Positions 1-64,000 of a stretch of 64,000 bases of DNA are shown piece by piece. The notes below the pieces were generated by a model that was not told where the DNA came from, ran no database searches, and was given only the letters and a program-made list of their open reading frames with translations. A program made the translations under genes and the position numbers. Position 1 is the stretch's first letter, and every line of letters begins with the position of its first letter. The stretch is from positions 323,307 to 387,306 of the forward strand of contig CAWFCE010000001.1 of assembly GCA_963814275.1 (NCBI GenBank). The letters run 5' to 3'. Source of the stretch: Candidatus Parcubacteria bacterium (GTDB taxonomy: Bacteria; Patescibacteriota; Patescibacteriia; Patescibacteriales; UBA12075).

Positions 1-74
1 ATCGGCTATTGACGTAAAACGGGAAATAATGTAAACAATAAACAAATCGTAAACATTCAACCAAAGGAGGAGCT

Positions 75-434
75 ATGGGCAAATATTTATTGGAATACAA
101 GAATGCGGAACGTTATTCGCCGTACAATTTCGAGGCTATTGATGACTTGCAGGCCGTAAATCACGCAAAATCCATTCTGGATATACCAAGGAAAATAGAT
201 AGCGGGAATTTTTCGGAATTTGGCGGCCAGGCTCTTTACCGGATTGAGGAAGGCGGCTGTCTCGTGAGGGTTTTTCCGACCCGAGAGATGGCAACGGTGA
301 TTTTTCCCTTGCCGAATGACCAGATTTCACTTGATAATATGGAGGAATTTATGGCCTGGGTCAAGGGCGCGGGCGGTGAATACGAAAATAAGATGGGTAT
401 GCTGCAGGTGGCATTCGAACCACTTGCGCGGTAA
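75..434 (+). CDS. hypothetical protein (119 aa)
   Basis: ORF preceded by AAAGGAGG Shine-Dalgarno; no recognisable motif. Confidence 0.5.
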   Translation: MGKYLLEYKNAERYSPYNFEAIDDLQAVNHAKSILDIPRKIDSGNFSEFGGQALYRIEEGGCLVRVFPTREMATVIFPLPNDQISLDNMEEFMAWVKGAGGEYENKMGMLQVAFEPLAR

Positions 435-549
435 AATTGATCACTCGGACTTTATGCAATGGAACGCTGCAGTAGGCAATACTGCAGCGTTTTTTAATTT
501 TATTATAATCTAAATATAATATAATCATTATTATTAATTAGCTCAATAT

Positions 550-1029
550 ATGGAAAAAATAACCCCATTTCTCTGGTTCAAGAAGGATGCCGAGAAGGCC
601 GCGGAATTCTATACGAAAATTTTCCGGGATTCGCGGATCCTGAGAACTACCCATTACACCAAGGAAACCGAAGAAGTCTCCGGCAAACCGGCCGGATCGG
701 TCATGACTGTTGAATTCGAGATCGAAGGTCAGACTTTCACTGCCATCAACGGCGGCGAGCCTTTCCAGCTAAGTGAGGCGGTGTCTTTCGTCATAAACTG
801 CAAAGACCAGGAAGAGATAGATTACTATTGGGATATGCTCACATCCGGCGGCGATCCCAGTTCGCAGGTTTGCGGCTGGCTCAAGGATAAGTACGGCTTG
901 TCCTGGCAGGTGGTGCCCGCCAACCTGCCCGAACTGATCGGCGGGGATGACACAGCCAAGAACGAACGGGCGATGGCCGCGCTTCTTAAGATGAAAAAAC
1001 TGGACATGGAGGCTTTAAAAAACGCCTGA
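550..1029 (+). CDS. VOC-superfamily protein, PhnB-like (3-demethylubiquinone-9 3-methyltransferase-domain family)
   Basis: N-terminus MEKITPFLWF..AEKAAEFY and C-terminal KDKYGLSWQV are typical of this family. Confidence 0.75.
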   Translation: MEKITPFLWFKKDAEKAAEFYTKIFRDSRILRTTHYTKETEEVSGKPAGSVMTVEFEIEGQTFTAINGGEPFQLSEAVSFVINCKDQEEIDYYWDMLTSGGDPSSQVCGWLKDKYGLSWQVVPANLPELIGGDDTAKNERAMAALLKMKKLDMEALKNA

Positions 1030-1185
1030 TTAAAATAGTAATAAGTGATAAGACATAAATTATAATACCCCGGATTTTTTATAGCGCTTATTGCTTATTA
1101 CTATTTCTTCATATCTGCGGTCTGATCCCAGATTAAGCGAATAAATTGCATATAATAAAATAATAATCAAATTAACGGAAAATAT

Positions 1186-1578
1186 ATGAATAGAGTGATT
1201 CATTTCGAGATCCAGGCCGATGATGTCGAGCGGGCAAAGAAGTTCTACGGCCAGGTATTGGGCTGGAAGATCGAACCGGCGATGTCCCAGGACAAAGGCG
1301 ATCCGATGAACTATTGGATGGTGAAAACAGCCGAGTCCGGTCCGGGCATCAATGGCGGCCTCTATGAGCGGCCGAAAGAAGGGGATAAGTATTATCTCTA
1401 TGATTGTACTGTCGGCGTGGCTGATATCGACAAGGCCGCGGCGGCTGTCAAAGAAAACGGCGGCACGGTCGTGCGGGAGAAAACGGAGATTCCGGGAGTC
1501 GGCTGGTTCGTCAGCGCCAAAGATACGGAAGGCAACCGCTTCGGCCTGCTCCAGTCGACTGGCTGGAAGCCGGAATAG
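1186..1578 (+). CDS. VOC / glyoxalase-bleomycin-resistance family protein
   Basis: VIHFEI..DD.ERAKKFY..LGW and C-terminal DTEGNRFGL pattern of glyoxalase-fold proteins. Confidence 0.75.
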   Translation: MNRVIHFEIQADDVERAKKFYGQVLGWKIEPAMSQDKGDPMNYWMVKTAESGPGINGGLYERPKEGDKYYLYDCTVGVADIDKAAAAVKENGGTVVREKTEIPGVGWFVSAKDTEGNRFGLLQSTGWKPE

Positions 1579-1600
1579 GCGCCGACAGCCGATCCAAATA

Positions 1601-1640
1601 AAATCCTGATTATCATTCGTACGGTAATCAGGATTTTTTG
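1601..1640 (+). terminator. intrinsic terminator
   Basis: aatcctgatta/taatcaggatt stem followed by a T run. Confidence 0.7.
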
Positions 1641-1781
1641 TGTTTGACATTTCCATAAATTTGTGTAATAATAGCAAGTTATTTTGCCTGATGGCTATAA
1701 CGGGCGGAAGTTAGCCCTTTTTCAAATAAATTTTTAAATTTTCGTCTCAAAATTTATAAACCGACGAAGAAAGGAGAAAGA

Positions 1782-2972
1782 ATGAAAAAGTTATCCCTGA
1801 TCGTGTTTTTGGTGTTTTTTGCGTGTATTGACAGGTCGTATGCCGCAACCGACTGGTCGTTTAAATTGACCGGTACGGCTGATACTTTGAACGGCGCCGC
1901 CGGGCGAATGCAAGCGGAACTCGACTGGCGAAGAAACGGATTCCATGCATTCGTGTCGCCGGACTTCGGTTATGGTACGGCAGATTATTGGACATTTAAT
2001 ATGGCCAACTGGAGCGGGGTAAACTATGCCAAACGCTCGGTATTTACAGCCCAGGAAATTTACGGTGATTACAGCTTCTGGCGCTTTAATACCGGGCTGG
2101 GATACAGGCTCTTCGATACCGGCGCGGTCGATGTAAGCACTTCATTGGATGTCAACCCGGTCGATATACTTGATCTGGACCAGCCCCGGCTGATGGCCCA
2201 GCAATCCCTTTGGGGGGAATATAGCTATGGCCGTCTGCGAATGCAGTATGTGCAAATGAGAACGTCCGAGGGCAAATTGCCGGTGGACAAGAGCAACCCG
2301 TGGCGGCCGGACCATTTCAATTTCCCTCTGCAGAACGGGACGCATGGCGGCGGCAATTTCGTCAATTGGCTGCGCTTATCCTACGCACGGGACGTAACCT
2401 CATACAGCTTTATGTTCTATGATGGACAGAGTCCGTTCCAGAATTTTCAGGTCAATTCCCATTTTGAGGCGGACTATTATCCCAAGCGGATGGTTTCCGG
2501 CGTGTTCGGATCGGAATTCAGGGGTATCCGTTTCAAATTCGGCGCCGGTTATAACGACCGGGACGAATGGCTTGATGACAGCTTCGATTTCGAGGGAACC
2601 GTGTGGAAGCGTACCGGATTCCATGGCGGTTATCTGGAATGGAGCCTGGGAAGCGTCCAAAGACTGGTCGTAGATCGCGGCGAAGATTATCTGGAAAATA
2701 AGGCCAGCCTATGGCGAAAGCTGAGTCCGGAGAATCTTTATGTCGGCAGCCAGTGGCTAGGATTGTCGTATTCCAGGGATTCGGTGGAGCTTGGCCTCAG
2801 GACTTTCATCAGCAACCGGGGCGGATGGAAGTTAAATCCTGCTTTTGATTGGGAATTTATGGAAAAAACCCATTTCCGGATCGAAGGAGCCGTGATGGAT
2901 GATTTCTATGAAAGGTATCGCAACAATAATTACGCGACCCTCTCGCTCTCCCGGCACTTCGGAGGAAAATAG
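1782..2972 (+). CDS. secreted beta-strand-rich protein, possible porin-like beta-barrel
   Basis: Signal peptide ending in YA|AT; GAAAGGAG RBS; many alternating aromatic/polar segments (LRLSYARDVTSYSFMFY, IRFKFGAGY, YATLSLSRHF). Confidence 0.6.
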   Translation: MKKLSLIVFLVFFACIDRSYAATDWSFKLTGTADTLNGAAGRMQAELDWRRNGFHAFVSPDFGYGTADYWTFNMANWSGVNYAKRSVFTAQEIYGDYSFWRFNTGLGYRLFDTGAVDVSTSLDVNPVDILDLDQPRLMAQQSLWGEYSYGRLRMQYVQMRTSEGKLPVDKSNPWRPDHFNFPLQNGTHGGGNFVNWLRLSYARDVTSYSFMFYDGQSPFQNFQVNSHFEADYYPKRMVSGVFGSEFRGIRFKFGAGYNDRDEWLDDSFDFEGTVWKRTGFHGGYLEWSLGSVQRLVVDRGEDYLENKASLWRKLSPENLYVGSQWLGLSYSRDSVELGLRTFISNRGGWKLNPAFDWEFMEKTHFRIEGAVMDDFYERYRNNNYATLSLSRHFGGK

Positions 2973-3068
2973 CCGGGAAGTCCGGCTTCCCCGGAAATAA
3001 ACCAGGCTCTGTGCATTCTATACGCAGGGCCTTTTTTAATTTATCCATTAAAATGTTATAATGAAAGC

Positions 3069-4295
3069 ATGGGAAATGTTAAAAATATATTGAAAACGGC
3101 AGCGATTGATGCCGTTATAATGGCCTTGGCCGGTTATTGGATATTTGAAGGGGATTGGCCCTTTCTGCCCTGGCTGCTTTTGGCCGGTGTTACTTTGGCA
3201 TTCATACATAAGGAAAGCAAGGCGCATAAATATTTACCCGGATTAATGATCGGTTCCTTGGTATTCGGTTTGTTGACCATGATTTTCGTATTTTTACGGA
3301 TGTATGTTTTTTCGCATTTCTTCTATGATTCGTCCTTGCCTTTTTCGTTTTTATTCAATCCGGAATGGGGTATAATGGCTGCCGTTTTCGCGGCCGCCGC
3401 CTTTCTGGGCGGGCTAATGGGAATCGCGTTAAAAGGGTTCTATTCGTTATATAAAAATAAACTCGATTATGCCTTGTTGCTTCTGGGACCGGCGCTGTTG
3501 ACGCTTGCCTCCGTATCGATCGCCAGGATCAAATACGGCGGCACGATCTTAAGCACGCTCTCGGGCTGGCCGTATTATTTCATCACTTACCGGGTTAAGG
3601 ATATCATCGACAATTTCCGTATCGACGAAAGGTCATTCACACCAGGTAGCCTCTATCATAATATTATTTTGGATTATTTGTTCTTTTTGGTAATCCTGGT
3701 CTTGGTATATTTGTTGATGCGCGCCGTTAGCGGCCGCTGGAACGCCGTAAAGACCCACACCACATTCGTCCTGTCCGGTCTTGTGGTAGCCGGCTTGATC
3801 GCGATGATGTCTTATTTGCCGGCCAGACAATCATATATATCCCGGCAGATCGCCCGGGCCGGAAATTGCGCGACTGATGCGGAATGCGTCATTGTCGGTA
3901 ACAAGTGCCCTTTCAGCTGTGCGGTCGTGGCTAACCGCAATGAAGCCGATCGGATCACCAGGCTGGTCAATTTATTTCCCTCGACCTGCGAACTGTCTTG
4001 TCCCGGCAATAACCGGGCAGTTTGCTTGAACGGCAGCTGCCGGGTGGCCGACCAGGAGACGGCGGACAATGGGTTGGATAGCCGGAACGGCAATAATATC
4101 GCGTGGCTGCGGATCATCCAGGCGATATCGAATTGCGAGGCTGTACGGCTTTTCCAGGCGCACAGCCTCAGGGTGCAGGCACAGCTAAAGGACGGCAGCG
4201 AGCTGGAGGCGACCGAACCCGTGATCGACGAAATCTTCCGGGTGGCGGAAACGGCGGAAGAAAAATGCGGACACATTCCGGTGGCGACGGAATAG
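3069..4295 (+). CDS. polytopic membrane protein with Cys-rich C-terminal domain
   Basis: Multiple hydrophobic spans in the first ~250 aa, then CATDAECVIVGNKCPFSC...CELSCPG...CLNGSC. Confidence 0.6.
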   Translation: MGNVKNILKTAAIDAVIMALAGYWIFEGDWPFLPWLLLAGVTLAFIHKESKAHKYLPGLMIGSLVFGLLTMIFVFLRMYVFSHFFYDSSLPFSFLFNPEWGIMAAVFAAAAFLGGLMGIALKGFYSLYKNKLDYALLLLGPALLTLASVSIARIKYGGTILSTLSGWPYYFITYRVKDIIDNFRIDERSFTPGSLYHNIILDYLFFLVILVLVYLLMRAVSGRWNAVKTHTTFVLSGLVVAGLIAMMSYLPARQSYISRQIARAGNCATDAECVIVGNKCPFSCAVVANRNEADRITRLVNLFPSTCELSCPGNNRAVCLNGSCRVADQETADNGLDSRNGNNIAWLRIIQAISNCEAVRLFQAHSLRVQAQLKDGSELEATEPVIDEIFRVAETAEEKCGHIPVATE

Positions 4296-4380
4296 CATAT
4301 GGCCCATAATCATGCTTATATAAAATAATTCAATGGGATCGGTTTTCGAATAAACATTCAAATCAAAAAGGAGGCAGGCA

Positions 4381-4737
4381 ATGAAAGATCTGGGACATGT
4401 CGTCGCTTTTATCAGTATTTTCCTTCTTATCATGACGGTCATATGGACGAGTGATCTCGAGCGGCAGCGCGAAATCAGGCAGGCAAGCGAAAAGGGAGTT
4501 ATGCTCAAACTGGCCCATGCCCTCAATAATCTGGGGGAATTCAGACAGGCGTTCGATTGCCTGACCGCCGTATTTGTGACCGGCATCAAGCCCCGCACCT
4601 TCCTGGAATGGGAGGCGCAAAAGGAAAAAAGATCTTTGGCAAAACAGAAGTTAACTATGGCCGTTAATAAGGCGGAAAACAAGCAAAAACTGATCAAAGT
4701 GTTATTGCTGGCGGCCGGGTCCGGCCAAGTCCGGTAG
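4381..4737 (+). CDS. hypothetical membrane-anchored protein (118 aa)
   Basis: AAAGGAGG RBS; one N-terminal hydrophobic span. Confidence 0.55.
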   Translation: MKDLGHVVAFISIFLLIMTVIWTSDLERQREIRQASEKGVMLKLAHALNNLGEFRQAFDCLTAVFVTGIKPRTFLEWEAQKEKRSLAKQKLTMAVNKAENKQKLIKVLLLAAGSGQVR

Positions 4738-4807
4738 AGACCGGATATATCAAAGAGAGCGGAGTATTTCCCGGAAATGCTCCGTTTTGCTTTTTCATAT
4801 GGATATG

Positions 4808-4872
4808 TAGGATGCTGAAGCATCCCGGACCTTCGGCCCTGCCTGCCGGCAGGCAGGTAAAGCCAAGTGGAA
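4808..4872. repeat. composite hairpin repeat (GGATGCTGAAGCATCC / CCTTCGG / CCTGCCTGCCGGCAGGCAGG / GCCAAGTGGAA)
   Basis: About 65 bp recurs in inverted orientation at 49899-49962 with a few mismatches. Confidence 0.8.
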
Positions 4873-4916
4873 GCGAACGGGCATGGGAACGCACAATTTT
4901 GCGTTCCTTCCGGTTA

Positions 4917-5006
4917 TTTTTATAATTTGACTGTTTACCTAAACTGGAGTAAATTTAAGTAAATAAAGTTCGATGACAAACCTTCCATAAAGGAGAAGCC
5001 GGGGGG
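4917..5006 (+). promoter_or_regulatory. conserved promoter plus hairpin/U-tract leader, copy A (upstream of pyrD)
   Basis: TTGACT(4917-4922)-17 nt-TAAATT(4940-4945); 10-bp stem 4967-4976/4991-5000; T6 run; block-wise conserved with 8773-8859. Confidence 0.55.
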
Positions 5007-5084
5007 TTTGTTTTTTCGTATTTGGACATTGAAAATCAATTTAACCGGAAATAAATTTGAACTGGCAGAAAGGAGATAAGGAAC

Positions 5085-6065
5085 ATGGCAGGATTAACAT
5101 TACGGGGAGTGGGTTTCAAATCAGTATTTACAGCATCCGGAACGCTTAATTTCTTCGGAGACGGTTGGCCGCCTCATCGCTTGTTCAGTTCGTTCTTCGG
5201 CAAACGATTCGATTTTAGCGGCGCTACCTTTATTTCAAAAACCACTACGCTATCGCCGCGAGCCGGTCATATGCCGCTGGATAACGATTTACAGCCGAGG
5301 GAATATTTTCCCAAGTGTATCAATGCTAATTACTGGAAAGGCGTAACCTTGAATTCAGTCGGATTGAGCGGGCCGGGCGCGATTGAATTGTTTCGCCGGA
5401 AAAAGTGGCAGTCCAGAATATGGCCATTTCTCATATCATTTATGAGCGTCGGCAGTTCACCGGATCTAAGACTGGGCGAAGCAGCAAAATTTGCGGATAT
5501 GCTCATCGCGGAGCAGCCGAATTTCCAAACGGATTTCGGCATTCAGGTGAATGTGTCTTGTCCGAATACAGACCACGCGACAAGGGAAATGATCGACGGT
5601 TCTCTCGGCATTCTGGAAGTATTCAAAAAACTGTCCGTGCCGATTGACCTCAAGATCGGCGTAGCTGATGCGATTGAAGCGGGAACACCCTTCACCAGGG
5701 AGATCGAGGCTTCCGGGCTCTGCGACTGCTTGACCTGTTCGAATACGATTCCTTGGGGCAGACTGCCCGAGCGGATCGACTGGCCAGCCTTGTTCGGTAC
5801 CCGTGAGTCGCCTTTGAAACATTTGGGTGGCGGCGGGCTGTCAGGTAAACCGCTTAAACCGATCGTGATCGAATGGCTAAAAACGGTAAGAGACGCCGGT
5901 ATCACGATGCCGATCAAAGCCGGCGGCGGAATCCTGGCAAGGCGGGATGTTCGCGAGTATATGGAAGCCGGCGCTTCGGCATTTGAGATCGGCAGTATCG
6001 CGATACTGCGCCCTTGGAACGTACGGCGTGTTATCGAAACCGGAAATAATATCTTTAGGAGGTAA
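5085..6065 (+). CDS. pyrD: dihydroorotate dehydrogenase, class 1-like
   Basis: NVSCPNT (Cys-type active-site loop), GGLSGKPLKP and GGGI..RDV.EY..AGASA.EIGS motifs; GGAG RBS. Confidence 0.8.
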   Translation: MAGLTLRGVGFKSVFTASGTLNFFGDGWPPHRLFSSFFGKRFDFSGATFISKTTTLSPRAGHMPLDNDLQPREYFPKCINANYWKGVTLNSVGLSGPGAIELFRRKKWQSRIWPFLISFMSVGSSPDLRLGEAAKFADMLIAEQPNFQTDFGIQVNVSCPNTDHATREMIDGSLGILEVFKKLSVPIDLKIGVADAIEAGTPFTREIEASGLCDCLTCSNTIPWGRLPERIDWPALFGTRESPLKHLGGGGLSGKPLKPIVIEWLKTVRDAGITMPIKAGGGILARRDVREYMEAGASAFEIGSIAILRPWNVRRVIETGNNIFRR

Positions 6066-6067
6066 AA

Positions 6068-7114
6068 ATGCTGAAATTAATCCATAGGTTACCGGACAAT
6101 TGGCACGCCCATCTGCGCGAACAGGAACTCCTACTCGCAGTTTATCATCACTTCAATATCTATGGGCGGGTACTATGCATGGGAAACCTCATGACACTTA
6201 TCGAAACGGCTTTCGCCGCTCGCCATTACCGAGAGGACATTCTGGAGCTTCCGGTGCGGTTCCAGCCGGAAATATGTATTATGCTCACCCAGGATACAAC
6301 CCGGGAAACGATCTATGAAGCGGCCGAGGCAGGTATTAAATTCGTCAAATTCTTGCCGGTGGGGACCTCGACTGGCGCTATCAAAGGTCTGCGGCTCGAC
6401 GATTTCGCCGAATTATACCTGTTGTTTCCCGTGATTGAAGAAACCGTGATGCATCTTTTGATTCACAGTGAGCTGATGTCAGAACGGGATGGCACGGAAA
6501 TACCTTTGATCGAAAGGGAAGAGCGAGCGATTATAATTGCCGGAATCTTTCATCGCCGGTTTCCCGGCCTGAAAATTACGATCGAACACGCTTCGACCGC
6601 CAAGATGATAGATTTCGTGAAATGGACGGATAGTCCCAATGTCCGCGCCACCCTAACGCCGCAACATGGTATTCTTACCTATGATGATGTGTTCCACGGG
6701 CGAGACTGGCCACCGCATAATCCGTTAAATTATTGCCTGCCGGTCGCAAAACTCGAGAGTGACAAGCGGTCGGTGGTTAAGGCAACAGTGAGCGGTGATG
6801 AACGTTTTTTTTACGGTACTGATGCGGCACCGCATTGGATCGTAGATAAGACCGGTCACAAGCCGAAAGCCGGTGTATTTTTCGGCGCCAACGAGTATGT
6901 CCGCTCATTGGAAATATTCGAGCGGGAAGGTGCGATCGATAAATTCGAAGATTTCACATCCCGTTTCGGCGCCGAATACTACGGCTACCCATTAAATCAG
7001 GAAACACTTACGGTCGTGCAGGAAGTATGGCAGCCGCGGGATAGTGCTGCACGGTATCCGCTTTTGTCTGGGCGATCAGCCGCTCCGCTGGAAGATCATC
7101 GAAAGGAACGGTGA
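6068..7114 (+). CDS. pyrC: dihydroorotase, E. coli-type (class II); 3' end probably frameshifted
   Basis: WHAHLRE, KFLP (carbamylated-Lys region), IHSE, EHAST, TPQH and GTDAAPH motifs in canonical order; a better C-terminus (LGDQPLRWKII) lies in the +1 frame, ending at 7130. Confidence 0.85.
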   Translation: MLKLIHRLPDNWHAHLREQELLLAVYHHFNIYGRVLCMGNLMTLIETAFAARHYREDILELPVRFQPEICIMLTQDTTRETIYEAAEAGIKFVKFLPVGTSTGAIKGLRLDDFAELYLLFPVIEETVMHLLIHSELMSERDGTEIPLIEREERAIIIAGIFHRRFPGLKITIEHASTAKMIDFVKWTDSPNVRATLTPQHGILTYDDVFHGRDWPPHNPLNYCLPVAKLESDKRSVVKATVSGDERFFYGTDAAPHWIVDKTGHKPKAGVFFGANEYVRSLEIFEREGAIDKFEDFTSRFGAEYYGYPLNQETLTVVQEVWQPRDSAARYPLLSGRSAAPLEDHRKER

Positions 7115-7153
7115 ACCGATTTCGGTATAACCCTTAATACAAAGGATAAGAAA

Positions 7154-7901
7154 ATGGTTAAGCAATTGAAAGATGAAGAGCGTTTGATTATAGCAGCCGA
7201 TTACAAACCTGCGGATTGGGGAGGCGTAAGCGGAGTCAAGAAAAAAGTATTACAACTCGTGGAAAAACTCAGCGAAACCGGCGTATTTATCAAAGTTAAT
7301 TCAGTTCTCCGGGCAATCGGTTACGGACTAATCGCCGATCTGCATTCAGCTGGCCTTAAAGTTTTTGCGGATTTAAAACTCAATGATATTCCCAATACGA
7401 TGGGCATTCAAGCCGAATCGCTTATTATGTTTTAACCTGAAATTCGTGACTGTAATGTGTTCAGCTGGAATCGACGGTATGCAGGCTGTCCAGAAGACCA
7501 TCGGGGATTTCTGCGAGGTGCTGGGCGTGACAGTGTTAACCAGTCTGAATAAAAGTAAATGTCAGGCGATTTATGGATGTTCGCCAGAGGCGGGGGTATT
7601 GCGTTTTTCCCGAATGGCGAAAACCGCTGGCCTCGGCGGCCTGATTCTTTCACCGAATGAATTGGTAATTACCAAAAATCATTTCGAATTATCAGGTCTT
7701 AGCTTGAACACGCCAGCAATCCGTCCGTTTTGGTCGTTAGTAAATGATGACGATCAAAGCAGGATATCAACGCCCTTTAAGGCGATTCAGGCCGGAGCTG
7801 ATCGGATTGTCGTGGGGCGGCCAATTATTGGCGCCAAAGATCCGCGCGAGGCAGCACTGAAAACTTTAGATGAAATAAGAGAAGGCCTGAAAAAAAGCTG
7901 A
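7154..7901 (+). pseudogene. pyrF: orotidine-5'-phosphate decarboxylase split by a +1 frameshift at a T4 run (7430-7433)
   Basis: ORF 7154-7435 carries DLKLNDIPNT; ORF 7383-7901 continues with VTVMCSAG...IVVGRPI; removing one T restores ...ESLIMFNLKFVTV... Confidence 0.8.
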
Positions 7902-7923
7902 ATAGCTGAAAGGAGATTATGAA

Positions 7924-8640
7924 ATGGAAAAAATGAATAAAACAAAAGCCCGGGATTATCCGCCGGAAATGTATTGTCGTCCGGAATGGGTGATTGAGGA
8001 CAACTTCGTTACGTTAATTATGGAAAAGTGCGATGCATACTGGGTCCATAATGGCATTTCCGAAAGAGCGCATGCCGAGTTGACATCCGGAAAATGCAGC
8101 AATGGTTTTTTCAACTGTCTCAAGGCGCTCAAATACATCAATATCAACGAGATTTTCGCTTATCACCTAGCCGCCAAAATACGCAAAGAGATCGGTGAAG
8201 TCCAGGTTGACTGGGTGATTGGTTCGCCGATGGCCGGAATTACGTTCAGTTACGCTGTGGCCCGTCATCTTGGCGCTGCTGTTCAACTGTTTACCGAAAA
8301 AGATCCCGAAGTAAAAGGGCGAATGTTGTGGAAACGGGAAGTCATTCCGGAGGGCGATTCCGTCCTGCAAATCGAAGAGTTGATCACCACATCCAAAACG
8401 CTCAACAGTGTTCGGGACGGGATTGAAAGAGATAATCCGTTCCCGGTATATTGGATTCCGGTAATTGGGGTTTTTGTGCATCGTCCCGACAGGTTACCTG
8501 TCACGCATTATGGCGATAGAAAAGTTGTCTCGCTTTTTGAAAGGGAAATTTGGACGGCCGATTATCCATGCAAACTTTGCAAAGAAGGCTCGGTTCGGTA
8601 TCGGCCCAAAACCAACTGGAAGGAGTTGACGGTCAACTAA
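7924..8640 (+). CDS. pyrE: phosphoribosyltransferase, orotate PRTase-like
   Basis: HAELTSGKCS (GHF.LSSG.HS-like) and PRPP loop VLQIEELITTSKT; sits in the pyr cluster. Confidence 0.6.
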   Translation: MEKMNKTKARDYPPEMYCRPEWVIEDNFVTLIMEKCDAYWVHNGISERAHAELTSGKCSNGFFNCLKALKYININEIFAYHLAAKIRKEIGEVQVDWVIGSPMAGITFSYAVARHLGAAVQLFTEKDPEVKGRMLWKREVIPEGDSVLQIEELITTSKTLNSVRDGIERDNPFPVYWIPVIGVFVHRPDRLPVTHYGDRKVVSLFEREIWTADYPCKLCKEGSVRYRPKTNWKELTVN

Positions 8641-8668
8641 AAGTGACTGTCAATTTAATAAAAATCAA

Positions 8669-8700
8669 GGGAATCGCTTGCGCGATTCCCTTATTTTATT
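8669..8700 (+). terminator. intrinsic terminator
   Basis: gggaatcgc/gcgattccc stem followed by a T-rich tail. Confidence 0.7.
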
Positions 8701-8772
8701 ATAAATTTATTAGAATATGAAATATTTTTAGACCCGCCGGTGCTTTTTGTTAATCAGAGGAGATATAGCTAT

Positions 8773-8859
8773 TTGACTTTTCGCTTAATTTGGGATAAAT
8801 TTAAAGCATAAAGACAATCGGCAAACCTTCAGATCAAGGGGAATGGGGAGGTTTGTTTT
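8773..8859 (+). promoter_or_regulatory. conserved promoter plus hairpin/U-tract leader, copy B (upstream of the PurD-like gene)
   Basis: TTGACT(8773-8778)-17 nt-TAAATT(8796-8801); 9-bp stem 8822-8830/8847-8855; T run; same layout as 4917-5006. Confidence 0.55.
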
Positions 8860-8927
8860 CGTTTTTACGCACTTTTTAAACCGTGAATCATATAGCCAAC
8901 ATTTACTAACATAGAAAGGAGGCGACT

Positions 8928-10427
8928 ATGAAGAAAATCGCATTTGCCGGCACCGATGGCCGGACCCTGCTCAGCGCCCTGGTTACCGCGACGGCGACCA
9001 ATGAAGCGGGAGTTAATGAATTCGAAGGGATCGTTATCCGCGGCAATGACGCCATGGCCCGGTATGCCGCAGTGATGGATTGGCCGGTTAAGTTCTTTCC
9101 GACTGCCAGCAATTCGGTGGCTGATTATGCCAAGGCCATCGTCGACGCGTTCATGGCCGGCAAGATCGATTATGTGGTACCGATGCCAGAAGCCTTGCTT
9201 TTCGATGGTCTTGTCGACGCGGTGGCGGACGCCGGTTATGGCGGACATATTGTCGGTTTGAACCGGCTGGGCGCCTTCATCGAGGCCGATAAGATCGCCT
9301 GCAAACATCTGTGCCGCGATGCCGGAATTCCGGTGGCTGACTCCTGGGTCGATGCCGATGCCAGGGACTACCAAAGGGTACTGGATTCATGCCTTTTATT
9401 TATCCAGCATCATGGCGGGGCTGTACTTAAGTATCCGTACAGCGCCGGCGGCAAGGGCGCTCGCGTCATATTGAATTCCTGGGAGATCAGGGATGTGTAC
9501 GATACGCTCATCAAGGACTATCAGGACAGCTACAAAAAGCTGCACGGCAAGGGCAGATGGCCACTCTTGATCGAATCACTCATGTCCGGCGTGGAGATCA
9601 GCTTTACTCTGTTGGTCGATGGACTTGGCGCTTATCGTATCCTGCCGACCGCTATGGATTATCCCGAACGGTATGTGGGGCCAGCCTCGAGAAACAACCC
9701 GATCACCGGCGGTATGGGCGCGGTTTCGCCCCATCCGATGGAAACGCCGGCGCTCATCGAAATGGCCGGTGAGACCATTGCCAAACCGCTCATCGCCAGG
9801 ATGAAAAAAATGGGCATATTGCGGCCCTGCGTCCTTTATCCCGGCTGTTTCATTTCCCTGGATGGCCAGATGCAGCCTACCAGGATCCGTGTCTCGGAGA
9901 TCAATATCCGCCCCGGCGAGCCGGAAATGCAGCCGGTCGTGCGCCGCCTGCGCAATTTGGGAGCGCTGATCGCCGCTACCTGTGAAGGCCGTTTGAAAGA
10001 AGTCGCGCCGGAGATCAGGACGGAACAAATCGCGGCCAATGTCGCTTTGGTGACCGGACCGGGCGGTCCGGACGGGCAAAAAGGCTATCCCGGGTCATGC
10101 ACCAGGGGGGAGCCGGTGGAGATCGACCGTAAATACCTGAAGCGCAAAGGGATCCAGCTGATTCCTTCGGCCATGGCGATGAACGAAGAAGATGATTTCA
10201 TTTCGGACGGAACACGGGTGGCATACCTTAACTGCAATGTGACCGTCAAAGACACGGACGATCGGAGCGTGATGGCGGACAGACTGCAGACCAAGCTTCT
10301 GGCTGCCTTTGACAATGGCAAAGTACGGGTTGCTCCCCGTGAAAACCCTGAGGGCAACCGCCTTGATCTGCGCCGGGATATCGGCAGCCATTACCGGATC
10401 CAGGCAAAAACGTTTCCGGAAAATTAA
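8928..10427 (+). CDS. divergent phosphoribosylamine-glycine ligase (PurD)-like ATP-grasp protein
   Basis: GKGA, EISF..LVDG, NPITGGMGAVSP, EINIRPGEPEMQP and DGTRV motifs collinear with PurD; about 80 aa longer than typical PurD. Confidence 0.7.
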   Translation: MKKIAFAGTDGRTLLSALVTATATNEAGVNEFEGIVIRGNDAMARYAAVMDWPVKFFPTASNSVADYAKAIVDAFMAGKIDYVVPMPEALLFDGLVDAVADAGYGGHIVGLNRLGAFIEADKIACKHLCRDAGIPVADSWVDADARDYQRVLDSCLLFIQHHGGAVLKYPYSAGGKGARVILNSWEIRDVYDTLIKDYQDSYKKLHGKGRWPLLIESLMSGVEISFTLLVDGLGAYRILPTAMDYPERYVGPASRNNPITGGMGAVSPHPMETPALIEMAGETIAKPLIARMKKMGILRPCVLYPGCFISLDGQMQPTRIRVSEINIRPGEPEMQPVVRRLRNLGALIAATCEGRLKEVAPEIRTEQIAANVALVTGPGGPDGQKGYPGSCTRGEPVEIDRKYLKRKGIQLIPSAMAMNEEDDFISDGTRVAYLNCNVTVKDTDDRSVMADRLQTKLLAAFDNGKVRVAPRENPEGNRLDLRRDIGSHYRIQAKTFPEN

Positions 10428-10452
10428 CATCATTTGGCCATATCTTCAGACC

Positions 10453-10486
10453 GGCCTGCCACGAAATTTGTGAGCAGGCCTTTTTT
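10453..10486 (+). terminator. intrinsic terminator
   Basis: ggcctgc/gcaggcc stem followed by T6. Confidence 0.7.
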
Positions 10487-10531
10487 ATTTATGAGTATTA
10501 TCCGATAAGGCAGATTTCAGGTATTTTTGGT

Positions 10532-10560
10532 TTGACAGGACATAATTTTCGTGCTATAGT
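10532..10560 (+). promoter_or_regulatory. sigma70-type promoter
   Basis: TTGACA-17 nt-TATAGT. Confidence 0.55.
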
Positions 10561-10631
10561 CTGGAGTCATTTGAAGTAGCAGTTATTTCATTAATGTCAT
10601 TCAGAAAACAATAGAGAAGGGAGGGAAATTA

Positions 10632-11387
10632 TGTATCAGAAGAAATGGTATTGTTGTTCTTTGAAACATCATCAAACTGGCGGCGGGATTATTTCCCTGC
10701 AAAGGGAAAACAAACATTATATCTTTTCCCCGGCAAATGTTCCAGAATAAAGAGGGAAAATTCTGAGAGCGGGGCGGGAGTGCAAATCTGTACGCCGATT
10801 TTCGGCGAGTCTAAGGACAAGGGGATATTTTCCCAGGCTCCACAACACGGAGAGCTAGAAAGGAAATTTGGAAGTATTATCTTAATAAGATCGAGGACTT
10901 GCGGCCTTGAATATGAATACCGCAAATGGGGCGTGGCGATCGATTATCAGATGAGAGTACTAGATGATGGTTAAACAGCCTGAATGTCGAAACTGTAATT
11001 TGCCGGAATTCCGGTGATGATCATTTCGGCGATAAACCCCTGCCCTTCGAGCTGGGCTGGCATCCGTATTTTAACGCTCCTAATGGTGCTTGGATCAAGT
11101 TCATCGGAGATGATACTACTGATGTTGAGGTTAGGGGAGCATTTGGACCGAAAATTTTTGCCGCTGCTCCTACAATCCTTATCAATTTGGTCGGTTTAGG
11201 CCAAGTGCGAATGGAACTTTACGACGGATTTGAAACTGGTAAGATTTGCGTTTGGACCGATTGGCTTGACCATTATGTTTGTGTCGAGCCACTTTTAAAC
11301 CACCGAATGTTCGGTACGGGCGATGGTTCGTATCTTTATCCAAACAAGCCATTCGAGGCGAATTTTTCAATGTTTTTCGAAGACTGA
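10632..11387 (+). pseudogene. aldose 1-epimerase (galactose mutarotase)-like gene broken over three frames
   Basis: Frame a, 10632-10751 (GGGIISL...); frame b, to 10974 (VQICTPIFG...QHGE); frame c, 10965-11387 (PLPFELGWHPYF...VCVEP). GGGAGGG RBS is intact. Confidence 0.6.
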
Positions 11388-11422
11388 ATTAAACCCCGCA
11401 AACCATGAAAGGAGGAAATTAA

Positions 11423-11854
11423 ATGGTAAAGCCAATCATCAATTGCATCAGGTTAAGTGGAGCCTCTATTCCGGCCATTATCAGCGAAGCGCTGGCAATC
11501 GAATCTGTGAGCTTGTATCGCAGCGCGGACGGCAAAAAAGATTTTGCAGGAGAAAAATACTCCGGCCGGATAAAAACCGACCGCGAATCGATGAGTTTTT
11601 TCGGTGCGAGCGGAGTGTATTTCGAGGCCCATATCGAATATGAGGCACCTGACAAGACAACTCGCAAAACACTGGCTCTATATATTGTTACCCCCGGCGT
11701 CCTGCAGATGGATTTCGGCGAGGGTTATGAGTTTATGACCCAGGATATCGACGAACTGTTGTCCGAGGCCGATTCCGACGCTGCCGAGATCATACGGGAT
11801 CATATGGCAAAATTCGGCAATGATCCGCTCAGTAAAACCGCCGGATCGTGCTAA
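11423..11854 (+). CDS. hypothetical protein (143 aa)
   Basis: AAAGGAGG RBS; no motif recognised. Confidence 0.5.
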   Translation: MVKPIINCIRLSGASIPAIISEALAIESVSLYRSADGKKDFAGEKYSGRIKTDRESMSFFGASGVYFEAHIEYEAPDKTTRKTLALYIVTPGVLQMDFGEGYEFMTQDIDELLSEADSDAAEIIRDHMAKFGNDPLSKTAGSC

Positions 11855-12076
11855 ACGTAAATTCAAGCGCCAAGAGCGCCGGGCCATTCCTCAGGGGATG
11901 GCCTTTTTTATTGTAATATTTTGCCCGATATTGACAAATACGAAATTTTTCATTATTATAATATGGTTATTCCGTTGTATATAGGGCTAAGTTAAAATAT
12001 TCAGTTTATATTTCAAATAAATTTTTCCGGTAAAACGAGATCCAAAACAATAATTCAAACAAAACAGGAGGACGTA

Positions 12077-12457
12077 ATGAGAAAAAAATGTTTGTTGTTG
12101 GGAGCCGTGTTGTCATTGGCTTTGACCGCTTATTCGATAGCGGGACCGGATTTGACTGCGCCGACGCAGGTGCGGGCGATAAAAGTAACAGATAGTTTGA
12201 TAAAGGTGACCTGGGCGCCCGTGGCAAATGCCTCCGTTTACGTGGTTTACCGCAACGGGAAAAGCTTTGCCCTGGTTAATGGGACGAGTTTCGATGACGT
12301 TAAAATCGAAAAAGACCAAGGCTATTCCTACCGGATTCAGGCGGTAAATGGCAGCGGCCGGTCGCCTTTTTCCGCCGCAACGCATGTGGCGGCACATGGG
12401 CAGGGAAAACCGCCAAGCGCCCCAGGCGGCATGAAAATCGTTCAAAAAAAACCTTAG
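12077..12457 (+). CDS. secreted fibronectin type III domain protein
   Basis: Signal peptide; P.QV.A..VT.S.I.V.W.PV.NAS.Y.VYRNG...Y.Y.IQAVN FN3 pattern; AGGAGG RBS. Confidence 0.7.
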   Translation: MRKKCLLLGAVLSLALTAYSIAGPDLTAPTQVRAIKVTDSLIKVTWAPVANASVYVVYRNGKSFALVNGTSFDDVKIEKDQGYSYRIQAVNGSGRSPFSAATHVAAHGQGKPPSAPGGMKIVQKKP

Positions 12458-12630
12458 AATCAATTAGCCGGTTACCATTGGCCTTTCGATGGTAACCGGT
12501 TTTTCATTATTTTATTAATAACACTCTGCCATTTCGGCGGATTTAATTAAGCTAATATTGGCTTGCCAGGCAGGCTTAAATGTGCTATTTTGAGGGTAGA
12601 TTTATTGTTTAGCGGACTTTCCGCATTATT

Positions 12631-13209
12631 ATGAATATCGAATACGAGGCGACATTCGCCAATATCGACAAAGACGAAGTGAGGAATATGCTGGCTAATG
12701 CCGGAGCGCGGCTCGTGCATCCGGAGTTTCTCATGAAGCGTGCGGTTTTCGCTCCGGCCGAGGGCTGCACCGTGAGTGACAGCTGGCTCAGGGTGCGCGA
12801 TGAAGGGGATAGGATCACGATGAGCATCAAGGCTGTGGACGGCGAAGCGATCCACAACCAAAAAGAGATAATGCTCACGGTAGACAGTTTCGAGGAAGCC
12901 AAGAAATTCCTCCTGAGTATCGGCTGCCGGGAAAAATCCTACCAGGAAACCCGGCGGGAGTGCTGGGAGCTGGACGGAGCCGAGATCACGATCGACGAAT
13001 GGCCGTTCCTCGAACCCTTCGTCGAAGTGGAGGCGGCGAGCGCCGAAGTGGTGCGCGTGGCCGCGGAGAGAGCCGGTTTCGATTATAATAAAGCAAGATT
13101 CTGCGCGGCGGACATTCTCTATAGTGAAAAATATCATCTTAGCCTGGACCGAATCGACAACCAGACGCCGCGTATCGTCTTCGAAATGGAAAACCCATTC
13201 GTGAAATAA
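12631..13209 (+). CDS. CYTH-domain protein (CyaB-like class IV adenylyl cyclase / triphosphate tunnel metalloenzyme family)
   Basis: N-terminal EYEATF (ExExK-like), RVRDEG..ITMSIK, and WELDG.EITIDEWP..EPFVEVE. Confidence 0.75.
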   Translation: MNIEYEATFANIDKDEVRNMLANAGARLVHPEFLMKRAVFAPAEGCTVSDSWLRVRDEGDRITMSIKAVDGEAIHNQKEIMLTVDSFEEAKKFLLSIGCREKSYQETRRECWELDGAEITIDEWPFLEPFVEVEAASAEVVRVAAERAGFDYNKARFCAADILYSEKYHLSLDRIDNQTPRIVFEMENPFVK

Positions 13210-13301
13210 ATTGCATCAAGTATCGAATTGAGTTAAATATATTTTAATTTGGCAAAACCAAATAAATAAATACCAAAACGCTCTTAAAAAGGAGAATAAC
13301 C

Positions 13302-13943
13302 ATGACAGTAAATTTGACGAAAAGCGAAGTGTCGGATGTCGAAACTTATTTAAATATGATCCGGAAGCAAATCAGCGACCCGGGCGGTTATAAGTTCAAT
13401 CCGAAATTACTCCTGAACCATCTTAAAGCAGGGAGCTGTGGCAGGTTCATCGATGCCGAGTGTAAATGGCCGCTCTGGAGAACGATCGATCACGGTAATC
13501 ACCACAATTATGTGCGTAACTTTTATGAGGCATTCGATGATCACAAAATCAGGATGGACGATTGGGTGAGCAAAATTGTGGATAATTTTTTGTTCTGTTC
13601 CGCATCGGTCCATTCGGAAGAAAATATCGATCTGTGCAAGGCCAGAACCAAAGAGATCGTGGGCGGCTACGGCCAGCTGGCTGAGATTTTCAAAGGCATC
13701 GAGGATTTTGGCGGCGGTCTGCTTACGGCCGAAATGAGCCTATGTCTGCGTGACCAATACCGGGACCAGCCGGAAGGCGAACAATTGCTCATTGCCATGC
13801 AGCCGGTAGCTTTATCCGGCGACAGCGCTTATATTCCCTGTCTGGAGCGCCAGGATAATGCTCTATGGATACGCGGCCAGCAGATCGACCCTGTTCGTTT
13901 TTGGGACGCTGGCAGCATGTGGGCTTTCCGCTATCCGCAATGA
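13302..13943 (+). CDS. hypothetical protein (213 aa)
   Basis: AAAGGAG RBS; no motif recognised. Confidence 0.55.
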   Translation: MTVNLTKSEVSDVETYLNMIRKQISDPGGYKFNPKLLLNHLKAGSCGRFIDAECKWPLWRTIDHGNHHNYVRNFYEAFDDHKIRMDDWVSKIVDNFLFCSASVHSEENIDLCKARTKEIVGGYGQLAEIFKGIEDFGGGLLTAEMSLCLRDQYRDQPEGEQLLIAMQPVALSGDSAYIPCLERQDNALWIRGQQIDPVRFWDAGSMWAFRYPQ

Positions 13944-14012
13944 TTATCACGCCCCGGCATGTCCAACTTTCTAATTCCGCATAGCACCTTGGATTATCAA
14001 ATTCACAGCAAA

Positions 14013-14050
14013 ACCCTGCCCATGTGTTTAACTCAGGCAGGGTTTTTTTA
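14013..14050 (+). terminator. intrinsic terminator
   Basis: accctgcc/ggcagggt stem followed by T7. Confidence 0.75.
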
Positions 14051-14264
14051 TTTTTTCTTTTAGAAAATTTTAGGGTTGGTTTAGAAATTTTTTATTTATT
14101 CGATACGAATCGGCCAGATTGTCAGTTTTGCCTGGTTGCCGCAATAAACCGGAACGCGCCGTGGCGCGTACCTACGAGTGGAATTATAATTTTAGAAAAA
14201 AATAAAAATGGCTGACGGAAATTCCATCAGCCATGTTATATGGGGGCGGTGGTATATGATATCA

Positions 14265-14666
14265 CTAAATCGCGATGGCTTCGCGATTGTGATACACTTC
14301 GGTCGCCAGAGGGTTGGCCGCGACCAGCTCAGCCAGCCTGGCCTCGTCGGTGACGGTGTAAAACGACAAAAACGGATTTTCATTGCCGGCTGAGATGGTG
14401 ATCCATTCAGAGCCAAGTTTCATTTTCCGGCTGCCGTCGGTCTTCTGCCAATAACCGGTAACCTTAAGCTTCCGGAAGCCGTATACCCCACCCTTGGGGT
14501 GGATTGACCCGTATTCGTGCCAAATGATCTCTCCGAAACGGATCGATGAAATCTCTGCCGTATTCATCAGCCGGAACATTTCACTGATTTCAGGGCTGTC
14601 GAATCCGGACCAAACATTGCGGTATAGGACAAAATTGCCGTGTGGAAAATTATTCATTTCGAACAT
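14265..14666 (-). CDS. hypothetical protein (133 aa)
   Basis: AAAGGAGG RBS on the minus strand; no motif recognised. Confidence 0.55.
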   Translation of the reverse strand: MFEMNNFPHGNFVLYRNVWSGFDSPEISEMFRLMNTAEISSIRFGEIIWHEYGSIHPKGGVYGFRKLKVTGYWQKTDGSRKMKLGSEWITISAGNENPFLSFYTVTDEARLAELVAANPLATEVYHNREAIAI

Positions 14667-14940
14667 GGTGTGTACCTCCTTTTGGTTTGATGGGTAATGA
14701 GCGGAAATTATCGTTATTAGTTTATAATTTACAAAAATAATTTCATGATTTGATAATATAACATGTTAATTATATTTTGTAAAGCTTTGCGGCATTACGG
14801 CGCGATCTGCTAATCCGAGCGGCAATGGGCGATTGTCTGTTTTTTTCAAGGGTCATTGATCCTGATGGCCCTTCATTTATTTCAAAATATGTTTCCGGCA
14901 TCGTAACGGAATATTGTTAAGTTTAAGGATTCTCCTGACA

Positions 14941-14978
14941 GCACATTCTATAGCACATTCCATAGAATGTGCTATAAT
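14941..14978 (+). promoter_or_regulatory. operator-like inverted repeat overlapping a TATAAT box
   Basis: tagcacattc(14951-14960)-cata-gaatgtgcta(14965-14974), an extra direct half-site at 14941-14950, and TATAAT at 14973-14978. Confidence 0.5.
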
Positions 14979-14984
14979 TTATAT

Positions 14985-15155
14985 ATGGCCAAACACATCG
15001 TAAAACTTACCAAATCCTCCCGCTACAGCTATTCGGTCGTTCTGCCCAAAGAGATCATTGCTAAATACGGCTGGCGCGAGCGGCAGAAACTAACTGTCGA
15101 AGACAAAGGGCGAGGCGTTGTCGTGATCAAGGACTGGAAGAGCGGTAGCATGTAG
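14985..15155 (+). CDS. AbrB/MazE/SpoVT-family DNA-binding protein (56 aa)
   Basis: VKLTKSSRYSYSVVLPKEI....GW......L.V swapped-hairpin pattern; the ATG lies 7 nt past the TATAAT box, so the mRNA may be leaderless. The track ORF starts at 14967, inside the operator. Confidence 0.65.
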   Translation: MAKHIVKLTKSSRYSYSVVLPKEIIAKYGWRERQKLTVEDKGRGVVVIKDWKSGSM

Positions 15156-15273
15156 CATGGAGCGAGTAGCACATAGCAGGCAACATATGGCTGGTAAACA
15201 ATAATCACAGCTTCTGGCAGGTTTGTTTCTTTTTAGTTGTGAGGGTAAATTATTATAATTAACCGAAACAAAA

Positions 15274-16098
15274 ATGGTATTCAAAATAGCGGTCAAAGGG
15301 ATCATCCGCCGTGGTGACGGCAAAATATTGATAGTTAAAAGAAGCGGGCAAGACAGTTATTTGCCGGGGAAATGGGAGATGGTCGGGGGCGGGGTGGAAG
15401 AAAAAGAAAAACCCCAGATTGCTTTGGCGAGGGAGATCATGGAAGAGACCGGGCTCAGGGTCGTCATCCGGGAGCCTTTCAATGTGTTCACCTTCGAGAA
15501 CGAGAAAAACGAATTCAAGATCGGCATCACTTTTATTTGCGAATATGCGGAAGGAGAGGTGAGTCTGAGCGATGAACACAGTGAATATGCCTGGATCGAC
15601 CCCAAAGATATCAAGAGCTATGATACCGCCCTGTCTTTGTGCAACGAGATCACGACTTATGCCAATAAATACAGCAGAAGCTACGGCAAATTCAACGTCA
15701 GCCAGAAAGCTGTCATCATCCGCGGCAACAAATGCTTTATCGCGGAAGTATATAAACGGCCGGGCGTTTGGGATTTGCCCGGCGGCCGGATCGATGACCG
15801 GGAAGATTCCCTGGAGGCATTCCGGCGGGAGCTCGTCGAAGAGACCGGCGTGAGCGACTGCGAAATTCTCTCGACCTTTGCCGGCGCCACATCGATGACA
15901 CCTGCCGGCGCGACCGTCTTCGCTACCGCCTCCCTGGTCCGTACGGACCAGGAAATCGTCCTGAGCCAAGAACACGTCAGGGGCAAATGGATCGGTGAAA
16001 ACGAAGTCGATGATCATGAATACATCTGGCCGGCCATGAATCGGATGATCAAACAAGGATTCCGGTTCAACAAATTGCTGGCCAAAAACAATGATTGA
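15274..16098 (+). CDS. tandem (double) Nudix hydrolase
   Basis: Two complete Nudix boxes: GGVEEKEKPQIALAREIMEETGL and GRIDDREDSLEAFRRELVEETGV. Confidence 0.85.
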   Translation: MVFKIAVKGIIRRGDGKILIVKRSGQDSYLPGKWEMVGGGVEEKEKPQIALAREIMEETGLRVVIREPFNVFTFENEKNEFKIGITFICEYAEGEVSLSDEHSEYAWIDPKDIKSYDTALSLCNEITTYANKYSRSYGKFNVSQKAVIIRGNKCFIAEVYKRPGVWDLPGGRIDDREDSLEAFRRELVEETGVSDCEILSTFAGATSMTPAGATVFATASLVRTDQEIVLSQEHVRGKWIGENEVDDHEYIWPAMNRMIKQGFRFNKLLAKNND

Positions 16099-16645
16099 CC
16101 TGATAAAGAATGCAAAAACCGTAAAAAATGAAGCCGATACATTGCTCAAAAAATCGGCCTTGCTTGGCGTACTTTCCGGATACGGCCGGGTCTTCATCAG
16201 GGGCAGCTATGAATTGGACCTGATGGTAGACGGCGACATCGATATCTATGTAGTAAATAAAAAGATAGATAAAAAATCAGCGGTCAAAGCTCTGAATGGA
16301 ATGATAAATATGAATTATTTTCGGGGTTATCTGTTTTACGATTTCGTTAAACGGCGAAGAAAGGGCTTCCCCAAAGGGTATTATCTGGGCGCGCGGACAA
16401 GATTCAAAAAAAAGAAATGGAAAATCGATATCTGGTTCATGGCGGAAATGGACAAGGGGAGCGATAAACTGTTGAATTTCGTTAAGCGGAACACTGACGA
16501 GAAAACCCGGATAACTATTTTGAAAATAAAAAAAGAGTGCAAAGACCGGAAATTGGATATATCAAGCCATTTGGTCTATCTGGCAGTGATAAATGATAAC
16601 GTGAATTCATTTTCTGATTTTATAAAAACTTTGGATAATTCATAA
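16091..16645 (+). CDS. Pol-beta superfamily nucleotidyltransferase-like protein
   Basis: GS-x9-DIDI motif (RGSYELDLMVDGDIDIYV) and a later KIDIWF acidic strand; start overlaps the Nudix stop by 8 nt; visibly more AT-rich than its neighbours. Confidence 0.6.
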   Translation: MIDLIKNAKTVKNEADTLLKKSALLGVLSGYGRVFIRGSYELDLMVDGDIDIYVVNKKIDKKSAVKALNGMINMNYFRGYLFYDFVKRRRKGFPKGYYLGARTRFKKKKWKIDIWFMAEMDKGSDKLLNFVKRNTDEKTRITILKIKKECKDRKLDISSHLVYLAVINDNVNSFSDFIKTLDNS

Positions 16646-16661
16646 TAATCAATGTGAGTTT

Positions 16662-18155
16662 ATGAAAAAAGTATTTATTGCATTATTCACACTATTACTG
16701 GCATTACCCCTGTCGGCCCGTGGGAGCGGCGATATGGCCGGCCGGCTGGCCGGGCGGATATTGCTGCAGGTCCAGGGCAACGGCGAGGCCTGGTATATCG
16801 AACCGGGTGCGGGCATGCGCGCTTATCTGGGCCGTCCCGCAGACGCATTCCGGATAATGCGTGAGCAGGGCCAGGGCATTACCAATGCCGACCTTGGGCG
16901 TATTCCGATCGGCCTGTCCGCACCGACCGGACCCGATACGGACGGCGACGGTCTTTCGGATCTCCTGGAGGATGCGGTCGGGACCGACAAGGCCAAGGCT
17001 GACACCGATAGCGACGGTTATTCCGACGCAGATGAGCTCAAGAATGGCTATGATCCGCGCAGCGGCGCGGTTTATCAAACTGATGCCGCTTTCAGTACGC
17101 TCCAGTCCGGCAAGATCTTCCTCCAGGTAGAGAAGCACGGGGAAGCCTGGTATGTCAATCCGGGCGACCATAAACGCTATTTCCTGGGCCGGCCGGCCGA
17201 CGCTTTCCAGGTGATGCGCGAGCAGGGTCTGGGCGTCACGAACGCCGATTTGGAAAAAGTTCCCGTGGATGAGAATTACTACGTGACGGAAACCATCAAG
17301 CGGAAAGTCGCGGATTTCATCAATAAGAACCTGACGCAGCCGGGGAGTGAGGCCACTATTGTAAACATTACTCCGGAAGGTGATATGTACCGGGTGGAAA
17401 TAAGATTATCGAGCGGCCAGGAAATCACCTCATACACCGATAAGGCGGTAACCAAATTCTTTCCCCAGGCCCTGGATATGGATCAGCCGCCGGTCCAGCC
17501 GGCCGCGCCGGCCGCGCCGGTAACGCCCGAAAATCTTACGAAAACGGACAAGCCGACCGTCGAGCTCTTCGTGATGAGCTATTGCCCATACGGCGTACAA
17601 ATGGAGAAGGCGATCCTGCCGGTCGTGGCTACGCTCGGCAGCGCGATCGATTTTGAGATCAAATTCGTCGACTATGCCATGCATGGCAAAAAGGAAGTCG
17701 ATGAAAACCTGCGCCAGTACTGTCTCGAAAAAAATAACCAGACAGAGTATTTATCTTATCTGGAATGTTTTCTCGCCGACGGCGACAGCGGACGCTGTTT
17801 AACCGCAACCGGCATTGCCACTTCGACCCTGGACGCCTGCATGGCCGCGACTGACGAAGAATACGGCATTAATGCCGCATATGAAGACAAGTCGACCTGG
17901 CGGGGAAATTATCCTTCCTTTGCGACCAACGCGGTTGACGCGAAAAAATACAGCGTATCCGGTTCGCCGACCCTGGTGATAAACGGCAGCAAGCTTACCA
18001 TCAACCGCAGCCCGCAAAGCCTGCTGGAAGCGATTTGCGGCGCGTTTACAGCTGAGCCGGCCGAATGTTTGACGACATTACCGCTTGAACCGGCGTCTGC
18101 CGGTTTCGGGTATAACGGCACAGCCGCAGCCGGCACCGCTGATTGCGGGCCTTAG
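16662..18155 (+). CDS. secreted multidomain protein: 2x GEAWY(I/V)xP repeat, Ca-binding-like DxDxDG stretch, C-terminal thioredoxin-fold (DsbA-like) domain
   Basis: Signal peptide; repeats GRILLQVQGNGEAWYIEPG...GITNADL and GKIFLQVEKHGEAWYVNPG...GVTNADL; DTDGDGLSD..DTDSDGYSD; VELFVMSYCPYG. Confidence 0.7.
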   Translation: MKKVFIALFTLLLALPLSARGSGDMAGRLAGRILLQVQGNGEAWYIEPGAGMRAYLGRPADAFRIMREQGQGITNADLGRIPIGLSAPTGPDTDGDGLSDLLEDAVGTDKAKADTDSDGYSDADELKNGYDPRSGAVYQTDAAFSTLQSGKIFLQVEKHGEAWYVNPGDHKRYFLGRPADAFQVMREQGLGVTNADLEKVPVDENYYVTETIKRKVADFINKNLTQPGSEATIVNITPEGDMYRVEIRLSSGQEITSYTDKAVTKFFPQALDMDQPPVQPAAPAAPVTPENLTKTDKPTVELFVMSYCPYGVQMEKAILPVVATLGSAIDFEIKFVDYAMHGKKEVDENLRQYCLEKNNQTEYLSYLECFLADGDSGRCLTATGIATSTLDACMAATDEEYGINAAYEDKSTWRGNYPSFATNAVDAKKYSVSGSPTLVINGSKLTINRSPQSLLEAICGAFTAEPAECLTTLPLEPASAGFGYNGTAAAGTADCGP

Positions 18156-18387
18156 CGTGCAGCGCGCGGCATGCTTCCCGTCATAAAAGGCAATTTAATT
18201 TTATAATGTATATTTATGATGATTATAATAGTCGGCGTAATCTTTGTCGCGTTAGCAATCGGAGCGATTGCAATGGGTGTGAGAGAGGACGCAAAAAAAG
18301 AGAAAAAGGAAAAGTAACGGCAGAATCCGGATGTTTAATTAAACAGCTATTAAGGGAAATATAAAGGAAGGGCTAGACTATATCAGC

Positions 18388-18415
18388 GTAGGTACGCGCC
18401 ATGGCGCGTACCTAC
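18388..18415. repeat. perfect 28-bp palindrome
   Basis: gtaggtacgcgcca|tggcgcgtacctac; a partial copy (acgcgccgtggcgcgtacctac) lies at 14153-14178. Confidence 0.85.
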
Positions 18416-18535
18416 AGACGTGGAAAAATTTTCAGTATGCTTTCTACTGATGGGTATTTTACGGATGGTATTGACAAGTTATGTGTTTCGTGTTAATATA
18501 TATATAATTAAAAACAACATAAAAAGGGGGATATT

Positions 18536-18718
18536 ATGACGAAATGTACATTGGCAGAAAATAACAATGGTGGGTTTAGCTTTTCGAAACCGATTATTCT
18601 GGACCAAGATGGCGTTCGGGAAGCAGCCCAGATGGACTATAACCAGGAAAAGGGGCTGTGTCCCCTGGACCGCAGCCAGATCCAGGACCTGATGGCGGCG
18701 GTCGAGGCGTCGTGTTGA
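18536..18718 (+). CDS. small hypothetical protein (60 aa)
   Basis: AAAGGGGG RBS and a strong downstream terminator. Confidence 0.55.
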   Translation: MTKCTLAENNNGGFSFSKPIILDQDGVREAAQMDYNQEKGLCPLDRSQIQDLMAAVEASC

Positions 18719-18746
18719 TCGGCGCCAACAATATAGACAATCATAG

Positions 18747-18784
18747 CGCCCCGTTGCGAACCATGCGGCGGGGCGATTTTTTTT
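18747..18784 (+). terminator. intrinsic terminator
   Basis: cgccccg/cggggcg stem followed by T8. Confidence 0.75.
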
Positions 18785-18847
18785 GTGATTATTTTGTTAA
18801 GAAGACATGTAAATATAAAAACTAAAGTTGTGCACATTTTTTATAAG

Positions 18848-19133
18848 AAAAAAAGGACTCTCGTTGAGAGTCCTAAAGGTAAAAAAGGTATCACGCCGTG
18901 ATGCTGGCGTCCGAAGCTTCGGCGATGTCCTTTGCCCGGGGCATTATAACTGATCCTGTAATCGATGTAGGACTACACTTATGGGCCTTAGCTGTCGGTC
19001 TGGGCCGGTATCGTTTAACAAAACGATATCGTAAAATTCACGAAATCCGCCCTTTAGCGCCGTTACCCTATTCGGGAATTGCCTCAAAATTGACGACAAT
19101 GCGTGTTCTTAGGACGCGTTCCCTTTTTTACTT
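18848..19133 (-). ncRNA. candidate structured sRNA, family unknown
   Basis: Minus-strand TTGACA(19162-19167)-16 nt-TGaTAATAT(19140-19145); GC-rich body with several hairpins; terminator ggactctc/gagagtcc (18855-18873) plus U7; no minus-strand ORF of 60 aa or more. Confidence 0.45.
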
Positions 19134-19394
19134 AATAATATATTATCATTTTATTTTATATTGTCAAATCGGATTGCCAATTTCGCGGATTACCCCAAAA
19201 GCGTAAACCGATGCGGATCCGCTTTTGTTATAAATAATTTTTTGGCAACAATTATCCTAATCCACGACAGACAAAATTCGCGCAGGATTTATTTCGGCTG
19301 TTACCTGGCATACCCCCGTATGGGGTATTTTTTTATTATTTTATAGTGTGTTAAAATTAAAAAAGCAAATAACCATTTATATTAAATAATCTAT

Positions 19395-19955
19395 ATGGCC
19401 GACAAAAAGCAAACATTGGCTCAGGAACTGACTGAGTTATTGGCAGGGATCGGGAAAAGCGAAACGATAAGCAAATACCGGGAGAAAATCAGGCAAGGGC
19501 GGCTGACCCGGGACGAGGATCCGGAAAGCCATTTTTGCGTCTATTTCGCCCCTTATGATCCGGAGGCGAAGCAGGTGTTTTTCGGGCACCATAAGAAAGC
19601 CGGACTTTGGCTTTTTAACGGCGGACATATCGACGCAGGCGAAACCGTCAGGGAAACACTGGAGCGGGAGATCGGCGAAGAGTGGGGGCTGGAGGCCTCC
19701 GGTTTCCGCATCTGGGAGCCGGCCTTATTTACGATCACGGAAATCGATAACCCCGGCAAGCAGGCCTGCCGCCGGCATCATGATATCTGGTTTTTCATTC
19801 CGGTAAAAAAGGATGAATTCCGGCCCGCTTCGGATAAGCTGGCCGTCGAATACCATGAAACAGGCTGGAAAGGCATTCCGGAGGCGCTAGCTATTGCCCA
19901 GGATCCCAGCACCCGGGAGGCCATTGGGTTTATCGAAAAGGAGCTAATGGATTGA
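19395..19955 (+). CDS. Nudix hydrolase
   Basis: Nudix box GGHIDAGETVRETLEREIGEEWGL. Confidence 0.8.
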   Translation: MADKKQTLAQELTELLAGIGKSETISKYREKIRQGRLTRDEDPESHFCVYFAPYDPEAKQVFFGHHKKAGLWLFNGGHIDAGETVRETLEREIGEEWGLEASGFRIWEPALFTITEIDNPGKQACRRHHDIWFFIPVKKDEFRPASDKLAVEYHETGWKGIPEALAIAQDPSTREAIGFIEKELMD

Positions 19956-19982
19956 ACACGCAGTATATTAATAAATTCAATT

Positions 19983-20414
19983 ATGAAAGCAGAATACGGT
20001 TTCAGTCCAATGCATATCGCGCCCTGCGGCATGAATTGCGGCATTTGTTCCGCTTATTTGCGGGCCAAAAATAAATGCCCGGGTTGCCGGGGAGCGGACG
20101 AAGGCAAACCGGTGACGAGGCTAAGCTGCCGCATCAAGACCTGCGGATTTTTCGTTTCCGGGAAAACGGAATATTGTTTTGCATGCGATGAATATCCCTG
20201 TGCGAATTTAGCGCATCTCGATAAGCGCTACCGGAACAAATACCATATGAGCATGATAGACAATCTCGAAGATATTAAAAAATCCGGGATGCGGAAATTT
20301 CTCAAGTCCCAGAAACTGCGCTGGACCTGCAAAAATTGCGGCGGCACCATAAATGTTCACCGGGGAGTATGCGCCGATTGTGGTAAAGAATCCGTAATTT
20401 GTAGCAACAGATGA
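19983..20414 (+). CDS. DUF3795-like Cys-rich protein
   Basis: CGMNCGICSAY....KCPGCRG and further CxxC pairs. Confidence 0.65.
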   Translation: MKAEYGFSPMHIAPCGMNCGICSAYLRAKNKCPGCRGADEGKPVTRLSCRIKTCGFFVSGKTEYCFACDEYPCANLAHLDKRYRNKYHMSMIDNLEDIKKSGMRKFLKSQKLRWTCKNCGGTINVHRGVCADCGKESVICSNR

Positions 20415-20456
20415 TTTATATTTTAAGTATATTGTTAACGCCTTTGGAGTTAGAAA

Positions 20457-20990
20457 ATGAACATGAAGATTAACAGAAAATTTTTTTGGATAATTATATC
20501 ATCGGCGATTATAATAATCACAATATCGTTATTATTAATTTTCGCTGTCGTTTATATTTACCCCACTTCCCTTACCCCACCCACCCGTTTGGCGGGGCAA
20601 TATAACGATAAAGTGGGTCGTTTAGGATTCGGTTTTTTCGATATTGTGGTAAACGGCCAAAGCGTAGGTGAAGGCGAACCGGTTATAATTCATGACAATA
20701 ATATGGTTGGAGTCACTACTGCAATAAACCACTCTGTTTTCAAGAACATTGACATAAAGATATTTGTAGATAATAAATTAATAACCCGTAAGCTTTGCCA
20801 AAAGAATGATAGTGATCTGCAATTTGACATGTTAACAATTACCGGCAGTTCGAAAAATAATGGGATGACCTTAAAGATTCTTTTAACAGGCTATCGCAGT
20901 GAAGATAGCCTTGGTTTCAAAAAGGATACAAAATTTCAGGCTTATCAGTCAAATTATATTGTCTACGAACGCCAGTCAGTGGGTAATTAA
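20457..20990 (+). CDS. membrane-anchored hypothetical protein (177 aa)
   Basis: N-terminal TM span; coding region markedly more AT-rich than its neighbours. Confidence 0.5.
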   Translation: MNMKINRKFFWIIISSAIIIITISLLLIFAVVYIYPTSLTPPTRLAGQYNDKVGRLGFGFFDIVVNGQSVGEGEPVIIHDNNMVGVTTAINHSVFKNIDIKIFVDNKLITRKLCQKNDSDLQFDMLTITGSSKNNGMTLKILLTGYRSEDSLGFKKDTKFQAYQSNYIVYERQSVGN

Positions 20991-21020
20991 AATATATGTA
21001 AATATTATCTGAATAAATAC

Positions 21021-21722
21021 ATGAAAAAGAAAAAGATTTATCTGGTGTTTTCACCCCATCCTGATGACCTGGACTTCTCCTGCGCCGGCACCGCGGCCAA
21101 ATTGACGGCTGATGGTAATGAGGTCGTCTATTGTATCATTACCGACGGCAGCAAAGGGACGCAATCGGTCAGGCAGCCGAAAAAAGAGCTGATCGCTATC
21201 CGGCAGCGTGAACAGAAGGCAGCCGCGGCTACAGTCGGAGTGAAGCGAGTTATCTTCCTGGGGCAGACCGACGGCGAGCTTGAACACACCCCGGCGCTCA
21301 GGAAAAAGATCGTCGCAGCGATCCGCCGGGTCAAGCCGAACGTGATTTTGTCATTCGATCCGGCCAACCGGGGTTTCGATAATTTCTACCGCTATCACCG
21401 TGACCACCGCGTGGCGGCGGAGGCGGTCTATGACGCGGTCTATCCGGCAGCCGGCTCGCCGGTTTTCTTCCCCGAACTTTCTAAGCGGGGACTGAAGGCG
21501 CACCAGATCGACGAGGTCTGGTTCTATATACCGGAGCGGCCCAACCTATATATCGATATCGCGAAGACGATAGACCGCAAGATCGCGGCCCTGCTCTGCC
21601 ACAAAAGCCAGATGGGCGATGCGGCCGGCCTGGAAAAGCGTATCCGGCAATGGGCCCGCGAGCAGGGGAAGCTGAAGAAAATGCGTTACGCCGAGACATT
21701 CCGCCGCGTGGCATTGAATTAG
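21021..21722 (+). CDS. PIG-L / LmbE family deacetylase
   Basis: SPHPDDLDF motif and the later HRDH / H.SQ pattern. Confidence 0.8.
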   Translation: MKKKKIYLVFSPHPDDLDFSCAGTAAKLTADGNEVVYCIITDGSKGTQSVRQPKKELIAIRQREQKAAAATVGVKRVIFLGQTDGELEHTPALRKKIVAAIRRVKPNVILSFDPANRGFDNFYRYHRDHRVAAEAVYDAVYPAAGSPVFFPELSKRGLKAHQIDEVWFYIPERPNLYIDIAKTIDRKIAALLCHKSQMGDAAGLEKRIRQWAREQGKLKKMRYAETFRRVALN

Positions 21723-21898
21723 TTTTTAGTGTTTGACTAATTGCTAAATTTAAGGTAAATTATATTAATTATAAACGAGCCTTCAGGGAGTAAAAGATGG
21801 TTCGTTTTTATTTGGCCCTTTGAAAATTATCAGGAACTGGCATCAATCATATTGGCTTTTTAGACATTATCGCCCTGACAACAAAAGGAGGTTTCAAA

Positions 21899-23178
21899 TG
21901 TACTTGTTTGATATTATAGTCCGTTCTGACAGCCATGCCTTAGGCGCGGTCATCGTGTGCATTTTGGGCGCGGCGATGTGCATTTTGGGCAACTGGTTGA
22001 TCGAATGGTATCGGAAAGGCGCCGAAACCAAGCGCCGGCGGGTAATATTCACATTGAATTACGCGTTGGCTTTTTACGCTGTTGGCTTGTTCATTACCGG
22101 TAATTATTTGTGGTCGGAGAGATCAAGCGTCGGCGCCTGGACGACCATCCTTGTTTGTTTTATCGCGGCATTTTGTCTGTGCGCGTACCTTCTCCTGTTT
22201 CATCCGTTATTTGGCTTGGCCTCGGAGGAATACCAGTCTTTTCACGCCAAGGCCGTATTATTTTTTGTCGCATCTTTCTTTCTTACCGTTATTTTTAACG
22301 GTTATTATGAAGATTTTGCGATGCTCGGATATTCACTGCGGCAAAAAAACGACTGGCAGCTGGCCAAAGTCGTAAATTTGGATTTGTCGGCCAAAGAGGC
22401 GGCTGAAGCCATGGAAAAATATCGAGAACGTGCCGTACCGGGCATTGGCGAAGTTACCGATGGCAGCAGCCAAGCTAAACACTCGCCGATCCCGGAGTAT
22501 TATGAGGGAATTGTCGATTTACGCAATCATTTTGGTTATTCGGCCAACTTGGAGAAATACGCCGATAGCTTAACCGGGAGCGAGAGAGAGCTTTGGCTCG
22601 GGTATGGTTATTTTTTTACGAATAAAGATTGGGCCAAAGCACATTTCGACCAGACCGAAGAAGCCGATATGGAGGCTATTTTGCAGTTTTATAAAGCCGG
22701 TGACGCGATTTCCACTGAAGGAATGCTTGAACATTGGGTACTCTTCAACAGGACATTTCGGCCTAAATGCCGCTGGCTGCCGGCGAAAATTTTAGACAGA
22801 ATGAACAACTTGATGGTATATATGATTTATTATGAAACCGGAAAGGATTTTTTCCGAGAATTGAATTATCGGTTCGATAACAAGATGCCGGAGACGTCCG
22901 AATATCATTATCGGCAAATTAAGATTATTAGAAGCTATCTGACGGATCCGGAGGAAAAGTTCAAAATATTGATGCAGGAGCTTAACCATCTGGTTCTGGC
23001 CCACATGATACTGATCGGTCCGAAACTTTCCTTGCCGGACCAGACGACTGTGTATGCCAGAAAAATATTTGCGATTTCGATTTGTCCTATTTTTTTAGCG
23101 GTACTGTTTTGCGTGAATTTTTGGTATCATAGCCTGCGCGCCGTATTTTCAAAAGCGCGGACAGTGGCGGGCCCGTGA
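21899..23178 (+). CDS. polytopic membrane protein, hypothetical
   Basis: ATG at 21899 follows AAAGGAGG; the track ORF (from 21820) extends upstream without an RBS. Confidence 0.55.
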
Positions 23179-23347
23179 ATGACGGCCGTGTTCCGGATAA
23201 AGCAAAAGGCAGGTTCCTAGTACCCTGCCTTTTTTATAAGGATAAATTAAAATTGGCGCTCAGCAGTTATTATTTTTTATTAATTGTCGTCGGTTTACTA
23301 TTTTTCGATAAAATGTTAGAATATTTAGGAAAAATGATAATAAAATT

Positions 23348-24913
23348 ATGGATATTCATAATACCGGGCGGGTTCCGGCAATGGCGAAATCGGAGAAGAA
23401 CCGCGACAACGGTTCTTTGTCCACAAACATAAGCGGTTCGGCCAAGTTAACAAGAAGTCTTCTCGTTAATATGGTCTGGTGCCTGGGACTGGCGTTGTTC
23501 TGGGTAGTTTTCATTTGGGGGTTTTGGGACAGGGGCGTATTTGCCCTGGGCATGAATGCGTTCGTGTTTAGCGCGGCAGTCTTGGCATTGTTCATTTCTA
23601 TCCTTTACCGCCACAGCCATTACGGAACAAAAGATTTGGTCTGGATAATCCCGCTTTTTCTGATAGCTCTAAGCTATCTCATATACGATAATCCGTTCAT
23701 CAAGGCGGTCAATATGCTTATTTTCCCCGCGCTGATCGCGGTTTTCATCAATTACGGCTTTCTCTCCGACAAGAATAAGAAATACTGGGACCTGGATTTC
23801 GCCTATCATATCGTCGGCCGGATATTGTCGCTTATCGCGAAAATTCCCGCCGCCGCCAATTACTATATCGATATGGTGATCCCGAGAAGCAAGCACGGCC
23901 GGGGAACGGTCCGCAAGTCCGTTTTGGGGACGCTCCTGTTCCTGATCATCGCATTCACCGTGATCATTCCGCTCCTGTCCGCGGCCGACAGCGTATTTGC
24001 CGCCCGGATCGAAGTGGTCTACGGCTGGTTTCGGGATCTTTTCTCCGAGGTGTTCGTGTACAAGATTCTCGTTTTCATCGCCTTATCCGTCTTATTGTTC
24101 TCGGCCCTGTTGGCCTGGACCCGCGGGCACAATCTCCGCGACCGGGATGGGGCCGGCAAGAAGATCGACCCGATCGTGTCCGGGATCGTCCTCTCCGGCA
24201 TCCTGGCCCTTTATCTCTTCTTTCTCTGGGTGCAGGTCGAGCGGCTCTGGGTGGGCAGCTTGCCGTTCGAGTTCAAGGAGACGGAAAGCCTGGTCAAAAG
24301 CGGCTTCTGGCAGCTTTTCTTCCTGACCGGCCTCAATACGCTGATCTATTTCTTTACCTACCGCAAGACCAATAAGGCCGTCCAGCATATCCTGGGCGGT
24401 TTTACCGCCGCCTCGCTCCTCCTCTTGGTATCGGCCGGGGAGCGGATGGCCCTTTATGTGGTCAATTACGGGTTTAGCTACGAGAAATTTTTCGCGTCTT
24501 ATACCGTCCTTTATTCTGCTATCCTCTTTGCCTGGCTTATTTACCAATTGTTCAGGAAAGACAAAGCCAACATACTCAAGTTCCTGGTATTCCTTTTTCT
24601 CTGGATGTACGCGCTGATCACGGTCTTTCCGGTCGAGCAGTTCATCCTGCGCGCGAACGTGGCGCTCGCCCGGCGTCCGGATTCGCGCATCCGGCTCTAC
24701 GAATTGACCATGCTTTCGACCGACGTGCTCGGGCTGGCGAAAAAATACGACAGCGAGGGCGTCCTGCGCGAGCAAGCCGGCTACCTGGAGCGGGAGAACG
24801 GGGAGGCGGATAACGAGGAATTCGACTGGCAGCCGTGGATCGACAAGCAGGAGAAGCGGATTACGGACAAGAAATGGTATGAGAAAAATCTCATGAATTT
24901 CGTAAACTACTGA
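23348..24913 (+). CDS. large polytopic membrane protein (possibly DUF4153/DUF4173-like)
   Basis: At least 10 hydrophobic spans; family assignment is from memory only. Confidence 0.6.
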   Translation: MDIHNTGRVPAMAKSEKNRDNGSLSTNISGSAKLTRSLLVNMVWCLGLALFWVVFIWGFWDRGVFALGMNAFVFSAAVLALFISILYRHSHYGTKDLVWIIPLFLIALSYLIYDNPFIKAVNMLIFPALIAVFINYGFLSDKNKKYWDLDFAYHIVGRILSLIAKIPAAANYYIDMVIPRSKHGRGTVRKSVLGTLLFLIIAFTVIIPLLSAADSVFAARIEVVYGWFRDLFSEVFVYKILVFIALSVLLFSALLAWTRGHNLRDRDGAGKKIDPIVSGIVLSGILALYLFFLWVQVERLWVGSLPFEFKETESLVKSGFWQLFFLTGLNTLIYFFTYRKTNKAVQHILGGFTAASLLLLVSAGERMALYVVNYGFSYEKFFASYTVLYSAILFAWLIYQLFRKDKANILKFLVFLFLWMYALITVFPVEQFILRANVALARRPDSRIRLYELTMLSTDVLGLAKKYDSEGVLREQAGYLERENGEADNEEFDWQPWIDKQEKRITDKKWYEKNLMNFVNY

Positions 24914-25009
24914 ACGTAACTTTATTTAATTTACAATTTTGATCTATAGACGTAAAAAGACCGAGGTTCAAATCCCCGGTCTTTTCTAATGTACGATCCA
25001 AAAGAATGG

Positions 25010-25414
25010 CTACTGCAATCTATTAGTGGACAAAATACCGCCAGTCACATAAAAGGCCGCTTCCTCCCATGCTTCATTTGCCAGGTCACAATTCGTTTCC
25101 GACCAGCAGGCTAGGCGTTTTTCTTCTTCCTCGCTAAAAGAGGTTTCTTGCTGGAGCAGGGCTGTATACAGATAACAGGCAGCAACGAACTTAATGTCGA
25201 TGGGAAAAAGCGATATTTCAACGGTTTTGAAATCCTGTTTTTCCGCGTATTCGATCAATATGCGAAAGGGGTCATCATTTTCCAGTATTAGGAACAGGGT
25301 TTCTCTGGCGGCGACGGCTTCCTCGTCGTTTACGAGGCTCATTTCTCCGATAATGTTGATCAAATTGCATTCGTATTTATTGCAATCTTCACAAGATAAA
25401 CAGTTATTATCCAT
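25010..25414 (-). CDS. acidic Cys-containing hypothetical protein (134 aa)
   Basis: GGGAGG RBS; N-terminal CLSCEDCNKYEC. Confidence 0.5.
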   Translation of the reverse strand: MDNNCLSCEDCNKYECNLINIIGEMSLVNDEEAVAARETLFLILENDDPFRILIEYAEKQDFKTVEISLFPIDIKFVAACYLYTALLQQETSFSEEEEKRLACWSETNCDLANEAWEEAAFYVTGGILSTNRLQ

Positions 25415-25586
25415 TGGTTTCCTCCCTGGTTTATTGTCGTTGTGTGTAATTGCGGGCCCACTTTATAGATAATAAAAAATAATATATCATAATAGGATTA
25501 ATGTCAAAACAGATATATAGTTTTATTTTCTGCCAATACAAAAAAGCCGGAGAGAATACTCTCGCGGTTTTTTATTATGACACGGC

Positions 25587-26645
25587 CTAAAGCAGGCGGC
25601 GGATCGGGGATAGTATGGCTTCCATCAGGCGCTGCCAGTATGAGCGGCGGTTCCAGTCGGCGAGCGTATAGGGCTTGGCGGTAGCGATCAGACGTTTCAT
25701 GATCCTGGCCATCGGATCGGTCAGGGCCGGTTCCGATCCCGAGACAGCCAGTTCGTAGTTAAAAAGTACCGAGCGGTAGTCGAAATTGGACGAGCTGATA
25801 AGCGCTGTCCGGCCGTCCACCAGGATCGCCTTGCCATGGAGAAAAGGGCCGGTATGGGCGTAGAGTCGGCAGCCGGCGCTGAGCAATTGCCCGAAATAGC
25901 GGTAGCGGAAAAGATCGACTATCCGGATGTCCGAGCGATGAGGAAAGATAAGCGAGATCTTTACGCCGCGGCGGGCCAAGGCAACCAGGCGGGCGCGCAA
26001 TTTCAGGCCGAATACCGGATAGGGGCTGGCGACGATAATCTCATGGCGGGCGCTTTTGAAAAGCCGGTATGCTTGGTGCAGAATGGGCGAAATGATCCCG
26101 GGCAGATCGCGGAAGATCGTGTAGGGACCGCAGGCCAAAGGTTTCTGGAAACGGTGCGGTATGAGCCGGCGTTTGTCCCGGCGGTGGTAATTTTCGTAGA
26201 AGATATTGCGTAAGACGCGAGTTTCGGCGCCGGATAGCCTGACGGTGAATTCAGTATATTCGAGGCCGTTATCGTATATATTGGTCGAGCCCAGATAGGC
26301 GATCCGGTCGTCGATCACGAACAGCTTGCGGTGGTCGCTTTCGTTAATATCCCGAAAAAACCGGTAGTGGAAAATAGTCTTGTGAAAAAATCTAACTTCA
26401 CCGCCTGCCAGGATAAGCTCCTTAAAAAAGCCCAAATGCGTGCCGAATGAACCGACATAATCCAGGAGCACTCTGACCAGTACGCCGGCCCGGGCGCGCT
26501 CGGCCAGAAGGCGAACGAAGCGCCGGCCGGTCGCGTCCGGGTAGAAAATATAAGATTCGATCAGGATGCGTGACCGGGCATTCCTGATATCCGCCTCCAG
26601 GCTATCGTAAAGCTTTCGGTTATTTTCGTAGATTTTTGTTTCCAT
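25587..26645 (-). CDS. phospholipase D family protein (cardiolipin synthase-like, no TM segment)
   Basis: Two HKD motifs: HRKLFVID..GSTN and HGKAILVD..SSSN. Confidence 0.8.
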   Translation of the reverse strand: METKIYENNRKLYDSLEADIRNARSRILIESYIFYPDATGRRFVRLLAERARAGVLVRVLLDYVGSFGTHLGFFKELILAGGEVRFFHKTIFHYRFFRDINESDHRKLFVIDDRIAYLGSTNIYDNGLEYTEFTVRLSGAETRVLRNIFYENYHRRDKRRLIPHRFQKPLACGPYTIFRDLPGIISPILHQAYRLFKSARHEIIVASPYPVFGLKLRARLVALARRGVKISLIFPHRSDIRIVDLFRYRYFGQLLSAGCRLYAHTGPFLHGKAILVDGRTALISSSNFDYRSVLFNYELAVSGSEPALTDPMARIMKRLIATAKPYTLADWNRRSYWQRLMEAILSPIRRLL

Positions 26646-27189
26646 TGTGTTCGGGCAGATATCTGCTGTCGGCGGCAGGAGGGGTTGTGGCGCCAGGCAA
26701 AGGAACCAGCCGTCTTAACGCAGATACGGAATGATTAGTATAGCTGCTTGGTATTAATGCAGTAAAATATATGAGAATTATTAGTTTCTATTAAGAATTA
26801 TATACCTATTTATCGATAAATAACAAATTCGGAATTTTATTCGCAAGATAATCCCAATAATTAAAATAATAAATGATTTTTCGACTGGATTTTCATTAGT
26901 ATTCCATCTTTTTTGTTTTTTTTGGATAACTGTTGTATTTTTTATTTATTAATATTACGACAGATCTGCCCTTAGTACAAAGATTTGGTCAGACAAGCTT
27001 GGATCTGAGGGAATTGATTATTTGACAACCGGCCTTTGATATTTGTTACTATTTCGCTATAATATCGTTAATATAAACAAGGATGTGAAGCGCCCGGTTA
27101 TTGGTTCGGACAATCTGACATTACATGCTGTTAAAATAATAGTTCGATAAAATCGATTAAATGAATAATTCTAAATATTAAATGAATTT

Positions 27190-28356
27190 ATGAAAAAACA
27201 ATTAATAGTGGTTATTGTCGTTTTTGTGGTTGTTATTGGGGCGGTCATCGCATTGCGCCTCTTAACCCCGGAAGATGCCTGGGTTTGCGAGAACGGGGAG
27301 TGGGTGAGGCACGGTAACCCGTCAGCAGACATGCCGGAAAGCGGTTGCGGTGAAGCGGCCCCGGCAGACAGCAGCAATCAAACTATCGCCGAGTCTTGCG
27401 CGGACAGCGGCGGCACCTGGCTTGAGGAATACCAGGAATGCGAAAATGCCAGCGCCGATTGGTGCCAGGAAGAAAGCGGCGGACAGTTCGAGGAATGCGC
27501 GTCCGCCTGCCGCCATGACCCGGAAGCGGAGATGTGCACCCTGCAATGCGTGCCGGTCTGCGGTTTTGCGACTTCTACCGAATCGGCGGCAAAGGGAGTG
27601 GAAAACGCGACTTATACTCTTGATGGCCAGTCGATCACTCTGCACGACGGCCAGGCAATCGAACAAAGCGCTCCCGGTGCGGCCGCAAAAGTGACAACCA
27701 TTCTTTTCGGGGAGCCTGTTACCGGCGATATGGACGGCGACGGCGTTGATGACGCCGGCGTGATACTGGTGCGCAGCGGCGGAGGCAGCGGAACATTCTA
27801 TTATGCCGCCGCGGCGATCTACCGGGGCGGCGCTTACCAGGGGACGAACGCGATCCTCCTGGGTGACCGGATCGCTCCCCAGTCAAGCGATATCAAACGT
27901 TATATCTATACCGTTAATTACGCCGAACGCGAGTCGGGTGATGCGATGACTGTCGCGCCATCCGTCGGCGTGAGTAAATATCTGTCGTATGACGGTGAAA
28001 AGCTGGTTGAAGCGGACCGGAATGATGATTTGATCCGCATATTTACCCCGCATCCGGGCGAGACGATATCATCGCCATTATCCATTACCGGCGAAGCCCG
28101 GGGAAATTGGTACTTCGAGGCCAGCTTCCCGGTTTCGCTGGTAGATTGGGACGGACGGATCATCGCCGAAGGGGTGGCTAGCGCCCAGGGCGATTGGATG
28201 ACCGAGGATTATGTACCCTTTACGGCCGAACTCGATTTCACGGCGGATACGACCGTAAGCGACCGCGGCGCATTGATTCTCAAGAAGGATAATCCTTCCG
28301 GTTTGCCGGAGAACGATAATTCACTGGAAGTGACGGTTTATTTCAGCAAGCAATAG
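27190..28356 (+). CDS. secreted protein with Cys-rich N-terminal region and C-terminal Gmad2 Ig-like domain
   Basis: TM/signal anchor; DGDGVDD; the C-terminal P..GE.ISSPL.ITGEARGNWYFEASFPV.LVD pattern is typical of Gmad2. Confidence 0.65.
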   Translation: MKKQLIVVIVVFVVVIGAVIALRLLTPEDAWVCENGEWVRHGNPSADMPESGCGEAAPADSSNQTIAESCADSGGTWLEEYQECENASADWCQEESGGQFEECASACRHDPEAEMCTLQCVPVCGFATSTESAAKGVENATYTLDGQSITLHDGQAIEQSAPGAAAKVTTILFGEPVTGDMDGDGVDDAGVILVRSGGGSGTFYYAAAAIYRGGAYQGTNAILLGDRIAPQSSDIKRYIYTVNYAERESGDAMTVAPSVGVSKYLSYDGEKLVEADRNDDLIRIFTPHPGETISSPLSITGEARGNWYFEASFPVSLVDWDGRIIAEGVASAQGDWMTEDYVPFTAELDFTADTTVSDRGALILKKDNPSGLPENDNSLEVTVYFSKQ

Positions 28357-28417
28357 GCGGGTAGGTTGGTAGGTTTTGTTTCGGCAGTTATAAAATCGAA
28401 ATAATTTTGTTTTAAAA

Positions 28418-28446
28418 AGAACGGACGATTGGCGTCCGTTCTTTTG
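28418..28446 (+). terminator. intrinsic terminator
   Basis: agaacggacg/cgtccgttct stem followed by a T run. Confidence 0.7.
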
Positions 28447-28623
28447 TGTTAACATTTAGCTGCGGAAAATAGTCAATTTAATTGTATATTAGAAAAAAAT
28501 TCAATAGAACAAGGCATTGTTTTGTTCCGGCCGGTATTTTGTTTGATTGACAAAATGCGATTGTTATAGTAATTTGATACATCACACAAAAACACAAACC
28601 GCAAAAAATAAGGAGGAATCGAA

Positions 28624-29610
28624 ATGTCGCGATCATTTAAAATTTTTATCAGTTTGGTTATTGGCGTTTTGATCGCTGTCGGGGCTAATCCGGCACGGGC
28701 CAATAATGGCACTACGTTTGCAATCATGGGGTTTTACCAAAAGGTCGCCGTCAATGATGCGGCGGTAATAATCCATCGTATTTCCAGTCCAGCAAAATTA
28801 AACGAAATGTGCCGTCCCAAAGATTTTGATTTTGAGGGGTGCGCCTATCTGGAAAAAAACACAATATATATCCCGGGATGGACCGGAGATGTCGACAGTT
28901 ATCTGGTATTGTCCTTGGAGCTGGGCCACCTTTCTTCATCCGGAAAAAATACCGCAAGTTATTTCCAATCCGGCGGGACGAAAATCCCCAAGATCGCCAG
29001 ATATTTAAAAGGACGATTGGAAAACGATATCGCCGACAGGATCGAAGTGCTGGCAGCGGTATATAATTTTTCCTGGGCGATCGAAGAAGCCAAATCAACC
29101 CTGTTCGCCGTTGCGGCGATCGAGTCAGTAGCCGAAAAATTTCCTGAAATTTCCCGGTATATGCTGGCCGATCTGTCCCGACGAAATGAATTGTATGAAG
29201 AACGGGGGGAATATCCGGGAAACGGCGAGCATTTTGAGGGAAGGTTATGGGCCCTGATTCTGCTTGACATGTACAATTATGACGCCCTGAAAGCCTATAA
29301 GGTAGTTAGGGATAGCGACCTCGTTGAATTGTGGCAGCTACTTGGCGCGCAAATCAATTGCATTCTTGGTCCCGGGGAAGTTCATGACCCGGACGTGATC
29401 AGCGCCGTACCGGCCCGCATCTATCGGCATGCTTGGGAGCACTATGGGCTGAATTGGCAAGCTGTATTCAACCAGGAGTTTTTCTATCTTTGCCGGCGGG
29501 CGATCGAGCCGCTTCTTGAGCACGCTACGGTTAGCCGGAATGTGCTGGAGCAGGCGCAAAAAGACCTGGTTGAAATCACCAAGCCATTGGCCTCTCTCCA
29601 AAACAATTGA
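28624..29610 (+). CDS. secreted hypothetical protein (328 aa)
   Basis: AAGGAGG RBS; signal peptide ending in ARA|NN. Confidence 0.55.
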   Translation: MSRSFKIFISLVIGVLIAVGANPARANNGTTFAIMGFYQKVAVNDAAVIIHRISSPAKLNEMCRPKDFDFEGCAYLEKNTIYIPGWTGDVDSYLVLSLELGHLSSSGKNTASYFQSGGTKIPKIARYLKGRLENDIADRIEVLAAVYNFSWAIEEAKSTLFAVAAIESVAEKFPEISRYMLADLSRRNELYEERGEYPGNGEHFEGRLWALILLDMYNYDALKAYKVVRDSDLVELWQLLGAQINCILGPGEVHDPDVISAVPARIYRHAWEHYGLNWQAVFNQEFFYLCRRAIEPLLEHATVSRNVLEQAQKDLVEITKPLASLQNN

Positions 29611-29644
29611 CGGCAGGTATTAATTGTCGAAAACAGATATCCAT

Positions 29645-29682
29645 AAAAATGGGTCTGGGCAGAACACCCAGACCCATAAAAT
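29645..29682. terminator. bidirectional hairpin between convergent genes
   Basis: gggtctggg/cccagaccc stem flanked by an A run and a T-rich tail. Confidence 0.6.
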
Positions 29683-29701
29683 TATTTGGATACCTGTTTT
29701 T

Positions 29702-30409
29702 TTATTTTAAATAGGGAATAATATCGATCCAATCTTTGAGCTGGGCTTCGGTCGGGACGTATCCCAGGTAATTAACTTCCTGGCCGCGGTGGATGCCGAG
29801 ATGGAGATGCTTGCGCTCACCGTCGGTTTCGGCGCTGTAGCCCTGGCCCAGAATGGACAATTGGTCGCCCGCCGAAATATCAGAGTTTACGGCCGCCGCA
29901 ATACTTTTTAATTTGAGGTGTCCATAGAGTACGGTAATGTCCTCGTTATTGAGCTTGCAGCGCTGAACCGCCACGCCGCCGTAGCCGTTTACCGTGCCCC
30001 GGTAGATTAGCGGACCATCGCAAACCGCGAAAACCGGAATATCGGCATCGGCTTCATCCGGCGTAGTTTCGAAATCGACGCCAGTGTGGTAGCCGGAGAA
30101 CCGCTCCGGGCTGACCGGCGAATTATCGGGCGACACTTTGATGCCGAAAGGTTTCTTGGTGACTCTCGCCAGGGCATCGGCGATTGGCGCGGTAAATTCC
30201 GGCTGGGGTTGGCCGGGTGACGCTGCGGGAGCGGGTTCCGGCTGGCTGACGGGAGGAGCCGCTACCACAGGGGTTGAAGACCCAGATGGGTAATTTTGGC
30301 TGATGGCTGGCAGGGCAGGATTGTTGCAAGCGGACAGGATGCTTGTAAAAAAAACGGCAACTGCCGCCAAAGTTAATACAGATTTTAGCCAGTGTGAATA
30401 GCCATTCAT
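29702..30409 (-). CDS. M23 family metallopeptidase
   Basis: HTGVDF (HxxxD) and HLHLGIH (HxH) motifs; N-terminal anchor; Pro-rich linker. Confidence 0.85.
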   Translation of the reverse strand: MNGYSHWLKSVLTLAAVAVFFTSILSACNNPALPAISQNYPSGSSTPVVAAPPVSQPEPAPAASPGQPQPEFTAPIADALARVTKKPFGIKVSPDNSPVSPERFSGYHTGVDFETTPDEADADIPVFAVCDGPLIYRGTVNGYGGVAVQRCKLNNEDITVLYGHLKLKSIAAAVNSDISAGDQLSILGQGYSAETDGERKHLHLGIHRGQEVNYLGYVPTEAQLKDWIDIIPYLK

Positions 30410-30706
30410 ATTATTTCCAATATTTATACATATTAGCTTATTCTATTTAACCATAAGACCGGCATTTTGCAAGTTTTTAGACTTTACATTTGTGTAAATT
30501 ATGCAATTGTTCGTTTATTTTAAATTAACCGTAATTTAATATTATTATGAAATAATTATCATACAAAACAACAGATCTTTTAATTACCGATACGCTCGGG
30601 AGAGCCCAGACGCGCGGCCGGCAACGGCAGCGCTTTTGCGCTCTCCCAGGCGAAGGGGACGGCGAAGACGGGTATATTGCCCGTTTAAACAATTAACTGA
30701 AAAAAT

Positions 30707-31117
30707 ATGAAAAAGTTAATGTATACGGTTGCCGGCCTCACCCTGGTGGCGGTAATGGCATTTCCGGCCATTACATTCGCGGATACCGGTAACACATCGA
30801 CGAATAATTCCGGCATACTCGGAATGACGAATGGCAATAGTTTGGGGAATCTCTTTATTCTGGACCGGCTGTTCAACAACAACCGGGGCCTGTTCAACAA
30901 CAACCGGACCAATCTCGGCGATCTCTTCATTTTGGACCAATTGTCGGGCAATACCAAATTGCTTGGCAATAATAACACCAATCTGGGGGATATGTTCGTC
31001 CTAGACCGGCTGTTTAACAACAACAGCGGACTCCACATCCTGAATAACGGCAATAATCTGGGTGATCTCTTCGTATTGGATCAGCTGTTCAACGGCTCCA
31101 ACCTCCTATCAAAGTGA
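30707..31117 (+). CDS. small secreted Asn-rich repeat protein
   Basis: Signal peptide, then five copies of an N(L/I)G(N/D)(L/M)F(I/V)LD(R/Q)L(F/S) unit separated by N-rich linkers. Confidence 0.55.
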   Translation: MKKLMYTVAGLTLVAVMAFPAITFADTGNTSTNNSGILGMTNGNSLGNLFILDRLFNNNRGLFNNNRTNLGDLFILDQLSGNTKLLGNNNTNLGDMFVLDRLFNNNSGLHILNNGNNLGDLFVLDQLFNGSNLLSK

Positions 31118-31146
31118 CATGCGGATATGTTTGACCTATAGTAACC

Positions 31147-31186
31147 AGCCAAAACACAGCTAATAAGGCTGTGTTTTTGGCTTTAT
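31147..31186 (+). terminator. intrinsic terminator
   Basis: agccaaaacacagc/gctgtgtttttggct stem. Confidence 0.7.
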
Positions 31187-31332
31187 AATTTTCAATTACA
31201 ATAGCTATGGATAATTTTAATGAAAAATTAATATTATAATAACCATATTCGCAATTTTTAATATTATTTAAATATTAACGGAGTAATATATTATCGTGGG
31301 ATAGTAAAATAATAGGGGGGAGGTGAAATCAT

Positions 31333-31689
31333 ATGAACGAAAAAAATCAAATTCAAACCGCCAGTGGAATCAATATCGCGGCTGGAGTGTGGATGCTATT
31401 TTCACCTTTTATTCTGGGTTTCGCGGCGATTAGCGCTGCAGTAATGAATAACGCGATTTTGGGAATAGTGATTGCCGTAATGGCATTAATCAGAGTCACA
31501 AATCCGCAAAAAACGAACGGCTTAAGCATCATAAATGCAATACTCGGGCTTTGGCTGATTATATCACCGTTCGCCTTCGGTTTTACCAGCGCGGTAATTG
31601 TTTGGAACAATGTCATTCTCGGCATAATCGTAACAGCTATGGCAGTCTGGAGCGCCAGTACCAGTAAGCAAACAAGCCACGCCGTATAA
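31333..31689 (+). CDS. small four-TM membrane protein (SPW-repeat-like)
   Basis: GGGGGAGG RBS; duplicated W.L.SPF..GF motif. Confidence 0.55.
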   Translation: MNEKNQIQTASGINIAAGVWMLFSPFILGFAAISAAVMNNAILGIVIAVMALIRVTNPQKTNGLSIINAILGLWLIISPFAFGFTSAVIVWNNVILGIIVTAMAVWSASTSKQTSHAV

Positions 31690-31824
31690 GTTACGGCAGA
31701 CGGTTGCTGGATAAACCGCCCCGGCAGAGATCGGGACGGTTTTCGGCTGCGCCCGGATGATGCCGAAAATAGCAATAATTAAATTTCTCGGGTATGGGTT
31801 CATTTTTCTCCCTGGTTTGCTATA

Positions 31825-32961
31825 ATGATAAACATGGCAAAAAATAAAGGAAAAATTCGCGTAAGTTTGTTGATTTGTGTTTTATTGGCGGGGGTATTAT
31901 CTCCGGTATATAATGCGCTGGGCGAGGAAGAAATCGCGAAAGACATATTTTTCCGGGCCGAAGTGGTAAAGATCCTGGAAAATAAAGAAACGGTTTTGCC
32001 CGACGGCGTTCCGGCCACCCAGCAGCGGCTGCTGTTGCGCGGCCTGGAAGAACCTTACAAGGGGCAAGAAATCGAATTCAACGGCATCGGCAATTATGAT
32101 GTGATCAACAAGCAGTTATACCGGGAAGGGGATACGGTATTGGTGGTCGCGAGCCGTGATAGCGAGGGGGAGACATATTTTTATATATCCGACTACGTAC
32201 GGACCAACGGACTGTGGATTCTGTTTATTGTCTTTTGCCTGACTCTGATCCTGGTCGGCCGGTTTAAGGGGCTTCGTTCGTTAGTGACCCTGGTCTTGAG
32301 CTTCGTCGTCATAATCGGCTACATCATACCCCAGATACTCGATGACGCCGATCCGATAATCGTTACGGTTATCGGATCATCGGTAATACTTCTGATTATT
32401 ATCTACCTGACCGAAGGCTGGCGGACCATTTCCCATTTGTCGATTTTGAGTATATTTATCAGCCTGGTAATTACCATATTCGTCTCCTGGTTCTTCACCG
32501 GACTGGCGCGGTTGACCGGTGTAACCGGGGAGGAAGTGTCGTTCCTGGTCGATATCGGCCCGCAGACCATAGATTTCCGCGGTTTGCTTCTGGCCGGCAT
32601 CATTATCGGCGCCCTGGGCGTACTGGACGATGTCGTGATCTCGCAGATCGCTACCGTGGAGCAGCTTTCCGAGGCTAATCCATCTTACACTTTCCGCGAG
32701 CTGTTCAAGCGGTCGTACCACGTCGGTATTTCCCATATCGCTTCCATGACCAACACCTTGTTCCTGGCTTATGCCGGCGTTTCACTGCCGATCCTGATTC
32801 TGTTCACCTCCGGGCAAAGCGCCTTCCAGAACTGGATGCAGGCGATCAATAACGAATCGATCGCCACCGAGATCGTCCGTACGCTCGCGGGCAGTATCGG
32901 GCTTATTCTGGCGGTGCCGATCGCGACGTTGCTGGCGGCCTGGAAGTACGGTAGGAAATAA
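31825..32961 (+). CDS. YibE/F family membrane protein
   Basis: N-terminal extracytoplasmic domain followed by polytopic region with GALGVLDDVVISQ motif; family assignment from memory. Confidence 0.7.
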   Translation: MINMAKNKGKIRVSLLICVLLAGVLSPVYNALGEEEIAKDIFFRAEVVKILENKETVLPDGVPATQQRLLLRGLEEPYKGQEIEFNGIGNYDVINKQLYREGDTVLVVASRDSEGETYFYISDYVRTNGLWILFIVFCLTLILVGRFKGLRSLVTLVLSFVVIIGYIIPQILDDADPIIVTVIGSSVILLIIIYLTEGWRTISHLSILSIFISLVITIFVSWFFTGLARLTGVTGEEVSFLVDIGPQTIDFRGLLLAGIIIGALGVLDDVVISQIATVEQLSEANPSYTFRELFKRSYHVGISHIASMTNTLFLAYAGVSLPILILFTSGQSAFQNWMQAINNESIATEIVRTLAGSIGLILAVPIATLLAAWKYGRK

Positions 32962-33036
32962 ATCAATCGATAGGAAAGTTATTTGTTTCCGATATGTTTA
33001 TATGATAAAATCTGCTTATTATTTAATATTATAATT

Positions 33037-33858
33037 ATGAAAACCATTAAATTGAAATCCGGTGCCTTGATGCCGGCACTTGGGCAGGGGACCTGGACGA
33101 TGACGGGCGATGAAGCCACCTGGGCGATCGAAGCGGCCATCCGGATCGGCTTCCGGCATATCGATACAGCCGACCGCTACGGCAACCACCGCGAGGTCGG
33201 CCAGGCGATCAGGGACAGTGGTGTTAAGCGGGAAGAAATTTTCCTCACGAGCAAAATATGGCACGAAGACCTGGCCCCGGCCGATTTGCGGCGCGCGGCT
33301 GAGCGCTTTTTGGCAGAACTCGGTACGGATTATCTGGATTTGCTGCTGATCCATTGGCCCAATCGCGATATTCCGGTAGGCGATTCTCTCCGGGAACTGG
33401 GCAGACTAAAAGAAGAGGGGCTGGCCCGCGACTTTGGTGTTTCCAATTTCACGGTTTCCCACCTGAAGAAAGCCCTCGCGACCGGAGCGGAGATTGCGGT
33501 CAACCAGGTGGAATTCCATCCGTCGCTTAACCAAAAAGAGCTCAAAGATTACTGTGATAAGCAGGGTATAATAGTCACGGCCTATTCGCCCTTGGCCCAA
33601 GGCCGCGATTTCGGCCTGCCCGTAATAGCGGAATTGGCCGGAAAATACGGCCGCACCCCTGCCCAGATAATCCTTAACTGGTTGACCGGTAAAGGGATGG
33701 CCGTCGTTCATGGTTCGCGGAATGAGGCCCATATTAAAGAAAACCTGGCCAGCCAGGATTTTACGCTTACTCCCGAAGACCGGGCGCGCATCGAATCAGC
33801 CTCGAGCGAGTCCGTTCGCGTGGTTGATCCGCCATTCGCAGAATTCGACCAAAAATAA
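33037..33858 (+). CDS. aldo/keto reductase (2,5-diketo-D-gluconate reductase-like)
   Basis: MPALGQGTW, IDTADRYGNHREVG, LLLIHWP and NQVEFHP motifs; ATG at 33037 chosen over the upstream TTG. Confidence 0.85.
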   Translation: MKTIKLKSGALMPALGQGTWTMTGDEATWAIEAAIRIGFRHIDTADRYGNHREVGQAIRDSGVKREEIFLTSKIWHEDLAPADLRRAAERFLAELGTDYLDLLLIHWPNRDIPVGDSLRELGRLKEEGLARDFGVSNFTVSHLKKALATGAEIAVNQVEFHPSLNQKELKDYCDKQGIIVTAYSPLAQGRDFGLPVIAELAGKYGRTPAQIILNWLTGKGMAVVHGSRNEAHIKENLASQDFTLTPEDRARIESASSESVRVVDPPFAEFDQK

Positions 33859-33946
33859 ATAGCACCCTTTACAAATTAGCCTTTTTATACTATAATTTAT
33901 TCCGAGGACATTATCATAATTTTTGTAATTTAACGGCTCAAAACTT

Positions 33947-34639
33947 ATGTCCGGAATAATTAAAATCACCAACCGCAAAACTGTGGCCAATAAAAAGGCC
34001 CTGAAAAGGATTCAGGAGATAATGCGCGCGCAGTTTCCCGGCCTGGACGAAAAGACGATCAGCAACCTGCCCTATACCGTATTCGGCGGGCCGAAGATGG
34101 GGTTCAATTATAGCTTATATGCAGCCGCGGATGACCTTTCGGATATCCGCGGTTTTATGATGTATTCGTATTTTCCCCGTTATAGCTTTTATTTTCTGGA
34201 CCATATAGCGGCCGCCCCCGGACAAACCGGGCGGGGGATCGGCGGCATGCTCTATTCCCATTTGCGGACAGAAGCCAAAGCGGCGGACGCGGTCGGGGTT
34301 TTTTATGAATGTTTAAGCGATGACCCCGGCGAGGAGAAGGACAAGACAAGACTCGAACAAAATAAAGCCCGGTTGCGGTTCTATGAGCGCTTCGGTGCCC
34401 GTCCGCTGGCCGGCAATTTGTTCCACGAACGCGTCAAACCGGAGAATAATTCCGCCTTACTGGTCTATGACCCGCTGGACCAGCCGCCGCTCTTGACGCG
34501 TGATGCCGCCCGCAAAATAGTGCGCAAGATCATACTTAAGAAATATTCCGACTTTTGTCCGCCGGACTATATCAAACGGATAACCTTGTCTTTTAAGGAT
34601 AATCCGGTACAGATGAGGGAGACAAGATATAAATTGTAG
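33947..34639 (+). CDS. GNAT-like N-acetyltransferase
   Basis: Q.GRGIGG.L acetyl-CoA loop and FYERFG. Confidence 0.55.
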   Translation: MSGIIKITNRKTVANKKALKRIQEIMRAQFPGLDEKTISNLPYTVFGGPKMGFNYSLYAAADDLSDIRGFMMYSYFPRYSFYFLDHIAAAPGQTGRGIGGMLYSHLRTEAKAADAVGVFYECLSDDPGEEKDKTRLEQNKARLRFYERFGARPLAGNLFHERVKPENNSALLVYDPLDQPPLLTRDAARKIVRKIILKKYSDFCPPDYIKRITLSFKDNPVQMRETRYKL

Positions 34640-34664
34640 ATTATCCAATTTTCAATTCTACATA

Positions 34665-34687
34665 AATATCCCGGTGGGATATTTTTT
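34665..34687 (+). terminator. intrinsic terminator
   Basis: aatatccc/gggatatt stem followed by T6. Confidence 0.65.
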
Positions 34688-34751
34688 AATTTAAAGTTAA
34701 TTAATAATTTATATAATATAAATATGAAATTAACAAATATTTTTAAAAAAT

Positions 34752-35225
34752 ATGGAAGAAGATAAATCAAAATCGAACGGTGGAATGATCATCGGCGTAA
34801 TTATTGCAATAGTTGTTATCGCGGGCGTGGTATATTATTTCCAAAGCCGTCCGCAGGCGCCGCAAGCAATGGCGCCTGGCGCAGCGACGCCGGTTGCGGG
34901 CGGCAATGGTACAGATTATACTCCGAGCGATACGATGAGCACGACAACGGAAGTAAAAACTTTCGACTTAATCGCACGGAATTATTCCTTTACCCCCAAT
35001 GAGATCAGGGTAAAGACGGGCGACAAAGTAAAGATTAACTTGACGAGTGAACAGGGTTTCCATGATTGGACGATAGATGAGTTCAAAGCCGCCACCAGCC
35101 GGATAAATACGGGTGAAACCGCGAGCGTGGAATTCACGGCGGACCGGCCGGGCACTTTCGAATTCTATTGCAGCGTGGGCAACCACCGCCAACTGGGCAT
35201 GGTGGGGAATTTGATCGTGGAATAG
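34752..35225 (+). CDS. membrane-anchored cupredoxin (type-1 copper) domain protein
   Basis: N-terminal TM span; ligand pattern H(DW)...C-x4-H-x4-M in FYCSVGNHRQLGM. Confidence 0.75.
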   Translation: MEEDKSKSNGGMIIGVIIAIVVIAGVVYYFQSRPQAPQAMAPGAATPVAGGNGTDYTPSDTMSTTTEVKTFDLIARNYSFTPNEIRVKTGDKVKINLTSEQGFHDWTIDEFKAATSRINTGETASVEFTADRPGTFEFYCSVGNHRQLGMVGNLIVE

Positions 35226-35400
35226 CATGGGAGTTATATGATATATTCCAAACCAAAGTATTTAGACTATAAAAAATATCCTTTGAGGATATTTTTTATT
35301 TGTTATAGCTGTTATTTAACCGAAATTTCCCGCGAAAACCCGGGCTGAAGCCCGGTAGAAAGCCGGAGCATTATTCTGACGGGCTTCAGTCCGGGTTCGG

Positions 35401-36762
35401 ATGGGTGCCGTGTATTCGGTTTTTAACGATATGCGTTTAAAATATTCAAAATCGATTTTAATTGCAGTGGTTTTATTAAACCTGCTGGTCATTCTTTATT
35501 TTTGGCGGCAGAATTCAGGCAGTTTGCTCAAGGGCAGTAATGCCGATATCCTGCTGGCTGCGGGCCGGGCCAGCGGCCTGATCCTCGTATTTCTGATCCT
35601 ATCCCAGCTTTTTCTGATGGGCCGGGCCAGGCCCCTGGAAAGGGTTTGGGGGCTGGACAGACTTTCGCGCATCCACCATTGGAACGGCGTGTTGGCCCTG
35701 GTTTTCCTGTTTGCGCACCCGATCTTGATCGCCAGCAGCCTGGCGCTTTATGAAAAAATCAATTTTTTCCGGTCATTATTGCTTTTCCTGCAGAATGACG
35801 ATGTTCTGGCCGCTTTTTTCGGGCTAGTGATCCTGCTTGCAGTTATTTTCGTATCGACAGCCGTGATTATTTTCCGCTGGCGTTATGAGTTTTTTTATTT
35901 TCTTCACCTCACCGTTTATCTGGCGATACTCCTGGTCTTCAGCCATCAGATGGAATTGGGCGGCGATTTTGGCGCCCAGCCCCTGTTCCGCGCTTATTGG
36001 ATATTATTGTATACGGCGGTAATCGGCCAGTTGCTGTTCTACCGCTTTGCCCGCCCGCTCTGGCTGTCCTGGCGCTACCGTTTCCGGGTGAAAGAAGTGA
36101 ACGCGGAATCGCCTGAGTCGGTATCGATCATAATCAGCGGCCGTGATACGGGATCATTCAGGTCAATTCCCGGACAATTCATGATCTATCGTTTTTTCGC
36201 GCCGCGGCTGTGGTGGCAGGCGCATCCTTTTACTATTTCCGGCCGGCCGGATGGTGATATCCGGCTGACCGTCAAGGCAGTGGGGGATTATACCCGGGAT
36301 ATCCAGAAGCTAAAACCCGGTACATCGGTTTTGCTTGAAGGGCCATACGGCGTTTTTACCGCCCGGGAGCCGCTGAAGGATAAATATTTGTTGATTGCCG
36401 GCGGCATCGGCATCACGCCGCTTTTTTCTTTGGCCGAATTTTTAACCGTTAAAAGGAAAGACGTGATATTGGTTTACGGCAATCGCACTAAGTCCGCGAT
36501 CGTGTTCAGGAGTGTCCTGGATCGGATGGCAAAACAGCGGGAAAATCTGCGCGTAAATTATATATTGAGCGAGGAAAAACGGCCGGGATACGCGAACGGA
36601 TACGTTGATTTGGATAAAATAACAAAATTCGCACCGGATTACCATGAACGGGAAATCTATCTCTGCGGCCCGGTGCCGATGATGAATAAATTGATTGCCG
36701 AATTGGGAAAGAACGGCGTGAAGAAAAAGAGATTGCATTATGAAAAATTTTCGTTAAATTGA
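35401..36762 (+). CDS. NOX/FRE-type flavocytochrome (ferric-reductase TM domain plus FAD/NAD(P)H-binding domain)
   Basis: Two TM His pairs (HHW-x13-H, H-x12-H), HPFTISG, GPYG, GGIGITP and CGP motifs; alternative start at 35431. Confidence 0.8.
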   Translation: MGAVYSVFNDMRLKYSKSILIAVVLLNLLVILYFWRQNSGSLLKGSNADILLAAGRASGLILVFLILSQLFLMGRARPLERVWGLDRLSRIHHWNGVLALVFLFAHPILIASSLALYEKINFFRSLLLFLQNDDVLAAFFGLVILLAVIFVSTAVIIFRWRYEFFYFLHLTVYLAILLVFSHQMELGGDFGAQPLFRAYWILLYTAVIGQLLFYRFARPLWLSWRYRFRVKEVNAESPESVSIIISGRDTGSFRSIPGQFMIYRFFAPRLWWQAHPFTISGRPDGDIRLTVKAVGDYTRDIQKLKPGTSVLLEGPYGVFTAREPLKDKYLLIAGGIGITPLFSLAEFLTVKRKDVILVYGNRTKSAIVFRSVLDRMAKQRENLRVNYILSEEKRPGYANGYVDLDKITKFAPDYHEREIYLCGPVPMMNKLIAELGKNGVKKKRLHYEKFSLN

Positions 36763-36805
36763 CATTTATCTTGACATTAAATATCGGTTTTGATAATATT
36801 CATAT

Positions 36806-37074
36806 ACTTATGGGGCACGATTCCGGGAATGATGCATGGCGCCCAATTGAGGACCGGCGGTTTTTCGCCAGCCACAGGGACCCGGATGGACCTATACGCC
36901 GGCATATCGGTTCCATTGTAGTCACACCGGAACCGACAAATATCCTCGCGCAGGGGTTTTTCATATTCGTCATACCGGGAGACGAGATTATCGTCCCGGA
37001 ATCGTGTTCCACCAATTCCCCTTTTTTGTTCATTGTTAAACCCCCTGACAGCGTTACTGTCAGGGGTCTTTTTT
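36806..37074 (+). ncRNA. candidate structured sRNA (rod-like, 6S-like or other), family unknown
   Basis: TTGACA(36771-36776)-17 nt-TGaTAATAT(36794-36799); 17-bp closing helix 36812-36828/36994-37010; internal hairpins; terminator 37042-37066 followed by a T run. Confidence 0.5.
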
Positions 37075-37182
37075 ATCCCAAATAATTCCTGATATTTAAT
37101 TTTGAAATAATAATTAGTTAATTGCGTACTAATAAATAGAAAGGAAGTTTTCCCTAAAAAAATTATTAATGAAACCACAAGT

Positions 37183-37644
37183 ATGGATTATTTTCAGAAA
37201 TACAAAAAAGCGGCGATCAGTATCGCTATCCTGACGCTTATGATGACCGCCGGCCTCAGTTCGGCCTATGCCGCGACCGACAGCCAGGGGTTCACGCCAA
37301 ATTCATTCAAGACCGATACGCAGATCAATCTCTTGAATACCCTGGAGGCAGGGGATTATGAACAATGGAAGCAGGCAGTGGGGCATTATTCCGGCCTTTC
37401 CGGCGTTATTGCCAAGGATGATTTTCTGGAATTCATCCGGGCCCGGAAATTTGCACGCGAGGGCCGCTATGACGAGTCGCTGGCCATGAGCCAGGCTTTG
37501 GGCGACAGATTGGCCGCAAAACTAGTCGATTACCTCAAAACCGACAAGCGCCGTCCGAACAGCCAGACTTGGGATAAGGTTCTGGGCGCCCTGCAGGCCG
37601 GAGATTTTCAGGCGTTAGAAACGATATTGGCTAACACAAAATAA
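37183..37644 (+). CDS. secreted hypothetical protein (153 aa)
   Basis: Signal peptide ending in AYA|AT. Confidence 0.5.
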   Translation: MDYFQKYKKAAISIAILTLMMTAGLSSAYAATDSQGFTPNSFKTDTQINLLNTLEAGDYEQWKQAVGHYSGLSGVIAKDDFLEFIRARKFAREGRYDESLAMSQALGDRLAAKLVDYLKTDKRRPNSQTWDKVLGALQAGDFQALETILANTK

Positions 37645-38011
37645 GCAATACAATTATCCGCGTAAAATCAGCGTATAATCCGCGGTTAGAAGATTTGCAA
37701 AGGGATAAAATTCAAATAATAAATTTAAGATGGTTAGCATAGAGTACAATAATAATTATTTGCAAACAAAGGAGGGATAGATAAAGTGCATAGTAATAAA
37801 TAAAACATCCCGAATGCCGCACCCGCCAGGGGCGGCTTTTGGGTTGGAATATTTTTTTGTACGATTTTTACACGGAATCGGAAACGGACTGTTTTTCCGG
37901 CGCTAGCCGGACGGGCAGTTTGCCGGGAAATATGCAAAAATATTGCGAACTGCCTGCTCCGCTTCGCTGCGCAAACAGTCCGGGCACCATGCAAACAATC
38001 CGGGCGCCGGT

Positions 38012-38040
38012 TTGAATTTTCCGAAGAAAATCGCTATAAT
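38012..38040 (+). promoter_or_regulatory. sigma70-type promoter
   Basis: TTGAAT-17 nt-TATAAT; identical hexamers and spacing at 54036-54064. Confidence 0.65.
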
Positions 38041-38075
38041 TTGCGTATTATATTATAACCAGTTATGATCGTATT

Positions 38076-38660
38076 ATGAAGGAATACTATGCCGTGCCGG
38101 ACAAAACCGACGAAGAGCTTGTTGCCATGACCCTGGCCGACCAGGAGAATTTTTTATTTCTCGTCAACCGTTACAAAGAGAAGTTATTCCGTTATATCCG
38201 CCGGCTGACCAATATCAGCGCGGAAGACGCCGAAGACATCCTGCAGGAAGTCTTTATGAAGGCTTACGTCAATTTGAACGATTTCGAACAGGACCTCAAA
38301 TTTTCTTCCTGGATCTACCGCATCGCCCATAACCAGGTGATCAGCCATCACCGCAAAATAATGGTCCGGCCGCAGGGGAACGCGGTTAATCTGGAAGATA
38401 GTGAAGTAATGAACATCGCCGCCGACCTGGATACCGAAAAAGACATCGATATCAAGATCCTGCGCCAGAATATCGATATGGTCGCTTCCCGCCTGGAACC
38501 GAAATACCGCGAAGTGCTGATCCTCAGGTATTTTGAGGATAAGAATTACCAGGAAATCTCCGATATCATCAAGCGCCCGCTCGGCACAGTCGCATCCTAT
38601 CTCAATAAGGCCAAGCAGGAGTTTCGTGACGAGATTGAAAAGCAGAAGATTAAATTTTAA
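38076..38660 (+). CDS. RNA polymerase sigma-70 family (ECF-like) sigma factor
   Basis: Region 2 (DILQEVF.KAY.NL..F......F.SWIYRIAHNQ) and region 4 (YREV..LRYFE...YQEISDI...P.GTV). Confidence 0.85.
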   Translation: MKEYYAVPDKTDEELVAMTLADQENFLFLVNRYKEKLFRYIRRLTNISAEDAEDILQEVFMKAYVNLNDFEQDLKFSSWIYRIAHNQVISHHRKIMVRPQGNAVNLEDSEVMNIAADLDTEKDIDIKILRQNIDMVASRLEPKYREVLILRYFEDKNYQEISDIIKRPLGTVASYLNKAKQEFRDEIEKQKIKF

Positions 38661-38705
38661 TAATTGAGTTGGATTATCGGTCAAGAGCGAAAGGATAACC
38701 TTAAA

Positions 38706-38777
38706 GAAATTTGAAATTAGAAATTGGAAATTCGGAATCGGTTTACGCCCAATTTCCAGTTACAAATTTCAAATTTC
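38706..38777. repeat. GAAATT/GGAAATT-word imperfect palindrome
   Basis: gaaatttgaaattagaaattggaaattc ... caatttccagttacaaatttcaaatttc; related copies at 41689-41774, 46008-46062 plus 46197-46216, 55565-55644 and 63044-63092. Confidence 0.8.
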
Positions 38778-38833
38778 ACTCTTCCTTGTTTGTTCGCATA
38801 TTGGGAATAGATGAAGAAACTAATCAAATATAT

Positions 38834-39706
38834 ATGGAATTAAAAAAATCATTCGGCCAGGAGCTCCTGGGAAAGATCAAGGAAAAGAAACTGGTCCCCA
38901 AACCAAAATGGCAGTTTTTTTTGAAAGATTATATGGTTTGGGGCTCCGGAGTGGCCGCGTTGTTCGTCGGCGGGTTGGCCTTTTCCGTCATTATTTATAT
39001 GTTCATCAATAACGATTGGGGCGTATACGAACATTTCAGCGGCAGCTTGCTTGGTTTTGTCCTGCTGTCACTGCCTTATTTCTGGATATTGCTTCTCGTG
39101 TTATTCATCGCGATCGTCAATTATAATATCAAGCACACCAAGAACGGTTACCGCTATCCGATCGGCGTCATCGCCGCCGCCTCGATCGTCGTGAGCGCCG
39201 GGATCGGGCTGATATTTTTCGGCGCCGGCATGAGCCAGGCGGTAGACGAGATATTGGGAGAGAATTTACCCCTATATGAAAAGTTCATCAATAGCCGTAT
39301 CGGCCAGTGGGAGCATCCCGGGGAAGGGCTGTTGGCGGGATTGGTGACAGAGAGAATTTCGACTTCCAGCATTATCGTCTTCGGACTGGACAGGAAAGAA
39401 TGGACCGTGGACCTGAGTGGGGCGCGGATCGCGCCGGGAGTCGAGATCACTGTCGGCCAGCCCTTGAAGTTTACCGGCGAAGCGGTTTCGGATAATGTTT
39501 TCCGCGCCGGCGAGGTCTTGCCGGCCGGACCGGGCGGGGGATTCCTCAGACGCAACAATCGGATGCATTTTATTGGTCCGGAAGGCGGAGTCCGCAACCG
39601 GATAAACCCGGGTCTGCCTGGCCGGCTGCCGATGATGGAAGGCAGGCCGATCTTACCGGGGTTGCCCCGCGGTATCGGCAGCAGTACGGATAGCGGTAAT
39701 ATTTAA
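38834..39706 (+). CDS. membrane protein partner of the sigma factor (putative anti-sigma-like)
   Basis: Short cytoplasmic N-terminus with KPKPKWQFF, about 4 TM spans, extracytoplasmic C-terminus; paralog at 54754-55488; ATG at 38834 chosen because the track TTG (38711) lies inside the palindrome. Confidence 0.6.
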   Translation: MELKKSFGQELLGKIKEKKLVPKPKWQFFLKDYMVWGSGVAALFVGGLAFSVIIYMFINNDWGVYEHFSGSLLGFVLLSLPYFWILLLVLFIAIVNYNIKHTKNGYRYPIGVIAAASIVVSAGIGLIFFGAGMSQAVDEILGENLPLYEKFINSRIGQWEHPGEGLLAGLVTERISTSSIIVFGLDRKEWTVDLSGARIAPGVEITVGQPLKFTGEAVSDNVFRAGEVLPAGPGGGFLRRNNRMHFIGPEGGVRNRINPGLPGRLPMMEGRPILPGLPRGIGSSTDSGNI

Positions 39707-40005
39707 GTTAAATAGTATAATTTTTAAATCATTCAAATTTCTTCCCGGCCGGGAAGAAATTTTTTTAACCCTGCGTATTAACAGATAGGGGACGCAAAAG
39801 AGATCTCTATCCCAAAAAAATCCGCATAATACATTTAATATTCAATTAATTTCGAGACTGTAAGATAAGATAACATTCTTTTCTTATTAATAATCGGGTT
39901 GGCGAAGACGCGGAAAAGAACGTTAACAATCTTAACTTATTTAAATCCCGGCGATATGAAGGCTCGCGTGGAACCCCAGTCTTTATATCGCCGGAAAAAT
40001 AAATT

Positions 40006-40542
40006 ATGAAGAAGTCTAATGTTATGATGACGGGCGCCGCGGCGCTCGTCGCCTTGGTCGCGGTGGCCGGTATGGCGATGTACACATTCGCCCAGGACAA
40101 TACCGCCACCGATACGCCAACAGCCCCGTTTTTCGGGCGGGGCGGTATGCAATGGCAGAATCTGACCGATGAACAAAAAACCCAGCTTGAAGCCCAGAGA
40201 CAGGCCCAACAGGAAAAATACCAGGCCGAGCGCGACGAGATTAATGCCGCAATGGCCAAGGGATATGACGCCTGGGTAACAGTGGTCAAGAAATATATGG
40301 GCGAAAATGCGCCGATACTGAGCGTGATCAACACGGGTAATTTTGACAAATACGTACAAGCCCAGGGATATTCACAACAGGCCCAGACGCTTTATGACGA
40401 GATCGGATTGCCAGGCAAAGGTTTTGGCGGCTGTCTGGGCGGCGGATTCGGACGACACGGCGGTATGATGGGTTTTGGCGGCAGATACCAGGGTGATATT
40501 GATGCCGGCATGAACACCAACACGAATACGCAGACACAATAA
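40006..40542 (+). CDS. secreted LTxxQ-motif (CpxP/Spy-like) protein with Gly-rich tail
   Basis: Signal peptide; NLTDEQKTQLEAQRQAQQEKY; C-terminal GFGGCLGGGFGRHGGMMGFGG. Confidence 0.55.
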   Translation: MKKSNVMMTGAAALVALVAVAGMAMYTFAQDNTATDTPTAPFFGRGGMQWQNLTDEQKTQLEAQRQAQQEKYQAERDEINAAMAKGYDAWVTVVKKYMGENAPILSVINTGNFDKYVQAQGYSQQAQTLYDEIGLPGKGFGGCLGGGFGRHGGMMGFGGRYQGDIDAGMNTNTNTQTQ

Positions 40543-40640
40543 ATAAATGTTAGCTTTTTAAGAGCAGTCTTTCGAGAGAGGCTGCTCTTATTATTTTTGT
40601 TTTGTGAATAATAAATTTTTCAGGAAGTGCATGATGGCTT

Positions 40641-40797
40641 TGCCATAAATTATCAATTTTCAATTATCAATGACCCAATCAATATCAAATTTTCAATACT
40701 CAATATTTAAACGGAATATTGGGTATTTCATGGTGTTTGAAAATTTAATATTCGATATTGATTGAGTCACTGGATAATTGGGTTATTGGTAATTGGC
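40641..40797. repeat. long AT-rich imperfect palindrome (CAATTATCAAT / CAATATT words)
   Basis: Arms of about 70 bp centred near 40712; core caatcaatatc...attttcaa mirrored in both arms; related words at 58187-58240. Confidence 0.75.
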
Positions 40798-40949
40798 AGA
40801 TATCCATGATTAATCCGATATAAGAGCTATTTATTCCTAACATTAAATTAATTTAAAAATTTTGCCACGTCTTGTTTTTCAAAGAAAAATGCCCTAAAAT
40901 GCGTATTAGTATATATAATGGATAACTTATTATTTTAAAATTAGCCAAT

Positions 40950-41642
40950 ATGAAGAAAACTGCAATTTTTGTGGCATTTTTTGTTGCATTAATGACACTG
41001 AGCGGCTGTGCCCAAAAAACCAGCGGAAACACCAATAACCCCGCCGGCAATGCCAGCGCCGGAAATGGCGCGGCAGCCGGCAGCCTGGCCGGGCGGATGC
41101 CGGATTTCGGCCAACCGGACCGGCAGCCGGATATTAGCGGTATTGTCCAGTCAATAACCGGCAACGAAGTGACAATCCTCAAGATCGACCGGCCAGCCCG
41201 CAACTCCGATGGCAGCGGGCCGGCTGATAGCCAGACGCAAAACACGGACAACAATAATCGGCCAGCCGGCATACCGGGTGTAGGCGGCACCGGAGGCCGG
41301 GGTGGATTCGTGGCAGGCGGCGGAGGCGGCGGCAGATTCGTGGCAGGCGGCGGAGGCGGCGGACCAGAGGGGGCTGGCGGGCAAAACGGCGGCAATTTCG
41401 ACCGGACAGCCATGCTTGAACAATTGAAAGCAATGAGTAGCGGTTCCGAAACAGTAACCGTACCGGTCGGCATCAGGATGCTTAAGCCCGACACCACCAC
41501 CACCGGTACGGCACAAGCCAGAGATAGGAATATGACCGAGGCCAATCTGGGTGATATCCAGGCCGACAAAATGGTCAGTATCTGGCTGAATACGGACATC
41601 ACCGACCGCAATATCGCAGATTTTGTCCTTATAACGAGATAG
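40950..41642 (+). CDS. Gly-rich lipoprotein
   Basis: Lipobox LSGC; internal duplication GGFVAGGGGGG/RFVAGGGGGG. Confidence 0.6.
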   Translation: MKKTAIFVAFFVALMTLSGCAQKTSGNTNNPAGNASAGNGAAAGSLAGRMPDFGQPDRQPDISGIVQSITGNEVTILKIDRPARNSDGSGPADSQTQNTDNNNRPAGIPGVGGTGGRGGFVAGGGGGGRFVAGGGGGGPEGAGGQNGGNFDRTAMLEQLKAMSSGSETVTVPVGIRMLKPDTTTTGTAQARDRNMTEANLGDIQADKMVSIWLNTDITDRNIADFVLITR

Positions 41643-41688
41643 AATTATAAAATAAACCGCTGTTTAGTATTAAGTCAGACAGATAATA

Positions 41689-41774
41689 GGAAACTTGAAA
41701 CTAGAAACTGGAAATTAGAAATTTTATATCGTTAATCTATCCAATTTCCAGTTACAATTTTCCAGTTACAAAAT
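41689..41774. repeat. GAAACT/GGAAATT-word imperfect palindrome
   Basis: ggaaacttgaaactagaaactggaaattagaaatt ... ccaatttccagttacaattttccagttac. Confidence 0.75.
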
Positions 41775-41781
41775 ATGTTAG

Positions 41782-43701
41782 ATGTCATTAAACAATATAA
41801 ATTGGCTATCCCCATTTAATCAAATACAAATTATGTCAAGTTCAATTTTAGAAGAAAGTAAAAAGGCCAAAAGAAAGGGCATTCTCGGAATATTCAAAAA
41901 CAAGAAAATTATGGCGGGAGCCCTGATTGTCGTGGTTATCGGCGGATCGTTCTATTATTTCCGCAACCGCGGCCAGTCGCAGGTCAATACCGTGGTGCCG
42001 AAGAACTGGACAGTCAGGAACGGGGATATCCAGATCGCGATCGATACCGACGGCAAAGTAGTTGCCGAGGACGGCGTGGAATTGTCGTTCTCCGTGAGCG
42101 GTGACAATCTCGAGGTTTCGGACGTTTACGTAAATGAGGGCCAGCAGGTCAAGAAAGGCGACAAGATAGCATCGGTCAAGACCGATACCCTGGAGTATAG
42201 CGTCCGAACCGCTTATTCAAGCTATCAATCGGCTCTGGCGGCTTATAACGAAAAAATAGCCGGTCCGACCGACGATGATATCGCCAAAGCCAAGGCATCG
42301 ATCGAACAGGCCCAGATATCCCTGGACCAGTCTAAGATCAGCCGGGACAAGACCAAAGTCAGCGGCGAGGACAAGGTCAGGGCGGCCCAAGACGCGGTTA
42401 AAACCGCCAAAGATAATTTGAACATGAATCAGAGCGTATACTCGAGCCAGGACGTGGATGACGCTTATCAGACCTTGGTCGATACCGTGAAATCGACCGA
42501 CCTTTCCCTGGAGGGCATACTGCGTGATTCGGATGAAGTCGTCGGAGTGGATAATTCATTATTGAATGACGCTTACGAAAAAGACCTGGGGACATTGGTC
42601 GTGGGGTCGCTGTCCGCCGCGCAGGGCAGCTATACCGTGGCTAAGCGGGCTCAGCAAGCGCTGGATACGAAAGTGATCGGTTTGTCTTACGCCAGCCCAT
42701 ATGCCGATATCGACGCCGCGGTCCAATTGGCCCAAGCAGCCCTGGACGCGTTCGACCGGCATTTGTATGATATGCAGAATCTGTTGAGCGCGTCGGTCGC
42801 GACCAGCAATTTGACGCAAACCAAGCTGGACGGATTCAAATCCAGCGTCAGTTCAAACCGGACGAGCGTCAATACCAAGACGACAGCTATCAATAACAAT
42901 TTAAAAACATTGAAGGATGCCAAGGACGGTCTGGACGATTACGTAACCGCGTACAATGATGCCCTAAGGGATCTCGACAACGCGAAAGTGAGCGCCGATC
43001 AGGATAATCAGACGGCTGATTCCAATGTCCGTACCCGGGAATTGTCCCTGGAGGACGCCCAGCGCAGTTATGATGACCTGATGGCGCCGATGACTGACGC
43101 GGAAATGGCCGCCGCCCGTTCGTCCCTAACCTCGGCTTCGGTGAACCTGGAACGGGCGAAACTGGATCTGGAAAAGGCCACTATCCTGTCGCCGATTGAC
43201 GGCCAGATTGCTCAGCTTAACTATAAGCAAGGTGATATCATTACCGATAATACCAAATCGGTGGCTACGGTGATAAACAACGATACCTTGTATATCGAGG
43301 TAAATATAGAAGAAGCTGATATTTCCAAAATTAAGGTTGGCGACAAGGCAGTAGCGACATTCGACGCATTGAACAGCGCGGAAATACCCGGTGAGATCAG
43401 TTTCATTTCCCTGACATCCGGTTCGTCGAACAATGGTATCGTCACTTATCTGGTGCGCGTCCTCCTGGATAATTCCGACAAGAAGAATATCCGGGAAGGG
43501 ATGACCGCCGGGGTCAAATTCGTAACCGCCGGCGTTAGCAATGTCTTGATGGTGCCGGTCGAAGCGGTGCGCAATGTCGACGGCAAACCCTCGGTCCAGA
43601 TGGACAACGGGGAATGGCAGCCGGTGGTGACCGGATTCACCGATGGTAAATATGTGGAAGTGATAAATGGGTTGAGCGAGGGAGATAAGTTGGTATATTA
43701 A
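41782..43701 (+). CDS. HlyD/MacA-family periplasmic adaptor with long coiled-coil
   Basis: TM anchor, lipoyl-like GDKIASVKTD and ATILSPIDGQIAQLNYKQGD, about 300 aa of heptad-like sequence; alternative start at 41833. Confidence 0.75.
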   Translation: MSLNNINWLSPFNQIQIMSSSILEESKKAKRKGILGIFKNKKIMAGALIVVVIGGSFYYFRNRGQSQVNTVVPKNWTVRNGDIQIAIDTDGKVVAEDGVELSFSVSGDNLEVSDVYVNEGQQVKKGDKIASVKTDTLEYSVRTAYSSYQSALAAYNEKIAGPTDDDIAKAKASIEQAQISLDQSKISRDKTKVSGEDKVRAAQDAVKTAKDNLNMNQSVYSSQDVDDAYQTLVDTVKSTDLSLEGILRDSDEVVGVDNSLLNDAYEKDLGTLVVGSLSAAQGSYTVAKRAQQALDTKVIGLSYASPYADIDAAVQLAQAALDAFDRHLYDMQNLLSASVATSNLTQTKLDGFKSSVSSNRTSVNTKTTAINNNLKTLKDAKDGLDDYVTAYNDALRDLDNAKVSADQDNQTADSNVRTRELSLEDAQRSYDDLMAPMTDAEMAAARSSLTSASVNLERAKLDLEKATILSPIDGQIAQLNYKQGDIITDNTKSVATVINNDTLYIEVNIEEADISKIKVGDKAVATFDALNSAEIPGEISFISLTSGSSNNGIVTYLVRVLLDNSDKKNIREGMTAGVKFVTAGVSNVLMVPVEAVRNVDGKPSVQMDNGEWQPVVTGFTDGKYVEVINGLSEGDKLVY

Positions 43702-43860
43702 ATGTAAATATAAATCCGAATACCACGAATTACATCCAAACAAATACATGCTCCGAATCGATTTATTTATGACATTTAAACGAAATGACAACAAATTGAA
43801 ATACAGCTCAAGGATGCGCACAAGTCGTATTATCTCGCGAATGGCGAGGAGATCCCGGTT

Positions 43861-44493
43861 TTGAAAGGGATAGATCTGAATATCAAAAAGGGAGAGTTTG
43901 TCGCTATTATGGGCGAATCCGGCGGCGGTAAGACCACGCTTTTGAATATCATCGGATGCCTGCATCCGCTGACCTCGGGCGAGTATTACCTGTCCGGCGA
44001 GGATATCGGCGAAGTGCGGGACGACTTTACCCTGGCTTTTATCCGCAATAAGAAAATGGGGTTCGTGTTCCAGCAGTTCAACCTTTTTTCCCGCTTGAGC
44101 GCTGTCAAAAACGTCGCGCTTCCTTCGCTCTACGCCGGCGTACCGAAAGCGGAAAGGGAGGCCAAGGCCGCGGAACTATTAACCAGTGTCGGCATGGAAG
44201 ACCGGATGGGCCATAAGCCGACCGAGTTGTCCGGCGGCCAGCAGCAGCGCGTGGCGATCTGCCGCTCGCTCGTCAATGATCCGCAGATCATACTGGCTGA
44301 CGAGCCGACCGGCGCTCTGGATTCCAAATCCGGGCTGGAAGTAATGGAGATATTCACCAGCTTTAAAGCCCAGGGGAAAACCGTGGTTATGGTAACGCAT
44401 ACCGCCGAAGTGGCAAAATTCGCCGATCGGATCATATATCTGCGCGACGGCAAAGTGGTGGATCATGACTATAAGCTGAAGAGCAATTATTGA
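43861..44493 (+). CDS. ABC transporter ATP-binding protein (MacB/LolD-type)
   Basis: Walker A GESGGGKTT, Q-loop, signature LSGGQQQR, Walker B ILADEPT; conserved N-terminal strand (IEIQLKDAHKSYYL) lies in-frame upstream of the TTG, with no canonical start. Confidence 0.85.
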   Translation: MKGIDLNIKKGEFVAIMGESGGGKTTLLNIIGCLHPLTSGEYYLSGEDIGEVRDDFTLAFIRNKKMGFVFQQFNLFSRLSAVKNVALPSLYAGVPKAEREAKAAELLTSVGMEDRMGHKPTELSGGQQQRVAICRSLVNDPQIILADEPTGALDSKSGLEVMEIFTSFKAQGKTVVMVTHTAEVAKFADRIIYLRDGKVVDHDYKLKSNY

Positions 44494-44508
44494 AGTGTTC
44501 CGTTTAAC

Positions 44509-44709
44509 CTGTCATTGCGAGCCCCGATCGCATCGGGGCGAAGCAATCCCGAGGCGCGTGGGAATCGGCCTTTTTAACTCATTTGAATCAACGCCTCATG
44601 TGTTGTGGCGCGGGATTGCTTCGCGACCCATTATTCGAGAATAAATATTTTTATTCACTTATCATACTGTTGAGCTTTTGAAAAGATTTTCTGTCGCTCG
44701 CAATGACAG
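44509..44709. mobile_element. MITE-like nested inverted-repeat element
   Basis: Outer 14/14 IR ctgtcattgcgagc (44509-44522) / gctcgcaatgacag (44696-44709); inner 14/14 IR gcgaagcaatcccg (44538-44551) / cgggattgcttcgc (44611-44624); no ORF. Confidence 0.5.
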
Positions 44710-44739
44710 TATATAATGATGAATTAGATTATATAAATT

Positions 44740-45951
44740 ATGATACTCGAAATTGCAAAAATGTCCTTCGAGTCGCTTATGGCCAAGAAGACCAGGAGCG
44801 TTTTATCCATGCTCGGCATCATTATCGGCGTATCGACAGTAATTGCCGTTTTCGCAATTGGCCAAGGCGCGCAGAACGCCGTTAACGCCCAATTCCAGAA
44901 TTTAAGCGCCAACACGATTATTGTTATGGGTATGTTCGGCCGGGGCGCCACCCAAAGCTCCAAGCTGACAGCCGCCGATGCCGCGGTGATCAGGGATAAG
45001 GCCAGCTACATAAAGTCAGCCTCCGGTTCGATCACGGGCAATATGAGCGCTTCTTTCGGCGCGGAAAGCGGAAATTATAATGTGATCGGCGCCGATGCCG
45101 ATTATTTCAGCATATCCAATTTGAAATTGGGGAGCGGGCGATTCTTCGACCAAGGCGAGGTGGACAGCAAGGCAATGGTCGGGGTTATCGGCAGTGATGT
45201 TGCTGCCGCCCTTTTTCCCGATGGCTCGGATCCGGTCGGAGCGACCATTACGGTCGGAGGCAAACGCCTGCAGGTGGTCGGCACTATGGCGGAAGTCGGC
45301 TCCAATATCGGCCGGATGTCGCCGGACGAAGCGATCATCGTTCCCAATACGACCGCGGAGAAGAGCTTGCTGGGCACCAGGGGACAGGTGATGATCAATG
45401 TCCAGGCCGATTCGGTGGACAATATCGCGGCCGCTACCGAAGAGATTACCTCCGTTTTGCGCACCGAACACAAGCTCAAGGTCGATCAGGAAGACGATTT
45501 CCGCATAATGGACGCGGGCAGCATGGTTTCGACAGCCCAGGACACGGCCAAAATGATGACGATGCTCCTGACCGCGATCGCGGCGATAACCCTCCTGGTG
45601 TCAGGCATCGGGATCATGAACGTCATGTTCGTGACCGTGGCCGAGCGGACCAAGGAAATCGGCATTGCCAAAGCGATCGGCGGCAAACAGATGGATATAC
45701 TCACCCAGTTTCTCCTGGAATCGGTCATCCTGTCGATGATCGGCGGCTTGATCGGCATTTCGATCGGACAAGGGATAATATTCCTGGTGAATCGGACAAC
45801 CGCCTTGAGCTCGCTTATTACATTGGCGTCGTCTTATCTGGGTATTTCCATCGGCTTCGGTTTTTCGGTTATGGTCGGGGTATTTTTCGGCTTTTATCCG
45901 GCGCTCAAGGCCAGCCGGTTGGACCCGGTGGATGCGCTGAGGAGCGAATGA
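44740..45951 (+). CDS. ABC transporter permease (MacB/FtsX family)
   Basis: N-terminal TM, large extracytoplasmic MacB_PCD-like domain, C-terminal FtsX 3-TM bundle ending YPA.KASRLDPVDALR. Confidence 0.85.
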   Translation: MILEIAKMSFESLMAKKTRSVLSMLGIIIGVSTVIAVFAIGQGAQNAVNAQFQNLSANTIIVMGMFGRGATQSSKLTAADAAVIRDKASYIKSASGSITGNMSASFGAESGNYNVIGADADYFSISNLKLGSGRFFDQGEVDSKAMVGVIGSDVAAALFPDGSDPVGATITVGGKRLQVVGTMAEVGSNIGRMSPDEAIIVPNTTAEKSLLGTRGQVMINVQADSVDNIAAATEEITSVLRTEHKLKVDQEDDFRIMDAGSMVSTAQDTAKMMTMLLTAIAAITLLVSGIGIMNVMFVTVAERTKEIGIAKAIGGKQMDILTQFLLESVILSMIGGLIGISIGQGIIFLVNRTTALSSLITLASSYLGISIGFGFSVMVGVFFGFYPALKASRLDPVDALRSE

Positions 45952-45975
45952 CGTTTGTTTTTTTGGATAAAAATT

Positions 45976-46002
45976 CCGCGGGAGTATTGCCCGCGGTTTT
46001 TT
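45976..46002 (+). terminator. intrinsic terminator
   Basis: ccgcggg/cccgcgg stem followed by T6. Confidence 0.75.
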
Positions 46003-46307
46003 GATATTCGGGAAATTGGAAATTAGAAACTGGAAATTTGGTTTTTTAAATCCAAATTTCGGCTTAAGTAGTTTTTGGACGCTTATTTCCTGAAAATTTG
46101 CCAATCATCCCATGTCGATATCCGATCTATGCCTCGATGATTACCGGGCAAATCCTTTAAAGTTTTAAAAACAACATAAGTCCATATTCGCCATATCTAA
46201 TTTCCGGTTACAAATTAATTTAGATAAACCTAATAAAAATATAATAAAATTTTAATTAAAATATAACCCCGCCGTGATAAGCTCATTAATATTTAAAAAA
46301 AAGAAAA

Positions 46308-47372
46308 ATGAGTCAGACAAGTAATGTCAGGAGGATATTTTTTTATATCTTTATAATTATGTCCGGTTTAATTATCGGCCGGGCAAGCGAAGCAGTCGGT
46401 ATTACTGGACAGCTGGCTGGCCGGATTTTAGCGGCAACGGAGCAGCCGGGAGGACTATGGTACGTAAACCCCGAAAACCGCCAGTTATATTATCTTGGTC
46501 AGCCGGCGGCCGTTATGGATATGATACGCGCTCTCGGGCTAGGGGTTTCGAATAGCGATTTCGATATCTGGAAAGGTATTGCGCCGAAGCGCCTTAAAGG
46601 CAAAATCCTGCTAAAAGTCGAGGACCGGGGACAGGCCTATTATGTCAACCCAAACGATCTGGCATTGGTTTATCTGGGCCCACCGGATGATGTCATGCGG
46701 ATATTGTCACCCTTGGCTATTACCGTAAACTATGCCGATATCGAAGCAATGGCGGCGGGAGGAAGCGGCGGCGGGACGATCGACCCGATAACCGTCCAGT
46801 TGACAGTGCCATTTACCAGCCAGGCGCCGGATGGCAACTGGAGCAATCCGGTCTATGAGGACGGTTGCGAGGAGGCGGCAATATTGATGGCGTATTATTG
46901 GGCAAATCGCCTGCCCCTGGATTCGGGAACGGCGGCGCGGGAGATATCCGCGATCGCGCAATATGAGATTAAGCTAGACGGTGAATACCGCGACCGTTCG
47001 ATTACCGATACGGCGGCGCTGATGCGCGATTATTTCGGCTATAACGGCGTTAAAAGCAATCTGAATATAACGGCGGACGATATAATAAACCAGCTGATGA
47101 ACGGCAACCTGGTTATAGCGGCGGTAAACGGACGACGCCTGGGTAACCCGCACTACACTCCGCCCGGACCGCCAAATCATATGCTGGTGGTAACCGGTTA
47201 TGACGCGGCCAGTGATGAATTCATTACCAATGACCCAGGAACACACTTCGGCGCCGGATACCGTTATCCGCGCGCCGTGATCGAAGACAGCTTGCGCGAC
47301 TATCCCACTGGCTATCGCGGCACTTTTGCCGACGCCCATACGGCGATGATAACGGTTGAACCGGGGAGTTGA
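46308..47372 (+). CDS. secreted protein: 2x GEAWY-type repeat plus C39-like (YvpB-type) cysteine peptidase domain
   Basis: GRILAATEQPGGLWYVNP...GVSNSDF and GKILLKVEDRGQAYYVNP; VPFTSQAPDG.W.....DGCEEAAILMA. Confidence 0.65.
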   Translation: MSQTSNVRRIFFYIFIIMSGLIIGRASEAVGITGQLAGRILAATEQPGGLWYVNPENRQLYYLGQPAAVMDMIRALGLGVSNSDFDIWKGIAPKRLKGKILLKVEDRGQAYYVNPNDLALVYLGPPDDVMRILSPLAITVNYADIEAMAAGGSGGGTIDPITVQLTVPFTSQAPDGNWSNPVYEDGCEEAAILMAYYWANRLPLDSGTAAREISAIAQYEIKLDGEYRDRSITDTAALMRDYFGYNGVKSNLNITADDIINQLMNGNLVIAAVNGRRLGNPHYTPPGPPNHMLVVTGYDAASDEFITNDPGTHFGAGYRYPRAVIEDSLRDYPTGYRGTFADAHTAMITVEPGS

Positions 47373-47454
47373 TACAATTTTACAAATTGACACAAGGCAT
47401 ATATTTATAGTATGCTTTTTTTGTTTGGTCGAAATTAGTCATGATAAATATACA

Positions 47455-48540
47455 ATGGCAATTTTAAGTAAAATTAAAGAAAATTATTTCAAGTACGAAC
47501 ATTTCCTTTCGCCATTAGTCCTGATTGGCGGATTTATTTTCGACAATCTTACACTGACGCGGATCGATCTTTGGATTGACAATCTTATCATAATAATCTA
47601 TCTGTCGGTTGCCCTGGGGTCGATCATATACCTGAGCATATACGATAGCAGCCGGCCGGAACATCGCTGGCTCAAGAATCTGGCCGCGTTCGCGCCGTTC
47701 GTTCTGCAGTTCGTGATCGGCGGTTTGTTCAGCGCTTTTTTCGTATTTTACCGCCGCAGCGCCTCTTTCCTCGATAGTTGGCCTTTTCTGCTGCTTTTAG
47801 CCGGCCTTCTTGTCGGCAATGAATTGTTCCGCGAGCGCTATCAGCGCCTGGTCTTCCGGCTTGGCATATTCTTTATAGTCTTGTTTTCGTACGCGGTTTT
47901 TGCCATGCCGGTACTGCTGGGTAAAATGGGCGCGGACATATTCCTCTTAAGCGGAGCCGTATCGCTGGTAATTATTTTTTTGGTTATGTCTGTTTTATGG
48001 CGCTTTTTACCCGAGCGGATGAGGGCGGGACGGAATGCGCTTCTTATCAGTATCGGCATGATCTACTTCGGCTTCAATTTGCTGTATTTCACTAATGTAA
48101 TCCCGCCGATACCGCTCGCCTTGCAAGAAAGCGGCGTTTATCATGATGTTAAGAGAAGCGGTTCCGACTATACGGTCGAATACGAGCCTGTTCCCTGGTA
48201 CCGTTTTTGGCGGATCTCGCGGCCGGTTTTCCACTGGCAGACCGGCCAGCCGGTATATGTATTTAGCGCGGTTTTCGCCCCGACGAAAATCGCCACCCGG
48301 ATCTACCACCGCTGGTCTTATTATGACCCGGCGAGCGAAGACTGGGTCGAGAAGAGCCGGATCGGCTACCCGATCACTGGCGGCCGTGACGGCGGTTATC
48401 GGGGCTGGACCGTAAAATACAATGTCTGGCCGGGCAAATGGCGGGTGGATGTTATCACTGAGTCGGGCCAGGTGTTGGGCCGGACGGTTTTTTATATCGT
48501 ATCCGGTCCGCCGCCAGAGCTGGAAAGCGGGATTCGCTGA
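47455..48540 (+). CDS. polytopic membrane protein with DUF2914-like C-terminal domain
   Basis: ATG at 47455; about 7 TM spans; C-terminal W.PGKWRVDV....G.VLGR..F pattern. Confidence 0.6.
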   Translation: MAILSKIKENYFKYEHFLSPLVLIGGFIFDNLTLTRIDLWIDNLIIIIYLSVALGSIIYLSIYDSSRPEHRWLKNLAAFAPFVLQFVIGGLFSAFFVFYRRSASFLDSWPFLLLLAGLLVGNELFRERYQRLVFRLGIFFIVLFSYAVFAMPVLLGKMGADIFLLSGAVSLVIIFLVMSVLWRFLPERMRAGRNALLISIGMIYFGFNLLYFTNVIPPIPLALQESGVYHDVKRSGSDYTVEYEPVPWYRFWRISRPVFHWQTGQPVYVFSAVFAPTKIATRIYHRWSYYDPASEDWVEKSRIGYPITGGRDGGYRGWTVKYNVWPGKWRVDVITESGQVLGRTVFYIVSGPPPELESGIR

Positions 48541-48671
48541 CTCCAATAAAAACGTTAGCCGTGATAATAATTGAAGAAAATGCTATAATAATAACAGGGT
48601 TATTTCGGGTAAAGAGACAGTCAGGCAATATTTGGCTTTAAAACATTGGTTTATTCGTATAAGATAGTAAT

Positions 48672-49649
48672 TTGCAGGTTATGCTTTTCTTACTCCGTTT
48701 AATAATCGGCCTGGTCATTGAGGGCATGGTACTTTGGCTGACTGTCGGCCTGGATTCGGTGATAGATTCTATGTCCGCCAGCTTCGGTGTTATGGCCGCG
48801 GTGTATGGAATCGTCGCTTATTTTTTGGGTTGGATTTTTGTCCGCCTAATGGAAAAATTTACGGCCAGTGCCTGGGGCGTAAGCGTTTATGATCGGTTGG
48901 TGAATTTTTGTATTTTTCTCGCGGTCGGATTGTGGCTTTTGTCATGGTGGAATCTCCGTACCCTGCCCGGTCCGGAGATGATCGTGCCCGAATTATACCA
49001 TGAACCGGCGCAAACACCCGTACACGAGGAGACGCTCAATTTCGATTACCGCGGCACCTCTTACGGGGTTAAGCCGCAGGCCGAATATGAACTTTGGGGG
49101 CTTGTCGTAACCCATAACGACATCGGCGCCTGGTATAATTACTACCATAATGAGGATTCGGTCAATCTGAAAGATCTATGCGTGATTTGGGGGGACAATG
49201 TAAAAGGCGATTTTTACCAGCGGATGAAATACGATAGCGGGGAGTGGACCTGCTACTTCCAGGCCGATAAGCGGGCGGACTGGCTTAAGTTCAAGCCCGA
49301 GGAACTGTCCAATAACCATCTGATAGCCGCCGACGAGAGGGTTCAAGACATAATCCGTCGCGTTCGGGTGGGGGACCAGGTGCATTTCCAGGGTTATCTG
49401 GCGTCTTACGGTACGGCGGATACGCCAGAAAGCCAGTGGCGCGGCACCAGCCTGACCCGTACCGATACCGGTAATGGCGCCTGCGAAACCGTATTCGTCA
49501 AGAATATCGAAATTCTCGCTCCGGGCAATTCGGGCTGGTACGCCCTGGCCAAGAACGCATTGATAGCGCTCTTCATCCTCCTGTGGTTCAAAGTCATACT
49601 GTTCTTTTTCCATCATCGGAAGATCATTTTCAATACGGAAGAAAATTAA
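48672..49649 (+). CDS. membrane hypothetical protein (325 aa)
   Basis: N-terminal TM spans and a C-terminal TM span; no motif recognised. Confidence 0.5.
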   Translation: MQVMLFLLRLIIGLVIEGMVLWLTVGLDSVIDSMSASFGVMAAVYGIVAYFLGWIFVRLMEKFTASAWGVSVYDRLVNFCIFLAVGLWLLSWWNLRTLPGPEMIVPELYHEPAQTPVHEETLNFDYRGTSYGVKPQAEYELWGLVVTHNDIGAWYNYYHNEDSVNLKDLCVIWGDNVKGDFYQRMKYDSGEWTCYFQADKRADWLKFKPEELSNNHLIAADERVQDIIRRVRVGDQVHFQGYLASYGTADTPESQWRGTSLTRTDTGNGACETVFVKNIEILAPGNSGWYALAKNALIALFILLWFKVILFFFHHRKIIFNTEEN

Positions 49650-49898
49650 TATAATATCGGGAGGATTTTGAGAATCATCTATTGCCAATTTTTATTAATC
49701 AATAATCCGGCTATCGATTAAAAAGTTTTCTGATGGTGATAGGGCAGCTGGTGCCCGAAAATTAAAATTTATTTTATCGTACATAATTTCAAACCCGGGG
49801 CCCAGGAAACCAGGGGTTTTTTATTGGGTTATTATTTTGTACGAGGCTGAAGCCTCGGAAACCTTCGGCTAAAGCCAAGTGGAAAAACCCCGTCGCGT

Positions 49899-49962
49899 TC
49901 CACTTGGCTTTACCTGCCTGCCGGCAGGCAGTGTCGAAGGTCCGGGATGCTTTAGCATCCTA
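49899..49962. repeat. inverted copy of the 4808-4872 composite hairpin repeat
   Basis: ttccacttggctttacctgcctgccggcaggcag...cgaaggtccgggatgctttagcatcctac; adjacent 11-bp hairpin gccaagtggaa/ttccacttggc (49874-49908). Confidence 0.8.
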
Positions 49963-50101
49963 CAATATTTTGTCCGGAAAAATAAAACCAACCATAAACT
50001 GAAGTCAAGGGAAAACAACCTGATCCCAAACGCTTTTTGCCGATTGGACGTAATGCGGCCATTTATAGTATAATAAACAGAGATTATTTAGTGTCACTTT
50101 C

Positions 50102-52078
50102 ATGCCCTTAAGAGGAGTTACAACAGAGAAATTCGAGTTCGATCCGGGGAGCGAAGCATTTCATGGTTTTATCGATAATTTGAATGATTCGGTGGTGGCC
50201 ATGGATATTAGCGGCCGGATACACTATGCCAACTTGAGCGCCCGCCGCTTGCTCGGCTACATGACGCATGAATTGGAGCAGATGCTTTTTTTCGATTTGC
50301 TCCACCCCCGCTCGGCTTCATATTTACGGGAAATTTACGCCAAGATCAAGCGCGGTTCGCCAGTGACCGACCAGAATTTTATTTTCATTTCCAAATCGGG
50401 GGAAGAAATACCGTTATCCGGCAGTATGATCCCGGTTTTGTCGGCTCAGGGCGGTTTGACGGTGTGGGGCATATTTCGTTCAGCGGAGCGCCATCCGGCG
50501 GAGATCGAAGACGTGGAAGCTTTGAAGCGCCGACGTTTCGAATTGGAAGCTTTGAAATCTTTGTCCGACCGCCTGACCAATATTTTCGATATCCGTGAAG
50601 CGGTAAAGACCATCAACAGCTATCTGACCGAAGTCTTGGAATATTCGACAGCCACGTATTTGATCCTCAATCCGGATGATAAACACGATTTCATCTACCT
50701 GGATTATCTCAAGGAGCCGGTTGGGAATAAGTTTATAAAGGAGACGAGGGATAATATAGTCAAGTATTTTAGGGCGGAAAAAGTCGGCGGGCTGGATAGC
50801 GCGCTAAAGCAATTTATCTCGAGCCAGCCCGAGACTTCAGGCTACAAAATTGCGCAGGGAAGCGCGCTAAAACCCCGGTCGCAACTGTTCTTTCCCTTGC
50901 GGCTGGCCGGTGACACATTCGGGGTCATCCATATCGCTTCGGCTAAGCCCGGTATGTACGAGAGTGGGACCAATTGGCTGACCGATGCCATGGTCGTGAC
51001 TTTCGTATTGTTCATTGTCCGCCTGCAGACACTGGTCCGAAGCCAGCGTAGCCGCACGGAATCACTCGTCAAAAGCCTGTCGGACGGTATAATAATGTTC
51101 AATACCAAGATGAATGTCGTCCTGATGAATCCGCCCGGCAGCATATACACGGGATTACCCGCCTCCCGGGCATCGCTGGGGGATTTTTATACCCTTTTTC
51201 CCGATATCAATATGCAGGCAAAGACGACCGAAATGCTGATCTCCGCCAAAACGGTCCATGTCGAAGACGCGCTTTTAAAGGACCGCCATTATGAAATATT
51301 TTTTACTCCGGTCAAAGATAACCAGGGAAAAGTAGTGAGCGGGGCGATAATCCTGCATGATATCACCCAGCTTAAGGAGATCGATGAGATGAAGTCCGAT
51401 TTTGTCTTTATGGCTTCGCATCAGTTGCGCACCCCGCTGACCGGTATCAAATGGTTTACCAAGCTTTTGGAGAAAGCGTTGTTACGCGAAGGAACGATGT
51501 CGCCGCGTGACAAGGAATGTCTGGAACAAATCAATATTTCTAATGACATGATGATCAAGCTGGTAAACGATTTGTTGAATGTATCGCGGATCGAATCCGG
51601 GCGTAAATTCAAAATCGAGAAAACCGCGGTAAAATTCGACGAAATTATCGAACAAATAAAAAAGAACAATATTGTCGTTACAACCACTAACAAAATCAAA
51701 CTGATTGTATCCAGCCAGCCTAAACGTCTGGTATTTTATGCCGATGGCCCCAAGTTCCAGCAAGTTCTCCATAATTTGGTCAACAATGCCGTCAAATATT
51801 CTCCGCCAAAATCAACCGTCAAGGTTGAGGCCGAACAGGGCGCGAATGAAACATTTTTTTCGGTCACGGATAATGGAATCGGAATTCCCAAAAATCAGCA
51901 GAAAAAGATTTTTGAAAAGTTTTTCCGGGCCGATAATGCCGCCTCCCACGGCATGCCCGGCTCCGGTTTGGGGCTATATTTGGCGAAAGCAGTGATCGAA
52001 GCCCATGGCGGCAAACTGAGCTTTAAATCCGCCGAAAACAAAGGCACGACATTTACTTTAACTTTACCGAATAAATAA
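50102..52078 (+). CDS. cytoplasmic sensor histidine kinase (PAS-GAF-PAS-HisKA-HATPase_c)
   Basis: H-box FVFMASHQLRTPL; N, G1 (DNGIGI) and G2 (GSGLGL) boxes; no TM segment. Confidence 0.85.
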   Translation: MPLRGVTTEKFEFDPGSEAFHGFIDNLNDSVVAMDISGRIHYANLSARRLLGYMTHELEQMLFFDLLHPRSASYLREIYAKIKRGSPVTDQNFIFISKSGEEIPLSGSMIPVLSAQGGLTVWGIFRSAERHPAEIEDVEALKRRRFELEALKSLSDRLTNIFDIREAVKTINSYLTEVLEYSTATYLILNPDDKHDFIYLDYLKEPVGNKFIKETRDNIVKYFRAEKVGGLDSALKQFISSQPETSGYKIAQGSALKPRSQLFFPLRLAGDTFGVIHIASAKPGMYESGTNWLTDAMVVTFVLFIVRLQTLVRSQRSRTESLVKSLSDGIIMFNTKMNVVLMNPPGSIYTGLPASRASLGDFYTLFPDINMQAKTTEMLISAKTVHVEDALLKDRHYEIFFTPVKDNQGKVVSGAIILHDITQLKEIDEMKSDFVFMASHQLRTPLTGIKWFTKLLEKALLREGTMSPRDKECLEQINISNDMMIKLVNDLLNVSRIESGRKFKIEKTAVKFDEIIEQIKKNNIVVTTTNKIKLIVSSQPKRLVFYADGPKFQQVLHNLVNNAVKYSPPKSTVKVEAEQGANETFFSVTDNGIGIPKNQQKKIFEKFFRADNAASHGMPGSGLGLYLAKAVIEAHGGKLSFKSAENKGTTFTLTLPNK

Positions 52079-52267
52079 TAGACTATTTAAGTATAGGCCG
52101 ATATCTGTTATAATATAAATAATAAATATTAAGTTAAAACAGTAAAAATTTTTAAACAAGTCATTTAAACTTTAAACTTTTAACCCATAAAATGAGTTTC
52201 TTTGTCCGATTATCCGTAGTTTTTGGCAATAAACTTTTTATATGCGTTATAAGTCTGTTAATATCAT

Positions 52268-52636
52268 ATGGCTAAAAAAATATTAGTCGTAGAAGACGTC
52301 AGTTTTTTGCAAAATGCAATCCGGATATCCCTGGAGGATGCCGGCTATAAGGTTTTGACCGCTTCTGACGGCGAGGAAGGATTGGAGATGGCCCTGGCTA
52401 AAATTCCCGACCTGATCCTTCTGGATATCATGATGCCGAAAATGGACGGAATGACAATGCTTAAGAAACTGCGCCACGACCCCAAGGGGAAGAAAATCCC
52501 GGTCATTATCCTCACTAATATGTCGAGCGAGGAAAAACTGATCGAGGCGCACAAGGAAGGCGTTACGGACTATTTTATAAAAAGCGATTGGGAGATCGAA
52601 GAATTGCCGGATTTGGTTGCCAATAAACTGGGATAA
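52268..52636 (+). CDS. stand-alone response-regulator receiver domain (CheY-like)
   Basis: VVEDV, DLILLDIMMPKMDG, T and K pattern; no output domain. Confidence 0.85.
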   Translation: MAKKILVVEDVSFLQNAIRISLEDAGYKVLTASDGEEGLEMALAKIPDLILLDIMMPKMDGMTMLKKLRHDPKGKKIPVIILTNMSSEEKLIEAHKEGVTDYFIKSDWEIEELPDLVANKLG

Positions 52637-52673
52637 CCGGGGTAAAATAATAAGGATAGTATTTGTTATATTT

Positions 52674-52706
52674 CAAAAAAGTCCGGTGTTTTGAACCGGA
52701 CTTTTT
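52674..52706. terminator. bidirectional intrinsic terminator
   Basis: agtccggt/accggact stem flanked by A6 and T5. Confidence 0.7.
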
Positions 52707-52869
52707 AATATTTATTAATAATTTTTTAATTTAATTTTGATATTATATTTCTACGAATTACGAATTTATTATGAATATACGAATAATAAGTTATTTTAAC
52801 ATAAATTTATGGATAAACTATCCATAGGCTGGCGTGTGCATATAGGCATTATCAATTTATCTCAAATCG

Positions 52870-53451
52870 ATGAATAAAAAGTTAATCATTGGCGCTTTGG
52901 CCGTAATCATTTTATCGGTTGCGGTTATAATATATCTTGACGCGCGGCAGAACGGCCAATACGTCAATCTGCCGGAGCTTGAGAAATCTAATTTGTCAAT
53001 AAAAAATATGCAGCTTACGAGTAGTTCCTTTATTCCCGGCGGACCTATACCCGCCCGTTTCACCTGCGATGGCGAGGATATTAATCCGCCGCTAGAATGG
53101 CGGGATGTGCCGGTTGGGGCCAAAAGCTTGGCGATAATCACGGATGACCCGGATGCCCCGGGTGGTACCTGGCTCCATTGGACACTGTGGAATATTGATC
53201 CGTCACTGTCCGGCATCGAAACCGGAAAAGTCCCGTCGGGCGCTGTGGAGGGGATGACCGATTTCGGCCGATCAGGATATGGCGGGCCTTGTCCGCCAAG
53301 CGGCAATCACCGATACTATTTTCGGATCTATGCCTTGGACATTCGCCTTGATCTGCGGGCCGACGCGCTGTTAAGCGACTTGAACCAGGCCATGACCGGC
53401 CATGTTATTGGACAGGCCGAACTCATGGGCACCTACAGCCGCAATCAGTAA
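52870..53451 (+). CDS. YbhB/YbcL family Raf-kinase-inhibitor-like (PEBP) protein
   Basis: DDPDAP.GTW.HW and GYGGPCPPSG.HRY.F..YALD motifs; N-terminal anchor. Confidence 0.85.
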   Translation: MNKKLIIGALAVIILSVAVIIYLDARQNGQYVNLPELEKSNLSIKNMQLTSSSFIPGGPIPARFTCDGEDINPPLEWRDVPVGAKSLAIITDDPDAPGGTWLHWTLWNIDPSLSGIETGKVPSGAVEGMTDFGRSGYGGPCPPSGNHRYYFRIYALDIRLDLRADALLSDLNQAMTGHVIGQAELMGTYSRNQ

Positions 53452-53564
53452 ACAGGGTATGCATTTCATCGCCTAATCTCTTAATTAGGGATTTTTATGT
53501 AAATAAAAAACCCGGATTGTCGAGGACGATCCGGGTACTGATAATAATTGAGGAAATTTTATTT

Positions 53565-53891
53565 TTAATGTAGTAAAATAACAAAGAAACGCAGACCTTG
53601 GATAAACAAAAGTAACGGCAATATAAAGTAATAATAATATTTGTCCCACTGCGTAGCCTTGACATGTTTGGTTGATTTTGCGAAAAGAACGATCAGGATA
53701 ATTACCGAGACAAAAAAGGCAACATGTGATGCGATAAAATCCGCCCAGTAGCGGTGATAGTCAGCTGGCTTGATGAATACTAAAAATATTAATATCCCAG
53801 CTATCGATATAACCGCAATAAATGCGGTAAATATCTGTCCGGCTAGCCATTTGTCTTCCCAGCTATTTCTTATCATGACGATGTCCTCCAT
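53565..53891 (-). CDS. small 3-TM membrane protein, hypothetical
   Basis: Hydrophobic spans; AT-rich; downstream hairpin cccggat/atccggg with an A run (53505-53535). Confidence 0.5.
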   Translation of the reverse strand: MEDIVMIRNSWEDKWLAGQIFTAFIAVISIAGILIFLVFIKPADYHRYWADFIASHVAFFVSVIILIVLFAKSTKHVKATQWDKYYYYFILPLLLFIQGLRFFVILLH

Positions 53892-54035
53892 CCATATTTG
53901 TTAGTTGTTGACTATTTTATATCACAAACCAGGTTTTATATCAATAATAGATATTTTGTGACTATAATAAATCATAAATTATGCCCGATAATACCGGATT
54001 TGACTGATTTTTCCTGATAACAATTAATCGCGTTT

Positions 54036-54064
54036 TTGAATATTGAAATAAATAAATGTATAAT
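54036..54064 (+). promoter_or_regulatory. sigma70-type promoter
   Basis: TTGAAT-17 nt-TATAAT, same hexamers as 38012-38040. Confidence 0.65.
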
Positions 54065-54097
54065 TTCGTAATATACTATAAATACGAGCTAAACTAA

Positions 54098-54679
54098 ATG
54101 ATCAGTGAGCTTGAGTGCGAGGGGAAAACAGACGAAATATTGGCGCGCCTGGCCTTAGTTGACGAGGATTATTTGGGTTGCCTGATCAGGCGTTACGAAA
54201 AACCCCTGGCGCGCTATATCCGGCGGCTAACCAATGTAGCGGAAGACGAAATTTCCGATATTCTGCAGGAAGTATTCATCAGCGTTTATAAAAACCTGAA
54301 CGATTTCGACCCTGAGCTCAAATTTTCATCATGGATATATCGTATCACCCACAACCAGGTGATCAGCCACCACCGCAAGAAGCAGAGCAGGCCGCAGACG
54401 ATCGAGGTAGACCTAAGCGATGAATCGCTCAATCATCTGGCTTCCGAATTGGATACCGGCCGTGAAGCCGATTTGCGCCTATTGGGCGAGCAAGTCGAGC
54501 GAACGCTTGCCGGAATGGAAGAGAAATACCGCGATGTATTGGTGTTGAAGTTTTTCGAAGAAAAAAGCTACCAGGAGATTAGCGATATTCTCAAGAAGCC
54601 CATGGGCACGATCGCTACGCTCTTGAGCCGAGCCAAAAAGCAGTTCAGAATTATTTACGAAAAACAAGGTAAAAAGTAA
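54098..54679 (+). CDS. RNA polymerase sigma-70 family (ECF-like) sigma factor, paralog of 38076-38660
   Basis: Collinear with the first copy, e.g. DILQEVFISVYKNLNDFDPELKFSSWIYRITHNQVISHHRK. Confidence 0.85.
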   Translation: MISELECEGKTDEILARLALVDEDYLGCLIRRYEKPLARYIRRLTNVAEDEISDILQEVFISVYKNLNDFDPELKFSSWIYRITHNQVISHHRKKQSRPQTIEVDLSDESLNHLASELDTGREADLRLLGEQVERTLAGMEEKYRDVLVLKFFEEKSYQEISDILKKPMGTIATLLSRAKKQFRIIYEKQGKK

Positions 54680-54753
54680 TTGTAAACCGCGGCAAGCGAA
54701 TATAATAAACGATTTATGATTTACGATCTCCAACTTACGTTTCATGGCCAACA

Positions 54754-55488
54754 ATGAATATGTCCGAAAATATAGCCAGTAAAATACTGGATTCAATCAA
54801 GAAAAAAGACATAAAACCCAAGCCGAAATGGGAGTTTTTAGTGCGGGAATACGCTATTTGGGGACTGGGAATTTTTTCTATTTTAATCGGTGCCCTGGCC
54901 TTTGCGGTAATCGTCTATTTGGTCGTAAACAACGACTGGGATGTGTACGGCGAGGTAAACTCCAATATATTCGCGTTTATATTTCTTACTTTGCCTTATT
55001 TTTGGCTGGTTTTGGTCGCTGGACTGGTATTGGCAGTCATTTATAATTTTCGACACACCAAATACGGCTACCGCTATCATTGGGCGATCGTGGTATTGGG
55101 CAGTATTTTTCTGAGTGTGGGCTTGGGGGTGATCTTCCATCGCGTGGGGTGGGGCGAAGCGATCGATGACACCTTGGGCCGGCGCGCGCCGCTATATGGC
55201 ACAGTTATCAATCCGCGATTGCATCTCTGGATGCAGCCTGAGCAGGGTCTATTGGCAGGCGTGGTGGTCGAAGTTATTACCCCGGAAGAATTTTTTCTTT
55301 ACGATCTGAGCCGTGAGAAGTGGCTGGTTGAGGCTCACAATACGCTGTTTCATCCCATGATAATAATAGAGCCGGGAAGGGAAATAAAAATGATCGGGGA
55401 AATGATCGGCCAGCATGAATTCGAAGCGTTCAATATCATACCGGTCGGTCCGGGCCGCGGCCAATTCCCGACAGATTTAGATTGGTAA
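54754..55488 (+). CDS. membrane partner protein, paralog of 38834-39706
   Basis: KPKPKWEFL, NNDWDVY, LPYFW and HTKYGYRY blocks shared with the first copy. Confidence 0.6.
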   Translation: MNMSENIASKILDSIKKKDIKPKPKWEFLVREYAIWGLGIFSILIGALAFAVIVYLVVNNDWDVYGEVNSNIFAFIFLTLPYFWLVLVAGLVLAVIYNFRHTKYGYRYHWAIVVLGSIFLSVGLGVIFHRVGWGEAIDDTLGRRAPLYGTVINPRLHLWMQPEQGLLAGVVVEVITPEEFFLYDLSREKWLVEAHNTLFHPMIIIEPGREIKMIGEMIGQHEFEAFNIIPVGPGRGQFPTDLDW

Positions 55489-55564
55489 AATGCCATTAAA
55501 TTAATTGAGAGAATATGTCAAATAACTTAATTTAAATTAAAAATTAAATTAAATAAGCTGCTTT

Positions 55565-55644
55565 TAGAAATTCGAAATTGGAACTGGAAATTTGTTAAAT
55601 TTTATTAAATATTAACAAATTTCCAGTTTTAAATTCCCGGTTTC
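55565..55644. repeat. GAAATT-word palindrome, probably a terminator
   Basis: Perfect 15-bp stem ctggaaatttgttaa (55583-55597) / ttaacaaatttccag (55612-55626) followed by TTTT. Confidence 0.8.
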
Positions 55645-56039
55645 ATAATTTGAAAGAAAAATTATTCTGGCACGTATTATTAATTATAAGGGCCCGTTAA
55701 TTATAATTAATAATTAATTAATTAAAATTCATGAACTATAGTTTAGCGATAGCGGTAAATGCCGCTTTTGCTAATTAGCTCCGAATACTGAATTCGGTGG
55801 GATATTCCGAGAATGGCGCGGCAGTAATGCCGGCCGCATCGATTGCCTGGCAACAAGAGGCATGGGGCGCGGGCACATCGAAAATGTGAATTACCGCCAC
55901 AGTGTTATGAGAGCTTTAAAAATCAAAATCAGTTATTTCCTCCAAATAAAAATCGTCCGCTTCCTGAATAGGTATGCGGGCGGTTTTTGTAATATGGCCT
56001 GGCAGAGTGCTGCCAGACCATTAATCATGTATTCGGTTT

Positions 56040-56222
56040 TTATTGTTTTATGCCTCGCCGGTCCCTCCCCTTGCGTCTTTCCGGAGATACGGCAGTGTAT
56101 TGGAAAGTCCTGCGTTCACACGCTCTGCGGGAGGGGATTTCGCCCTCCGCATACATTCGGTCGATTAACTCACGGGCTTCCGGGTCTTGACCATTTTTAG
56201 TTTCGGATTTTTTTTGGTTCAT
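56040..56222 (-). CDS. small basic hypothetical protein (60 aa)
   Basis: AAGGAGGG RBS 5 nt upstream of the ATG on the minus strand; Arg-rich ERR...DRR tail. Confidence 0.5.
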   Translation of the reverse strand: MNQKKSETKNGQDPEARELIDRMYAEGEIPSRRACERRTFQYTAVSPERRKGRDRRGIKQ

Positions 56223-56432
56223 CGAGCCCTCCTTATGGTTAAATGAATTTCCCCCTTTAATTTGTCGAATTATTTTATCTATACAATATTTTTAAATATT
56301 AGTCAAGTCGAAAGATGATTTTTTATGGTTAATAAGAATTATATATTTAAAATTAGTTTTTTACTCACAGTTATTCGGATAATTCCAAGTTATATTGAAA
56401 AAATAAACTAAAACCGCTACAATATAAATAAC

Positions 56433-57161
56433 ATGACTATAATTGACAAAAAGGGGCTAAAGTTGTCGTGCCTGCTGATTTTTGTTTTAAGTATCGCCGG
56501 TCTATCCAGCGGCTGTTTAAAACAGAAAACCGCCGGTACCGGTTCGGACGATTGGGAGAAACAAGTGCTTTTTGCGCAGGATTGCGGTATGGACGGGCTG
56601 CCTTGCTGTACGAAAGGCGACCAGCCATGTTTCTACAATCAGCAATGCTGCGCCTCCCCGGTAGATTCGAAAATAAATATGTGCCGGGAAGATTGCTCTT
56701 GCGGTACAGAGGGCGCTTTTTGCTGCGGTGAAGACCAGACGTGCGGCGATGGACTGGCTTGCCTGGGAGGTACTTGCGCCACTTGCGGCGGGGACAACGA
56801 ACCCTGTTGCGACAAAGAGCAGGCTTGCCAGAATGATTTGGTTTGCCATCAGAATATTTGCGTAACCTGCGGATTGCCGGGTAATCCCTGCTGCACGATC
56901 GGCGAATCCTGCATGAACCAGGAAAAGCGCGATAATACCCGTACAGAATGCCGCAAAGGGGTATGTATTTTTTGCGGTTCGAGCGGTCAGGTATCCTGCG
57001 AGTATCCGCCGTTTTGCGAGAATGGACATCTGCTAAACAATGATTTTTGCTATCGTTGCGGCGGATTGAACCAGCCTTGCTGCGACGACCAGTCCGGCGT
57101 ATCGGACCAATGCAACCCCGGCAAGGGGCTGGAATGCGATCGCGGCTTCTGCACCCAATAA
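56433..57161 (+). CDS. Cys-rich modular lipoprotein (six CG..G.PCC...C...C...C modules)
   Basis: Lipobox LSSGC; six consecutive modules of about 28-38 aa, each starting with CG. Confidence 0.65.
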   Translation: MTIIDKKGLKLSCLLIFVLSIAGLSSGCLKQKTAGTGSDDWEKQVLFAQDCGMDGLPCCTKGDQPCFYNQQCCASPVDSKINMCREDCSCGTEGAFCCGEDQTCGDGLACLGGTCATCGGDNEPCCDKEQACQNDLVCHQNICVTCGLPGNPCCTIGESCMNQEKRDNTRTECRKGVCIFCGSSGQVSCEYPPFCENGHLLNNDFCYRCGGLNQPCCDDQSGVSDQCNPGKGLECDRGFCTQ

Positions 57162-57230
57162 TAATTATTTCAGGGGATAACGGCATGCCCCAATAAGGCG
57201 CACCGCTATTCCGGTATATAACCAATAAAT

Positions 57231-57458
57231 ATGATAAATCTTTTCAAGGAGTTTCACAAAAAGATGAATGGCCTGGTCTGGTCGTTCGTATCCACCGGTG
57301 TAATCCTGCTTTTGTTGTCCGTTTTGATCGTTTGGACAGATTTTATGCTGCGATTGGTATTCGGCCTGATCGTATTGGTGGTCGCCTATGGCTTTCTCTA
57401 TGCCGGATTCAAAATCTGGGCGCTGAAGAAAGACATAGAAGACCATTTTAAGTTGTGA
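57231..57458 (+). CDS. small 2-TM membrane protein
   Basis: Two hydrophobic spans; no RBS seen. Confidence 0.45.
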   Translation: MINLFKEFHKKMNGLVWSFVSTGVILLLLSVLIVWTDFMLRLVFGLIVLVVAYGFLYAGFKIWALKKDIEDHFKL

Positions 57459-57682
57459 AGAGAATTTGACCGTTATCGCATGGTTATTTTGGCGTTTATA
57501 GCGGCAACTATTAACTATCTATTGTCCGCTGATGTTACGCGGAACGCTACGCGGACAGGCCGCTGACAGCAATCGATAGCCGAGATAAATTGAAATATTT
57601 TAATATCCATCTTCAGCGTAATATCAGCGTAGTAATCCGCGAAAGATCAGCGGATAAAAACTAATTCGATAACAATATCTGT

Positions 57683-58147
57683 ATGTATGGAAAAATATTT
57701 ATTCTGGCAATAATACTATTAGCCATATCCGGGTGCGCAAAAACGCAAATCGTTATGGATCAGCCGGCCAATGACGGGCAATACCATTACAGAAACCAGG
57801 AGCTCGGTTTCAGCGTGGTATTTCCGGCCGAGTTTATCTATTACCAGACTCAGCGGGTGAACAAAAGCGGTTATATCGATATGGAATATTATGTTCCCAC
57901 CAATGACGTCGATTATCCGCAGGACGTACCGAGCTACGCTAAGCCAGTTGTAATACGGGTGTTTGATCGTCCGGACTGGACCGATTACTCGGCTACGTTA
58001 TCCGATATGGATGAGTTCCAAAAACTGGGGGAAAAGGGGAGCCGTGCTTACTTTATCAAATTCTGGAATGAAGTGCCGGCTGACTGGAGTGATCGTTGGA
58101 ATGATACTCTCAAACAGGAGATAGCGGATTCATTTAAAATATTATAA
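57683..58147 (+). CDS. lipoprotein, hypothetical
   Basis: Lipobox AISGC. Confidence 0.55.
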   Translation: MYGKIFILAIILLAISGCAKTQIVMDQPANDGQYHYRNQELGFSVVFPAEFIYYQTQRVNKSGYIDMEYYVPTNDVDYPQDVPSYAKPVVIRVFDRPDWTDYSATLSDMDEFQKLGEKGSRAYFIKFWNEVPADWSDRWNDTLKQEIADSFKIL

Positions 58148-58313
58148 TCAATATTAAGCATTAATTAATTGGATATATACAATTGCAAAAATTTTCAATT
58201 ATCAATAATCCAAACAATATTGAAAATTGATAATTAATAATACGTATATTATCCACGTAAAGGATCGCTCGCAAATGCGCAAAATTCGATAATATTTAAA
58301 TAATCAATATATT

Positions 58314-59975
58314 ATGGTCAATCCGATGCTATTGCGTAAAACTGATATGTCCGGTTATACACCGACCCAGAACGCCAAACGGCTGTTTCAGGCGATTTAC
58401 TACGAGCAAAATCCGCCACAGGAGCCGCCCCACGATGTGCCTAAATTGCGCGTATCCGAGATCGTATCCAAAATGGCATTCTATTACGAAAAAATCCGCA
58501 ATACCGTCGAATACAAGGAAGAGCATCTTTTGCGCAAGAATTCGATAGAGCGGATCCTCTGGCGCCAGATTGTGATCGAGGGCGCAATCTCCCGGACACA
58601 CGGCGCCGATATTTCCCGGCACCTGCTGGTCGAACTGATCCGCGCCGGATACCTCCCGAACGATAAGATTCCTGAAGCCAAGGTGGATGAATTCGGCCAG
58701 GTGATAGATAAATACCTGCTCCTCCGGAAATACGGCTTGGAGCGTTTCCGGGGGCTGCAGATCAAGGAAAAGAACGAACTGACCCGCTGGATAATCGCCC
58801 TGCTGGCAAGCGACCTCGAAGAGCGTCTCGGCCGCAGCCAGGTCGACCTGGTTATAATCGATTATATGTACCAGGTGCTCTTAAACAATATCGAATTGCC
58901 GGAAAGCAGTCCCTATGCCCACGACAAGGAGATCCAAATTTTTATCGGTATCTATCGCTCGTATTTGAAATTCGACCGCGACATGCTTGGTTTTATACTC
59001 TTTAAATTCTACAACGCCGATTGGCAGAAAGCTGGCGATGATATGGTCGAAGAAGTGGGTAAGCAGATCATCCCCCTAAAGGAGGCGATCGATAAACAGT
59101 TAGACCATCCTCTGTCCGGCCAGCTGAACCGTATCATTAGCCGTTATACCGTATTTTATGCCATACTAAAAGACGTTATTGAGGAAAATCCGGTAAAAGT
59201 ATATGACAGTTTCAGGCAGGACCCCAAAGCCTTTTCCCGCATGATCAAGCAGGCCGCGGAAAAACGTTATCGTGAAGCGAAGTCGAAGCTCTGGCGGTCA
59301 GCAATCCGCAGTATCATATATATTTTCATTACCAAATCGATTTTTGCGTTCATACTGGAGGTGCCGGCCACCCGCTGGTTCGGCGAAGACCTGAATAGTT
59401 TTTCCCTCCTGGTAAATGTCACTTTTCCGGCCATTCTTTTGTTTTTTATCGTACTGTTCACCCGGATGCCCTCCAGTGCCAATTCAGAGAAGATCGTCGA
59501 GGGGATCCAGCAGGTCGTTTTTGAGGAATTCGAGCGCCAGGATCCTTTCCGCTTGCGTACGCCGGTCAAGCGCAGCGCTTTGATGAATACGATGTTCGGG
59601 CTGGTCTACATGATCACGTTTTTCCTTTCTTTCGGCGGCGTAGTCTGGTTCCTTAACCGGATAAATTTCAGCTTCGTGTCGATCGTGATTTTCTTGTTTT
59701 TTCTGGCTTTGGTCAGCTTTTTTTCGATCAGGATCCGCCGCAGCACCCGCGACCTCTTGATTATGCCGCCCAAGGAAAGCGCCCTGGGCTTCCTGGTGGA
59801 TTTCTTCTATGTCCCGGTAATCCAGGCCGGCAAATGGCTGAGCGAGAATTTTTCCAAGATCAACGTATTTGTATTTGTCCTTGATTTTATCATCGAAGCG
59901 CCGTTCAAGATCTTTATCGCCATTACGGAAGAATGGACGAAGTACGTGAGGGAGAGGAAGGATGAGATCGGGTGA
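58314..59975 (+). CDS. large membrane protein, hypothetical (553 aa)
   Basis: Soluble N-terminal half and a C-terminal half with at least 5 TM spans. Confidence 0.55.
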   Translation: MVNPMLLRKTDMSGYTPTQNAKRLFQAIYYEQNPPQEPPHDVPKLRVSEIVSKMAFYYEKIRNTVEYKEEHLLRKNSIERILWRQIVIEGAISRTHGADISRHLLVELIRAGYLPNDKIPEAKVDEFGQVIDKYLLLRKYGLERFRGLQIKEKNELTRWIIALLASDLEERLGRSQVDLVIIDYMYQVLLNNIELPESSPYAHDKEIQIFIGIYRSYLKFDRDMLGFILFKFYNADWQKAGDDMVEEVGKQIIPLKEAIDKQLDHPLSGQLNRIISRYTVFYAILKDVIEENPVKVYDSFRQDPKAFSRMIKQAAEKRYREAKSKLWRSAIRSIIYIFITKSIFAFILEVPATRWFGEDLNSFSLLVNVTFPAILLFFIVLFTRMPSSANSEKIVEGIQQVVFEEFERQDPFRLRTPVKRSALMNTMFGLVYMITFFLSFGGVVWFLNRINFSFVSIVIFLFFLALVSFFSIRIRRSTRDLLIMPPKESALGFLVDFFYVPVIQAGKWLSENFSKINVFVFVLDFIIEAPFKIFIAITEEWTKYVRERKDEIG

Positions 59976-59980
59976 TGACA

Positions 59981-60018
59981 GCACGTAGCACGTAGCACGT
60001 AGCACGTAGCACGTAGCA
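59981..60018. repeat. tandem heptamer (GCACGTA)x5
   Basis: Starts 6 nt after the stop codon; complementary tgctacgtgctgc at 60104-60116; related gtagcatgtagcatg..gtagcacatagca at 15141-15178. Confidence 0.85.
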
Positions 60019-60188
60019 TCTCTCCTTAATTGTTTTTTTAAAAAAATAGACGAGGTAAAATAACAGACATCTTGTCACGTTATTATTTGTTCTATTTGCT
60101 TCATGCTACGTGCTGCATGATTCGTGAAGAGTGATATGTAGTATTTAAATAAGACAATGTTTTATTATTGCCAAGTTATAAATTATTT

Positions 60189-60604
60189 ATGTCCACGTTA
60201 TATATAGTTGCCACGCCAATCGGGAATCTGGAAGATATTTCCATGAGAGCGCTTCGCCCCGTCATCCGACAGGGCTTCGCTTCGAAATTTTTATGACCAC
60301 ACTTTATATAGTCGCCACGCCTATCGGGAATCTGGAAGATATTTCCATGAGAGCGCTTCGCCCCGTCATCCGACAGGGCTTCGCTTCGAAATTTTTATGA
60401 CCACACTTTATATAGTCGCCACGCCTATCGGGAATCTGGAAGATATTTCCATGAGAGCGCTTCGCCCCGTCATCCGACAGGGCTTCGCTTCGAAATTTTT
60501 ATGACCACACTTTATATAGTCGCCACGCCTATCGGGAATCTGGAAGATATTTCCATGAGAGCGCTTCGCCCCGTCATCCGACAGGGCTTCGCTTCGAAAT
60601 TTTT
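60189..60604 (+). repeat. four tandem 104-bp units duplicating the rsmI start region
   Basis: ATGs at 60189, 60293, 60397 and 60501, with the genuine start at 60605; units 2-4 are identical; unit 1 differs at 6 nt. Confidence 0.9.
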
Positions 60605-61393
60605 ATGACCACACTTTATATAGTCGCCACGCCTATTGGGAATCTGGAAGATATTTCCATGAGAGCGCTTCGCATTCTGGGGGAGGTTGATTTTGTGTTG
60701 TGTGAAGACACCAGGGTGACGCAGAAGCTGCTGTCCCATTACAATATCAAAACGCCGACAATGTCATTTCATCAGCATTCCGACGATATCAAGATCGATC
60801 GTATCTTGAAGCTGTTCGCCGAGGGGAAGAATCTGGCCCTGGTAACGGACGCGGGTACTCCCGGCATCTCCGATCCCGGCGGCAAATTGGTGCAGGCTGT
60901 AATTGAGGAGTCCAATTCGGGGAAATTACAGGAAAAACCGGTCCATGTCGAATCGGTTCCTGGACCATCCGCGGTTACCGCCGCCTTGTCCATTTCCGGG
61001 ATTCCGACCGACAAGTTCATGTTTATGGGCTTCCCCCCGCACAAAAAGGGCCGGATGTCTTTTATTGAGCGCATTGCCTCAAGCGTTTATCCGGTCGTTA
61101 TTTATGAGTCCAAGCATCGTATAATCAAATTTCTCGATGAATTGGCGGCTCTGAACCGCCAGATACTGAAACGCAATAAAGAGATCGACAACGAACTCGA
61201 GCAAGGCGCCTCGGCAGAGCGGAAAGAGCTGTCGGCTTTCAAACGCGCGCCGGTTACTTCGGTCGTGGTATGCCGTGAATTGAGCAAGCTGCACGAAACC
61301 GTTTATCGCGGCGATCTGGATTACATAATCAAACAGATCAAAGAAAATAAAGACGACCAGCGCGGGGAATTTACGGTGATAATCGGGAAATAG
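60605..61393 (+). CDS. rsmI: 16S rRNA (cytidine1402-2'-O)-methyltransferase
   Basis: LYIVATPIGNLEDIS.RAL..L..VD.V.CEDTR, DAGTP.ISDPG, GPSA and RELSKLHE motifs. Confidence 0.9.
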   Translation: MTTLYIVATPIGNLEDISMRALRILGEVDFVLCEDTRVTQKLLSHYNIKTPTMSFHQHSDDIKIDRILKLFAEGKNLALVTDAGTPGISDPGGKLVQAVIEESNSGKLQEKPVHVESVPGPSAVTAALSISGIPTDKFMFMGFPPHKKGRMSFIERIASSVYPVVIYESKHRIIKFLDELAALNRQILKRNKEIDNELEQGASAERKELSAFKRAPVTSVVVCRELSKLHETVYRGDLDYIIKQIKENKDDQRGEFTVIIGK

Positions 61394-61483
61394 GATGCAA
61401 CAATTAACTATTTACACTTAACAGTTAACATAAGTAAAAAATTTGCGAGTACAAGATGAAGAAAATATAGCGAATAAGTCATT

Positions 61484-63043
61484 ATGAAGAAGTTTTATAT
61501 TACAACTACGCTACCGTATGTGAATGCGGATCCGCATATCGGATTCGCCGCGGAGATCGTGCGGGCGGACACGATTGCCCGCTATCGGCGGATGGCCGGT
61601 GATGACGTGTTTTTCAATACCGGTACGGATGAACACGGGCTTAAGATATACAGGAAGGCCGCGGAGCAGGGTATGGACCCGCAAACCTATGTCGATGATT
61701 ATGCGGCAAGATTCGATAGACTCAAAAAAGCGCTGAATCTAAGCTATAACAGTTTTACCCGCACCAGTGATAAGCAACACATGGAAGCGGCCCGGGAGTT
61801 CTGGCGCCGTTGTGACAATAATGGCGATATTTACAAGAAAAAGTATCAAGTCAGGTATTGTGTCGGCTGTGAATCGGAAAAATCCGACTCCGATTTGGTC
61901 CATGGCAAATGTCCGGACCATCCCAATTTGGAACTGGAAATTATCGATGAAGAAAATTATTTTTTCCGTTTTTCCAAATACCAGGATAAATTGACCGCCC
62001 TGTATGACGAAAATCCGGATTTCGTGCATCCGAAAACGAAACAGAACGAAATTCGCAATTTTGTATCGCAGGGGTTGAATGACTTCAGCATATCGCGGCT
62101 TAAGGAAAAAATGCCCTGGGGAGTAGAGGTGCCGGGCGATCCGGAGCATGTGATGTATGTCTGGTTCGACGCTCTGGTCAACTATATCTCCTGCCTGGGT
62201 TGGCCCGGGAAAAGCGATTTTGGCGGCTATTGGCCGGGGATGCAGGTGGCAGGCAAGGACAATCTCCGCTTCCAAACGGCAATGTGGCAGGCGATGTTGA
62301 TGTCCGCCAGCCTGCCTAATTCCGCCCTGATCCTTATTTTCGGCTTTATTACATCGGGCGGCCAGAAAATGTCCAAGTCCCTGGGCAACGTAGTTAATCC
62401 GTTCGACTTGGTGGAAAAATACGGCACTGACGCAGTCCGCTATTATCTTCTTGGTGATCTCAATATGTATGAGGACTCCGATTATACCCAGGAAAAATTT
62501 GAAGCCCGCTACACCGCCGACCTTGCTAATGGTTTGGGTAATCTTGTGGCGCGGTCGATCGCTTTGGCCGGGAAAATGGCACAGGCGGGAATTAAAATAC
62601 CCGACTGCGTAGCGCGCCCGGCGGATGATGAAGCTCTGGAAAAATGGGGAGGGAAAGAATTCATCGGACCGGTCGCAACGGCCTGGCGGGATTATCGCTC
62701 GGCTATGGATAACTTCGCGCTTGACCGGGCGATTGCCGTAGTGATGGCGGAAGAGCGCTACCTGGATAATTACATAACAGAGAATGAACCCTGGAAAATG
62801 ATCAAGGCAAATGACGGTTCAGTCGCGGTGGTGATGTATAATGTCTTGGAGCGCTTGCGCCATGTCGCGTTAATGTTGTTGCCGTTTTTACCCGTGACAG
62901 CTGAAGAAATTTTGCGCCGCTTAGGCCTTGACCCGGCGGTCGAGACAAAGAAGGACCTGACGGAGAATGCCGCCTTCGAACTTTTACCGCACAATACCAA
63001 AATTCTGGCCGGTAATCCGCTCTTTCCCCGTTTGCAAAATTAG
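61484..63043 (+). CDS. metG: methionine--tRNA ligase
   Basis: TTTLPYVNADPHIGF (HIGH region), Cys knuckles CVGC..C, KMSKS loop QKMSKSLGN. Confidence 0.9.
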   Translation: MKKFYITTTLPYVNADPHIGFAAEIVRADTIARYRRMAGDDVFFNTGTDEHGLKIYRKAAEQGMDPQTYVDDYAARFDRLKKALNLSYNSFTRTSDKQHMEAAREFWRRCDNNGDIYKKKYQVRYCVGCESEKSDSDLVHGKCPDHPNLELEIIDEENYFFRFSKYQDKLTALYDENPDFVHPKTKQNEIRNFVSQGLNDFSISRLKEKMPWGVEVPGDPEHVMYVWFDALVNYISCLGWPGKSDFGGYWPGMQVAGKDNLRFQTAMWQAMLMSASLPNSALILIFGFITSGGQKMSKSLGNVVNPFDLVEKYGTDAVRYYLLGDLNMYEDSDYTQEKFEARYTADLANGLGNLVARSIALAGKMAQAGIKIPDCVARPADDEALEKWGGKEFIGPVATAWRDYRSAMDNFALDRAIAVVMAEERYLDNYITENEPWKMIKANDGSVAVVMYNVLERLRHVALMLLPFLPVTAEEILRRLGLDPAVETKKDLTENAAFELLPHNTKILAGNPLFPRLQN

Positions 63044-63094
63044 GATTTGAGATTTGTATAGAAATTAGGAATTATAATTTAGAAATTTTCTAAA

Positions 63095-63613
63095 ATGCTG
63101 CCGATCATTGATGTCATCTTAATAATCCTCCTGGCCGGTTTCGTTTTTTACGGTTTGTTTTTCGGCCTGATCCGCACTTTCGGCGCTTTTATGGGCGTGA
63201 TCGTGGGCGCCATTCTGGCCAGCCGCCTCTATCTGCCGGTGGCGGCATTTATCGAACCGCTTTTTTACGGCTACAATAACCTGGGCAAAGTTTTGACCTT
63301 TCTCGTTCTGTTCTCCCTGATCAACCGTCTGGTCGGCTTCGGGTTTTATCTCCTGGAAAAAATATTCAACATAATCTCCATTATCCCTTTTTTGAAGACG
63401 ATCAACCGTTTGGCCGGTGCTGTTCTTGGTTTCCTGACCGGCGGATTGGCGATCGGGCTTTCTCTGTATGTCATTTCCCGCTATACCATCCTGGAGTCGT
63501 TATTGGGGCACTGGCTTGATGCCAGCCGACTGGCACCGATGTTTCTCAAATTTAACGATTTGCTCCTGCCCCTTTTACCGGAAGTAATGAAGAAACTACA
63601 ATCTTTACTGTAA
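63095..63613 (+). CDS. cvpA: CvpA family membrane protein
   Basis: N-terminal IDVILIILLAGFVFYG...G and a 4-TM layout typical of CvpA. Confidence 0.75.
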   Translation: MLPIIDVILIILLAGFVFYGLFFGLIRTFGAFMGVIVGAILASRLYLPVAAFIEPLFYGYNNLGKVLTFLVLFSLINRLVGFGFYLLEKIFNIISIIPFLKTINRLAGAVLGFLTGGLAIGLSLYVISRYTILESLLGHWLDASRLAPMFLKFNDLLLPLLPEVMKKLQSLL

Positions 63614-63891
63614 TATTCTTTTTAACCCTTGCCAATTAAGAATTTTCTTATTACAATAATAAAGAAGGGTAAATGTTGCATAAATATATCGCATATACGA
63701 GACGATATTGATAATTGCCATTTTTAGGGAAATTTACGCCAGAGAGAACGGACAATCGGTATTATGCATTAAATATCAATCAATTCCCTATAATCGTACG
63801 ATGTTATTTCAAAGATAATCTTATTAGCTAATTTCGTTCGATCCGGGAATTCCGATTTTATGTCAGATTTTCCGGAGACGATTATAAAAGT

Positions 63892-64000
63892 ATGGGATTA
63901 ATGGATTCACTCAAAAAGCTATTTGGCGGCGGACAGCCGGCGGATACTTCCGTGCAGGAGCCGGCCGCTCCCGCAGAGCAGCCTAGCCAAGAAACTCCCA
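63892..64000 (+). CDS. hypothetical protein, 5' fragment running off the window
   Basis: ATG at 63892 (or 63901) opens a frame (MGLMDSLKKLFGGGQPAD...) with no stop before the window end. Confidence 0.35.
   Translation, partial: MGLMDSLKKLFGGGQPADTSVQEPAAPAEQPSQETP

Follow-up and report, generated by a model that had tools for sequence, protein, structure and literature searches.

How is a pyrimidine operon controlled in a bacterium of the candidate phyla radiation? The question is raised by a 64-kb stretch of DNA from Candidatus Parcubacteria (64,000 nucleotides of a 457-kb contig, hereafter the window), in which a set of pyrimidine genes follows a promoter and a small leader hairpin. Many organisms of the candidate phyla radiation are thought to lack nucleotide biosynthesis, and to our knowledge gene regulation in this group is almost unexplored. 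A full-text literature search on Patescibacteria together with riboswitch and terminator found nothing relevant. The locus represents a lineage in which divergent pyrD, pyrC, pyrF, and pyrE lie behind a conserved leader that matches no described pyrimidine control system. The structure of this leader and its conservation are solid, and a role in gene control is plausible. The genes of the putative regulon are in part unrelated to nucleotide metabolism.

Three copies of the cassette in the window

The leader belongs to a cassette composed of a strong promoter, a weak terminator-like hairpin with a top resembling a ribosome binding site (RBS), a U-run, and a short conserved box. Three copies (A, B, and C, or winA, winB, and winC where instances are compared) were found in the window, each before one transcription unit (Table 1). 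A preliminary description of this DNA had listed blocks shared by copies A and B. These were recovered by alignment of 4900-5090 with 8755-8935, and both copies carry TTGACT, a 17-nt spacer, and TAAATT, followed by the hairpin and a T-run. The 10-bp hairpin described for copy A is present with U6 after it, but it is located at 4977-5010 instead of 4967-5000, an offset of 10 nt. A TTTAAACCG-like block further downstream proved to be the conserved box, which lies 12-15 nt past the stem in each copy.

The cassette had also been described as shared only with the purD-like gene. This is no longer tenable, as a window-wide promoter-pattern search (match at 21732-21764) revealed copy C (21733-21828) before an ORFan membrane-protein gene. 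Copy C reads AAACGAGCC-TTCAGGGAGTAAAAGAT-GGTTCGTTT, then TTTTTATTT, GGCCCTTTGAAAATT, an RBS, and ATG at 21898. Its stem shows compensatory changes relative to the stems of A and B. Exactly two matches to CAAACCTTC-N(8-24)-GGTTTGTTTT exist in the window, where 100 shuffles gave an expectation of 0, and the hairpins of copies A and B are more stable than shuffled controls (z = -2.2 and -3.6, respectively). The likeness among the three copies begins at the -35 hexamer and ends at the box. They are paralogous and only ~60-70% identical overall, with the same blocks retained. Because the blocks and the compensatory stem changes were kept at this level of divergence, selection on function is indicated rather than recent copying.

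Table 1. Parts of the three cassette copies and the genes that follow them (positions in the window)
Feature	Position	Strand	Description
Copy A promoter	4927-4955	+	-35 TTGACT 4927-4932, 17-nt spacer, -10 TAAATT 4950-4955
Copy A leader hairpin	4977-5010	+	5' arm CAAACCTTCC 4977-4986; 3' arm GGGGGGTTTG 5001-5010; stem covariation
Copy A loop	4987-5000	+	14 nt, contains AAGGAG
Copy A U-run	5011-5016	+	T6, abuts stem
Copy A box	5023-5037	+	TGGACATTGAAAATC; overlaps promoter-like TTGAAA-17-TAAATT at 5029-5057
Pyrimidine operon behind copy A	5085-8640	+	all family matches of its genes below curated cut-offs
pyrD-like gene	5085-6065	+	first gene after copy A
pyrC-like gene	6068-7114	+	
pyrF-like gene	7154-7435 and 7383-7901	+	split by indels
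pyrE-like gene	7924-8640	+	
Copy B promoter	8773-8801	+	TTGACT 8773-8778, 17 nt, TAAATT 8796-8801
Copy B leader hairpin	8821-8856	+	GCAAACCTTC / GGAGGTTTGT; 16-nt loop with AAGGGG
Copy B U-rich tail	8856-8866	+	TTTTCGTTTTT
Copy B box	8868-8882	+	CGCACTTTTTAAACC
purD-like gene behind copy B	8928-10427	+	499 aa; match below curated cut-off
Copy C promoter	21733-21761	+	TTGACT 21733-21738, 17 nt, TAAATT 21756-21761
Copy C leader hairpin	21773-21807	+	AAACGAGCC / GGTTCGTTT; 17-nt loop with AGGGAG; 65.9 bits with covariance model R1
Copy C U-rich tail	21805-21813	+	TTTTTATTT
Copy C box	21814-21828	+	GGCCCTTTGAAAATT
Membrane-protein gene behind copy C	21898-23178	+	426 aa, ORFan

The pyrF-like gene is intact in a strain-level relative, L173 from ERZ25039495, whose leader is identical to that of copy A. 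The PyrD-like family is spread through Patescibacteria, and the best non-self match of the window's PyrD-like protein, from a Falkowbacteria assembly, is 65% identical. The remaining content of the window is in keeping with a genome of this group. Relatives also carry purM, purC, and purE. The closest relatives of the PurD-like protein are 73% identical and were found in non-Patescibacteria contexts without the cassette motif, which suggests that the purD-like gene was acquired horizontally. For the membrane protein behind copy C, the only match among 5.8 billion proteins was the protein itself. The purD-like and membrane-protein genes therefore gave no means of widening the comparison to further genomes.

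Leaders of orthologous genes in relatives

The comparison covered 160 PyrD-like loci from genome and metagenome collections (named here by L numbers), with 14 more obtained by exact protein look-up. A first metagenome scan with a single protein query gave no matches, and a profile scan contributed a single close relative (L081, a match to L005); L170 likewise matches L169. The pyrD-like orthologues of nine other Patescibacteria assemblies were found to be preceded by the same module. Relatives whose protein is at least 57% identical carry it (L001-L005, L164, L165, L169, and more weakly L161-L163), and the hairpin is absent from relatives below ~55% protein identity. A covariance model (R1) built from eight instances matched only the pyrD-like leaders of relatives and the three window copies. 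All of these matches are on the sense strand and directly upstream of a gene.

The layout in relatives is TTGACT, 17 nt, and TAAAGT, then 11-19 nt further on a hairpin of the form CAAAYCY...RGRTTTG, which leads into a T-run of 4-8, a short spacer, and the box. Among the nine relatives the -35 reads TTGACT, TTGATT, or TTGCTT and the -10 reads TAAAGT, TAAAAT, TAGAGT, or TAATAT. The spacer is 17 nt in 11 of the 12 distinct instances (three from the window and nine from relatives) and 16 nt in L161. These hexamers, TTGACA-like and TATAAT-like and 16-18 bp apart, are those of a sigma-70-type promoter, in agreement with the preliminary description, which had placed a terminator-like hairpin ~15 nt into the transcript with no room for a classical antiterminator. 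The hairpin starts 11-21 nt past the -10 across the instances. In L161 the -10 abuts the 5' arm, and the hairpin may therefore not be fully transcribed there.

It had been pointed out that the hairpin might simply terminate the upstream gene. This possibility was rejected. The genes 5' of copies A and B have their own, stronger predicted terminators at 4756-4788 and 8667-8692. Moreover, the upstream gene is divergent in L164, L165, and L169, so that a promoter must lie in the intergenic space and the hairpin is not the terminator of the upstream gene.

Structure and strength of the leader hairpin

Alignment of 11 distinct sequences with MAFFT and RNAalifold gave a 9-bp stem in which 97 of 99 cells are paired and 2 are broken. 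Four of the nine pairs have changed on both sides, three from C-G to U-A and one from A-U to G-C. In the model-fitted alignment, which leans towards the R1 model and contains two unrelated terminator-like rows, 97.6% of cells are paired and six of nine pairs show changes on both sides, a result matched by none of 500 shuffles. When the partner columns of this alignment were slid, pairing fell to 35-62%. The stems of winA, winC, L002, L004, L005, L165, and L169 contain G-U pairs. As the opposite strand would have C-A mismatches at these positions, the conserved structure is one of sense-strand RNA and not a DNA palindrome.

The stems are 7-11 bp long with a CAAA/UUUG base, and a U-run of 4-8 abuts every stem (12 of 12 instances), with an A-tract upstream. 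The loops are purine-rich and measure 13-20 nt, or 32 nt in L161. Directly after the 5' arm, all instances except L161 carry a block resembling a Shine-Dalgarno (SD) sequence, such as AAGGAG, AGGGAG, GAGGAAG, or AGGAGG. This block pairs with a pyrimidine stretch to give a small upper helix in seven members (including L169, L164, and L001) and is unpaired in the rest. Invariant unpaired loop nucleotides or a fixed loop geometry were not found in the aligned members, and only the GGAG-type block recurs. The anti-SD-like CCUUCC of the 5' arm, proposed earlier as a feature of the element, is likewise not conserved, the orthologues having UCC, CCC, or UCU instead.

Hairpin energies range from -9 to -13.5 kcal/mol, with -15.1 kcal/mol for the longer hairpin of L161. 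From a d'Aubenton-Carafa-type terminator score, only the stability per nucleotide and the U-tract score are relied on. By these, the leader hairpins have 0.28-0.41 kcal/mol per nucleotide, about half the 0.56-0.72 of four gene-end terminators of the window (-17 to -19 kcal/mol), and their U-tract scores are equal to or better than those of the gene-end terminators. The stem is directly followed by a U-run, as in an intrinsic terminator. The short loop (~3-8 nt) and G+C-rich stem of intrinsic terminators are not present in the leader hairpins, and a simple terminator scan of the window did not call them. Folding of the whole leaders gave the terminator only and no antiterminator; just ~5-15 nt precede the 5' arm, and the best alternative pairing, of the 5' arm with the loop GGAG, amounts to ~4 bp.

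The element had not been recognised as any named RNA, and the Rfam searches agree. Rfam 15 gave nothing relevant at gathering score in the 64-kb window. With E up to 10, the three copies and four orthologous loci gave only chance-level matches in Rfam, whose families include PyrR, PRPP, ZTP, purine, and preQ1, and matches to Phe_leader reached only E ~8. A conserved leader peptide was considered and rejected. Translation from a UUG of the 3' arm would yield an MFF... peptide in most members, but neither frame, start, nor stop is conserved. L001 differs in the frame relative to the box, L169 lacks the start codon, the spacing to the SD is either 1-2 or 11-15 nt, and only 4 of 12 instances have a stop in frame within the box.

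The conserved box

The box has the consensus [A/T]C[C/T]TT[G/A/T]A[A/C]AA, preceded by G-N, and in the relatives it follows the T-run after a short spacer. A box matrix trained on the 12 module instances was applied to 148 other PyrD-like loci. A score of at least 10 within 120 nt upstream was found in 34% of PyrD-like loci compared with 8% of control upstream regions (Mann-Whitney p = 2e-11). The box predates the hairpin and has a wider distribution. In the other PyrD-like loci it is usually found a few bases past a -10-like hexamer, and high-scoring boxes also precede a pyrF-pyrE fusion gene (L008) and purC (L036). In a window-wide scan, the box was not a general upstream feature. A resemblance to the Bacillus PurBox (CGAAC core) was observed in L006 and L011 only.

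Several roles of the box were considered and rejected. As the -35 of a second promoter it fits copy A, but L001 leaves no room for such a promoter, and several members lack the -10. Pairing of the box with the real SD is feasible in some distant loci but not for CAUU-type boxes. Pairing of the purine block in the loop with the box, as a pseudoknot, was no better for cognate than for non-cognate combinations (means of -5.3 and -4.9 kcal/mol, permutation p = 0.23), and the copy A box (ACAUU) has no partner in the loop. The box may be an operator, a protein-binding site in the RNA, or a partner for anti-SD-like pairing; the attenuator model set out below leaves it unexplained.

A putative attenuator and its alternatives

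What, then, might the cassette do? We put the chance at about even that it is an uncharacterised leader attenuator: a weak intrinsic terminator that acts conditionally, under control from outside the leader. The promoter consensus, the covarying RNA stem, the U-run, the low stability, the position between promoter and gene, and the conservation among orthologues and paralogues are directly supported. A housekeeping-type promoter (TTGACT, 17 nt, TAAATT) would initiate a transcript which, after ~5-15 A-rich nucleotides, would fold into a weak intrinsic terminator with an A-U-rich stem base, an oversized purine-rich top bearing the SD-like GGAG block, and a U-run of very good quality. The box, the real RBS, and the gene would be reached only by polymerases that read through, and expression would thus be set by the efficiency of termination at the hairpin. 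In the absence of an alternative antiterminator fold, control must come from outside the leader. Termination at the hairpin, its conditional nature, and the kind of sensor are inferences, and the proposed external control is deduced from a stem that is weak, a U-run that is strong, a GGAG block that is conserved, and the missing antiterminator.

The likeliest control would be a trans-acting factor that binds the purine-rich top; this could be an RNA-binding protein or, possibly, the 30S subunit. A bound protein could stabilise the marginal hairpin, comparable to PyrR promoting termination, while a 30S subunit bound to the nascent SD-like block could keep the hairpin from closing. UTP-sensitive kinetics over the almost all-U 3' arm and tail would be a second option. 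Searches with tblastn for CsrA, PyrR (B. subtilis query), and Hfq found none in the 64 kb of the 457-kb contig and the 174 loci. Intrinsic terminators do not usually have loops as long as 13-20 nt, which counts against an attenuator. A conditional terminator with an external sensor, if the hairpin proves to be one, would offer a target of ~80 nt that is testable in vitro and a route to the regulator.

Part of the same anatomy would be expected of a 5' mRNA stabiliser, in which the stem-loop and the SD-like block would block 5' exonucleases or recruit ribosomes and the U-run would be incidental. The hairpin lies ~5-15 nt from the predicted 5' end, and the GGAG-type block found in all instances except L161 is unused for the gene's own initiation. 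Moreover, the distant loci L172, L014, L107, and L067 have no U-run and keep 5' hairpins, formed by the purine block pairing with the box. However, a U-run abutting the stem in every instance of the module, together with the upstream A-tract, is unneeded for stabilisation, and the GGAG block is itself paired in the upper helix of several members (L169, L164, and L001), so that we regard a stabiliser as unlikely. The chance is smaller for an independent tiny RNA gene of ~45-55 nt, with a GGA/GGAG loop acting as a decoy for an RNA-binding protein or the anti-SD and with the downstream gene expressed from a second promoter overlapping the box. Such a site of equal quality does exist in copy A (TTGAAA-17-TAAATT, 5029-5057), and 7 of the 12 instances have TTGAAA or TTGACA within the box. 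Yet the box of L001 is just 19 nt from the start codon, with the RBS where the spacer would be, and a second promoter cannot fit there. A correctly spaced -10 is absent from several members including winB, winC, and L005, and the module is always sense-oriented and immediately 5' of a gene. A reading of the inverted repeat as a DNA operator for a dimeric repressor, with the RNA hairpin irrelevant, seems extremely improbable. The arms of copy A, CAAACC...GGTTTG, form an inverted repeat just past the promoter, but the distance between the half-sites varies across the instances (13-20 bp), the arms have undergone compensatory changes without keeping their sequence, and the G-U pairs break the DNA symmetry.

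Two further readings seem highly unlikely. Binding of a ligand by the loop had been suggested for copies A and B, and a riboswitch in which a nucleotide, a nucleobase, or PRPP binds the hairpin top as a minimal aptamer and shifts the stability of the terminator would suit the pyr-like and purD-like genes downstream as well as a terminator embedded in a conserved element that no known family matches. The loop, however, varies from 13 to 32 nt and is unalignable beyond the GGAG-type block, which makes ligand binding unlikely. The mini-helix is formed in some members only, there are no invariant unpaired nucleotides for a pocket, the loop-box pseudoknot is unsupported, and copy C controls an ORFan. 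The other reading, also proposed earlier, is sensing of the initiating NTP, or reiterative transcription whose extra residues pair with the 5' arm, as in B. subtilis pyrG. Pure UTP-kinetic control at the 3' arm would be a variant of it. The leader is short and without an antiterminator, a CCTTC tract is found in the 5' arm of the three window copies, the 3' arm and tail consist almost entirely of U, and a pyr-like operon follows. Reiterative initiation requires a homopolymer at the start site (PMC8812562, PMC7039003). At the predicted starts, the bases 6-8 nt past the -10 are mixed among members, with AAA in copy A only and no G-run, so that a conserved homopolymer is lacking; the CCTTC arm is not kept in orthologues, and UTP-specific control leaves the purD-like and ORFan genes unexplained.

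An extension of the attenuator model includes the box. Hairpin and box may form a two-part leader class of Patescibacteria, in which a marginal terminator with an SD-like receptor top is joined to the box G-N-W-C-Y-T-T-D-A-M-A-A-T as the mark of a nucleotide-metabolism regulon throughout the radiation. We consider this extension possible but rather doubtful. If true, it would show how de novo synthesis of nucleotides is controlled in these reduced genomes without PyrR or PurR, and the box, with its wider distribution, could serve as a regulon signal in the annotation of further genomes from the group.

Comparison with known leaders

The cassette would represent a leader attenuator with an external sensor, so far restricted to one Patescibacteria clade and triplicated in this genome. 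Functionally, its closest counterparts are the terminator-only leaders of pyrimidine genes (PyrR, pyrG, pyrBI, and pyrE), and it appears to depart from each of them in defining features. In PyrR attenuation of Bacillus subtilis pyr (RF00515), as here, several leader terminators per genome precede pyrimidine genes and the hairpin top is purine-rich; a terminator-stabilising protein would fit the anatomy of the cassette. Some tops, such as CCCAGGGAGG in L003, resemble the PyrR box, which we take to be UCCAGAGAGG. Unlike the PyrR leaders, the cassette has no antiterminator/anti-antiterminator pair, the element being the terminator itself. The Rfam PyrR model gave no match even at E = 10, no PyrR homologue was found in the 64-kb window or the 174 loci, and the phosphoribosyltransferase of the operon is PyrE-like.

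The leaders of B. subtilis pyrG (CTP) and Escherichia coli pyrBI and pyrE (UTP) share with the cassette a short terminator-only organisation before nucleotide-synthesis genes and independence from a repressor. As in these, the 5' arm of the window copies is pyrimidine-rich and the terminator region is U-rich. Here, however, most predicted starts have no homopolymer and the 5'-arm tract is not conserved. Nor does the cassette have a conserved leader ORF translated into the terminator, as expected of leader-peptide attenuation of the pyrBI or pheA type.

Outside pyrimidine control, the STAB-SD and 5' stem-loop stabilisers of Bacillus (cryIIIA, hbs) have an SD-like block near the 5' end that is unused for initiation and a 5'-proximal hairpin. 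The STAB-SD concept is cited in PMC5737220. The block of the cassette differs in being located in a hairpin with a conserved U-run after it. Similar to CsrA-type leaders, which carry GGA in a loop and at the SD, the cassette has 1-3 GGA in or near the hairpin top and another at the SD of the gene. In contrast to them, winB (AAGGGG) and L164 (GAGGGGG) have no GGA in the first purine block, and the tblastn search of the sampled DNA gave no CsrA gene.

Since copy C drives an ORFan and the purD-like gene looks acquired, the cassette may be no nucleotide-specific switch but a generic promoter unit that has been duplicated. The search of the window and the loci for a regulator, which found none, points the same way. 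If the hairpin were a mere fixed dampener or stabiliser, this would be an ordinary promoter cassette copied three times. The likeness to mobile promoters is that a unit of ~100 bp, from the -35 to the box, stands before three unrelated transcription units, one of them apparently acquired and one an ORFan. Unlike mobile promoters, the copies have diverged to ~60-70% while their blocks and compensatory stem changes have been kept.

The box and its gene neighbors

The box, a short conserved motif lying 12-15 nt after the hairpin stem in each copy of the cassette, has a consensus of approximately 13 nt (G-N-W-C-Y-T-T-D-A-M-A-A-T). Its occurrences in the window and in two of the loci fetched from other assemblies and metagenomes (L008 and L036) are listed in the table. 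Among distant Patescibacteria, the box is enriched 5' of PyrD-like genes, at 34% of loci versus 8% of controls (p = 2e-11). The motif may serve as the signal of a nucleotide regulon, acting as an operator or as an RNA site. Copy A, which precedes the pyr-like operon, contains two additional promoter-like sites, and neither of these is conserved in the other copies.

Positions of the box, of the additional promoter-like sites of copy A and of the intergenic repeat motif
Feature	Position	Strand	Remark
Box, window copies	5023-5037, 8868-8882, 21814-21828
Box, L008	5153-5167		Precedes pyrF-pyrE fusion gene
Box, L036		-	Immediately 5' of purC (105-1130)
Promoter-like TTGAAA-17-TAAATT	5029-5057	+	Copy A, 3' of terminator, overlaps box
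Antisense promoter-like TTGTCA-16-TAAATT	4979-4952	-	Copy A, built on palindromic TAAATTTA
GGAAAYT/GAAATT repeat motif	38705-38790, 41689-41782, 46011-46238, 55565-55657, 63053-63094

In L169, one of the relatives with the module, the pyr-like operon is adjoined by purM and a purC-purE fusion gene (159-2683), which are oriented divergently from it. Therefore the clade bearing the module appears to also encode steps of de novo purine synthesis. In two other relatives, the module is separated from the pyrD-like gene by a short and very basic ORF, namely MIKRRKGKPSKDLKKEARKRIKEDCI in L005 (approximately 2955-3035) and MVGKRRYRKTQKD in L164 (approximately 3877-3918).

Genes downstream of the cassette copies

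The pyrF-like gene of the window, for orotidine monophosphate (OMP) decarboxylase, is split into two overlapping ORFs (7154-7901). In L173, a strain-level relative whose leader is identical, the gene is intact and encodes a single product of 251 aa. Compared with L173, the window gene has substitutions clustered at 7409-7463, an additional G near 7446, and a second indel near 7889. The split is either an error in the assembly or the mark of a recent pseudogene.

The PurD-like protein encoded behind copy B (499 aa, 8928-10427) shares 68-73% identity with its 119 best-scoring relatives. The few relatives with a named source belong to Desulfobacterales or Deltaproteobacteria, and both of the relatives inspected for context were located in non-Patescibacteria gene neighborhoods. 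The purD-like gene was probably acquired horizontally and placed behind a cassette copy. The gene behind copy C (21898-23178) encodes a 426-aa membrane protein, which matched only itself among the 5.8 billion proteins searched and gave no reliable match in Pfam.

Other repeats in the window

Several genes are preceded by an intergenic repeat motif composed of GGAAAYT/GAAATT units, for example GGAAATTGGAAATTAGAAACTGGAAATT. The sites lie before HlyD and MacB-type transporter genes, among others, and the motif is also found in the region adjoining an ECF-type sigma factor gene (54098-54679). The motif may be a regulatory site common to these genes. Elsewhere (60077-60700), a 104-nt unit is present in five tandem copies, of which the inner copies are 86-96% identical, and the array extends into the start of an ORF encoding a TP_methylase-family protein (60605-61393).

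Follow-up and report, generated by a model that had tools for sequence, protein, structure and literature searches.

A promoter and a terminator that enclose some 285 nt of minus-strand DNA raise the question of what kind of gene lies between them when neither strand carries a convincing reading frame. The locus belongs to the 64-kb stretch of patescibacterial DNA analysed here (the window), and a first-pass annotation had read it as a likely sRNA. That reading stands in so far as the unit, which we call RNA A, looks like a stand-alone minus-strand ncRNA gene with no conserved ORF; it does not stand in treating the RNA as anonymous, the 3' two-thirds being homologous to helices H40-H41-H45 of 23S rRNA, a class omitted from the by-eye comparison with known RNAs.

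The unit spans ~285 nt between promoter and terminator (19133-18848; Table 1). The TTGACA hexamer, the 16-nt spacer and the TGaTAATAT element were all found where the first-pass annotation had placed them on the minus strand, with the TG of the extended -10 lying inside the spacer (19148-19147), a match of 12/12 plus TG, and a predicted transcription start near 19133. The hexamers and TGn extension are, as had been claimed, common to RNA A and the promoter at 36771. The pattern TTGACA-N12-15-TGNTAWWAT was found three times in the 64 kb, where shuffled sequences predict 0.02 occurrences, and every copy is intergenic (18471 on the plus strand, RNA A on the minus strand, and 36771 on the plus strand). 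The canonical terminator described ~285 nt downstream is present as a 9-bp hairpin with U7, and the impression of a GC-rich island was borne out by a G+C content of 49% in the body versus 33-41% in the flanks. The hairpins picked out by eye, namely UAUCGUUU/AAACGAUA, AUCAC-GGC-GUGAU and the palindrome CCGAAGCUUCGG, are likewise there. RNA A folds better than shuffled sequences on the minus strand (z = -3.4) and on the plus strand (z = -4.5), so that folding energy alone cannot pick the strand; the assignment to the minus strand rests on three features that agree, namely promoter, terminator and the sense of the rRNA homology. Taken from these signals, the locus looks like a stand-alone ncRNA gene of about 250-285 nt with a presumably transcribed and stable product.

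Table 1. Features of RNA A and of its transcription signals, in the direction of transcription; coordinates are window positions.
Feature	Positions	Strand	Description
Sigma-70-type promoter	19140..19167	-	perfect TTGACA-16-TGnTAATAT
-35 element TTGACA	19167-19162	-	followed by the 16-nt spacer
Extended -10 element TGaTAATAT	19148-19140	-	TAATAT at 19145-19140
P1 5' strand GUAAAAAAGG	19122..19131	-	pairs with 18888-18879; pairing probability >0.8 in the ensemble; inverted repeat
5' domain	19056..19121	-	hairpins AUUGUC.GUC...GAGGCAAU and CCC-GAAUA-GGG; predicted fold
AAAGGG(C)	19049..19055	-	counterpart of 23S linker and H40 5' strand (consensus gAgAGGG) by the Rfam LSU alignment
H40-loop insertion	19005..19048	-	~45 nt replacing a 6-nt loop (6 model positions versus 45 nt)
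H40 3' strand CCC, junction AGA and H41 5' strand CCGACAGCUAAGGCCCAUAAGUGUaGUCC	18970..19004	-	28 nt 86% identical to E. coli
AGA junction	19001-18999	-	intact; CCC-AGA-CCG kept
H42-H44 stump UACAUCGAUUA	18948..18969	-	aligns weakly to conserved UaAGUGgaaAA
AUAAUGCCCCGGGCAAA	18931..18947	-	corresponds to AaAAUguaaCGGGgcUcAA, a conserved stretch left unpaired in 23S; mostly kept
H41 3' strand GGACAUCGCCGAAGCUUCGG	18911..18930	-	includes the ccgaag/cttcgg palindrome
H45-like hairpin ACGCC-AGCAUCAC-GGCGU	18893-18910	-	5 bp
Linker GAUA	18889-18892	-	in place of 23S GGUA
P1 3' strand CCUUUUUUAC	18879..18888	-	10-bp A/U-rich stem joining both ends
Intrinsic terminator	18847..18874	-	AGGACUCUC-AAC-GAGAGUCCU at 18874-18854, 9 bp, 3-nt loop, then U7

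The locus lies within a 1.2-kb lineage-specific island of orphan sequences. Convergent with RNA A is a gene for an orphan acidic 60-aa protein (unit 18471-18785, plus strand; ORF 18536-18718), which has a perfect promoter, a strong Shine-Dalgarno sequence and a 12-bp terminator, shares ~79% identity with RNA A in the -10 and initial transcribed region, and encodes a product with no homologue in 5.8 billion proteins. Also on the plus strand (18200-18415), a 32-aa ORF at 18216-18317 with a hydrophobic N-terminus and a Lys/Glu-rich tail starts ~8 nt after a TATAAT box, is possibly leaderless and resembles a type I toxin; a perfect 28-bp palindrome (18388-18415) comes after it. On the other side of RNA A (19170-19335, plus strand) a terminator-like hairpin at 19310-19328 followed by T7 is found ~60 nt upstream of the start codon of a NUDIX gene (19395), for which it may be a leader or attenuator, and nothing coding-like is seen between this hairpin and the RNA A promoter. 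The third perfect promoter (TTGACA-17-TGaTAATAT) drives an ORF-less plus-strand unit of ~270 nt at 36771-37076 with an 18-bp closing stem and a terminator at 37042-37066 (MFE -103.9 kcal/mol, z = -4.5). This unit showed no Rfam match, no rRNA similarity, no likeness to RNA A and no relative in the 80 loci from candidate phyla radiation (CPR) genomes described below, and it may serve the gene at 37183 as a leader or represent one more orphan sRNA.

Two features of the RNA A ends should also be recorded. The A-rich 5' end (19122-19134) can pair either with its P1 partner (18879-18888) or with the U-tail of the terminator (18844-18856), and the 3' end carries two hairpin-plus-U-run modules which form a 22-nt direct repeat with 73% identity, an arrangement that suggests tandem terminators or alternative end pairings.

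Could the unit simply be the mRNA of a small protein? In agreement with the earlier claim that the minus strand holds no ORF of 60 aa or more, the longest one in RNA A has 51 aa; it begins with TTG, lacks a Shine-Dalgarno sequence, gave nothing in a Pfam search and, when compared with 1.84 billion representatives, matched one repeat protein at chance level. A 17-aa ATG ORF on the same strand has AGGA 9 nt upstream. The 102-aa plus-strand ORF described as having no RBS does exist and does lack a Shine-Dalgarno sequence; public annotation calls it as a gene (101 aa), and it extends through the promoter of RNA A and has no homologue in 5.8 billion proteins. The annotated plus-strand frame and the AGGA of the 17-aa ORF are what a coding role has in its favour; against this, the 102-aa ORF has no homologue and the 51-aa ORF no more than a chance match, Pfam gave nothing, Shine-Dalgarno sequences are lacking and the longest frame runs through a promoter, all of which makes such a role highly improbable. 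A conserved small protein on either strand, which the first-pass annotation had named as evidence against an sRNA, was found neither in the protein collections nor in Pfam.

The established ncRNA classes gave no better account. Signatures of RNase P RNA, SRP RNA and tmRNA had been reported missing on inspection, and neither the Rfam models nor ARAGORN returned a match for these or, in the family-model search, for 6S RNA; the conserved motifs of RNase P, SRP and 6S, compared by eye, had no support either. A CsrB-type RNA was set aside on the count of GGA motifs (6 seen, where a rough calculation by hand predicts about 4.5). ARAGORN detected no tRNA or tmRNA anywhere in the window.

The kinship of RNA A with rRNA emerges from several comparisons. 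Searches with nhmmer and blastn of 80 CPR loci (874 kb), gathered via a neighbouring 497-aa protein, gave only two matches, which are collinear, on the same strand and in one locus (L086), and the stretch matched there is a real 23S rRNA gene. The segment CCCAGACCGACAGCUAAGGCCCAUAAGU of RNA A is 86% identical over 28 nt to positions 987-1014 of E. coli 23S rRNA, and GCCGAAGCUUCGG aligns with 23S ACCGAAGCUGCGG. We then built a covariance model, R1, from ten real 23S sequences, spanning H39 to H45 but omitting the H42-44 arm (145 positions, 38 pairs); these came from a Falkowbacteria MAG, from E. coli and from eight plasmid-borne rrl genes of six phyla, and RNA A was excluded. RNA A did guide where the arm was cut, though not which sequences entered the model. 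The 23S sequence of a Monoglobus pectinilyticus plasmid record (L096) was kept out of the alignment as it has an insertion of ~100 nt in H45, a helix which is a known hotspot for intervening sequences. Over both strands of the whole window R1 has one match, at 19034-18883 on the minus strand and over the full model length (31.4 bits, E=1.6e-8). Over the 874 kb of CPR loci it found only true 23S, all else scoring at most 12 bits; a 10.5-bit match in locus L076 was dismissed as noise, lying inside a purL-like coding region.

The Rfam search that the first-pass annotation had recommended gives no match to RNA A at gathering score, and yet LSU_rRNA_bacteria (RF02541) surfaces below threshold when ~185-260 nt are submitted. 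With the 185-nt core as input it is the only family returned (19.5 bits, well below the Rfam gathering threshold of 50 bits; E=2.3e-4), the match covering model positions 1009-1230, that is H40, H41 and H45 (about 976-1190 in E. coli). With 259 nt it is the only significant match (E=3.2e-4), GlsR14 being also listed at E=5. The match appears only with inputs of up to 260 nt (RNA A, 18876-19134) and is absent with 851 nt (E<=10) or with the whole 64-kb window (gathering score), since the speed filters remove it. No other rRNA-like sequence was found in the window, in the flanks or elsewhere. We therefore regard it as well supported, on comparative sequence grounds, that the 3' two-thirds of RNA A represent a miniaturised paralogue of H40-H41-H45 from domain II of 23S rRNA. 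This homology speaks for RNA A being a real structured RNA or the remnant of one, and against a chance promoter-terminator pair.

The helix map derived from the Rfam alignment allows the two molecules to be compared part by part. In 23S rRNA the order is H39; H40 (GGG-aAAcAg-CCC); AGA; the 5' strand of H41 with its UAA loop; H42-44; a conserved unpaired segment; the 3' strand of H41 with GAA; H45; GGUA; and the 3' strand of H36. RNA A is collinear with it through the linker-GGG, CCC-AGA, the H41 5' strand with UAA, AAUG..CGGG..AAG, the H41 3' strand (..CCGAAGC..CGG), the H45 hairpin and G.UA. H41 is the best preserved element (18998-18970 with 18930-18911), as all 17 of its 17 pairs are standard and the UAA/GAA internal loop is retained; one pairing is GGC/GCC where most 23S have GGU/ACC, the same variant being found in a cyanobacterial 23S. 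The 5' strand of H40 pairs with 19004-19002 in the unconstrained MFE structure, and the insertion that replaces the H40 loop lengthens the stem and brings two perfect hairpins, UCGUGA-AUU-UUACGA and UAUCGUUU-UGUU-AAACGAUA. Where the model has 96 positions for the GTPase-centre arm H42-44, RNA A has 11 nt (18958-18948), and the A-site finger H38 is absent. Conservation differs from element to element in the manner of a mosaic: RNA A retains the H40/H41 junction as well as the UAA/GAA loop, UAAGUGGAAAA is mostly lost together with the H39 and H40 loops, H42-44 is gone, and 3 of the 8 model pairs of H45 are non-standard. The unconstrained MFE structure already includes P1, H40, basal H41 and H45, and a 23S-like fold made of standard pairs only lies 3.4 kcal/mol above it. 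P1 closes the subdomain in the place of 23S H36, a correspondence of position only and not of sequence. Comparison of the 66-nt 5' domain with 23S and 16S gave no match, nor did a search of Rfam at E<=10.

Unlike bacterial 23S rRNA, which is 2.9 kb long and transcribed in the rRNA operon, RNA A has ~285 nt, lies outside an operon under its own promoter and terminator, and is without the complete six domains and the GTPase centre H42-44. Alternatively, the 23S rRNA of this organism might consist of several pieces, RNA A being one that reaches the ribosome in trans; the sequence and structure of RNA A, which fit a defined rRNA subdomain, would agree with this. Such a piece could however hardly do without H42-44, which must branch from H41, or without the conserved tertiary-contact segments that are lost here, and the self-closure by P1 offers no strands for intermolecular pairing; moreover, the 64 kb contain no further rRNA pieces and the 23S of one related CPR genome is contiguous through the H40-H45 region. 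We consider a split rRNA to be a very remote prospect.

The main rival to the reading that we prefer, in which RNA A is a mimic acting in trans, is a decaying 23S fragment, either duplicated or horizontally acquired, which lost H38 and H42-44 by deletion and whose promoter and terminator arose by chance or are remnants of AT-rich intergenic sequence. RNA A shares with partial rRNA gene copies and pseudogenes the state of an rRNA-derived fragment outside the rRNA operon, and decay would explain why it is confined to a single genome inside the orphan island, why conserved segments such as UAAGUGGAAAA and the H39 and H40 loops are lost and why three H45 pairs are mismatched. Fragments of this kind normally show uniform decay and have no dedicated consensus promoter, terminator or end-closing stem. 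RNA A, in contrast, has all three of these: its perfect promoter, of a type so rarely expected by chance, sits exactly at the 5' end of P1 and its terminator just past the 3' strand of P1. No rRNA-like DNA extends outside the unit, the H42-44 arm is cleanly excised with all H41 pairs retained, and a G+C content near 49% amid 33-41% is accompanied by inserted hairpins that are perfect. A relic is on balance unlikely.

Orthologues of RNA A, whose absence is also in line with a relic, were sought in genome and metagenome contigs, viral contigs, phages, plasmids and the 80 CPR loci, and none was found. Relatives at the DNA level were searched for in the contig collections with ORF translations used as spaced seeds, which gave nothing in genome contigs, nothing in metagenome contigs in two frames, and one match in viral contigs that was rejected as chance; blastn against phages and plasmids returned noise only. 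Within the window there is no paralogue, and tblastx against the rest of it revealed no decayed copy. Pattern scans of viral contigs for other H41 mimics with a short arm found none, while the control pattern recovered the RNA A locus. In the Logan data, which provide another assembly of this organism, RNA A is free of variants. Neighbouring proteins put the contig among the Patescibacteria (CPR), near Parcubacteria and Moranbacteria. The lineage is without close relatives in the databases, as the best NUDIX homologue is 57% identical and the MetRS forms a singleton cluster at 90%, and synteny around the neighbouring NUDIX gene is not kept, the neighbourhoods of its best homologues being different. 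The first-pass annotation had held that a lack of conservation outside this genome would speak against an sRNA; this lack is formally the case for orthologues, the homology to rRNA being conservation of a different sort. As there is one genome with neither orthologue nor covariation, selection on RNA A cannot be demonstrated, and its intact helices may be inherited from a recent 23S copy.

Which ligand might a free H40/H41 junction have? In 23S rRNA the H40-H41 junction is the site to which L20 attaches by its C-terminal globular domain (PMC1865079, PMC1888825), and the L20 leaders of E. coli, Bacillus and Deltaproteobacteria imitate this junction (PMC1865079, PMC1888825, PMC7247131); H41, uL13, bL20 and bL21 make up one lobe of the 50S subunit (bioRxiv 10.1101/2022.03.10.483802). 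Our main reading, held tentatively with a probability of about 0.42, is that RNA A is a trans-acting rRNA mimic which binds bL20 and perhaps uL13 and bL21. Free bL20, and possibly uL13 and bL21 as well, would find in RNA A an intact H40/H41 junction, and by this binding RNA A would titrate or buffer these early-assembly proteins; P1, by joining the 5' and 3' ends, would make the RNA a closed and self-contained module. Molecular mimicry of the Nomura type would in this way have left the mRNA leader and become the business of an independent sRNA. The retention of H40/H41, the loss of the parts that serve ribosome function, and the gain of P1, promoter and terminator find their most economical explanation in such a trans-acting mimic. 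With the H40 hexaloop replaced, on the other hand, the L20 site might be impaired instead of kept. Genes for r-proteins were not found in the 64-kb window by tblastn with L20, L35, IF3, L13 and L21 as probes.

Like the L20 leaders, namely the E. coli rpmI-rplT operator and the Firmicutes infC leader (RF00558), RNA A imitates the H40/H41 junction, of which it retains GGG...CCC-AGA-CCG and the basal H41 pairs, and like the Bacillus leader it is ordered as promoter, mimic and intrinsic terminator. The leaders are cis-acting elements placed ahead of infC-rpmI-rplT, and what they copy is a few nucleotides set in another scaffold, whereas RNA A has no same-strand gene downstream and shows extended primary-sequence homology to 23S rRNA; none of the r-leader families, including RF00558, matches it at E<=10. 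An ordinary sRNA acting by base-pairing or otherwise, or an orphaned r-protein leader or attenuator, to whose role the rRNA ancestry would be irrelevant, is an explanation to which we give little credence: its layout of promoter, structured RNA and terminator does recall the Bacillus infC (L20) attenuator (PMC1865079), and the 5' A-run has two alternative U-rich partners, but the lack of a downstream gene, of a match to the Rfam L20, L13 and L21 leaders and of target complementarity within the island all count against it.

The same 23S homology would fit a decoy or antidote for some other partner, be it an rRNA-targeting toxin, a nuclease, a modification enzyme or an assembly factor. The adjacent 60-aa protein is a possible candidate, given that its gene is convergent, likewise an orphan, and has a near-identical promoter and initial transcribed region. 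This idea is purely contextual, though, the protein being acidic and without homologue or domain, and we know of no toxin that targets H40-H41; such a partner seems improbable to us.

In its logic the trans-acting mimic of r-protein sites that we favour would resemble 6S RNA, which mimics open promoter DNA, and CsrB/RsmZ, which mimic mRNA leaders: the proposed RNA would likewise be stable, stand-alone and highly expressed, and would imitate the nucleic acid that an abundant protein naturally binds. RNA A differs from these RNAs in ligand and fold and matches them neither in sequence nor in structure, and sequestration by it is only a proposal. No description of a bacterial stand-alone sRNA that mimics a 23S domain was found in the literature; a trans-acting r-protein decoy sRNA was not found there either, and no example is known to us. 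Taken to its full extent, the proposal would make RNA A a highly expressed, free-standing miniature of a 23S subdomain that acts in trans on bL20, uL13 and bL21 as their decoy or holding platform, couples r-protein availability or 50S assembly to its own expression in a CPR bacterium of reduced genome, and represents a new class of regulatory RNA; in this form it is possible, if doubtful.

The imitation of rRNA by r-protein binding sites is a classic principle since Nomura, and to our knowledge it has been seen only in cis-acting mRNA leaders that copy few nucleotides. RNA A would extend it in three respects, as a gene that stands alone and has a consensus promoter and a terminator to itself, as a copy that takes in about 110-170 nt from an assembly subdomain of 23S, and as one from which the functional arms have been neatly removed; judged from sequence, it may be a case of rRNA mimicry in trans by direct descent from rRNA, represented by a singleton in one genome. 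Since the homology to RF02541 is seen only with short input, short rRNA-derived elements may escape routine whole-genome Rfam scans. Should RNA A be functional, it would mean that an rRNA domain, once duplicated, can be exapted to regulate or to act as a decoy in trans, and it would provide a naturally minimised H40-H41-H45 module for binding studies of bL20, uL13 and bL21. It would then also be among the first candidate regulatory sRNAs in Patescibacteria.

Follow-up and report, generated by a model that had tools for sequence, protein, structure and literature searches.

A membrane-tethered cupredoxin and a transmembrane flavocytochrome are encoded side by side on the forward strand at positions 34,752 to 36,762, which raises the question of whether the two proteins act together in moving electrons out of the cell. 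The locus was analyzed within its window, that is, the whole stretch of 64,000 nucleotides from whose first letter all coordinates are counted. Tentatively, and with a confidence that stays a little short of even, we favor the view that the flavocytochrome uses NAD(P)H to export electrons across the membrane, with the tethered cupredoxin as their acceptor.

The first gene of the pair (34752..35225, + strand) was delimited by the ORF call, Pfam and AF2 and codes for a protein of 157 amino acids, which matches the Pfam families Cupredoxin_1 (9e-11) and Copper-bind (3.4e-9), both above the cut-offs. Hydropathy and an AF2 helix place a transmembrane anchor at residues 11-31 (34782..34844), which is followed by a Pro/Ala/Thr-rich low-complexity linker of low AF2 pLDDT, probably disordered (residues 32-66; 34845-34949), and by a cupredoxin beta-sandwich domain (residues 67-157; 34950..35222) that was recognized by Pfam, AF2 and Foldseek and modeled with a pLDDT of about 98. 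The predicted copper ligands are His104, within an FHDW motif, and the set Cys140-x4-His145-x4-Met150. Among 120 cupredoxin homologues, the positions of the two histidines and of the cysteine are invariant (120/120 each), and the fourth position is occupied by Met in 116 cases and by Gln in the remaining four. The best match both by sequence (E 1.6e-14) and by fold (PDB 2DV6; rmsd 1.6 Å) is the tethered N-terminal type-1 copper domain of the three-domain nitrite reductase NirK from H. denitrificans, and the alignment puts the ligand residues of the window cupredoxin on the ligand loop of 2DV6, the C-x4-H-x4-M spacing being identical. The window protein, however, is stand-alone and membrane-anchored, whereas its counterpart in 2DV6 is a domain of NirK, and no NirK is encoded in the window. 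All top Foldseek matches were cupredoxin domains (2DV6, N2OR CuA, AcoP and 4HCF), and NCBIfam gave a partial, weak match to CopI. By predicted fold and ligand set, the 157-aa protein is a type-1 (blue) copper cupredoxin, presumably loaded with copper. The anchor, the low-complexity linker and the full type-1 ligand set that the first-pass annotation had described are thus confirmed by Pfam, AF2 and the counts among the 120 homologues.

As to orientation, the window cupredoxin has one N-terminal helix, no cleavable signal, and flanking charges that are ambiguous. The N-terminus of the homologous cupredoxin at L061, an independent metagenome locus, is positive, and in several other homologues a lipoprotein signal (LAAGC) takes the place of the helix; both features suggest that the cupredoxin points outward.

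The second gene codes for an SpNOX-type flavocytochrome b of 443 amino acids (35431..36762, + strand; ORF call, Pfam, AF2 and database version). An alternative in-frame ATG at 35401 would give a 453-aa ORF (35401-36762, + strand), and the database form begins at the ATG at 35431. The latter is the likely start, which sets the spacer between the two genes at 205 bp. With the 453-aa ORF as query, Pfam returned Ferric_reduct, FAD_binding_8 and NAD_binding_1 in the expected order. The six-helix two-heme ferric-reductase domain comprises residues 1-216 (35431..36078; Pfam, AF2 and His conservation), with AF2 helices at residues 2-28, 37-63, 67-108, 123-148, 153-176 and 184-216. Two His pairs, H82/H96 (x13) in helix 67-108 (TM3) and H159/H172 (x12) in helix 153-176 (TM5), are present, all four residues being invariant in 36 homologues. 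In the SpNOX protein from Streptococcus pneumoniae, H69/H129 are the inner and H83/H142 the outer heme ligands (PMC11564096); by analogy, H82 and H159 would hold the inner heme and H96 and H172 the outer one. An FAD-binding domain (residues 219-318; 36085..36384) with the HPFTI motif and an NAD(P)H-binding domain (residues 319-443; 36385..36759) with the GIGITP and CGP motifs follow, both delimited by Pfam and AF2. In 443-aa numbering, HPFTI is found at position 265, GPYG at 304, GIGITP at 325 and CGP at 412.

Every NOX motif of Hajjar et al. (2017) was found in the flavocytochrome when the criteria of that study (PMC5676040) were applied. The closest solved relative by sequence is SpNOX (E 1.8e-21), and with an AF2 model of pLDDT 90.9, the top Foldseek matches were full-length SpNOX structures (TM 0.67-0.79). 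Sequence and model place the 443-aa protein among the bacterial long-form flavocytochromes with a ferric-reductase domain, and within these in the SpNOX type; the corresponding activity is predicted. A eukaryote-type NOX5 or DUOX was rejected, as the protein has no EF-hand or peroxidase domain and SpNOX matches better. Earlier reading of the DNA had ascribed to this protein a six-TM domain with two His pairs and dehydrogenase motifs, in the architecture of prokaryotic NADPH-oxidase homologues; Pfam, the AF2 model and the motif positions agree with the former, and the ranking of SpNOX as best match by sequence and fold with the latter. With SpNOX (PDB 8QT6 and 8QQ7) and the bacterial NOX of Hajjar et al. 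(2017), the flavocytochrome shares the single-chain three-domain build and the six TM helices, and with SpNOX also the bis-His x13/x12 spacing, the HPFT[LIMV] and GIGITP motifs and short outer loops. Nevertheless, identity to SpNOX is just about 22-27%, and the window flavocytochrome falls in a separate clade, whose source-named homologues are mostly from CPR. A further difference is that the papers on SpNOX and bacterial NOX (PMC11564096, PMC5676040) name no genetically linked partner, whereas in the window the neighboring gene encodes a tethered cupredoxin.

For such an exporter we infer cofactor loading, the direction of electron flow, the partnership with the cupredoxin and the terminal acceptor as follows. 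On the cytoplasmic side, NAD(P)H would give up two electrons to the FAD of the enzyme, from which they would leave singly, passing to the inner heme b (H82/H159) and on to the outer heme b (H96/H172) at the outer membrane face. The extracytoplasmic loops of the flavocytochrome have only about 7-14 residues, so short that exposure of the outer heme is to be expected, as it is known from SpNOX and MsrQ. The cupredoxin, which its N-terminal helix and the flexible linker of about 35 residues would tether to the outer face, may serve as one-electron acceptor and shuttle, to complete a path NAD(P)H to FAD to heme to heme to Cu(II)/Cu(I). Candidate sinks beyond it are O2, a metal ion and a copper nitrite reductase encoded in another part of the genome. 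Such export would dissipate rather than build the membrane potential, and the likely benefit to a fermentative CPR cell would therefore be regeneration of NAD(P)+ or reducing power on the outside, not energy conservation. SpNOX itself has an exposed outer heme and reduces proteins directly, and its authors suggest a protein acceptor (PMC11564096), for which the tethered cupredoxin is a concrete candidate, as are equivalents with b5, Rieske or FMN_bind domains.

How far the pair is conserved was examined among relatives. In the clade of the window flavocytochrome a cupredoxin gene lies upstream in 2 of 21 loci, namely the window and L061, and of 105 other loci, counted where the upstream flank spans 600 bp or more, just one has the pair. 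At L061, the anchored cupredoxin is encoded directly upstream on the same strand and the two ORFs overlap; identities between this locus and the window amount to 43% for the NOX and 56% for the cupredoxin. A TAA replaces a Glu codon in the flavocytochrome gene of L061, which is either a pseudogene or affected by a sequencing error. Since the window and L061 belong to one subclade and both have a MacB-type ABC cluster nearby, inherited synteny may account for some of the recurrence of the pair. The nearest flavocytochrome homologues (L142, 54% identity; L059, 52%; L144-L147, 47%; L060) lack the pair, with DsbB encoded downstream of the flavocytochrome instead of a cupredoxin at L142. The nearest cupredoxins (66-67% identity) adjoin CcdA/DsbD and thioredoxin (L140/141) or a P1B-type ATPase with a TPC motif (L148/149), not a NOX. 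All loci were also screened with a cupredoxin HMM at relaxed settings (E < 1, --max), which revealed no further credible neighbors, and a comparison of the window with the Levybacteria cupredoxin locus L151 for deeper synteny, in terms of an ECF sigma factor and small secreted proteins, brought up no more than generic sigma-factor similarity. Lack of conservation in relatives, which the first-pass annotation had named as a ground against its reading, is thus partly borne out: the arrangement recurs at L061, but the closest relatives lack it, the share within the clade is small, and the kin of the cupredoxin are found elsewhere.

The DNA around the cupredoxin gene contains several hairpins. Upstream of the cupredoxin gene, in the gap that separates it from a GNAT gene, there is a hairpin AAATATCCC-GGT-GGGATATTT followed by a T-run (34664..34684, + strand), and then a promoter-like TTTAAA-16-TATAAT (34690..34717, + strand), identified by consensus match only. 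The spacer between the paired genes holds an AT-rich hairpin AAAAAATATCC-TTTGA-GGATATTTTTT with a T-run (35269..35303, + strand), 44 bp past the cupredoxin stop codon, which is missing from the terminator scan list because it has only two G-C pairs and which could serve in regulation or terminate transcription weakly. These two hairpins are the two ATATCC-N3-9-GGATAT sites of the window, where 0.05 would be expected. A strong stem-loop with a stem of about 17 bp (35333..35397, + strand; arms CCGGGCTGAAGCCCGG and a near-complement; fold z = -5.3) directly precedes the flavocytochrome start and could be a 5'-leader structure. The intergenic hairpins reported for the spacer are thus real. Rfam, at gathering as well as permissive thresholds, gave no meaningful match to the intergenic hairpins or to a structured region after the flavocytochrome gene, the matches at 35333..35397 being at chance level (E at least 0.8, far under gathering scores), and neither in the window nor among 153 fetched loci did nhmmer detect a further copy of these elements. 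A 205-bp spacer with a hairpin, a T-run and a second strong hairpin makes co-transcription in the window doubtful. As just 2 of 21 clade loci show the adjacency and the spacer holds a terminator-like hairpin, the conserved adjacency and co-transcription that characterize an operon were not found.

A broader pattern emerged from 141 related loci, in which the adjacent same-strand gene repeatedly encodes an anchor, a low-complexity linker and a small redox domain. The adjacent modules were FMN_bind in 64 loci (with ApbE in 69-75), Rieske in four, Cyt-b5-like in three and cupredoxin in two; in addition, a CuA-type cupredoxin is encoded 1 kb from the flavocytochrome at L088. The single-sequence genome scan sampled mainly distant relatives from Acidimicrobiia and few close ones from CPR, and it is informative for the FMN_bind/ApbE pattern. 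Pfam detected fusions in which such a domain is joined to the enzyme via a seventh helix and a linker, namely Cyt-b5 in P0467 and FMN_bind in P0470 and P0491, and P0507 bears a C-terminal extension that is homologous to the FMN_bind fusions and was not called by Pfam. No cupredoxin-NOX fusion was seen among the top 150 family representatives. Within the clade of the window, none of the 21 loci has FMN_bind or ApbE, and six to seven have a cupredoxin, b5 or DsbB as neighbor. Pairing with FMN_bind and ApbE is already known, and the adjacent cupredoxin is a different tethered module of the same build. The L061 pair, the tethered redox modules across the family, the fusions and the clade neighbors support coupling. 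The path from NAD(P)H to the cupredoxin that the first-pass annotation envisaged is accordingly plausible in the light of the overlapping pair at L061 and of the adjacent or fused redox modules in the family, and is called into question by the absence of the pair from the closest relatives.

Alternatively, the two genes could be independent neighbors, a serious possibility that we nevertheless consider rather doubtful. The flavocytochrome alone would then oxidize NAD(P)H and reduce O2, for superoxide formation or scavenging, or a soluble acceptor, the cupredoxin would serve another system such as NirK, and their genes would lie side by side by chance or as a remnant of synteny. The lack of the pair, both from the closest relatives and from 19 of the 21 clade loci, the varied contexts of cupredoxin homologues, the 205-bp spacer with its terminator-like hairpin, and the subclade and nearby ABC genes common to the window and L061 all fit independence, as do the two hairpins that bracket the cupredoxin gene like a separate unit. 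SpNOX does use O2 in vitro, but its authors question a physiological role of O2 as acceptor (PMC11564096). Moreover, same-strand adjacency, with overlapping ORFs at L061, survives at 43% protein identity while other flanking genes differ, the family is strongly enriched for adjacent or fused tethered redox modules, and in CPR, which are without complex III, no other reductase for an extracytoplasmic cupredoxin is known (PMC12931201). If the pairing were incidental, the flavocytochrome would be a common stand-alone gene in a clade that holds CPR homologues.

Rather improbable in our view is a metal-handling module, in which an extracytoplasmic reductase of Fe(III)/Cu(II), comparable to eukaryotic FRE and to what has been proposed for some MsrQ-like clusters, would be combined with a CopI-like cupredoxin that binds or delivers copper or confers resistance to it and is not an electron shuttle. 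Ferric reductases gave the Pfam family its name, and some MsrQ-like clusters are tied to VIT1 iron transport (Meheust et al., 2021); the reported ferric reductase activity of SpNOX, however, is very poor (kcat 0.05 s-1; PMC11564096). The P1B-type (TPC motif) metal ATPase adjoining a close cupredoxin homologue, the cation-efflux gene that adjoins the NOX homologue at L146 and the partial, weak CopI match would suit metal handling, yet the cupredoxin retains the complete, invariant set of type-1 electron-transfer ligands and most resembles the electron-donor domain of NirK, not a metallochaperone, and the Pfam-scanned ORFs of the window include no metal transporter.

The favored export of electrons from NAD(P)H to a tethered cupredoxin has counterparts in known systems. 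The MsrQ-like systems of Meheust et al. (2021), which consist of a PF01794 protein with NAD-binding domain, an FMN_bind protein and ApbE, belong to the same family (30-39% identity), have a comparable gene order and follow a proposed logic that runs from NAD(P)H through a transmembrane di-heme to a tethered extracytoplasmic redox domain. Their partner, however, is a downstream flavinylated protein, whereas the candidate acceptor in the window is an upstream copper protein. PF01794 is present in the window, but assignment to such a flavinylated system was rejected, since ApbE and FMN_bind are absent from the clade and from the entire 64-kb window. MsrPQ (YedYZ) of Gram-negative bacteria is similar in that a ferric-reductase-domain heme protein feeds an extracytoplasmic partner at an exposed heme cleft. 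MsrQ is driven by quinol, has no described dehydrogenase domain and has the periplasmic methionine sulfoxide reductase MsrP as partner (Meheust et al., 2021; PMC11564096), whereas the window enzyme bears its own FAD/NAD domain and no MsrP-type domain was detected in the Pfam-scanned window ORFs, and membership in MsrPQ was rejected.

NirK has been reported in surveys of Patescibacteria, and a single-domain cupredoxin of CPR (pcy) has been proposed as its electron donor (PMC12931201). According to the same 2025 survey, CPR genomes encode a single-domain 'plastocyanin' and no complex III, and the reductase of that protein is unidentified; a self-contained conduit from NAD(P)H to the outside would supply it. 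In a wider reading, which we think unlikely as a whole, flavocytochromes of the SpNOX type would be general exporters that dock interchangeable tethered carriers (FMN_bind, b5-like, Rieske or cupredoxin) and, in CPR without quinone/bc1 chains, would act as a complex-III-independent NAD(P)H:cupredoxin oxidoreductase feeding NirK-like copper enzymes. If this were true, minimal CPR cells would gain a three-protein electron sink.

No other respiratory genes, for which a check had been suggested, were found in the roughly 50 Pfam-scanned ORFs across the 64 kb, and no terminal acceptor, be it NirK or an oxidase, is visible within this stretch. The module had been thought unusual if the host were a fermentative, respiration-poor CPR organism. 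A CPR/Patescibacteria host is indeed indicated, and a divergent one, as the best named MetRS matches are all from Patescibacteria at 63% identity or less; the module, on the other hand, is not rare in CPR. Homologues of the flavocytochrome at 40-54% identity are numerous, the source-named ones being mostly from CPR taxa, and the family is common, CPR included, and hence not exotic. For this flavocytochrome, CPR cells would have to acquire heme and flavin.

The two genes that the first-pass annotation had read as a membrane-anchored cupredoxin and a NOX/FRE-type flavocytochrome, together possibly forming a transmembrane redox module, were found at exactly the positions it had given. For the flavocytochrome, an ORF at 35401-36762 (+), Pfam matches to Ferric_reduct, FAD_binding_8 and NAD_binding_1 were obtained, and both the database copy and the homologue alignment take the second ATG (35431) as its start codon, so that the protein is 443 aa long. 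The HPFTI, GPYG, GIGITP and CGP motifs claimed for it are all present, as are its two His pairs, H82-x13-H96 and H159-x12-H172, which are invariant among 36 homologues. The best solved relative is the Streptococcus pneumoniae NOX (SpNOX; E = 1.8e-21). A confident AlphaFold2 model (pLDDT 90.9) consists of six long helices followed by a two-lobed dehydrogenase domain, and the top three matches to this model in a Foldseek search of the PDB were full-length SpNOX structures (TM 0.67-0.79), with human NOX5, DUOX1 and NOX2 ranking below them. Since the enzyme has all the sequence features required of a bacterial NOX by Hajjar et al. (PMC5676040), it is what Zhang et al. (2013) term a 'long-form' bacterial ferric-reductase domain (FRD) protein, and is classed from its sequence in the bacterial NOX/long-form FRD family. 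The outer-face loops of the model comprise only about 7-14 residues, which suggests that the outer heme is exposed, as reported for SpNOX (PMC11564096). A word-indexed search yielded more than 800 homologues (40-54% identity), and those few that have a named source are mostly from CPR taxa (WWE3, Paceibacterota, Patescibacteria group), and an exhaustive search of 50%-identity representatives gave 1061 clusters at E <= 1e-30. The enzyme family is therefore common in CPR bacteria, contrary to the expectation that such a module would be unusual there.

The cupredoxin (34752-35225 (+), 157 aa) scored above the Pfam cut-offs for Cupredoxin_1 and Copper-bind. It is composed of a single hydrophobic anchor helix (aa 11-31), a Pro/Ala/Thr-rich linker that is disordered in the AlphaFold2 model (aa 32-66) and a beta-sandwich domain (aa 67-157) predicted with a pLDDT of about 98. 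The complete type-1 copper ligand set ascribed to it corresponds to His104, Cys140, His145 and Met150; across 120 homologues the His, Cys and His ligands are invariant, and the fourth is Met in 116 and Gln in 4. Of the solved structures, the one most similar both in sequence (E = 1.6e-14) and in fold (rmsd 1.6 A) is the tethered type-1-copper domain at the N-terminus of the Hyphomicrobium denitrificans three-domain nitrite reductase, which has an identical C-x4-H-x4-M loop. The protein belongs to a widespread family of anchored type-1 cupredoxins, and the source-named members of this family come from CPR taxa.

In order to see how often the pair recurs, six-frame ORFs of 139 loci, collected by scanning genomes and metagenomes and by one look-up (L059), with further loci added later by exact look-up, were searched with an HMM of the cupredoxin family. 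An upstream flank of at least 600 bp was available in 105 loci, making the absence of the cupredoxin elsewhere informative. Among the loci searched, L061 alone has this anchored cupredoxin directly upstream on the same strand, its stop codon overlapping the start region of the flavocytochrome gene. At 6003-6005 the L061 flavocytochrome carries a TAA where relatives have a conserved Glu codon, splitting the NAD-binding domain and reflecting either a pseudogene or a sequencing error. As L061 and the window fall in one subclade and both have a MacB cluster nearby, inherited synteny may explain part of this recurrence. No cupredoxin was found with the nearest enzyme homologues that have usable flanks, namely L142 (the closest, 54% identity, with DsbB at 1399-1929, 17 bp downstream), L059 (52%; ABC2 membrane protein upstream, MacB trio downstream), L144-L147 (47%; metallophosphoesterase and others) and L060 (44%). 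Judged by the criterion that the first-pass annotation set for itself, a conserved, dedicated two-gene system is thus unsupported. Conversely, among cupredoxin homologues of 66-67% identity, those of L140 and L141 (the closest) are followed by CcdA/DsbD and a thioredoxin, and those of L148 and L149 by a TPC-motif P1B-type ATPase; the L150 cupredoxin is preceded by a FAD/Rieske oxidoreductase, and those of L143 and L151-153 have unremarkable surroundings. The DsbB and CcdA/DsbD neighbours hint that relatives of both proteins have a part in thiol-disulfide chemistry outside the cytoplasm, in organisms presumed to be quinone-free. In L148 (6001-8536) and L149 the cupredoxin is a lipoprotein form, 66% identical, and a MacB-type ABC trio lies upstream of it, as near the window pair and in L059. 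In L088, whose enzyme is a basal clade member, a different, CuA-type cupredoxin (motif CSEFCGSGHRQM; 3574-4017) and a DUF5777 membrane beta-barrel protein (4039-5031) are encoded about 1 kb 3' of the flavocytochrome.

The flanking ORFs of all loci were also clustered and named with Pfam. The two dominant same-strand downstream neighbours of the family enzymes are a small FMN_bind protein (64 loci) and the flavin transferase ApbE (69-75 loci), the arrangement of the 'MsrQ-like' flavinylation-associated system, for which electron transfer from NAD(P)H to a flavoprotein tethered outside the cytoplasm was proposed (Meheust et al., 2021). In a neighbour-joining tree of 130 enzymes the window falls in a separate clade of 21 loci, Saccharimonadales genomes among them, to which L144-L147 were assigned by their 47% identity and not by the tree. 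FMN_bind and ApbE were looked for and are absent from every member of this clade, so the window enzyme, which would work alike, does not belong to the flavinylation-associated systems. Instead, the adjacent gene encodes a cupredoxin in two of the 21 loci (window, L061), an anchored cytochrome-b5-like protein in three (L067:4406-4837, L075:4553-4987, L068:2249-2605) and DsbB in one (L142). Outside the clade, a Tat/lipoprotein-anchored Rieske [2Fe-2S] protein directly precedes the enzyme in four loci (L102:1961-2581, L104, L128:485-904, L134); L104 and L134 also have ApbE and/or FMN_bind genes. These adjacent partners share a common build, in which an N-terminal anchor (or a lipoprotein/Tat signal) leads through a low-complexity linker to a small redox domain at the C-terminus. 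In 4 of the best 150 family representatives the enzyme itself continues into a seventh helix, a linker and a C-terminal extension, the last assigned by Pfam to cytochrome-b5 in P0467 and to FMN_bind in P0470 and P0491, while that of P0507 is homologous to P0491's and has no Pfam call; no cupredoxin fusion occurs among these. Assuming a CPR genome of about 1000 genes with at most five such small redox genes, adjacency by chance would be about 1% per locus. From this rough estimate we infer that small redox genes stand beside the enzyme much more often than by chance, in 5-6 of 21 loci, even if only about three independent events are counted. In the literature searched, no description of a cytochrome-b5 or a cupredoxin pairing with a NOX-type flavocytochrome was found, and the word 'cupredoxin' occurs 0 times in the two flavinylation papers and the FRD-superfamily paper.

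We tentatively propose, at a probability somewhat short of even, that the cupredoxin does accept electrons from this flavocytochrome. NAD(P)H would reduce FAD in the cytoplasmic domain, and electrons would pass one at a time to the inner heme (H82/H159), to the outer heme (H96/H172) and from there, if exposed, to the type-1 copper centre, the 35-residue linker allowing the cupredoxin to reach other targets. Such a path is downhill, as NAD(P)H lies at about -320 mV, NOX-type hemes are of low potential and blue copper is positive. Electron export would run against the usual membrane potential, and the benefit would thus be redox balancing or a supply of reductant outside the cell. SpNOX directly reduces proteins such as cytochrome c, and a protein acceptor not yet named was suggested (PMC11564096). 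According to a 2025 survey, many Patescibacteria encode NirK and a 'plastocyanin' of a single domain, complex III is missing and the reductase of the cupredoxin is unidentified (PMC12931201). NirK is a plausible terminal electron sink, a step that stays speculative as no NirK is visible in the 64-kb window.

That the two genes are independent neighbours is a serious possibility, if on the improbable side. The pair recurs in L061 only, and the 205-bp spacer holds the hairpins of the first-pass annotation, an AT-rich one with a T-run at 35269-35303 and, directly 5' of the flavocytochrome start codon, one with a 17-bp stem (35333-35397; arms CCGGGCTGAAGCCCGG and a near-complement; fold z-score -5.3). 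An ATATCC-N3-5-GGATAT hairpin motif has exactly two copies in the 64 kb (expectation 0.05), at 34666-34682 and 35276-35292, which could represent weak terminators, an operator-site pair or cassette boundaries. Because the two copies bracket the cupredoxin gene, this gene resembles a unit under its own control more than part of an operon. On the other side stands the excess of small redox genes beside clade enzymes. A metal-reduction or copper-handling role for the locus is unlikely. Upstream of the window pair lie genes for a GNAT acetyltransferase, for an aldo-keto reductase and for YibE/F, and on its downstream side are those for a small secreted protein, for an ECF sigma factor accompanied by a membrane protein, and for a MacB-type ABC trio. 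Support for this pair in particular is thin. Considered alongside the parallels with b5, Rieske and FMN_bind partners, the pair nevertheless offers direct experimental access to two stated questions, the acceptor of SpNOX-type enzymes and the reductase of the CPR cupredoxin.

The named best matches of the methionyl-tRNA synthetase encoded in the window are all from Patescibacteria (Magasanikbacteria, Uhrbacteria, Nealsonbacteria, Parcubacteria) and none exceeds 63% identity, so that the window derives from a divergent CPR genome, in agreement with the assumed CPR-type host. Pfam scans of about 50 ORFs across the 64 kb revealed no dehydrogenase complex, quinone, cytochrome c, oxidase, nitrite reductase or heme-synthesis gene. 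Two gene pairs, at 38076-39706 (1.3 kb 3' of the flavocytochrome) and at 54098-55488, each consist of an ECF sigma factor gene, the two being paralogous, and a following gene without Pfam match, whose product is possibly an anti-sigma factor. A 136-aa secreted protein without Pfam match (30707-31117 (+)) is built of repeats of an LGDLF(I/V)LD(Q/R)LFNNN-like unit. Straight after the flavocytochrome stop codon, the region 36771-37076 (+) contains a promoter-like TTGACA-17-TAATAT, then about 200 nt forming a multi-branch fold that a stem of 18 bp closes (z = -4.3), and, at 37042-37076, a strong GC-rich terminator. Neither a meaningful Rfam match nor a second copy was found, the latter in the window and the fetched loci. 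The region may encode a structured RNA that is not annotated, or it may serve as leader to the gene for a 153-aa secreted protein at 37183-37644.

Follow-up and report, generated by a model that had tools for sequence, protein, structure and literature searches.

The best-supported reading of the spacer downstream of the ferric-reductase/NOX-like gene is a plus-strand promoter-to-terminator unit for a structured non-coding RNA, a reading that is plausible and unproven. As a stand-alone plus-strand unit it would yield a non-coding RNA of ~265 nt (~36806-37074), to which we give about an even chance; we infer its transcription, transcript ends, strand and function from the features described below. 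A separate structured RNA is favoured by the placement of the transcription signals, by the failure of the overlapping frames in coding tests, and by what appears to be a promoter of the downstream gene's own beyond the terminator. All positions refer to the window, the stretch of 64,000 nucleotides that was analysed (Table 1). The window encodes MetRS, GARS, DHODH, a histidine kinase and further housekeeping proteins, and judged by its sequence is cellular DNA.

Patescibacteria-like bacteria have small genomes in which little regulation is expected, and only very few candidate regulatory RNAs have been described from them; if this reading is true, the unit would join that short list. It would also set right the public annotation of a 'hypothetical protein' that is likely mis-annotated. 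The adjoining envelope-stress cluster, with its ECF sigma factor, putative anti-sigma factor and CpxP-like secreted proteins, provides the obvious first hypothesis. An sRNA-like unit in a bacterial spacer would not surprise a specialist and opens no long-standing question; here it is a single-sequence prediction.

Transcription signals and predicted fold

The original prediction placed a promoter and a strong terminator around the element, and both are found where it put them: TTGACA, a 17-nt spacer and TGaTAATAT on the 5' side, and a G+C-rich hairpin with a U-tract on the 3' side. The promoter scores 10/12, with the extended -10 on top, and its combination of a perfect -35 with a TGn extended -10 occurs only a few times in the window. 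Sigma-70-type promoters in the window lie 28-127 nt 5' of real gene starts, which indicates that the sigma-70 consensus carries meaning here and that the promoter at 36771 is probably functional. At the other end, the terminator stem (CCCCTGACAG/CTGTCAGGGG) comprises 10 bp, seven of them G-C, with a folding energy of -18.3 kcal/mol, and is followed by TCTTTTTTAT. This hairpin is the sole terminator downstream of the NOX-like gene. Because that gene has no terminator of its own, NOX read-through should stop at the same place. The region between the signals is a G+C island (G+C content 0.55) flanked by A+T-rich spacers. A predicted promoter and a predicted intrinsic terminator thus bracket a segment without a credible ORF, the arrangement expected of an independent bacterial sRNA gene.

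Table 1. Positions of the features of the unit and of its neighbours in the window
Feature	Position	Strand	Basis or remark
-35 hexamer TTGACA, perfect	36771-36776	+	sequence
Extended -10 TGaTAATAT (TG 36791-36792, TAATAT 36794-36799)	36791-36799	+	17-nt spacer to the -35
Predicted transcript 5' end (~7 nt past the -10) and short 5' overhang	36806-36810	+	promoter geometry
Closing stem, 5' strand (18 bp, bulged A36829, 5 bp)	36811-36834	+	pair probabilities 0.99-1.0
Branched interior, three sub-domains	36835-36988	+	MFE = centroid
Closing stem, 3' strand	36989-37011	+	pair probabilities 0.99-1.0
C/U-rich linker CCAAUUCCCCUUUUUUGUUCAUUGUUAAAC, predicted single-stranded; candidate seed or anti-SD region	37012-37041	+	unpaired probability mostly 0.8-0.99
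Intrinsic terminator: 10-bp G+C-rich hairpin (37042-37066), then U-tract UCUUUUUUAU	37042-37076	+	
91-aa ORF, annotated gene in the public record	36810-37085	+	judged most likely non-coding
77-aa ORF	37033-36800	-	
133-aa ORF	37178-36777	-	
ECF-type promoter-like TGAAAT-N16-CGTACT, outside the RNA; 3' boundary of the unit	37103-37130	+	p153 (37183-37644) downstream
p153, secreted 153-aa protein	37183-37644	+	
ECF sigma factor	38076-38660		within the ~5-kb stretch
Membrane protein in anti-sigma position	38711-39706		within the ~5-kb stretch

The signals enclose a long helix, first described as 17 bp between 36812-36828 and 36994-37010. It is in fact one pair longer, with 18 unbroken pairs (36811-36828 / 36994-37011) of which two are G-U (36814/37008 and 36815/37007), and it starts 5 nt from the predicted 5' end of the transcript. 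Past the bulged A36829 it gains five further pairs (36830-36834 / 36989-36993), as had been proposed, giving a closing helix of 23 bp whose pair probabilities in the partition function are 0.99-1.0. This stem encloses a branched interior of ~155 nt. The shape had been called rod-like; the predicted fold is instead a multi-branch junction, in which the MFE and centroid structures agree on a long closing stem and three branches (36838-36883, 36885-36961 and 36967-36985). Among the interior hairpins suggested earlier, those at 36856-36869 and 36907-36936 are present in the first and second branch, respectively, whereas the GAGGA/TCCTC pairing exists in the sequence but is unused in the MFE structure. 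A similar distinction applies to the competing local hairpin (36975-36999), which is real, at -11.7 kcal/mol alone, but has an equilibrium probability below 0.001.

Compared with dinucleotide shuffles, the fold has z = -4.6 over 269 nt and z = -3.9 over the 211-nt body. Uninterrupted helices of at least 18 bp spanning at most 400 nt number six in the window as against 0.5 per shuffled window, making them ~12-fold rarer in shuffled sequence. Dividing the entire window into 211-nt pieces gives tiles with an average z of -0.8 (sd 1.55), of which 4.6%, mostly in spacers, reach z ≤ -3.9. With this share of tiles equally structured, the structure of the unit is real but not exceptional for the genome. 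The spacers of this genome are generally rich in G+C hairpin islands, and the structure of the unit belongs among them. The minus strand is equally foldable (z = -4.5 to -5.0), and for this reason a strand call from folding energy is rejected; the closing helix, through its two G-U pairs, gives the plus strand only a slight preference.

Folding that is symmetric between strands is the expectation for a DNA palindrome, and this gives weight to a reading in which the element is a palindrome or relic at the DNA level (MITE- or REP-like, or a decayed gene fragment), functionless and transcribed incidentally as the NOX 3' UTR. The spacers of the genome have several more G+C-rich hairpin islands and palindromes that recur; these, the position of the unit within a ~5-kb stretch missing from the closest syntenic relative, and a weak outer inverted repeat (36766-36785 / 37091-37110) are consistent with such an origin. 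The element also resembles the Correia, ERIC and RUP families in being an intergenic unit of ~200 bp with 18-bp inverted repeats, a strand-symmetric fold, and promoter and terminator signals. Unlike those families, it is branched rather than a hairpin rod in its interior, no target-site duplications adjoin its 18-bp arms (flanks ATACTTA / CCAATTC), and blastn against the 64-kb window finds a single copy. A single-sequence covariance model of the unit (R1) likewise detected no paralogue in the window, where it returned generic hairpins only, and none in 61 loci. Neither a transposase nor an integrase was detected in the window. Moreover, a promoter of the strongest type in the window lies exactly against the element, with a strong terminator at the other end, a placement not readily accounted for in a passive relic. 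On this evidence, a functionless palindrome or relic is unlikely.

Open frames and neighbouring genes

Three open frames extend over the island: on the plus strand one of 108 aa, or 91 aa when counted from the ATG at 36810, and on the minus strand two, of 77 aa and 133 aa. The original prediction had set aside every overlapping ORF as implausible. Poor coding scores agree with that verdict, which had nevertheless missed the 91-aa ORF, a gene annotated publicly and called a second time on a Logan contig. Its description of the frames was also correct, with two exceptions. The plus-strand stop (37083-37085) does lie ~10 nt past the U-tract, but the ORF from ATG 36810 starts after the promoter rather than containing it, and the 77-aa minus-strand ORF begins not beyond the terminator but just inside it, at 37033.

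Coding potential was scored as a codon log-odds trained on 27 window genes, with real 77-codon segments as the reference. Real segments score 0.20 +/- 0.08 per codon and wrong frames -0.26 +/- 0.21; for the three open frames the values are 0.02, 0.03 and -0.07, and all six frames fall below the coding distribution. The 91-aa ORF stands at the 2nd percentile of real genes by codon score and again by amino-acid composition (12% Pro, 2% Lys, 3% Leu), although the likelihood ratios that the coding statistics yield against it are few-fold only. AlphaFold2 returned a pLDDT of 38, which counts as weak evidence against coding because the run used a single sequence. When the three open frames were compared by phmmer with 1.84 billion representative proteins, the 91-aa ORF matched itself alone; it forms a singleton cluster among public proteins, and Pfam and NCBIfam searches of the open frames were empty.

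A small orphan protein translated from a nearly leaderless mRNA is the natural counter-reading of this ORF. Two gene-calling runs report it, its ATG lies 3-4 nt past the inferred transcription start, making it possibly leaderless, and its GC content by codon position (0.55/0.45/0.56) leans weakly toward that of real genes (0.54/0.38/0.62). The missing Shine-Dalgarno sequence proves nothing against it, since only 15 of the 56 window genes have one. Against these points stand the lack of any homologue and the coding statistics given above, together with the layout of the locus. Because the stop lies beyond the terminator U-tract, terminated transcripts would be without a stop codon. The usual order in the window is stop, terminator, promoter, gene, from which this ORF departs, and no second promoter in the window is so near a start codon. 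In the predicted fold, the AUG is partly inside the closing helix and would be sequestered there. We regard an orphan protein gene as rather unlikely. Judged from sequence statistics, all of the open frames are most likely non-coding, and the annotated 91-aa 'hypothetical protein' is likely mis-annotated.

The structured RNA that we favour would have the NOX-like gene on one side and an envelope-stress cluster on the other. The closest syntenic relative is L059 (ENA ERZ25039495 contig_50142), with NOX 52% and the transporter genes 36-48% identical; there, HlyD/ABC/MacB come directly after NOX (contig 7290-7497). In the window the same genes are found 5 kb further on, and the whole extra stretch (36763-41781), the unit included, is absent from the relative. 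Besides the unit, p153, the ECF sigma factor and the membrane protein in the anti-sigma position, this stretch holds two secreted proteins, one a weak CpxP-like match, and looks like a lineage-specific envelope-stress module.

Between the terminator and p153 there is no sigma-70-type promoter scoring at least 10/12. An ECF-type pattern, TGAAAT-N16/17-CGTA, has two matches in the window, as compared with ~1.5 chance matches expected over both strands. The match at 37103-37130 is 55 nt 5' of p153, and that at 54044-54070 is 28 nt 5' of a second ECF sigma gene (54098-54679), which is a paralogue of the one at 38076-38660. From these placements, p153 appears to have its own stress-dependent ECF-type promoter past the terminator, which suggests an ECF regulon that includes p153. 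With an ECF-like motif after the terminator, the RNA need not be the leader of p153.

A cis-acting 5' leader of p153 and the envelope-stress cluster, riboswitch-like or an attenuator, would sense a ligand or protein through its structured domain and so set read-through of the hairpin at 37042-37066. The unit is directly 5' of p153 in the same orientation, the intervening spacer offers no sigma-70-type alternative, and a P1-like stem that closes a junction and is followed by a terminator is the usual layout of riboswitches. A weak anti-terminator of 6+3 bp, read from the sequence and from repeat D1, could form between CAGGGGUUU (36951-36959) and AAACCCCCUG (37037-37047), and the alternative local hairpin competes for the 3' arm of the closing stem. 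However, a 23-bp closing stem with pair probability ~1 is far too stable to switch, a 30-nt linker separates it from the terminator, no convincing mutually exclusive pairing is seen, and known aptamer families are without match. The ECF-type promoter-like motif past the terminator is, in addition, at a typical distance from the p153 ATG. A leader is therefore unlikely. The leader, the orphan protein and the passive relic are each minority readings that we still count as live rivals of the separate RNA.

A small protein on the minus strand is very improbable: the 77-aa and 133-aa frames are open, the shorter has an SD-like AGGGGG-N7-ATG start, and there is short similarity to a propeller repeat motif (GPxGxLW...SIGR), but the SD is the terminator stem itself, the 77-aa codon score is under that of every real-gene segment tested, GC3 of the 133-aa ORF is ~2.8 sd low, no minus-strand promoter or terminator was found, and the phmmer matches of the minus frames are either a single ~25-residue motif, scored 6-7 times over because the target repeats it, or two repeats of a eukaryote-like protein.

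Relatives and known RNA classes

The only other copy found of the locus is on a Logan contig that is 99.9% identical over 4.5 kb, with five SNPs, none of them in the unit. The closest relatives of the NOX-like protein belong to Saccharimonadales and other Patescibacteria, which suggests a Patescibacteria-like source. An identical protein is present on a public contig and the next-best homologues are 52-54% identical, from which the lineage is seen to be sparsely sampled. Among genome contigs scanned with the NOX-like protein, no relative exceeded 37% identity and none yielded a homologue of the RNA, and a second relative locus (L060) holds no homologue of the unit. Scans of viral contigs and JGI metagenomes for the exact two-arm helix pattern found none, as did a distant-mode search for relatives in phage and plasmid collections. 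A metagenome search for loci based on p153 gave one match, a high-GC ModA-like gene that was set aside as a false positive. The unit is thus an orphan, lineage-specific sRNA candidate with no relatives in the databases searched.

None of the 4227 Rfam families matches anywhere in the 64 kb at its gathering score, and relaxing the search to E ≤ 10 for the locus 36650-37250 returned noise only. The 6S or Y-RNA-like fit in the original prediction is therefore not supported. The unit is like 6S RNA (RF00013) in its size, in the pairing of its ends in a long closing stem and in its strong promoter. Its interior differs, being a three-branch junction of stable hairpins where 6S RNA has a large helix-flanked central bubble, and the 6S covariance model gives no match even at E ≤ 10. 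With Y RNA/YrlA it shares a long stem formed from the two ends and a structured module inside. No Rfam match to that class was obtained, no Ro60/TROVE or RtcB is encoded among the 59 Pfam-scanned window proteins, so that the Ro/RtcB linkage is absent in the window, and no tRNA-like module was detected.

Other classes were rejected on similar grounds. Known riboswitch and leader classes gave noise only (His_leader, 17.5 bits against a threshold of 49). A retron msr-msd or a TnpB omega RNA was discarded in the absence of a reverse transcriptase or TnpB/IscB gene from the window, the neighbours being the ferric-reductase-like gene and the secreted 153-aa protein. T-box, integron attC and ECF-promoter-inside-element readings were dropped, the required partner genes or motifs being missing.

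The layout has closer parallels among small RNAs. Some sRNAs of the 3'-UTR type, such as DapZ and MicL, have their own promoter and share a terminator with the upstream mRNA, and CpxQ is an envelope-stress sRNA. Like DapZ and MicL, the unit has its own promoter right after the upstream stop and a single shared intrinsic terminator; it also adjoins a cluster associated with envelope stress (ECF sigma / CpxP-like), which recalls CpxQ and other envelope-stress sRNAs. It has no evident sequence or structure relationship to any of the three, and its promoter is of the sigma-70 type, not the ECF type. Compared with typical Hfq-type sRNAs, its body is much larger and more structured. The exposed UUCCCCU just before the terminator is reminiscent of the C-rich anti-SD motifs of RoxS/RsaE (RF01820), in that it could pair with purine-rich ribosome-binding sites. 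RF01820 aligns weakly to the C-rich part (17 bits, E = 3, against a gathering threshold of 79 bits). Unlike RoxS/RsaE, the unit has only one C-rich motif, and its 200-nt structured 5' domain has no counterpart there.

If the unit is a separate RNA, the sigma-70-type promoter would fire just 5' of the 23-bp closing stem around the three-branch interior, the ~30-nt single-stranded C/U-rich linker would follow, and the strong intrinsic terminator would end the RNA. Transcripts reading through from NOX would stop at this terminator too, with the same structured region as their 3' UTR. The most likely action would be that of a trans-acting regulatory RNA. Here, the structured body may provide stability or protein binding, while the exposed UUCCCCU-containing linker (AAUUCCCCUUUUUUG) may pair with purine-rich ribosome-binding regions. 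Within the window, complementarity between the linker and translation start regions is weak (p ~0.05), and the best partner is the start region (AAAAAGGGGG) of a small gene at 18536. Target pairing by the linker is, on this comparison, marginal.

A more ambitious proposal, which we consider quite improbable, is that the unit would be the founding member of a new class of structured regulatory RNA in a sparsely sampled Patescibacteria-like lineage. In the boldest version it would be a large three-way-junction sensor domain tied to the ECF-sigma/CpxP-like module, either as a leader that responds to a ligand or protein or as an RNA that sequesters protein.

Other structured and repeated elements

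A second promoter-to-terminator unit without an ORF lies on the minus strand at 19167-18856, with a body of ~250 nt. It begins with TTGACA-16-TGATAATAT (19167-19140), in which the extended -10 (19148-19140) is identical to that of the promoter at 36771, and ends in the terminator AGGACUCUC-aac-GAGAGUCCUUUUU (~18880-18856). Its fold has z = -4.1, there is no Rfam match at E ≤ 1, and it contains junk ORFs only. The recurrence of this promoter combination at another ORF-less unit counts in favour of a separate RNA at 36806-37074. Should the new-class proposal be true, this unit would hint at a wider, undescribed sRNA repertoire in reduced genomes.

Two further structured segments lie close to the genes flanking the unit. 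Between p153 and the ECF sigma gene is a G+C-rich non-coding island (37805-38015, plus strand), in which a terminator-like hairpin with a T-run (37806-37846) is followed by a long imperfect hairpin (~37885-37985) that has no promoter ahead of it. The island folds with z = -5.4 on the plus strand and -2.2 on the minus strand, has no Rfam match, and its overlapping ORFs have poor codon scores. On the other side, an 18-bp G+C-rich hairpin (35337-35397, plus strand; CCCGGGCTGAAGCCCG ... CGGGCTTCAGTCCGGG) reaches to within 3 nt of where the NOX-like gene has its first ATG. No sigma-70-type promoter scoring at least 9/12 lies between the preceding terminator (~35270-35300) and that gene, and the hairpin is a possible structured leader of it.

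Repeated elements occur elsewhere in the spacers. A 76-nt G+C-rich element is present as two inverted copies (4806-4881 and 49889-49964), 91% identical, 45 kb apart and both in spacers. Its internal hairpins are GGATGCTGAAGCATCC and CTGCCTGCCGGCAGGCAG, and with z = -6.2 and -7.0 the tiles surrounding the copies are more structured than any others in the window. A+T-rich palindromes of one family (GAAATTGGAAATTAGAAACTGGAAATT ... AATTTCCAGTT) are found at 38705-38778, 41687-41771, 46011-46059, 55565-55647 and 63053-63094, in spacers just 5' of genes that include the one in the anti-sigma position and that for HlyD, which marks the right-hand end of the ~5-kb stretch. These palindromes could be operators, REP-like elements or terminators.

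Two observations concern genes away from the unit. A 104-nt tandem repeat (60180-60673; 4.7 copies, 97% identical) has a repeat unit that holds the start of an RsmI-like methyltransferase gene at 60605 (MTTLYIVATPIGNLEDISMRAL...), and represents either a real amplification of the 5' end or an assembly artefact. The OMP-decarboxylase (pyrF) domain appears split over two overlapping ORFs (7154-7435 and 7383-7901), of which the 93-aa ORF covers only positions 2-73 of the 221 in the profile; a frameshift, a pseudogene or a sequencing error is possible.
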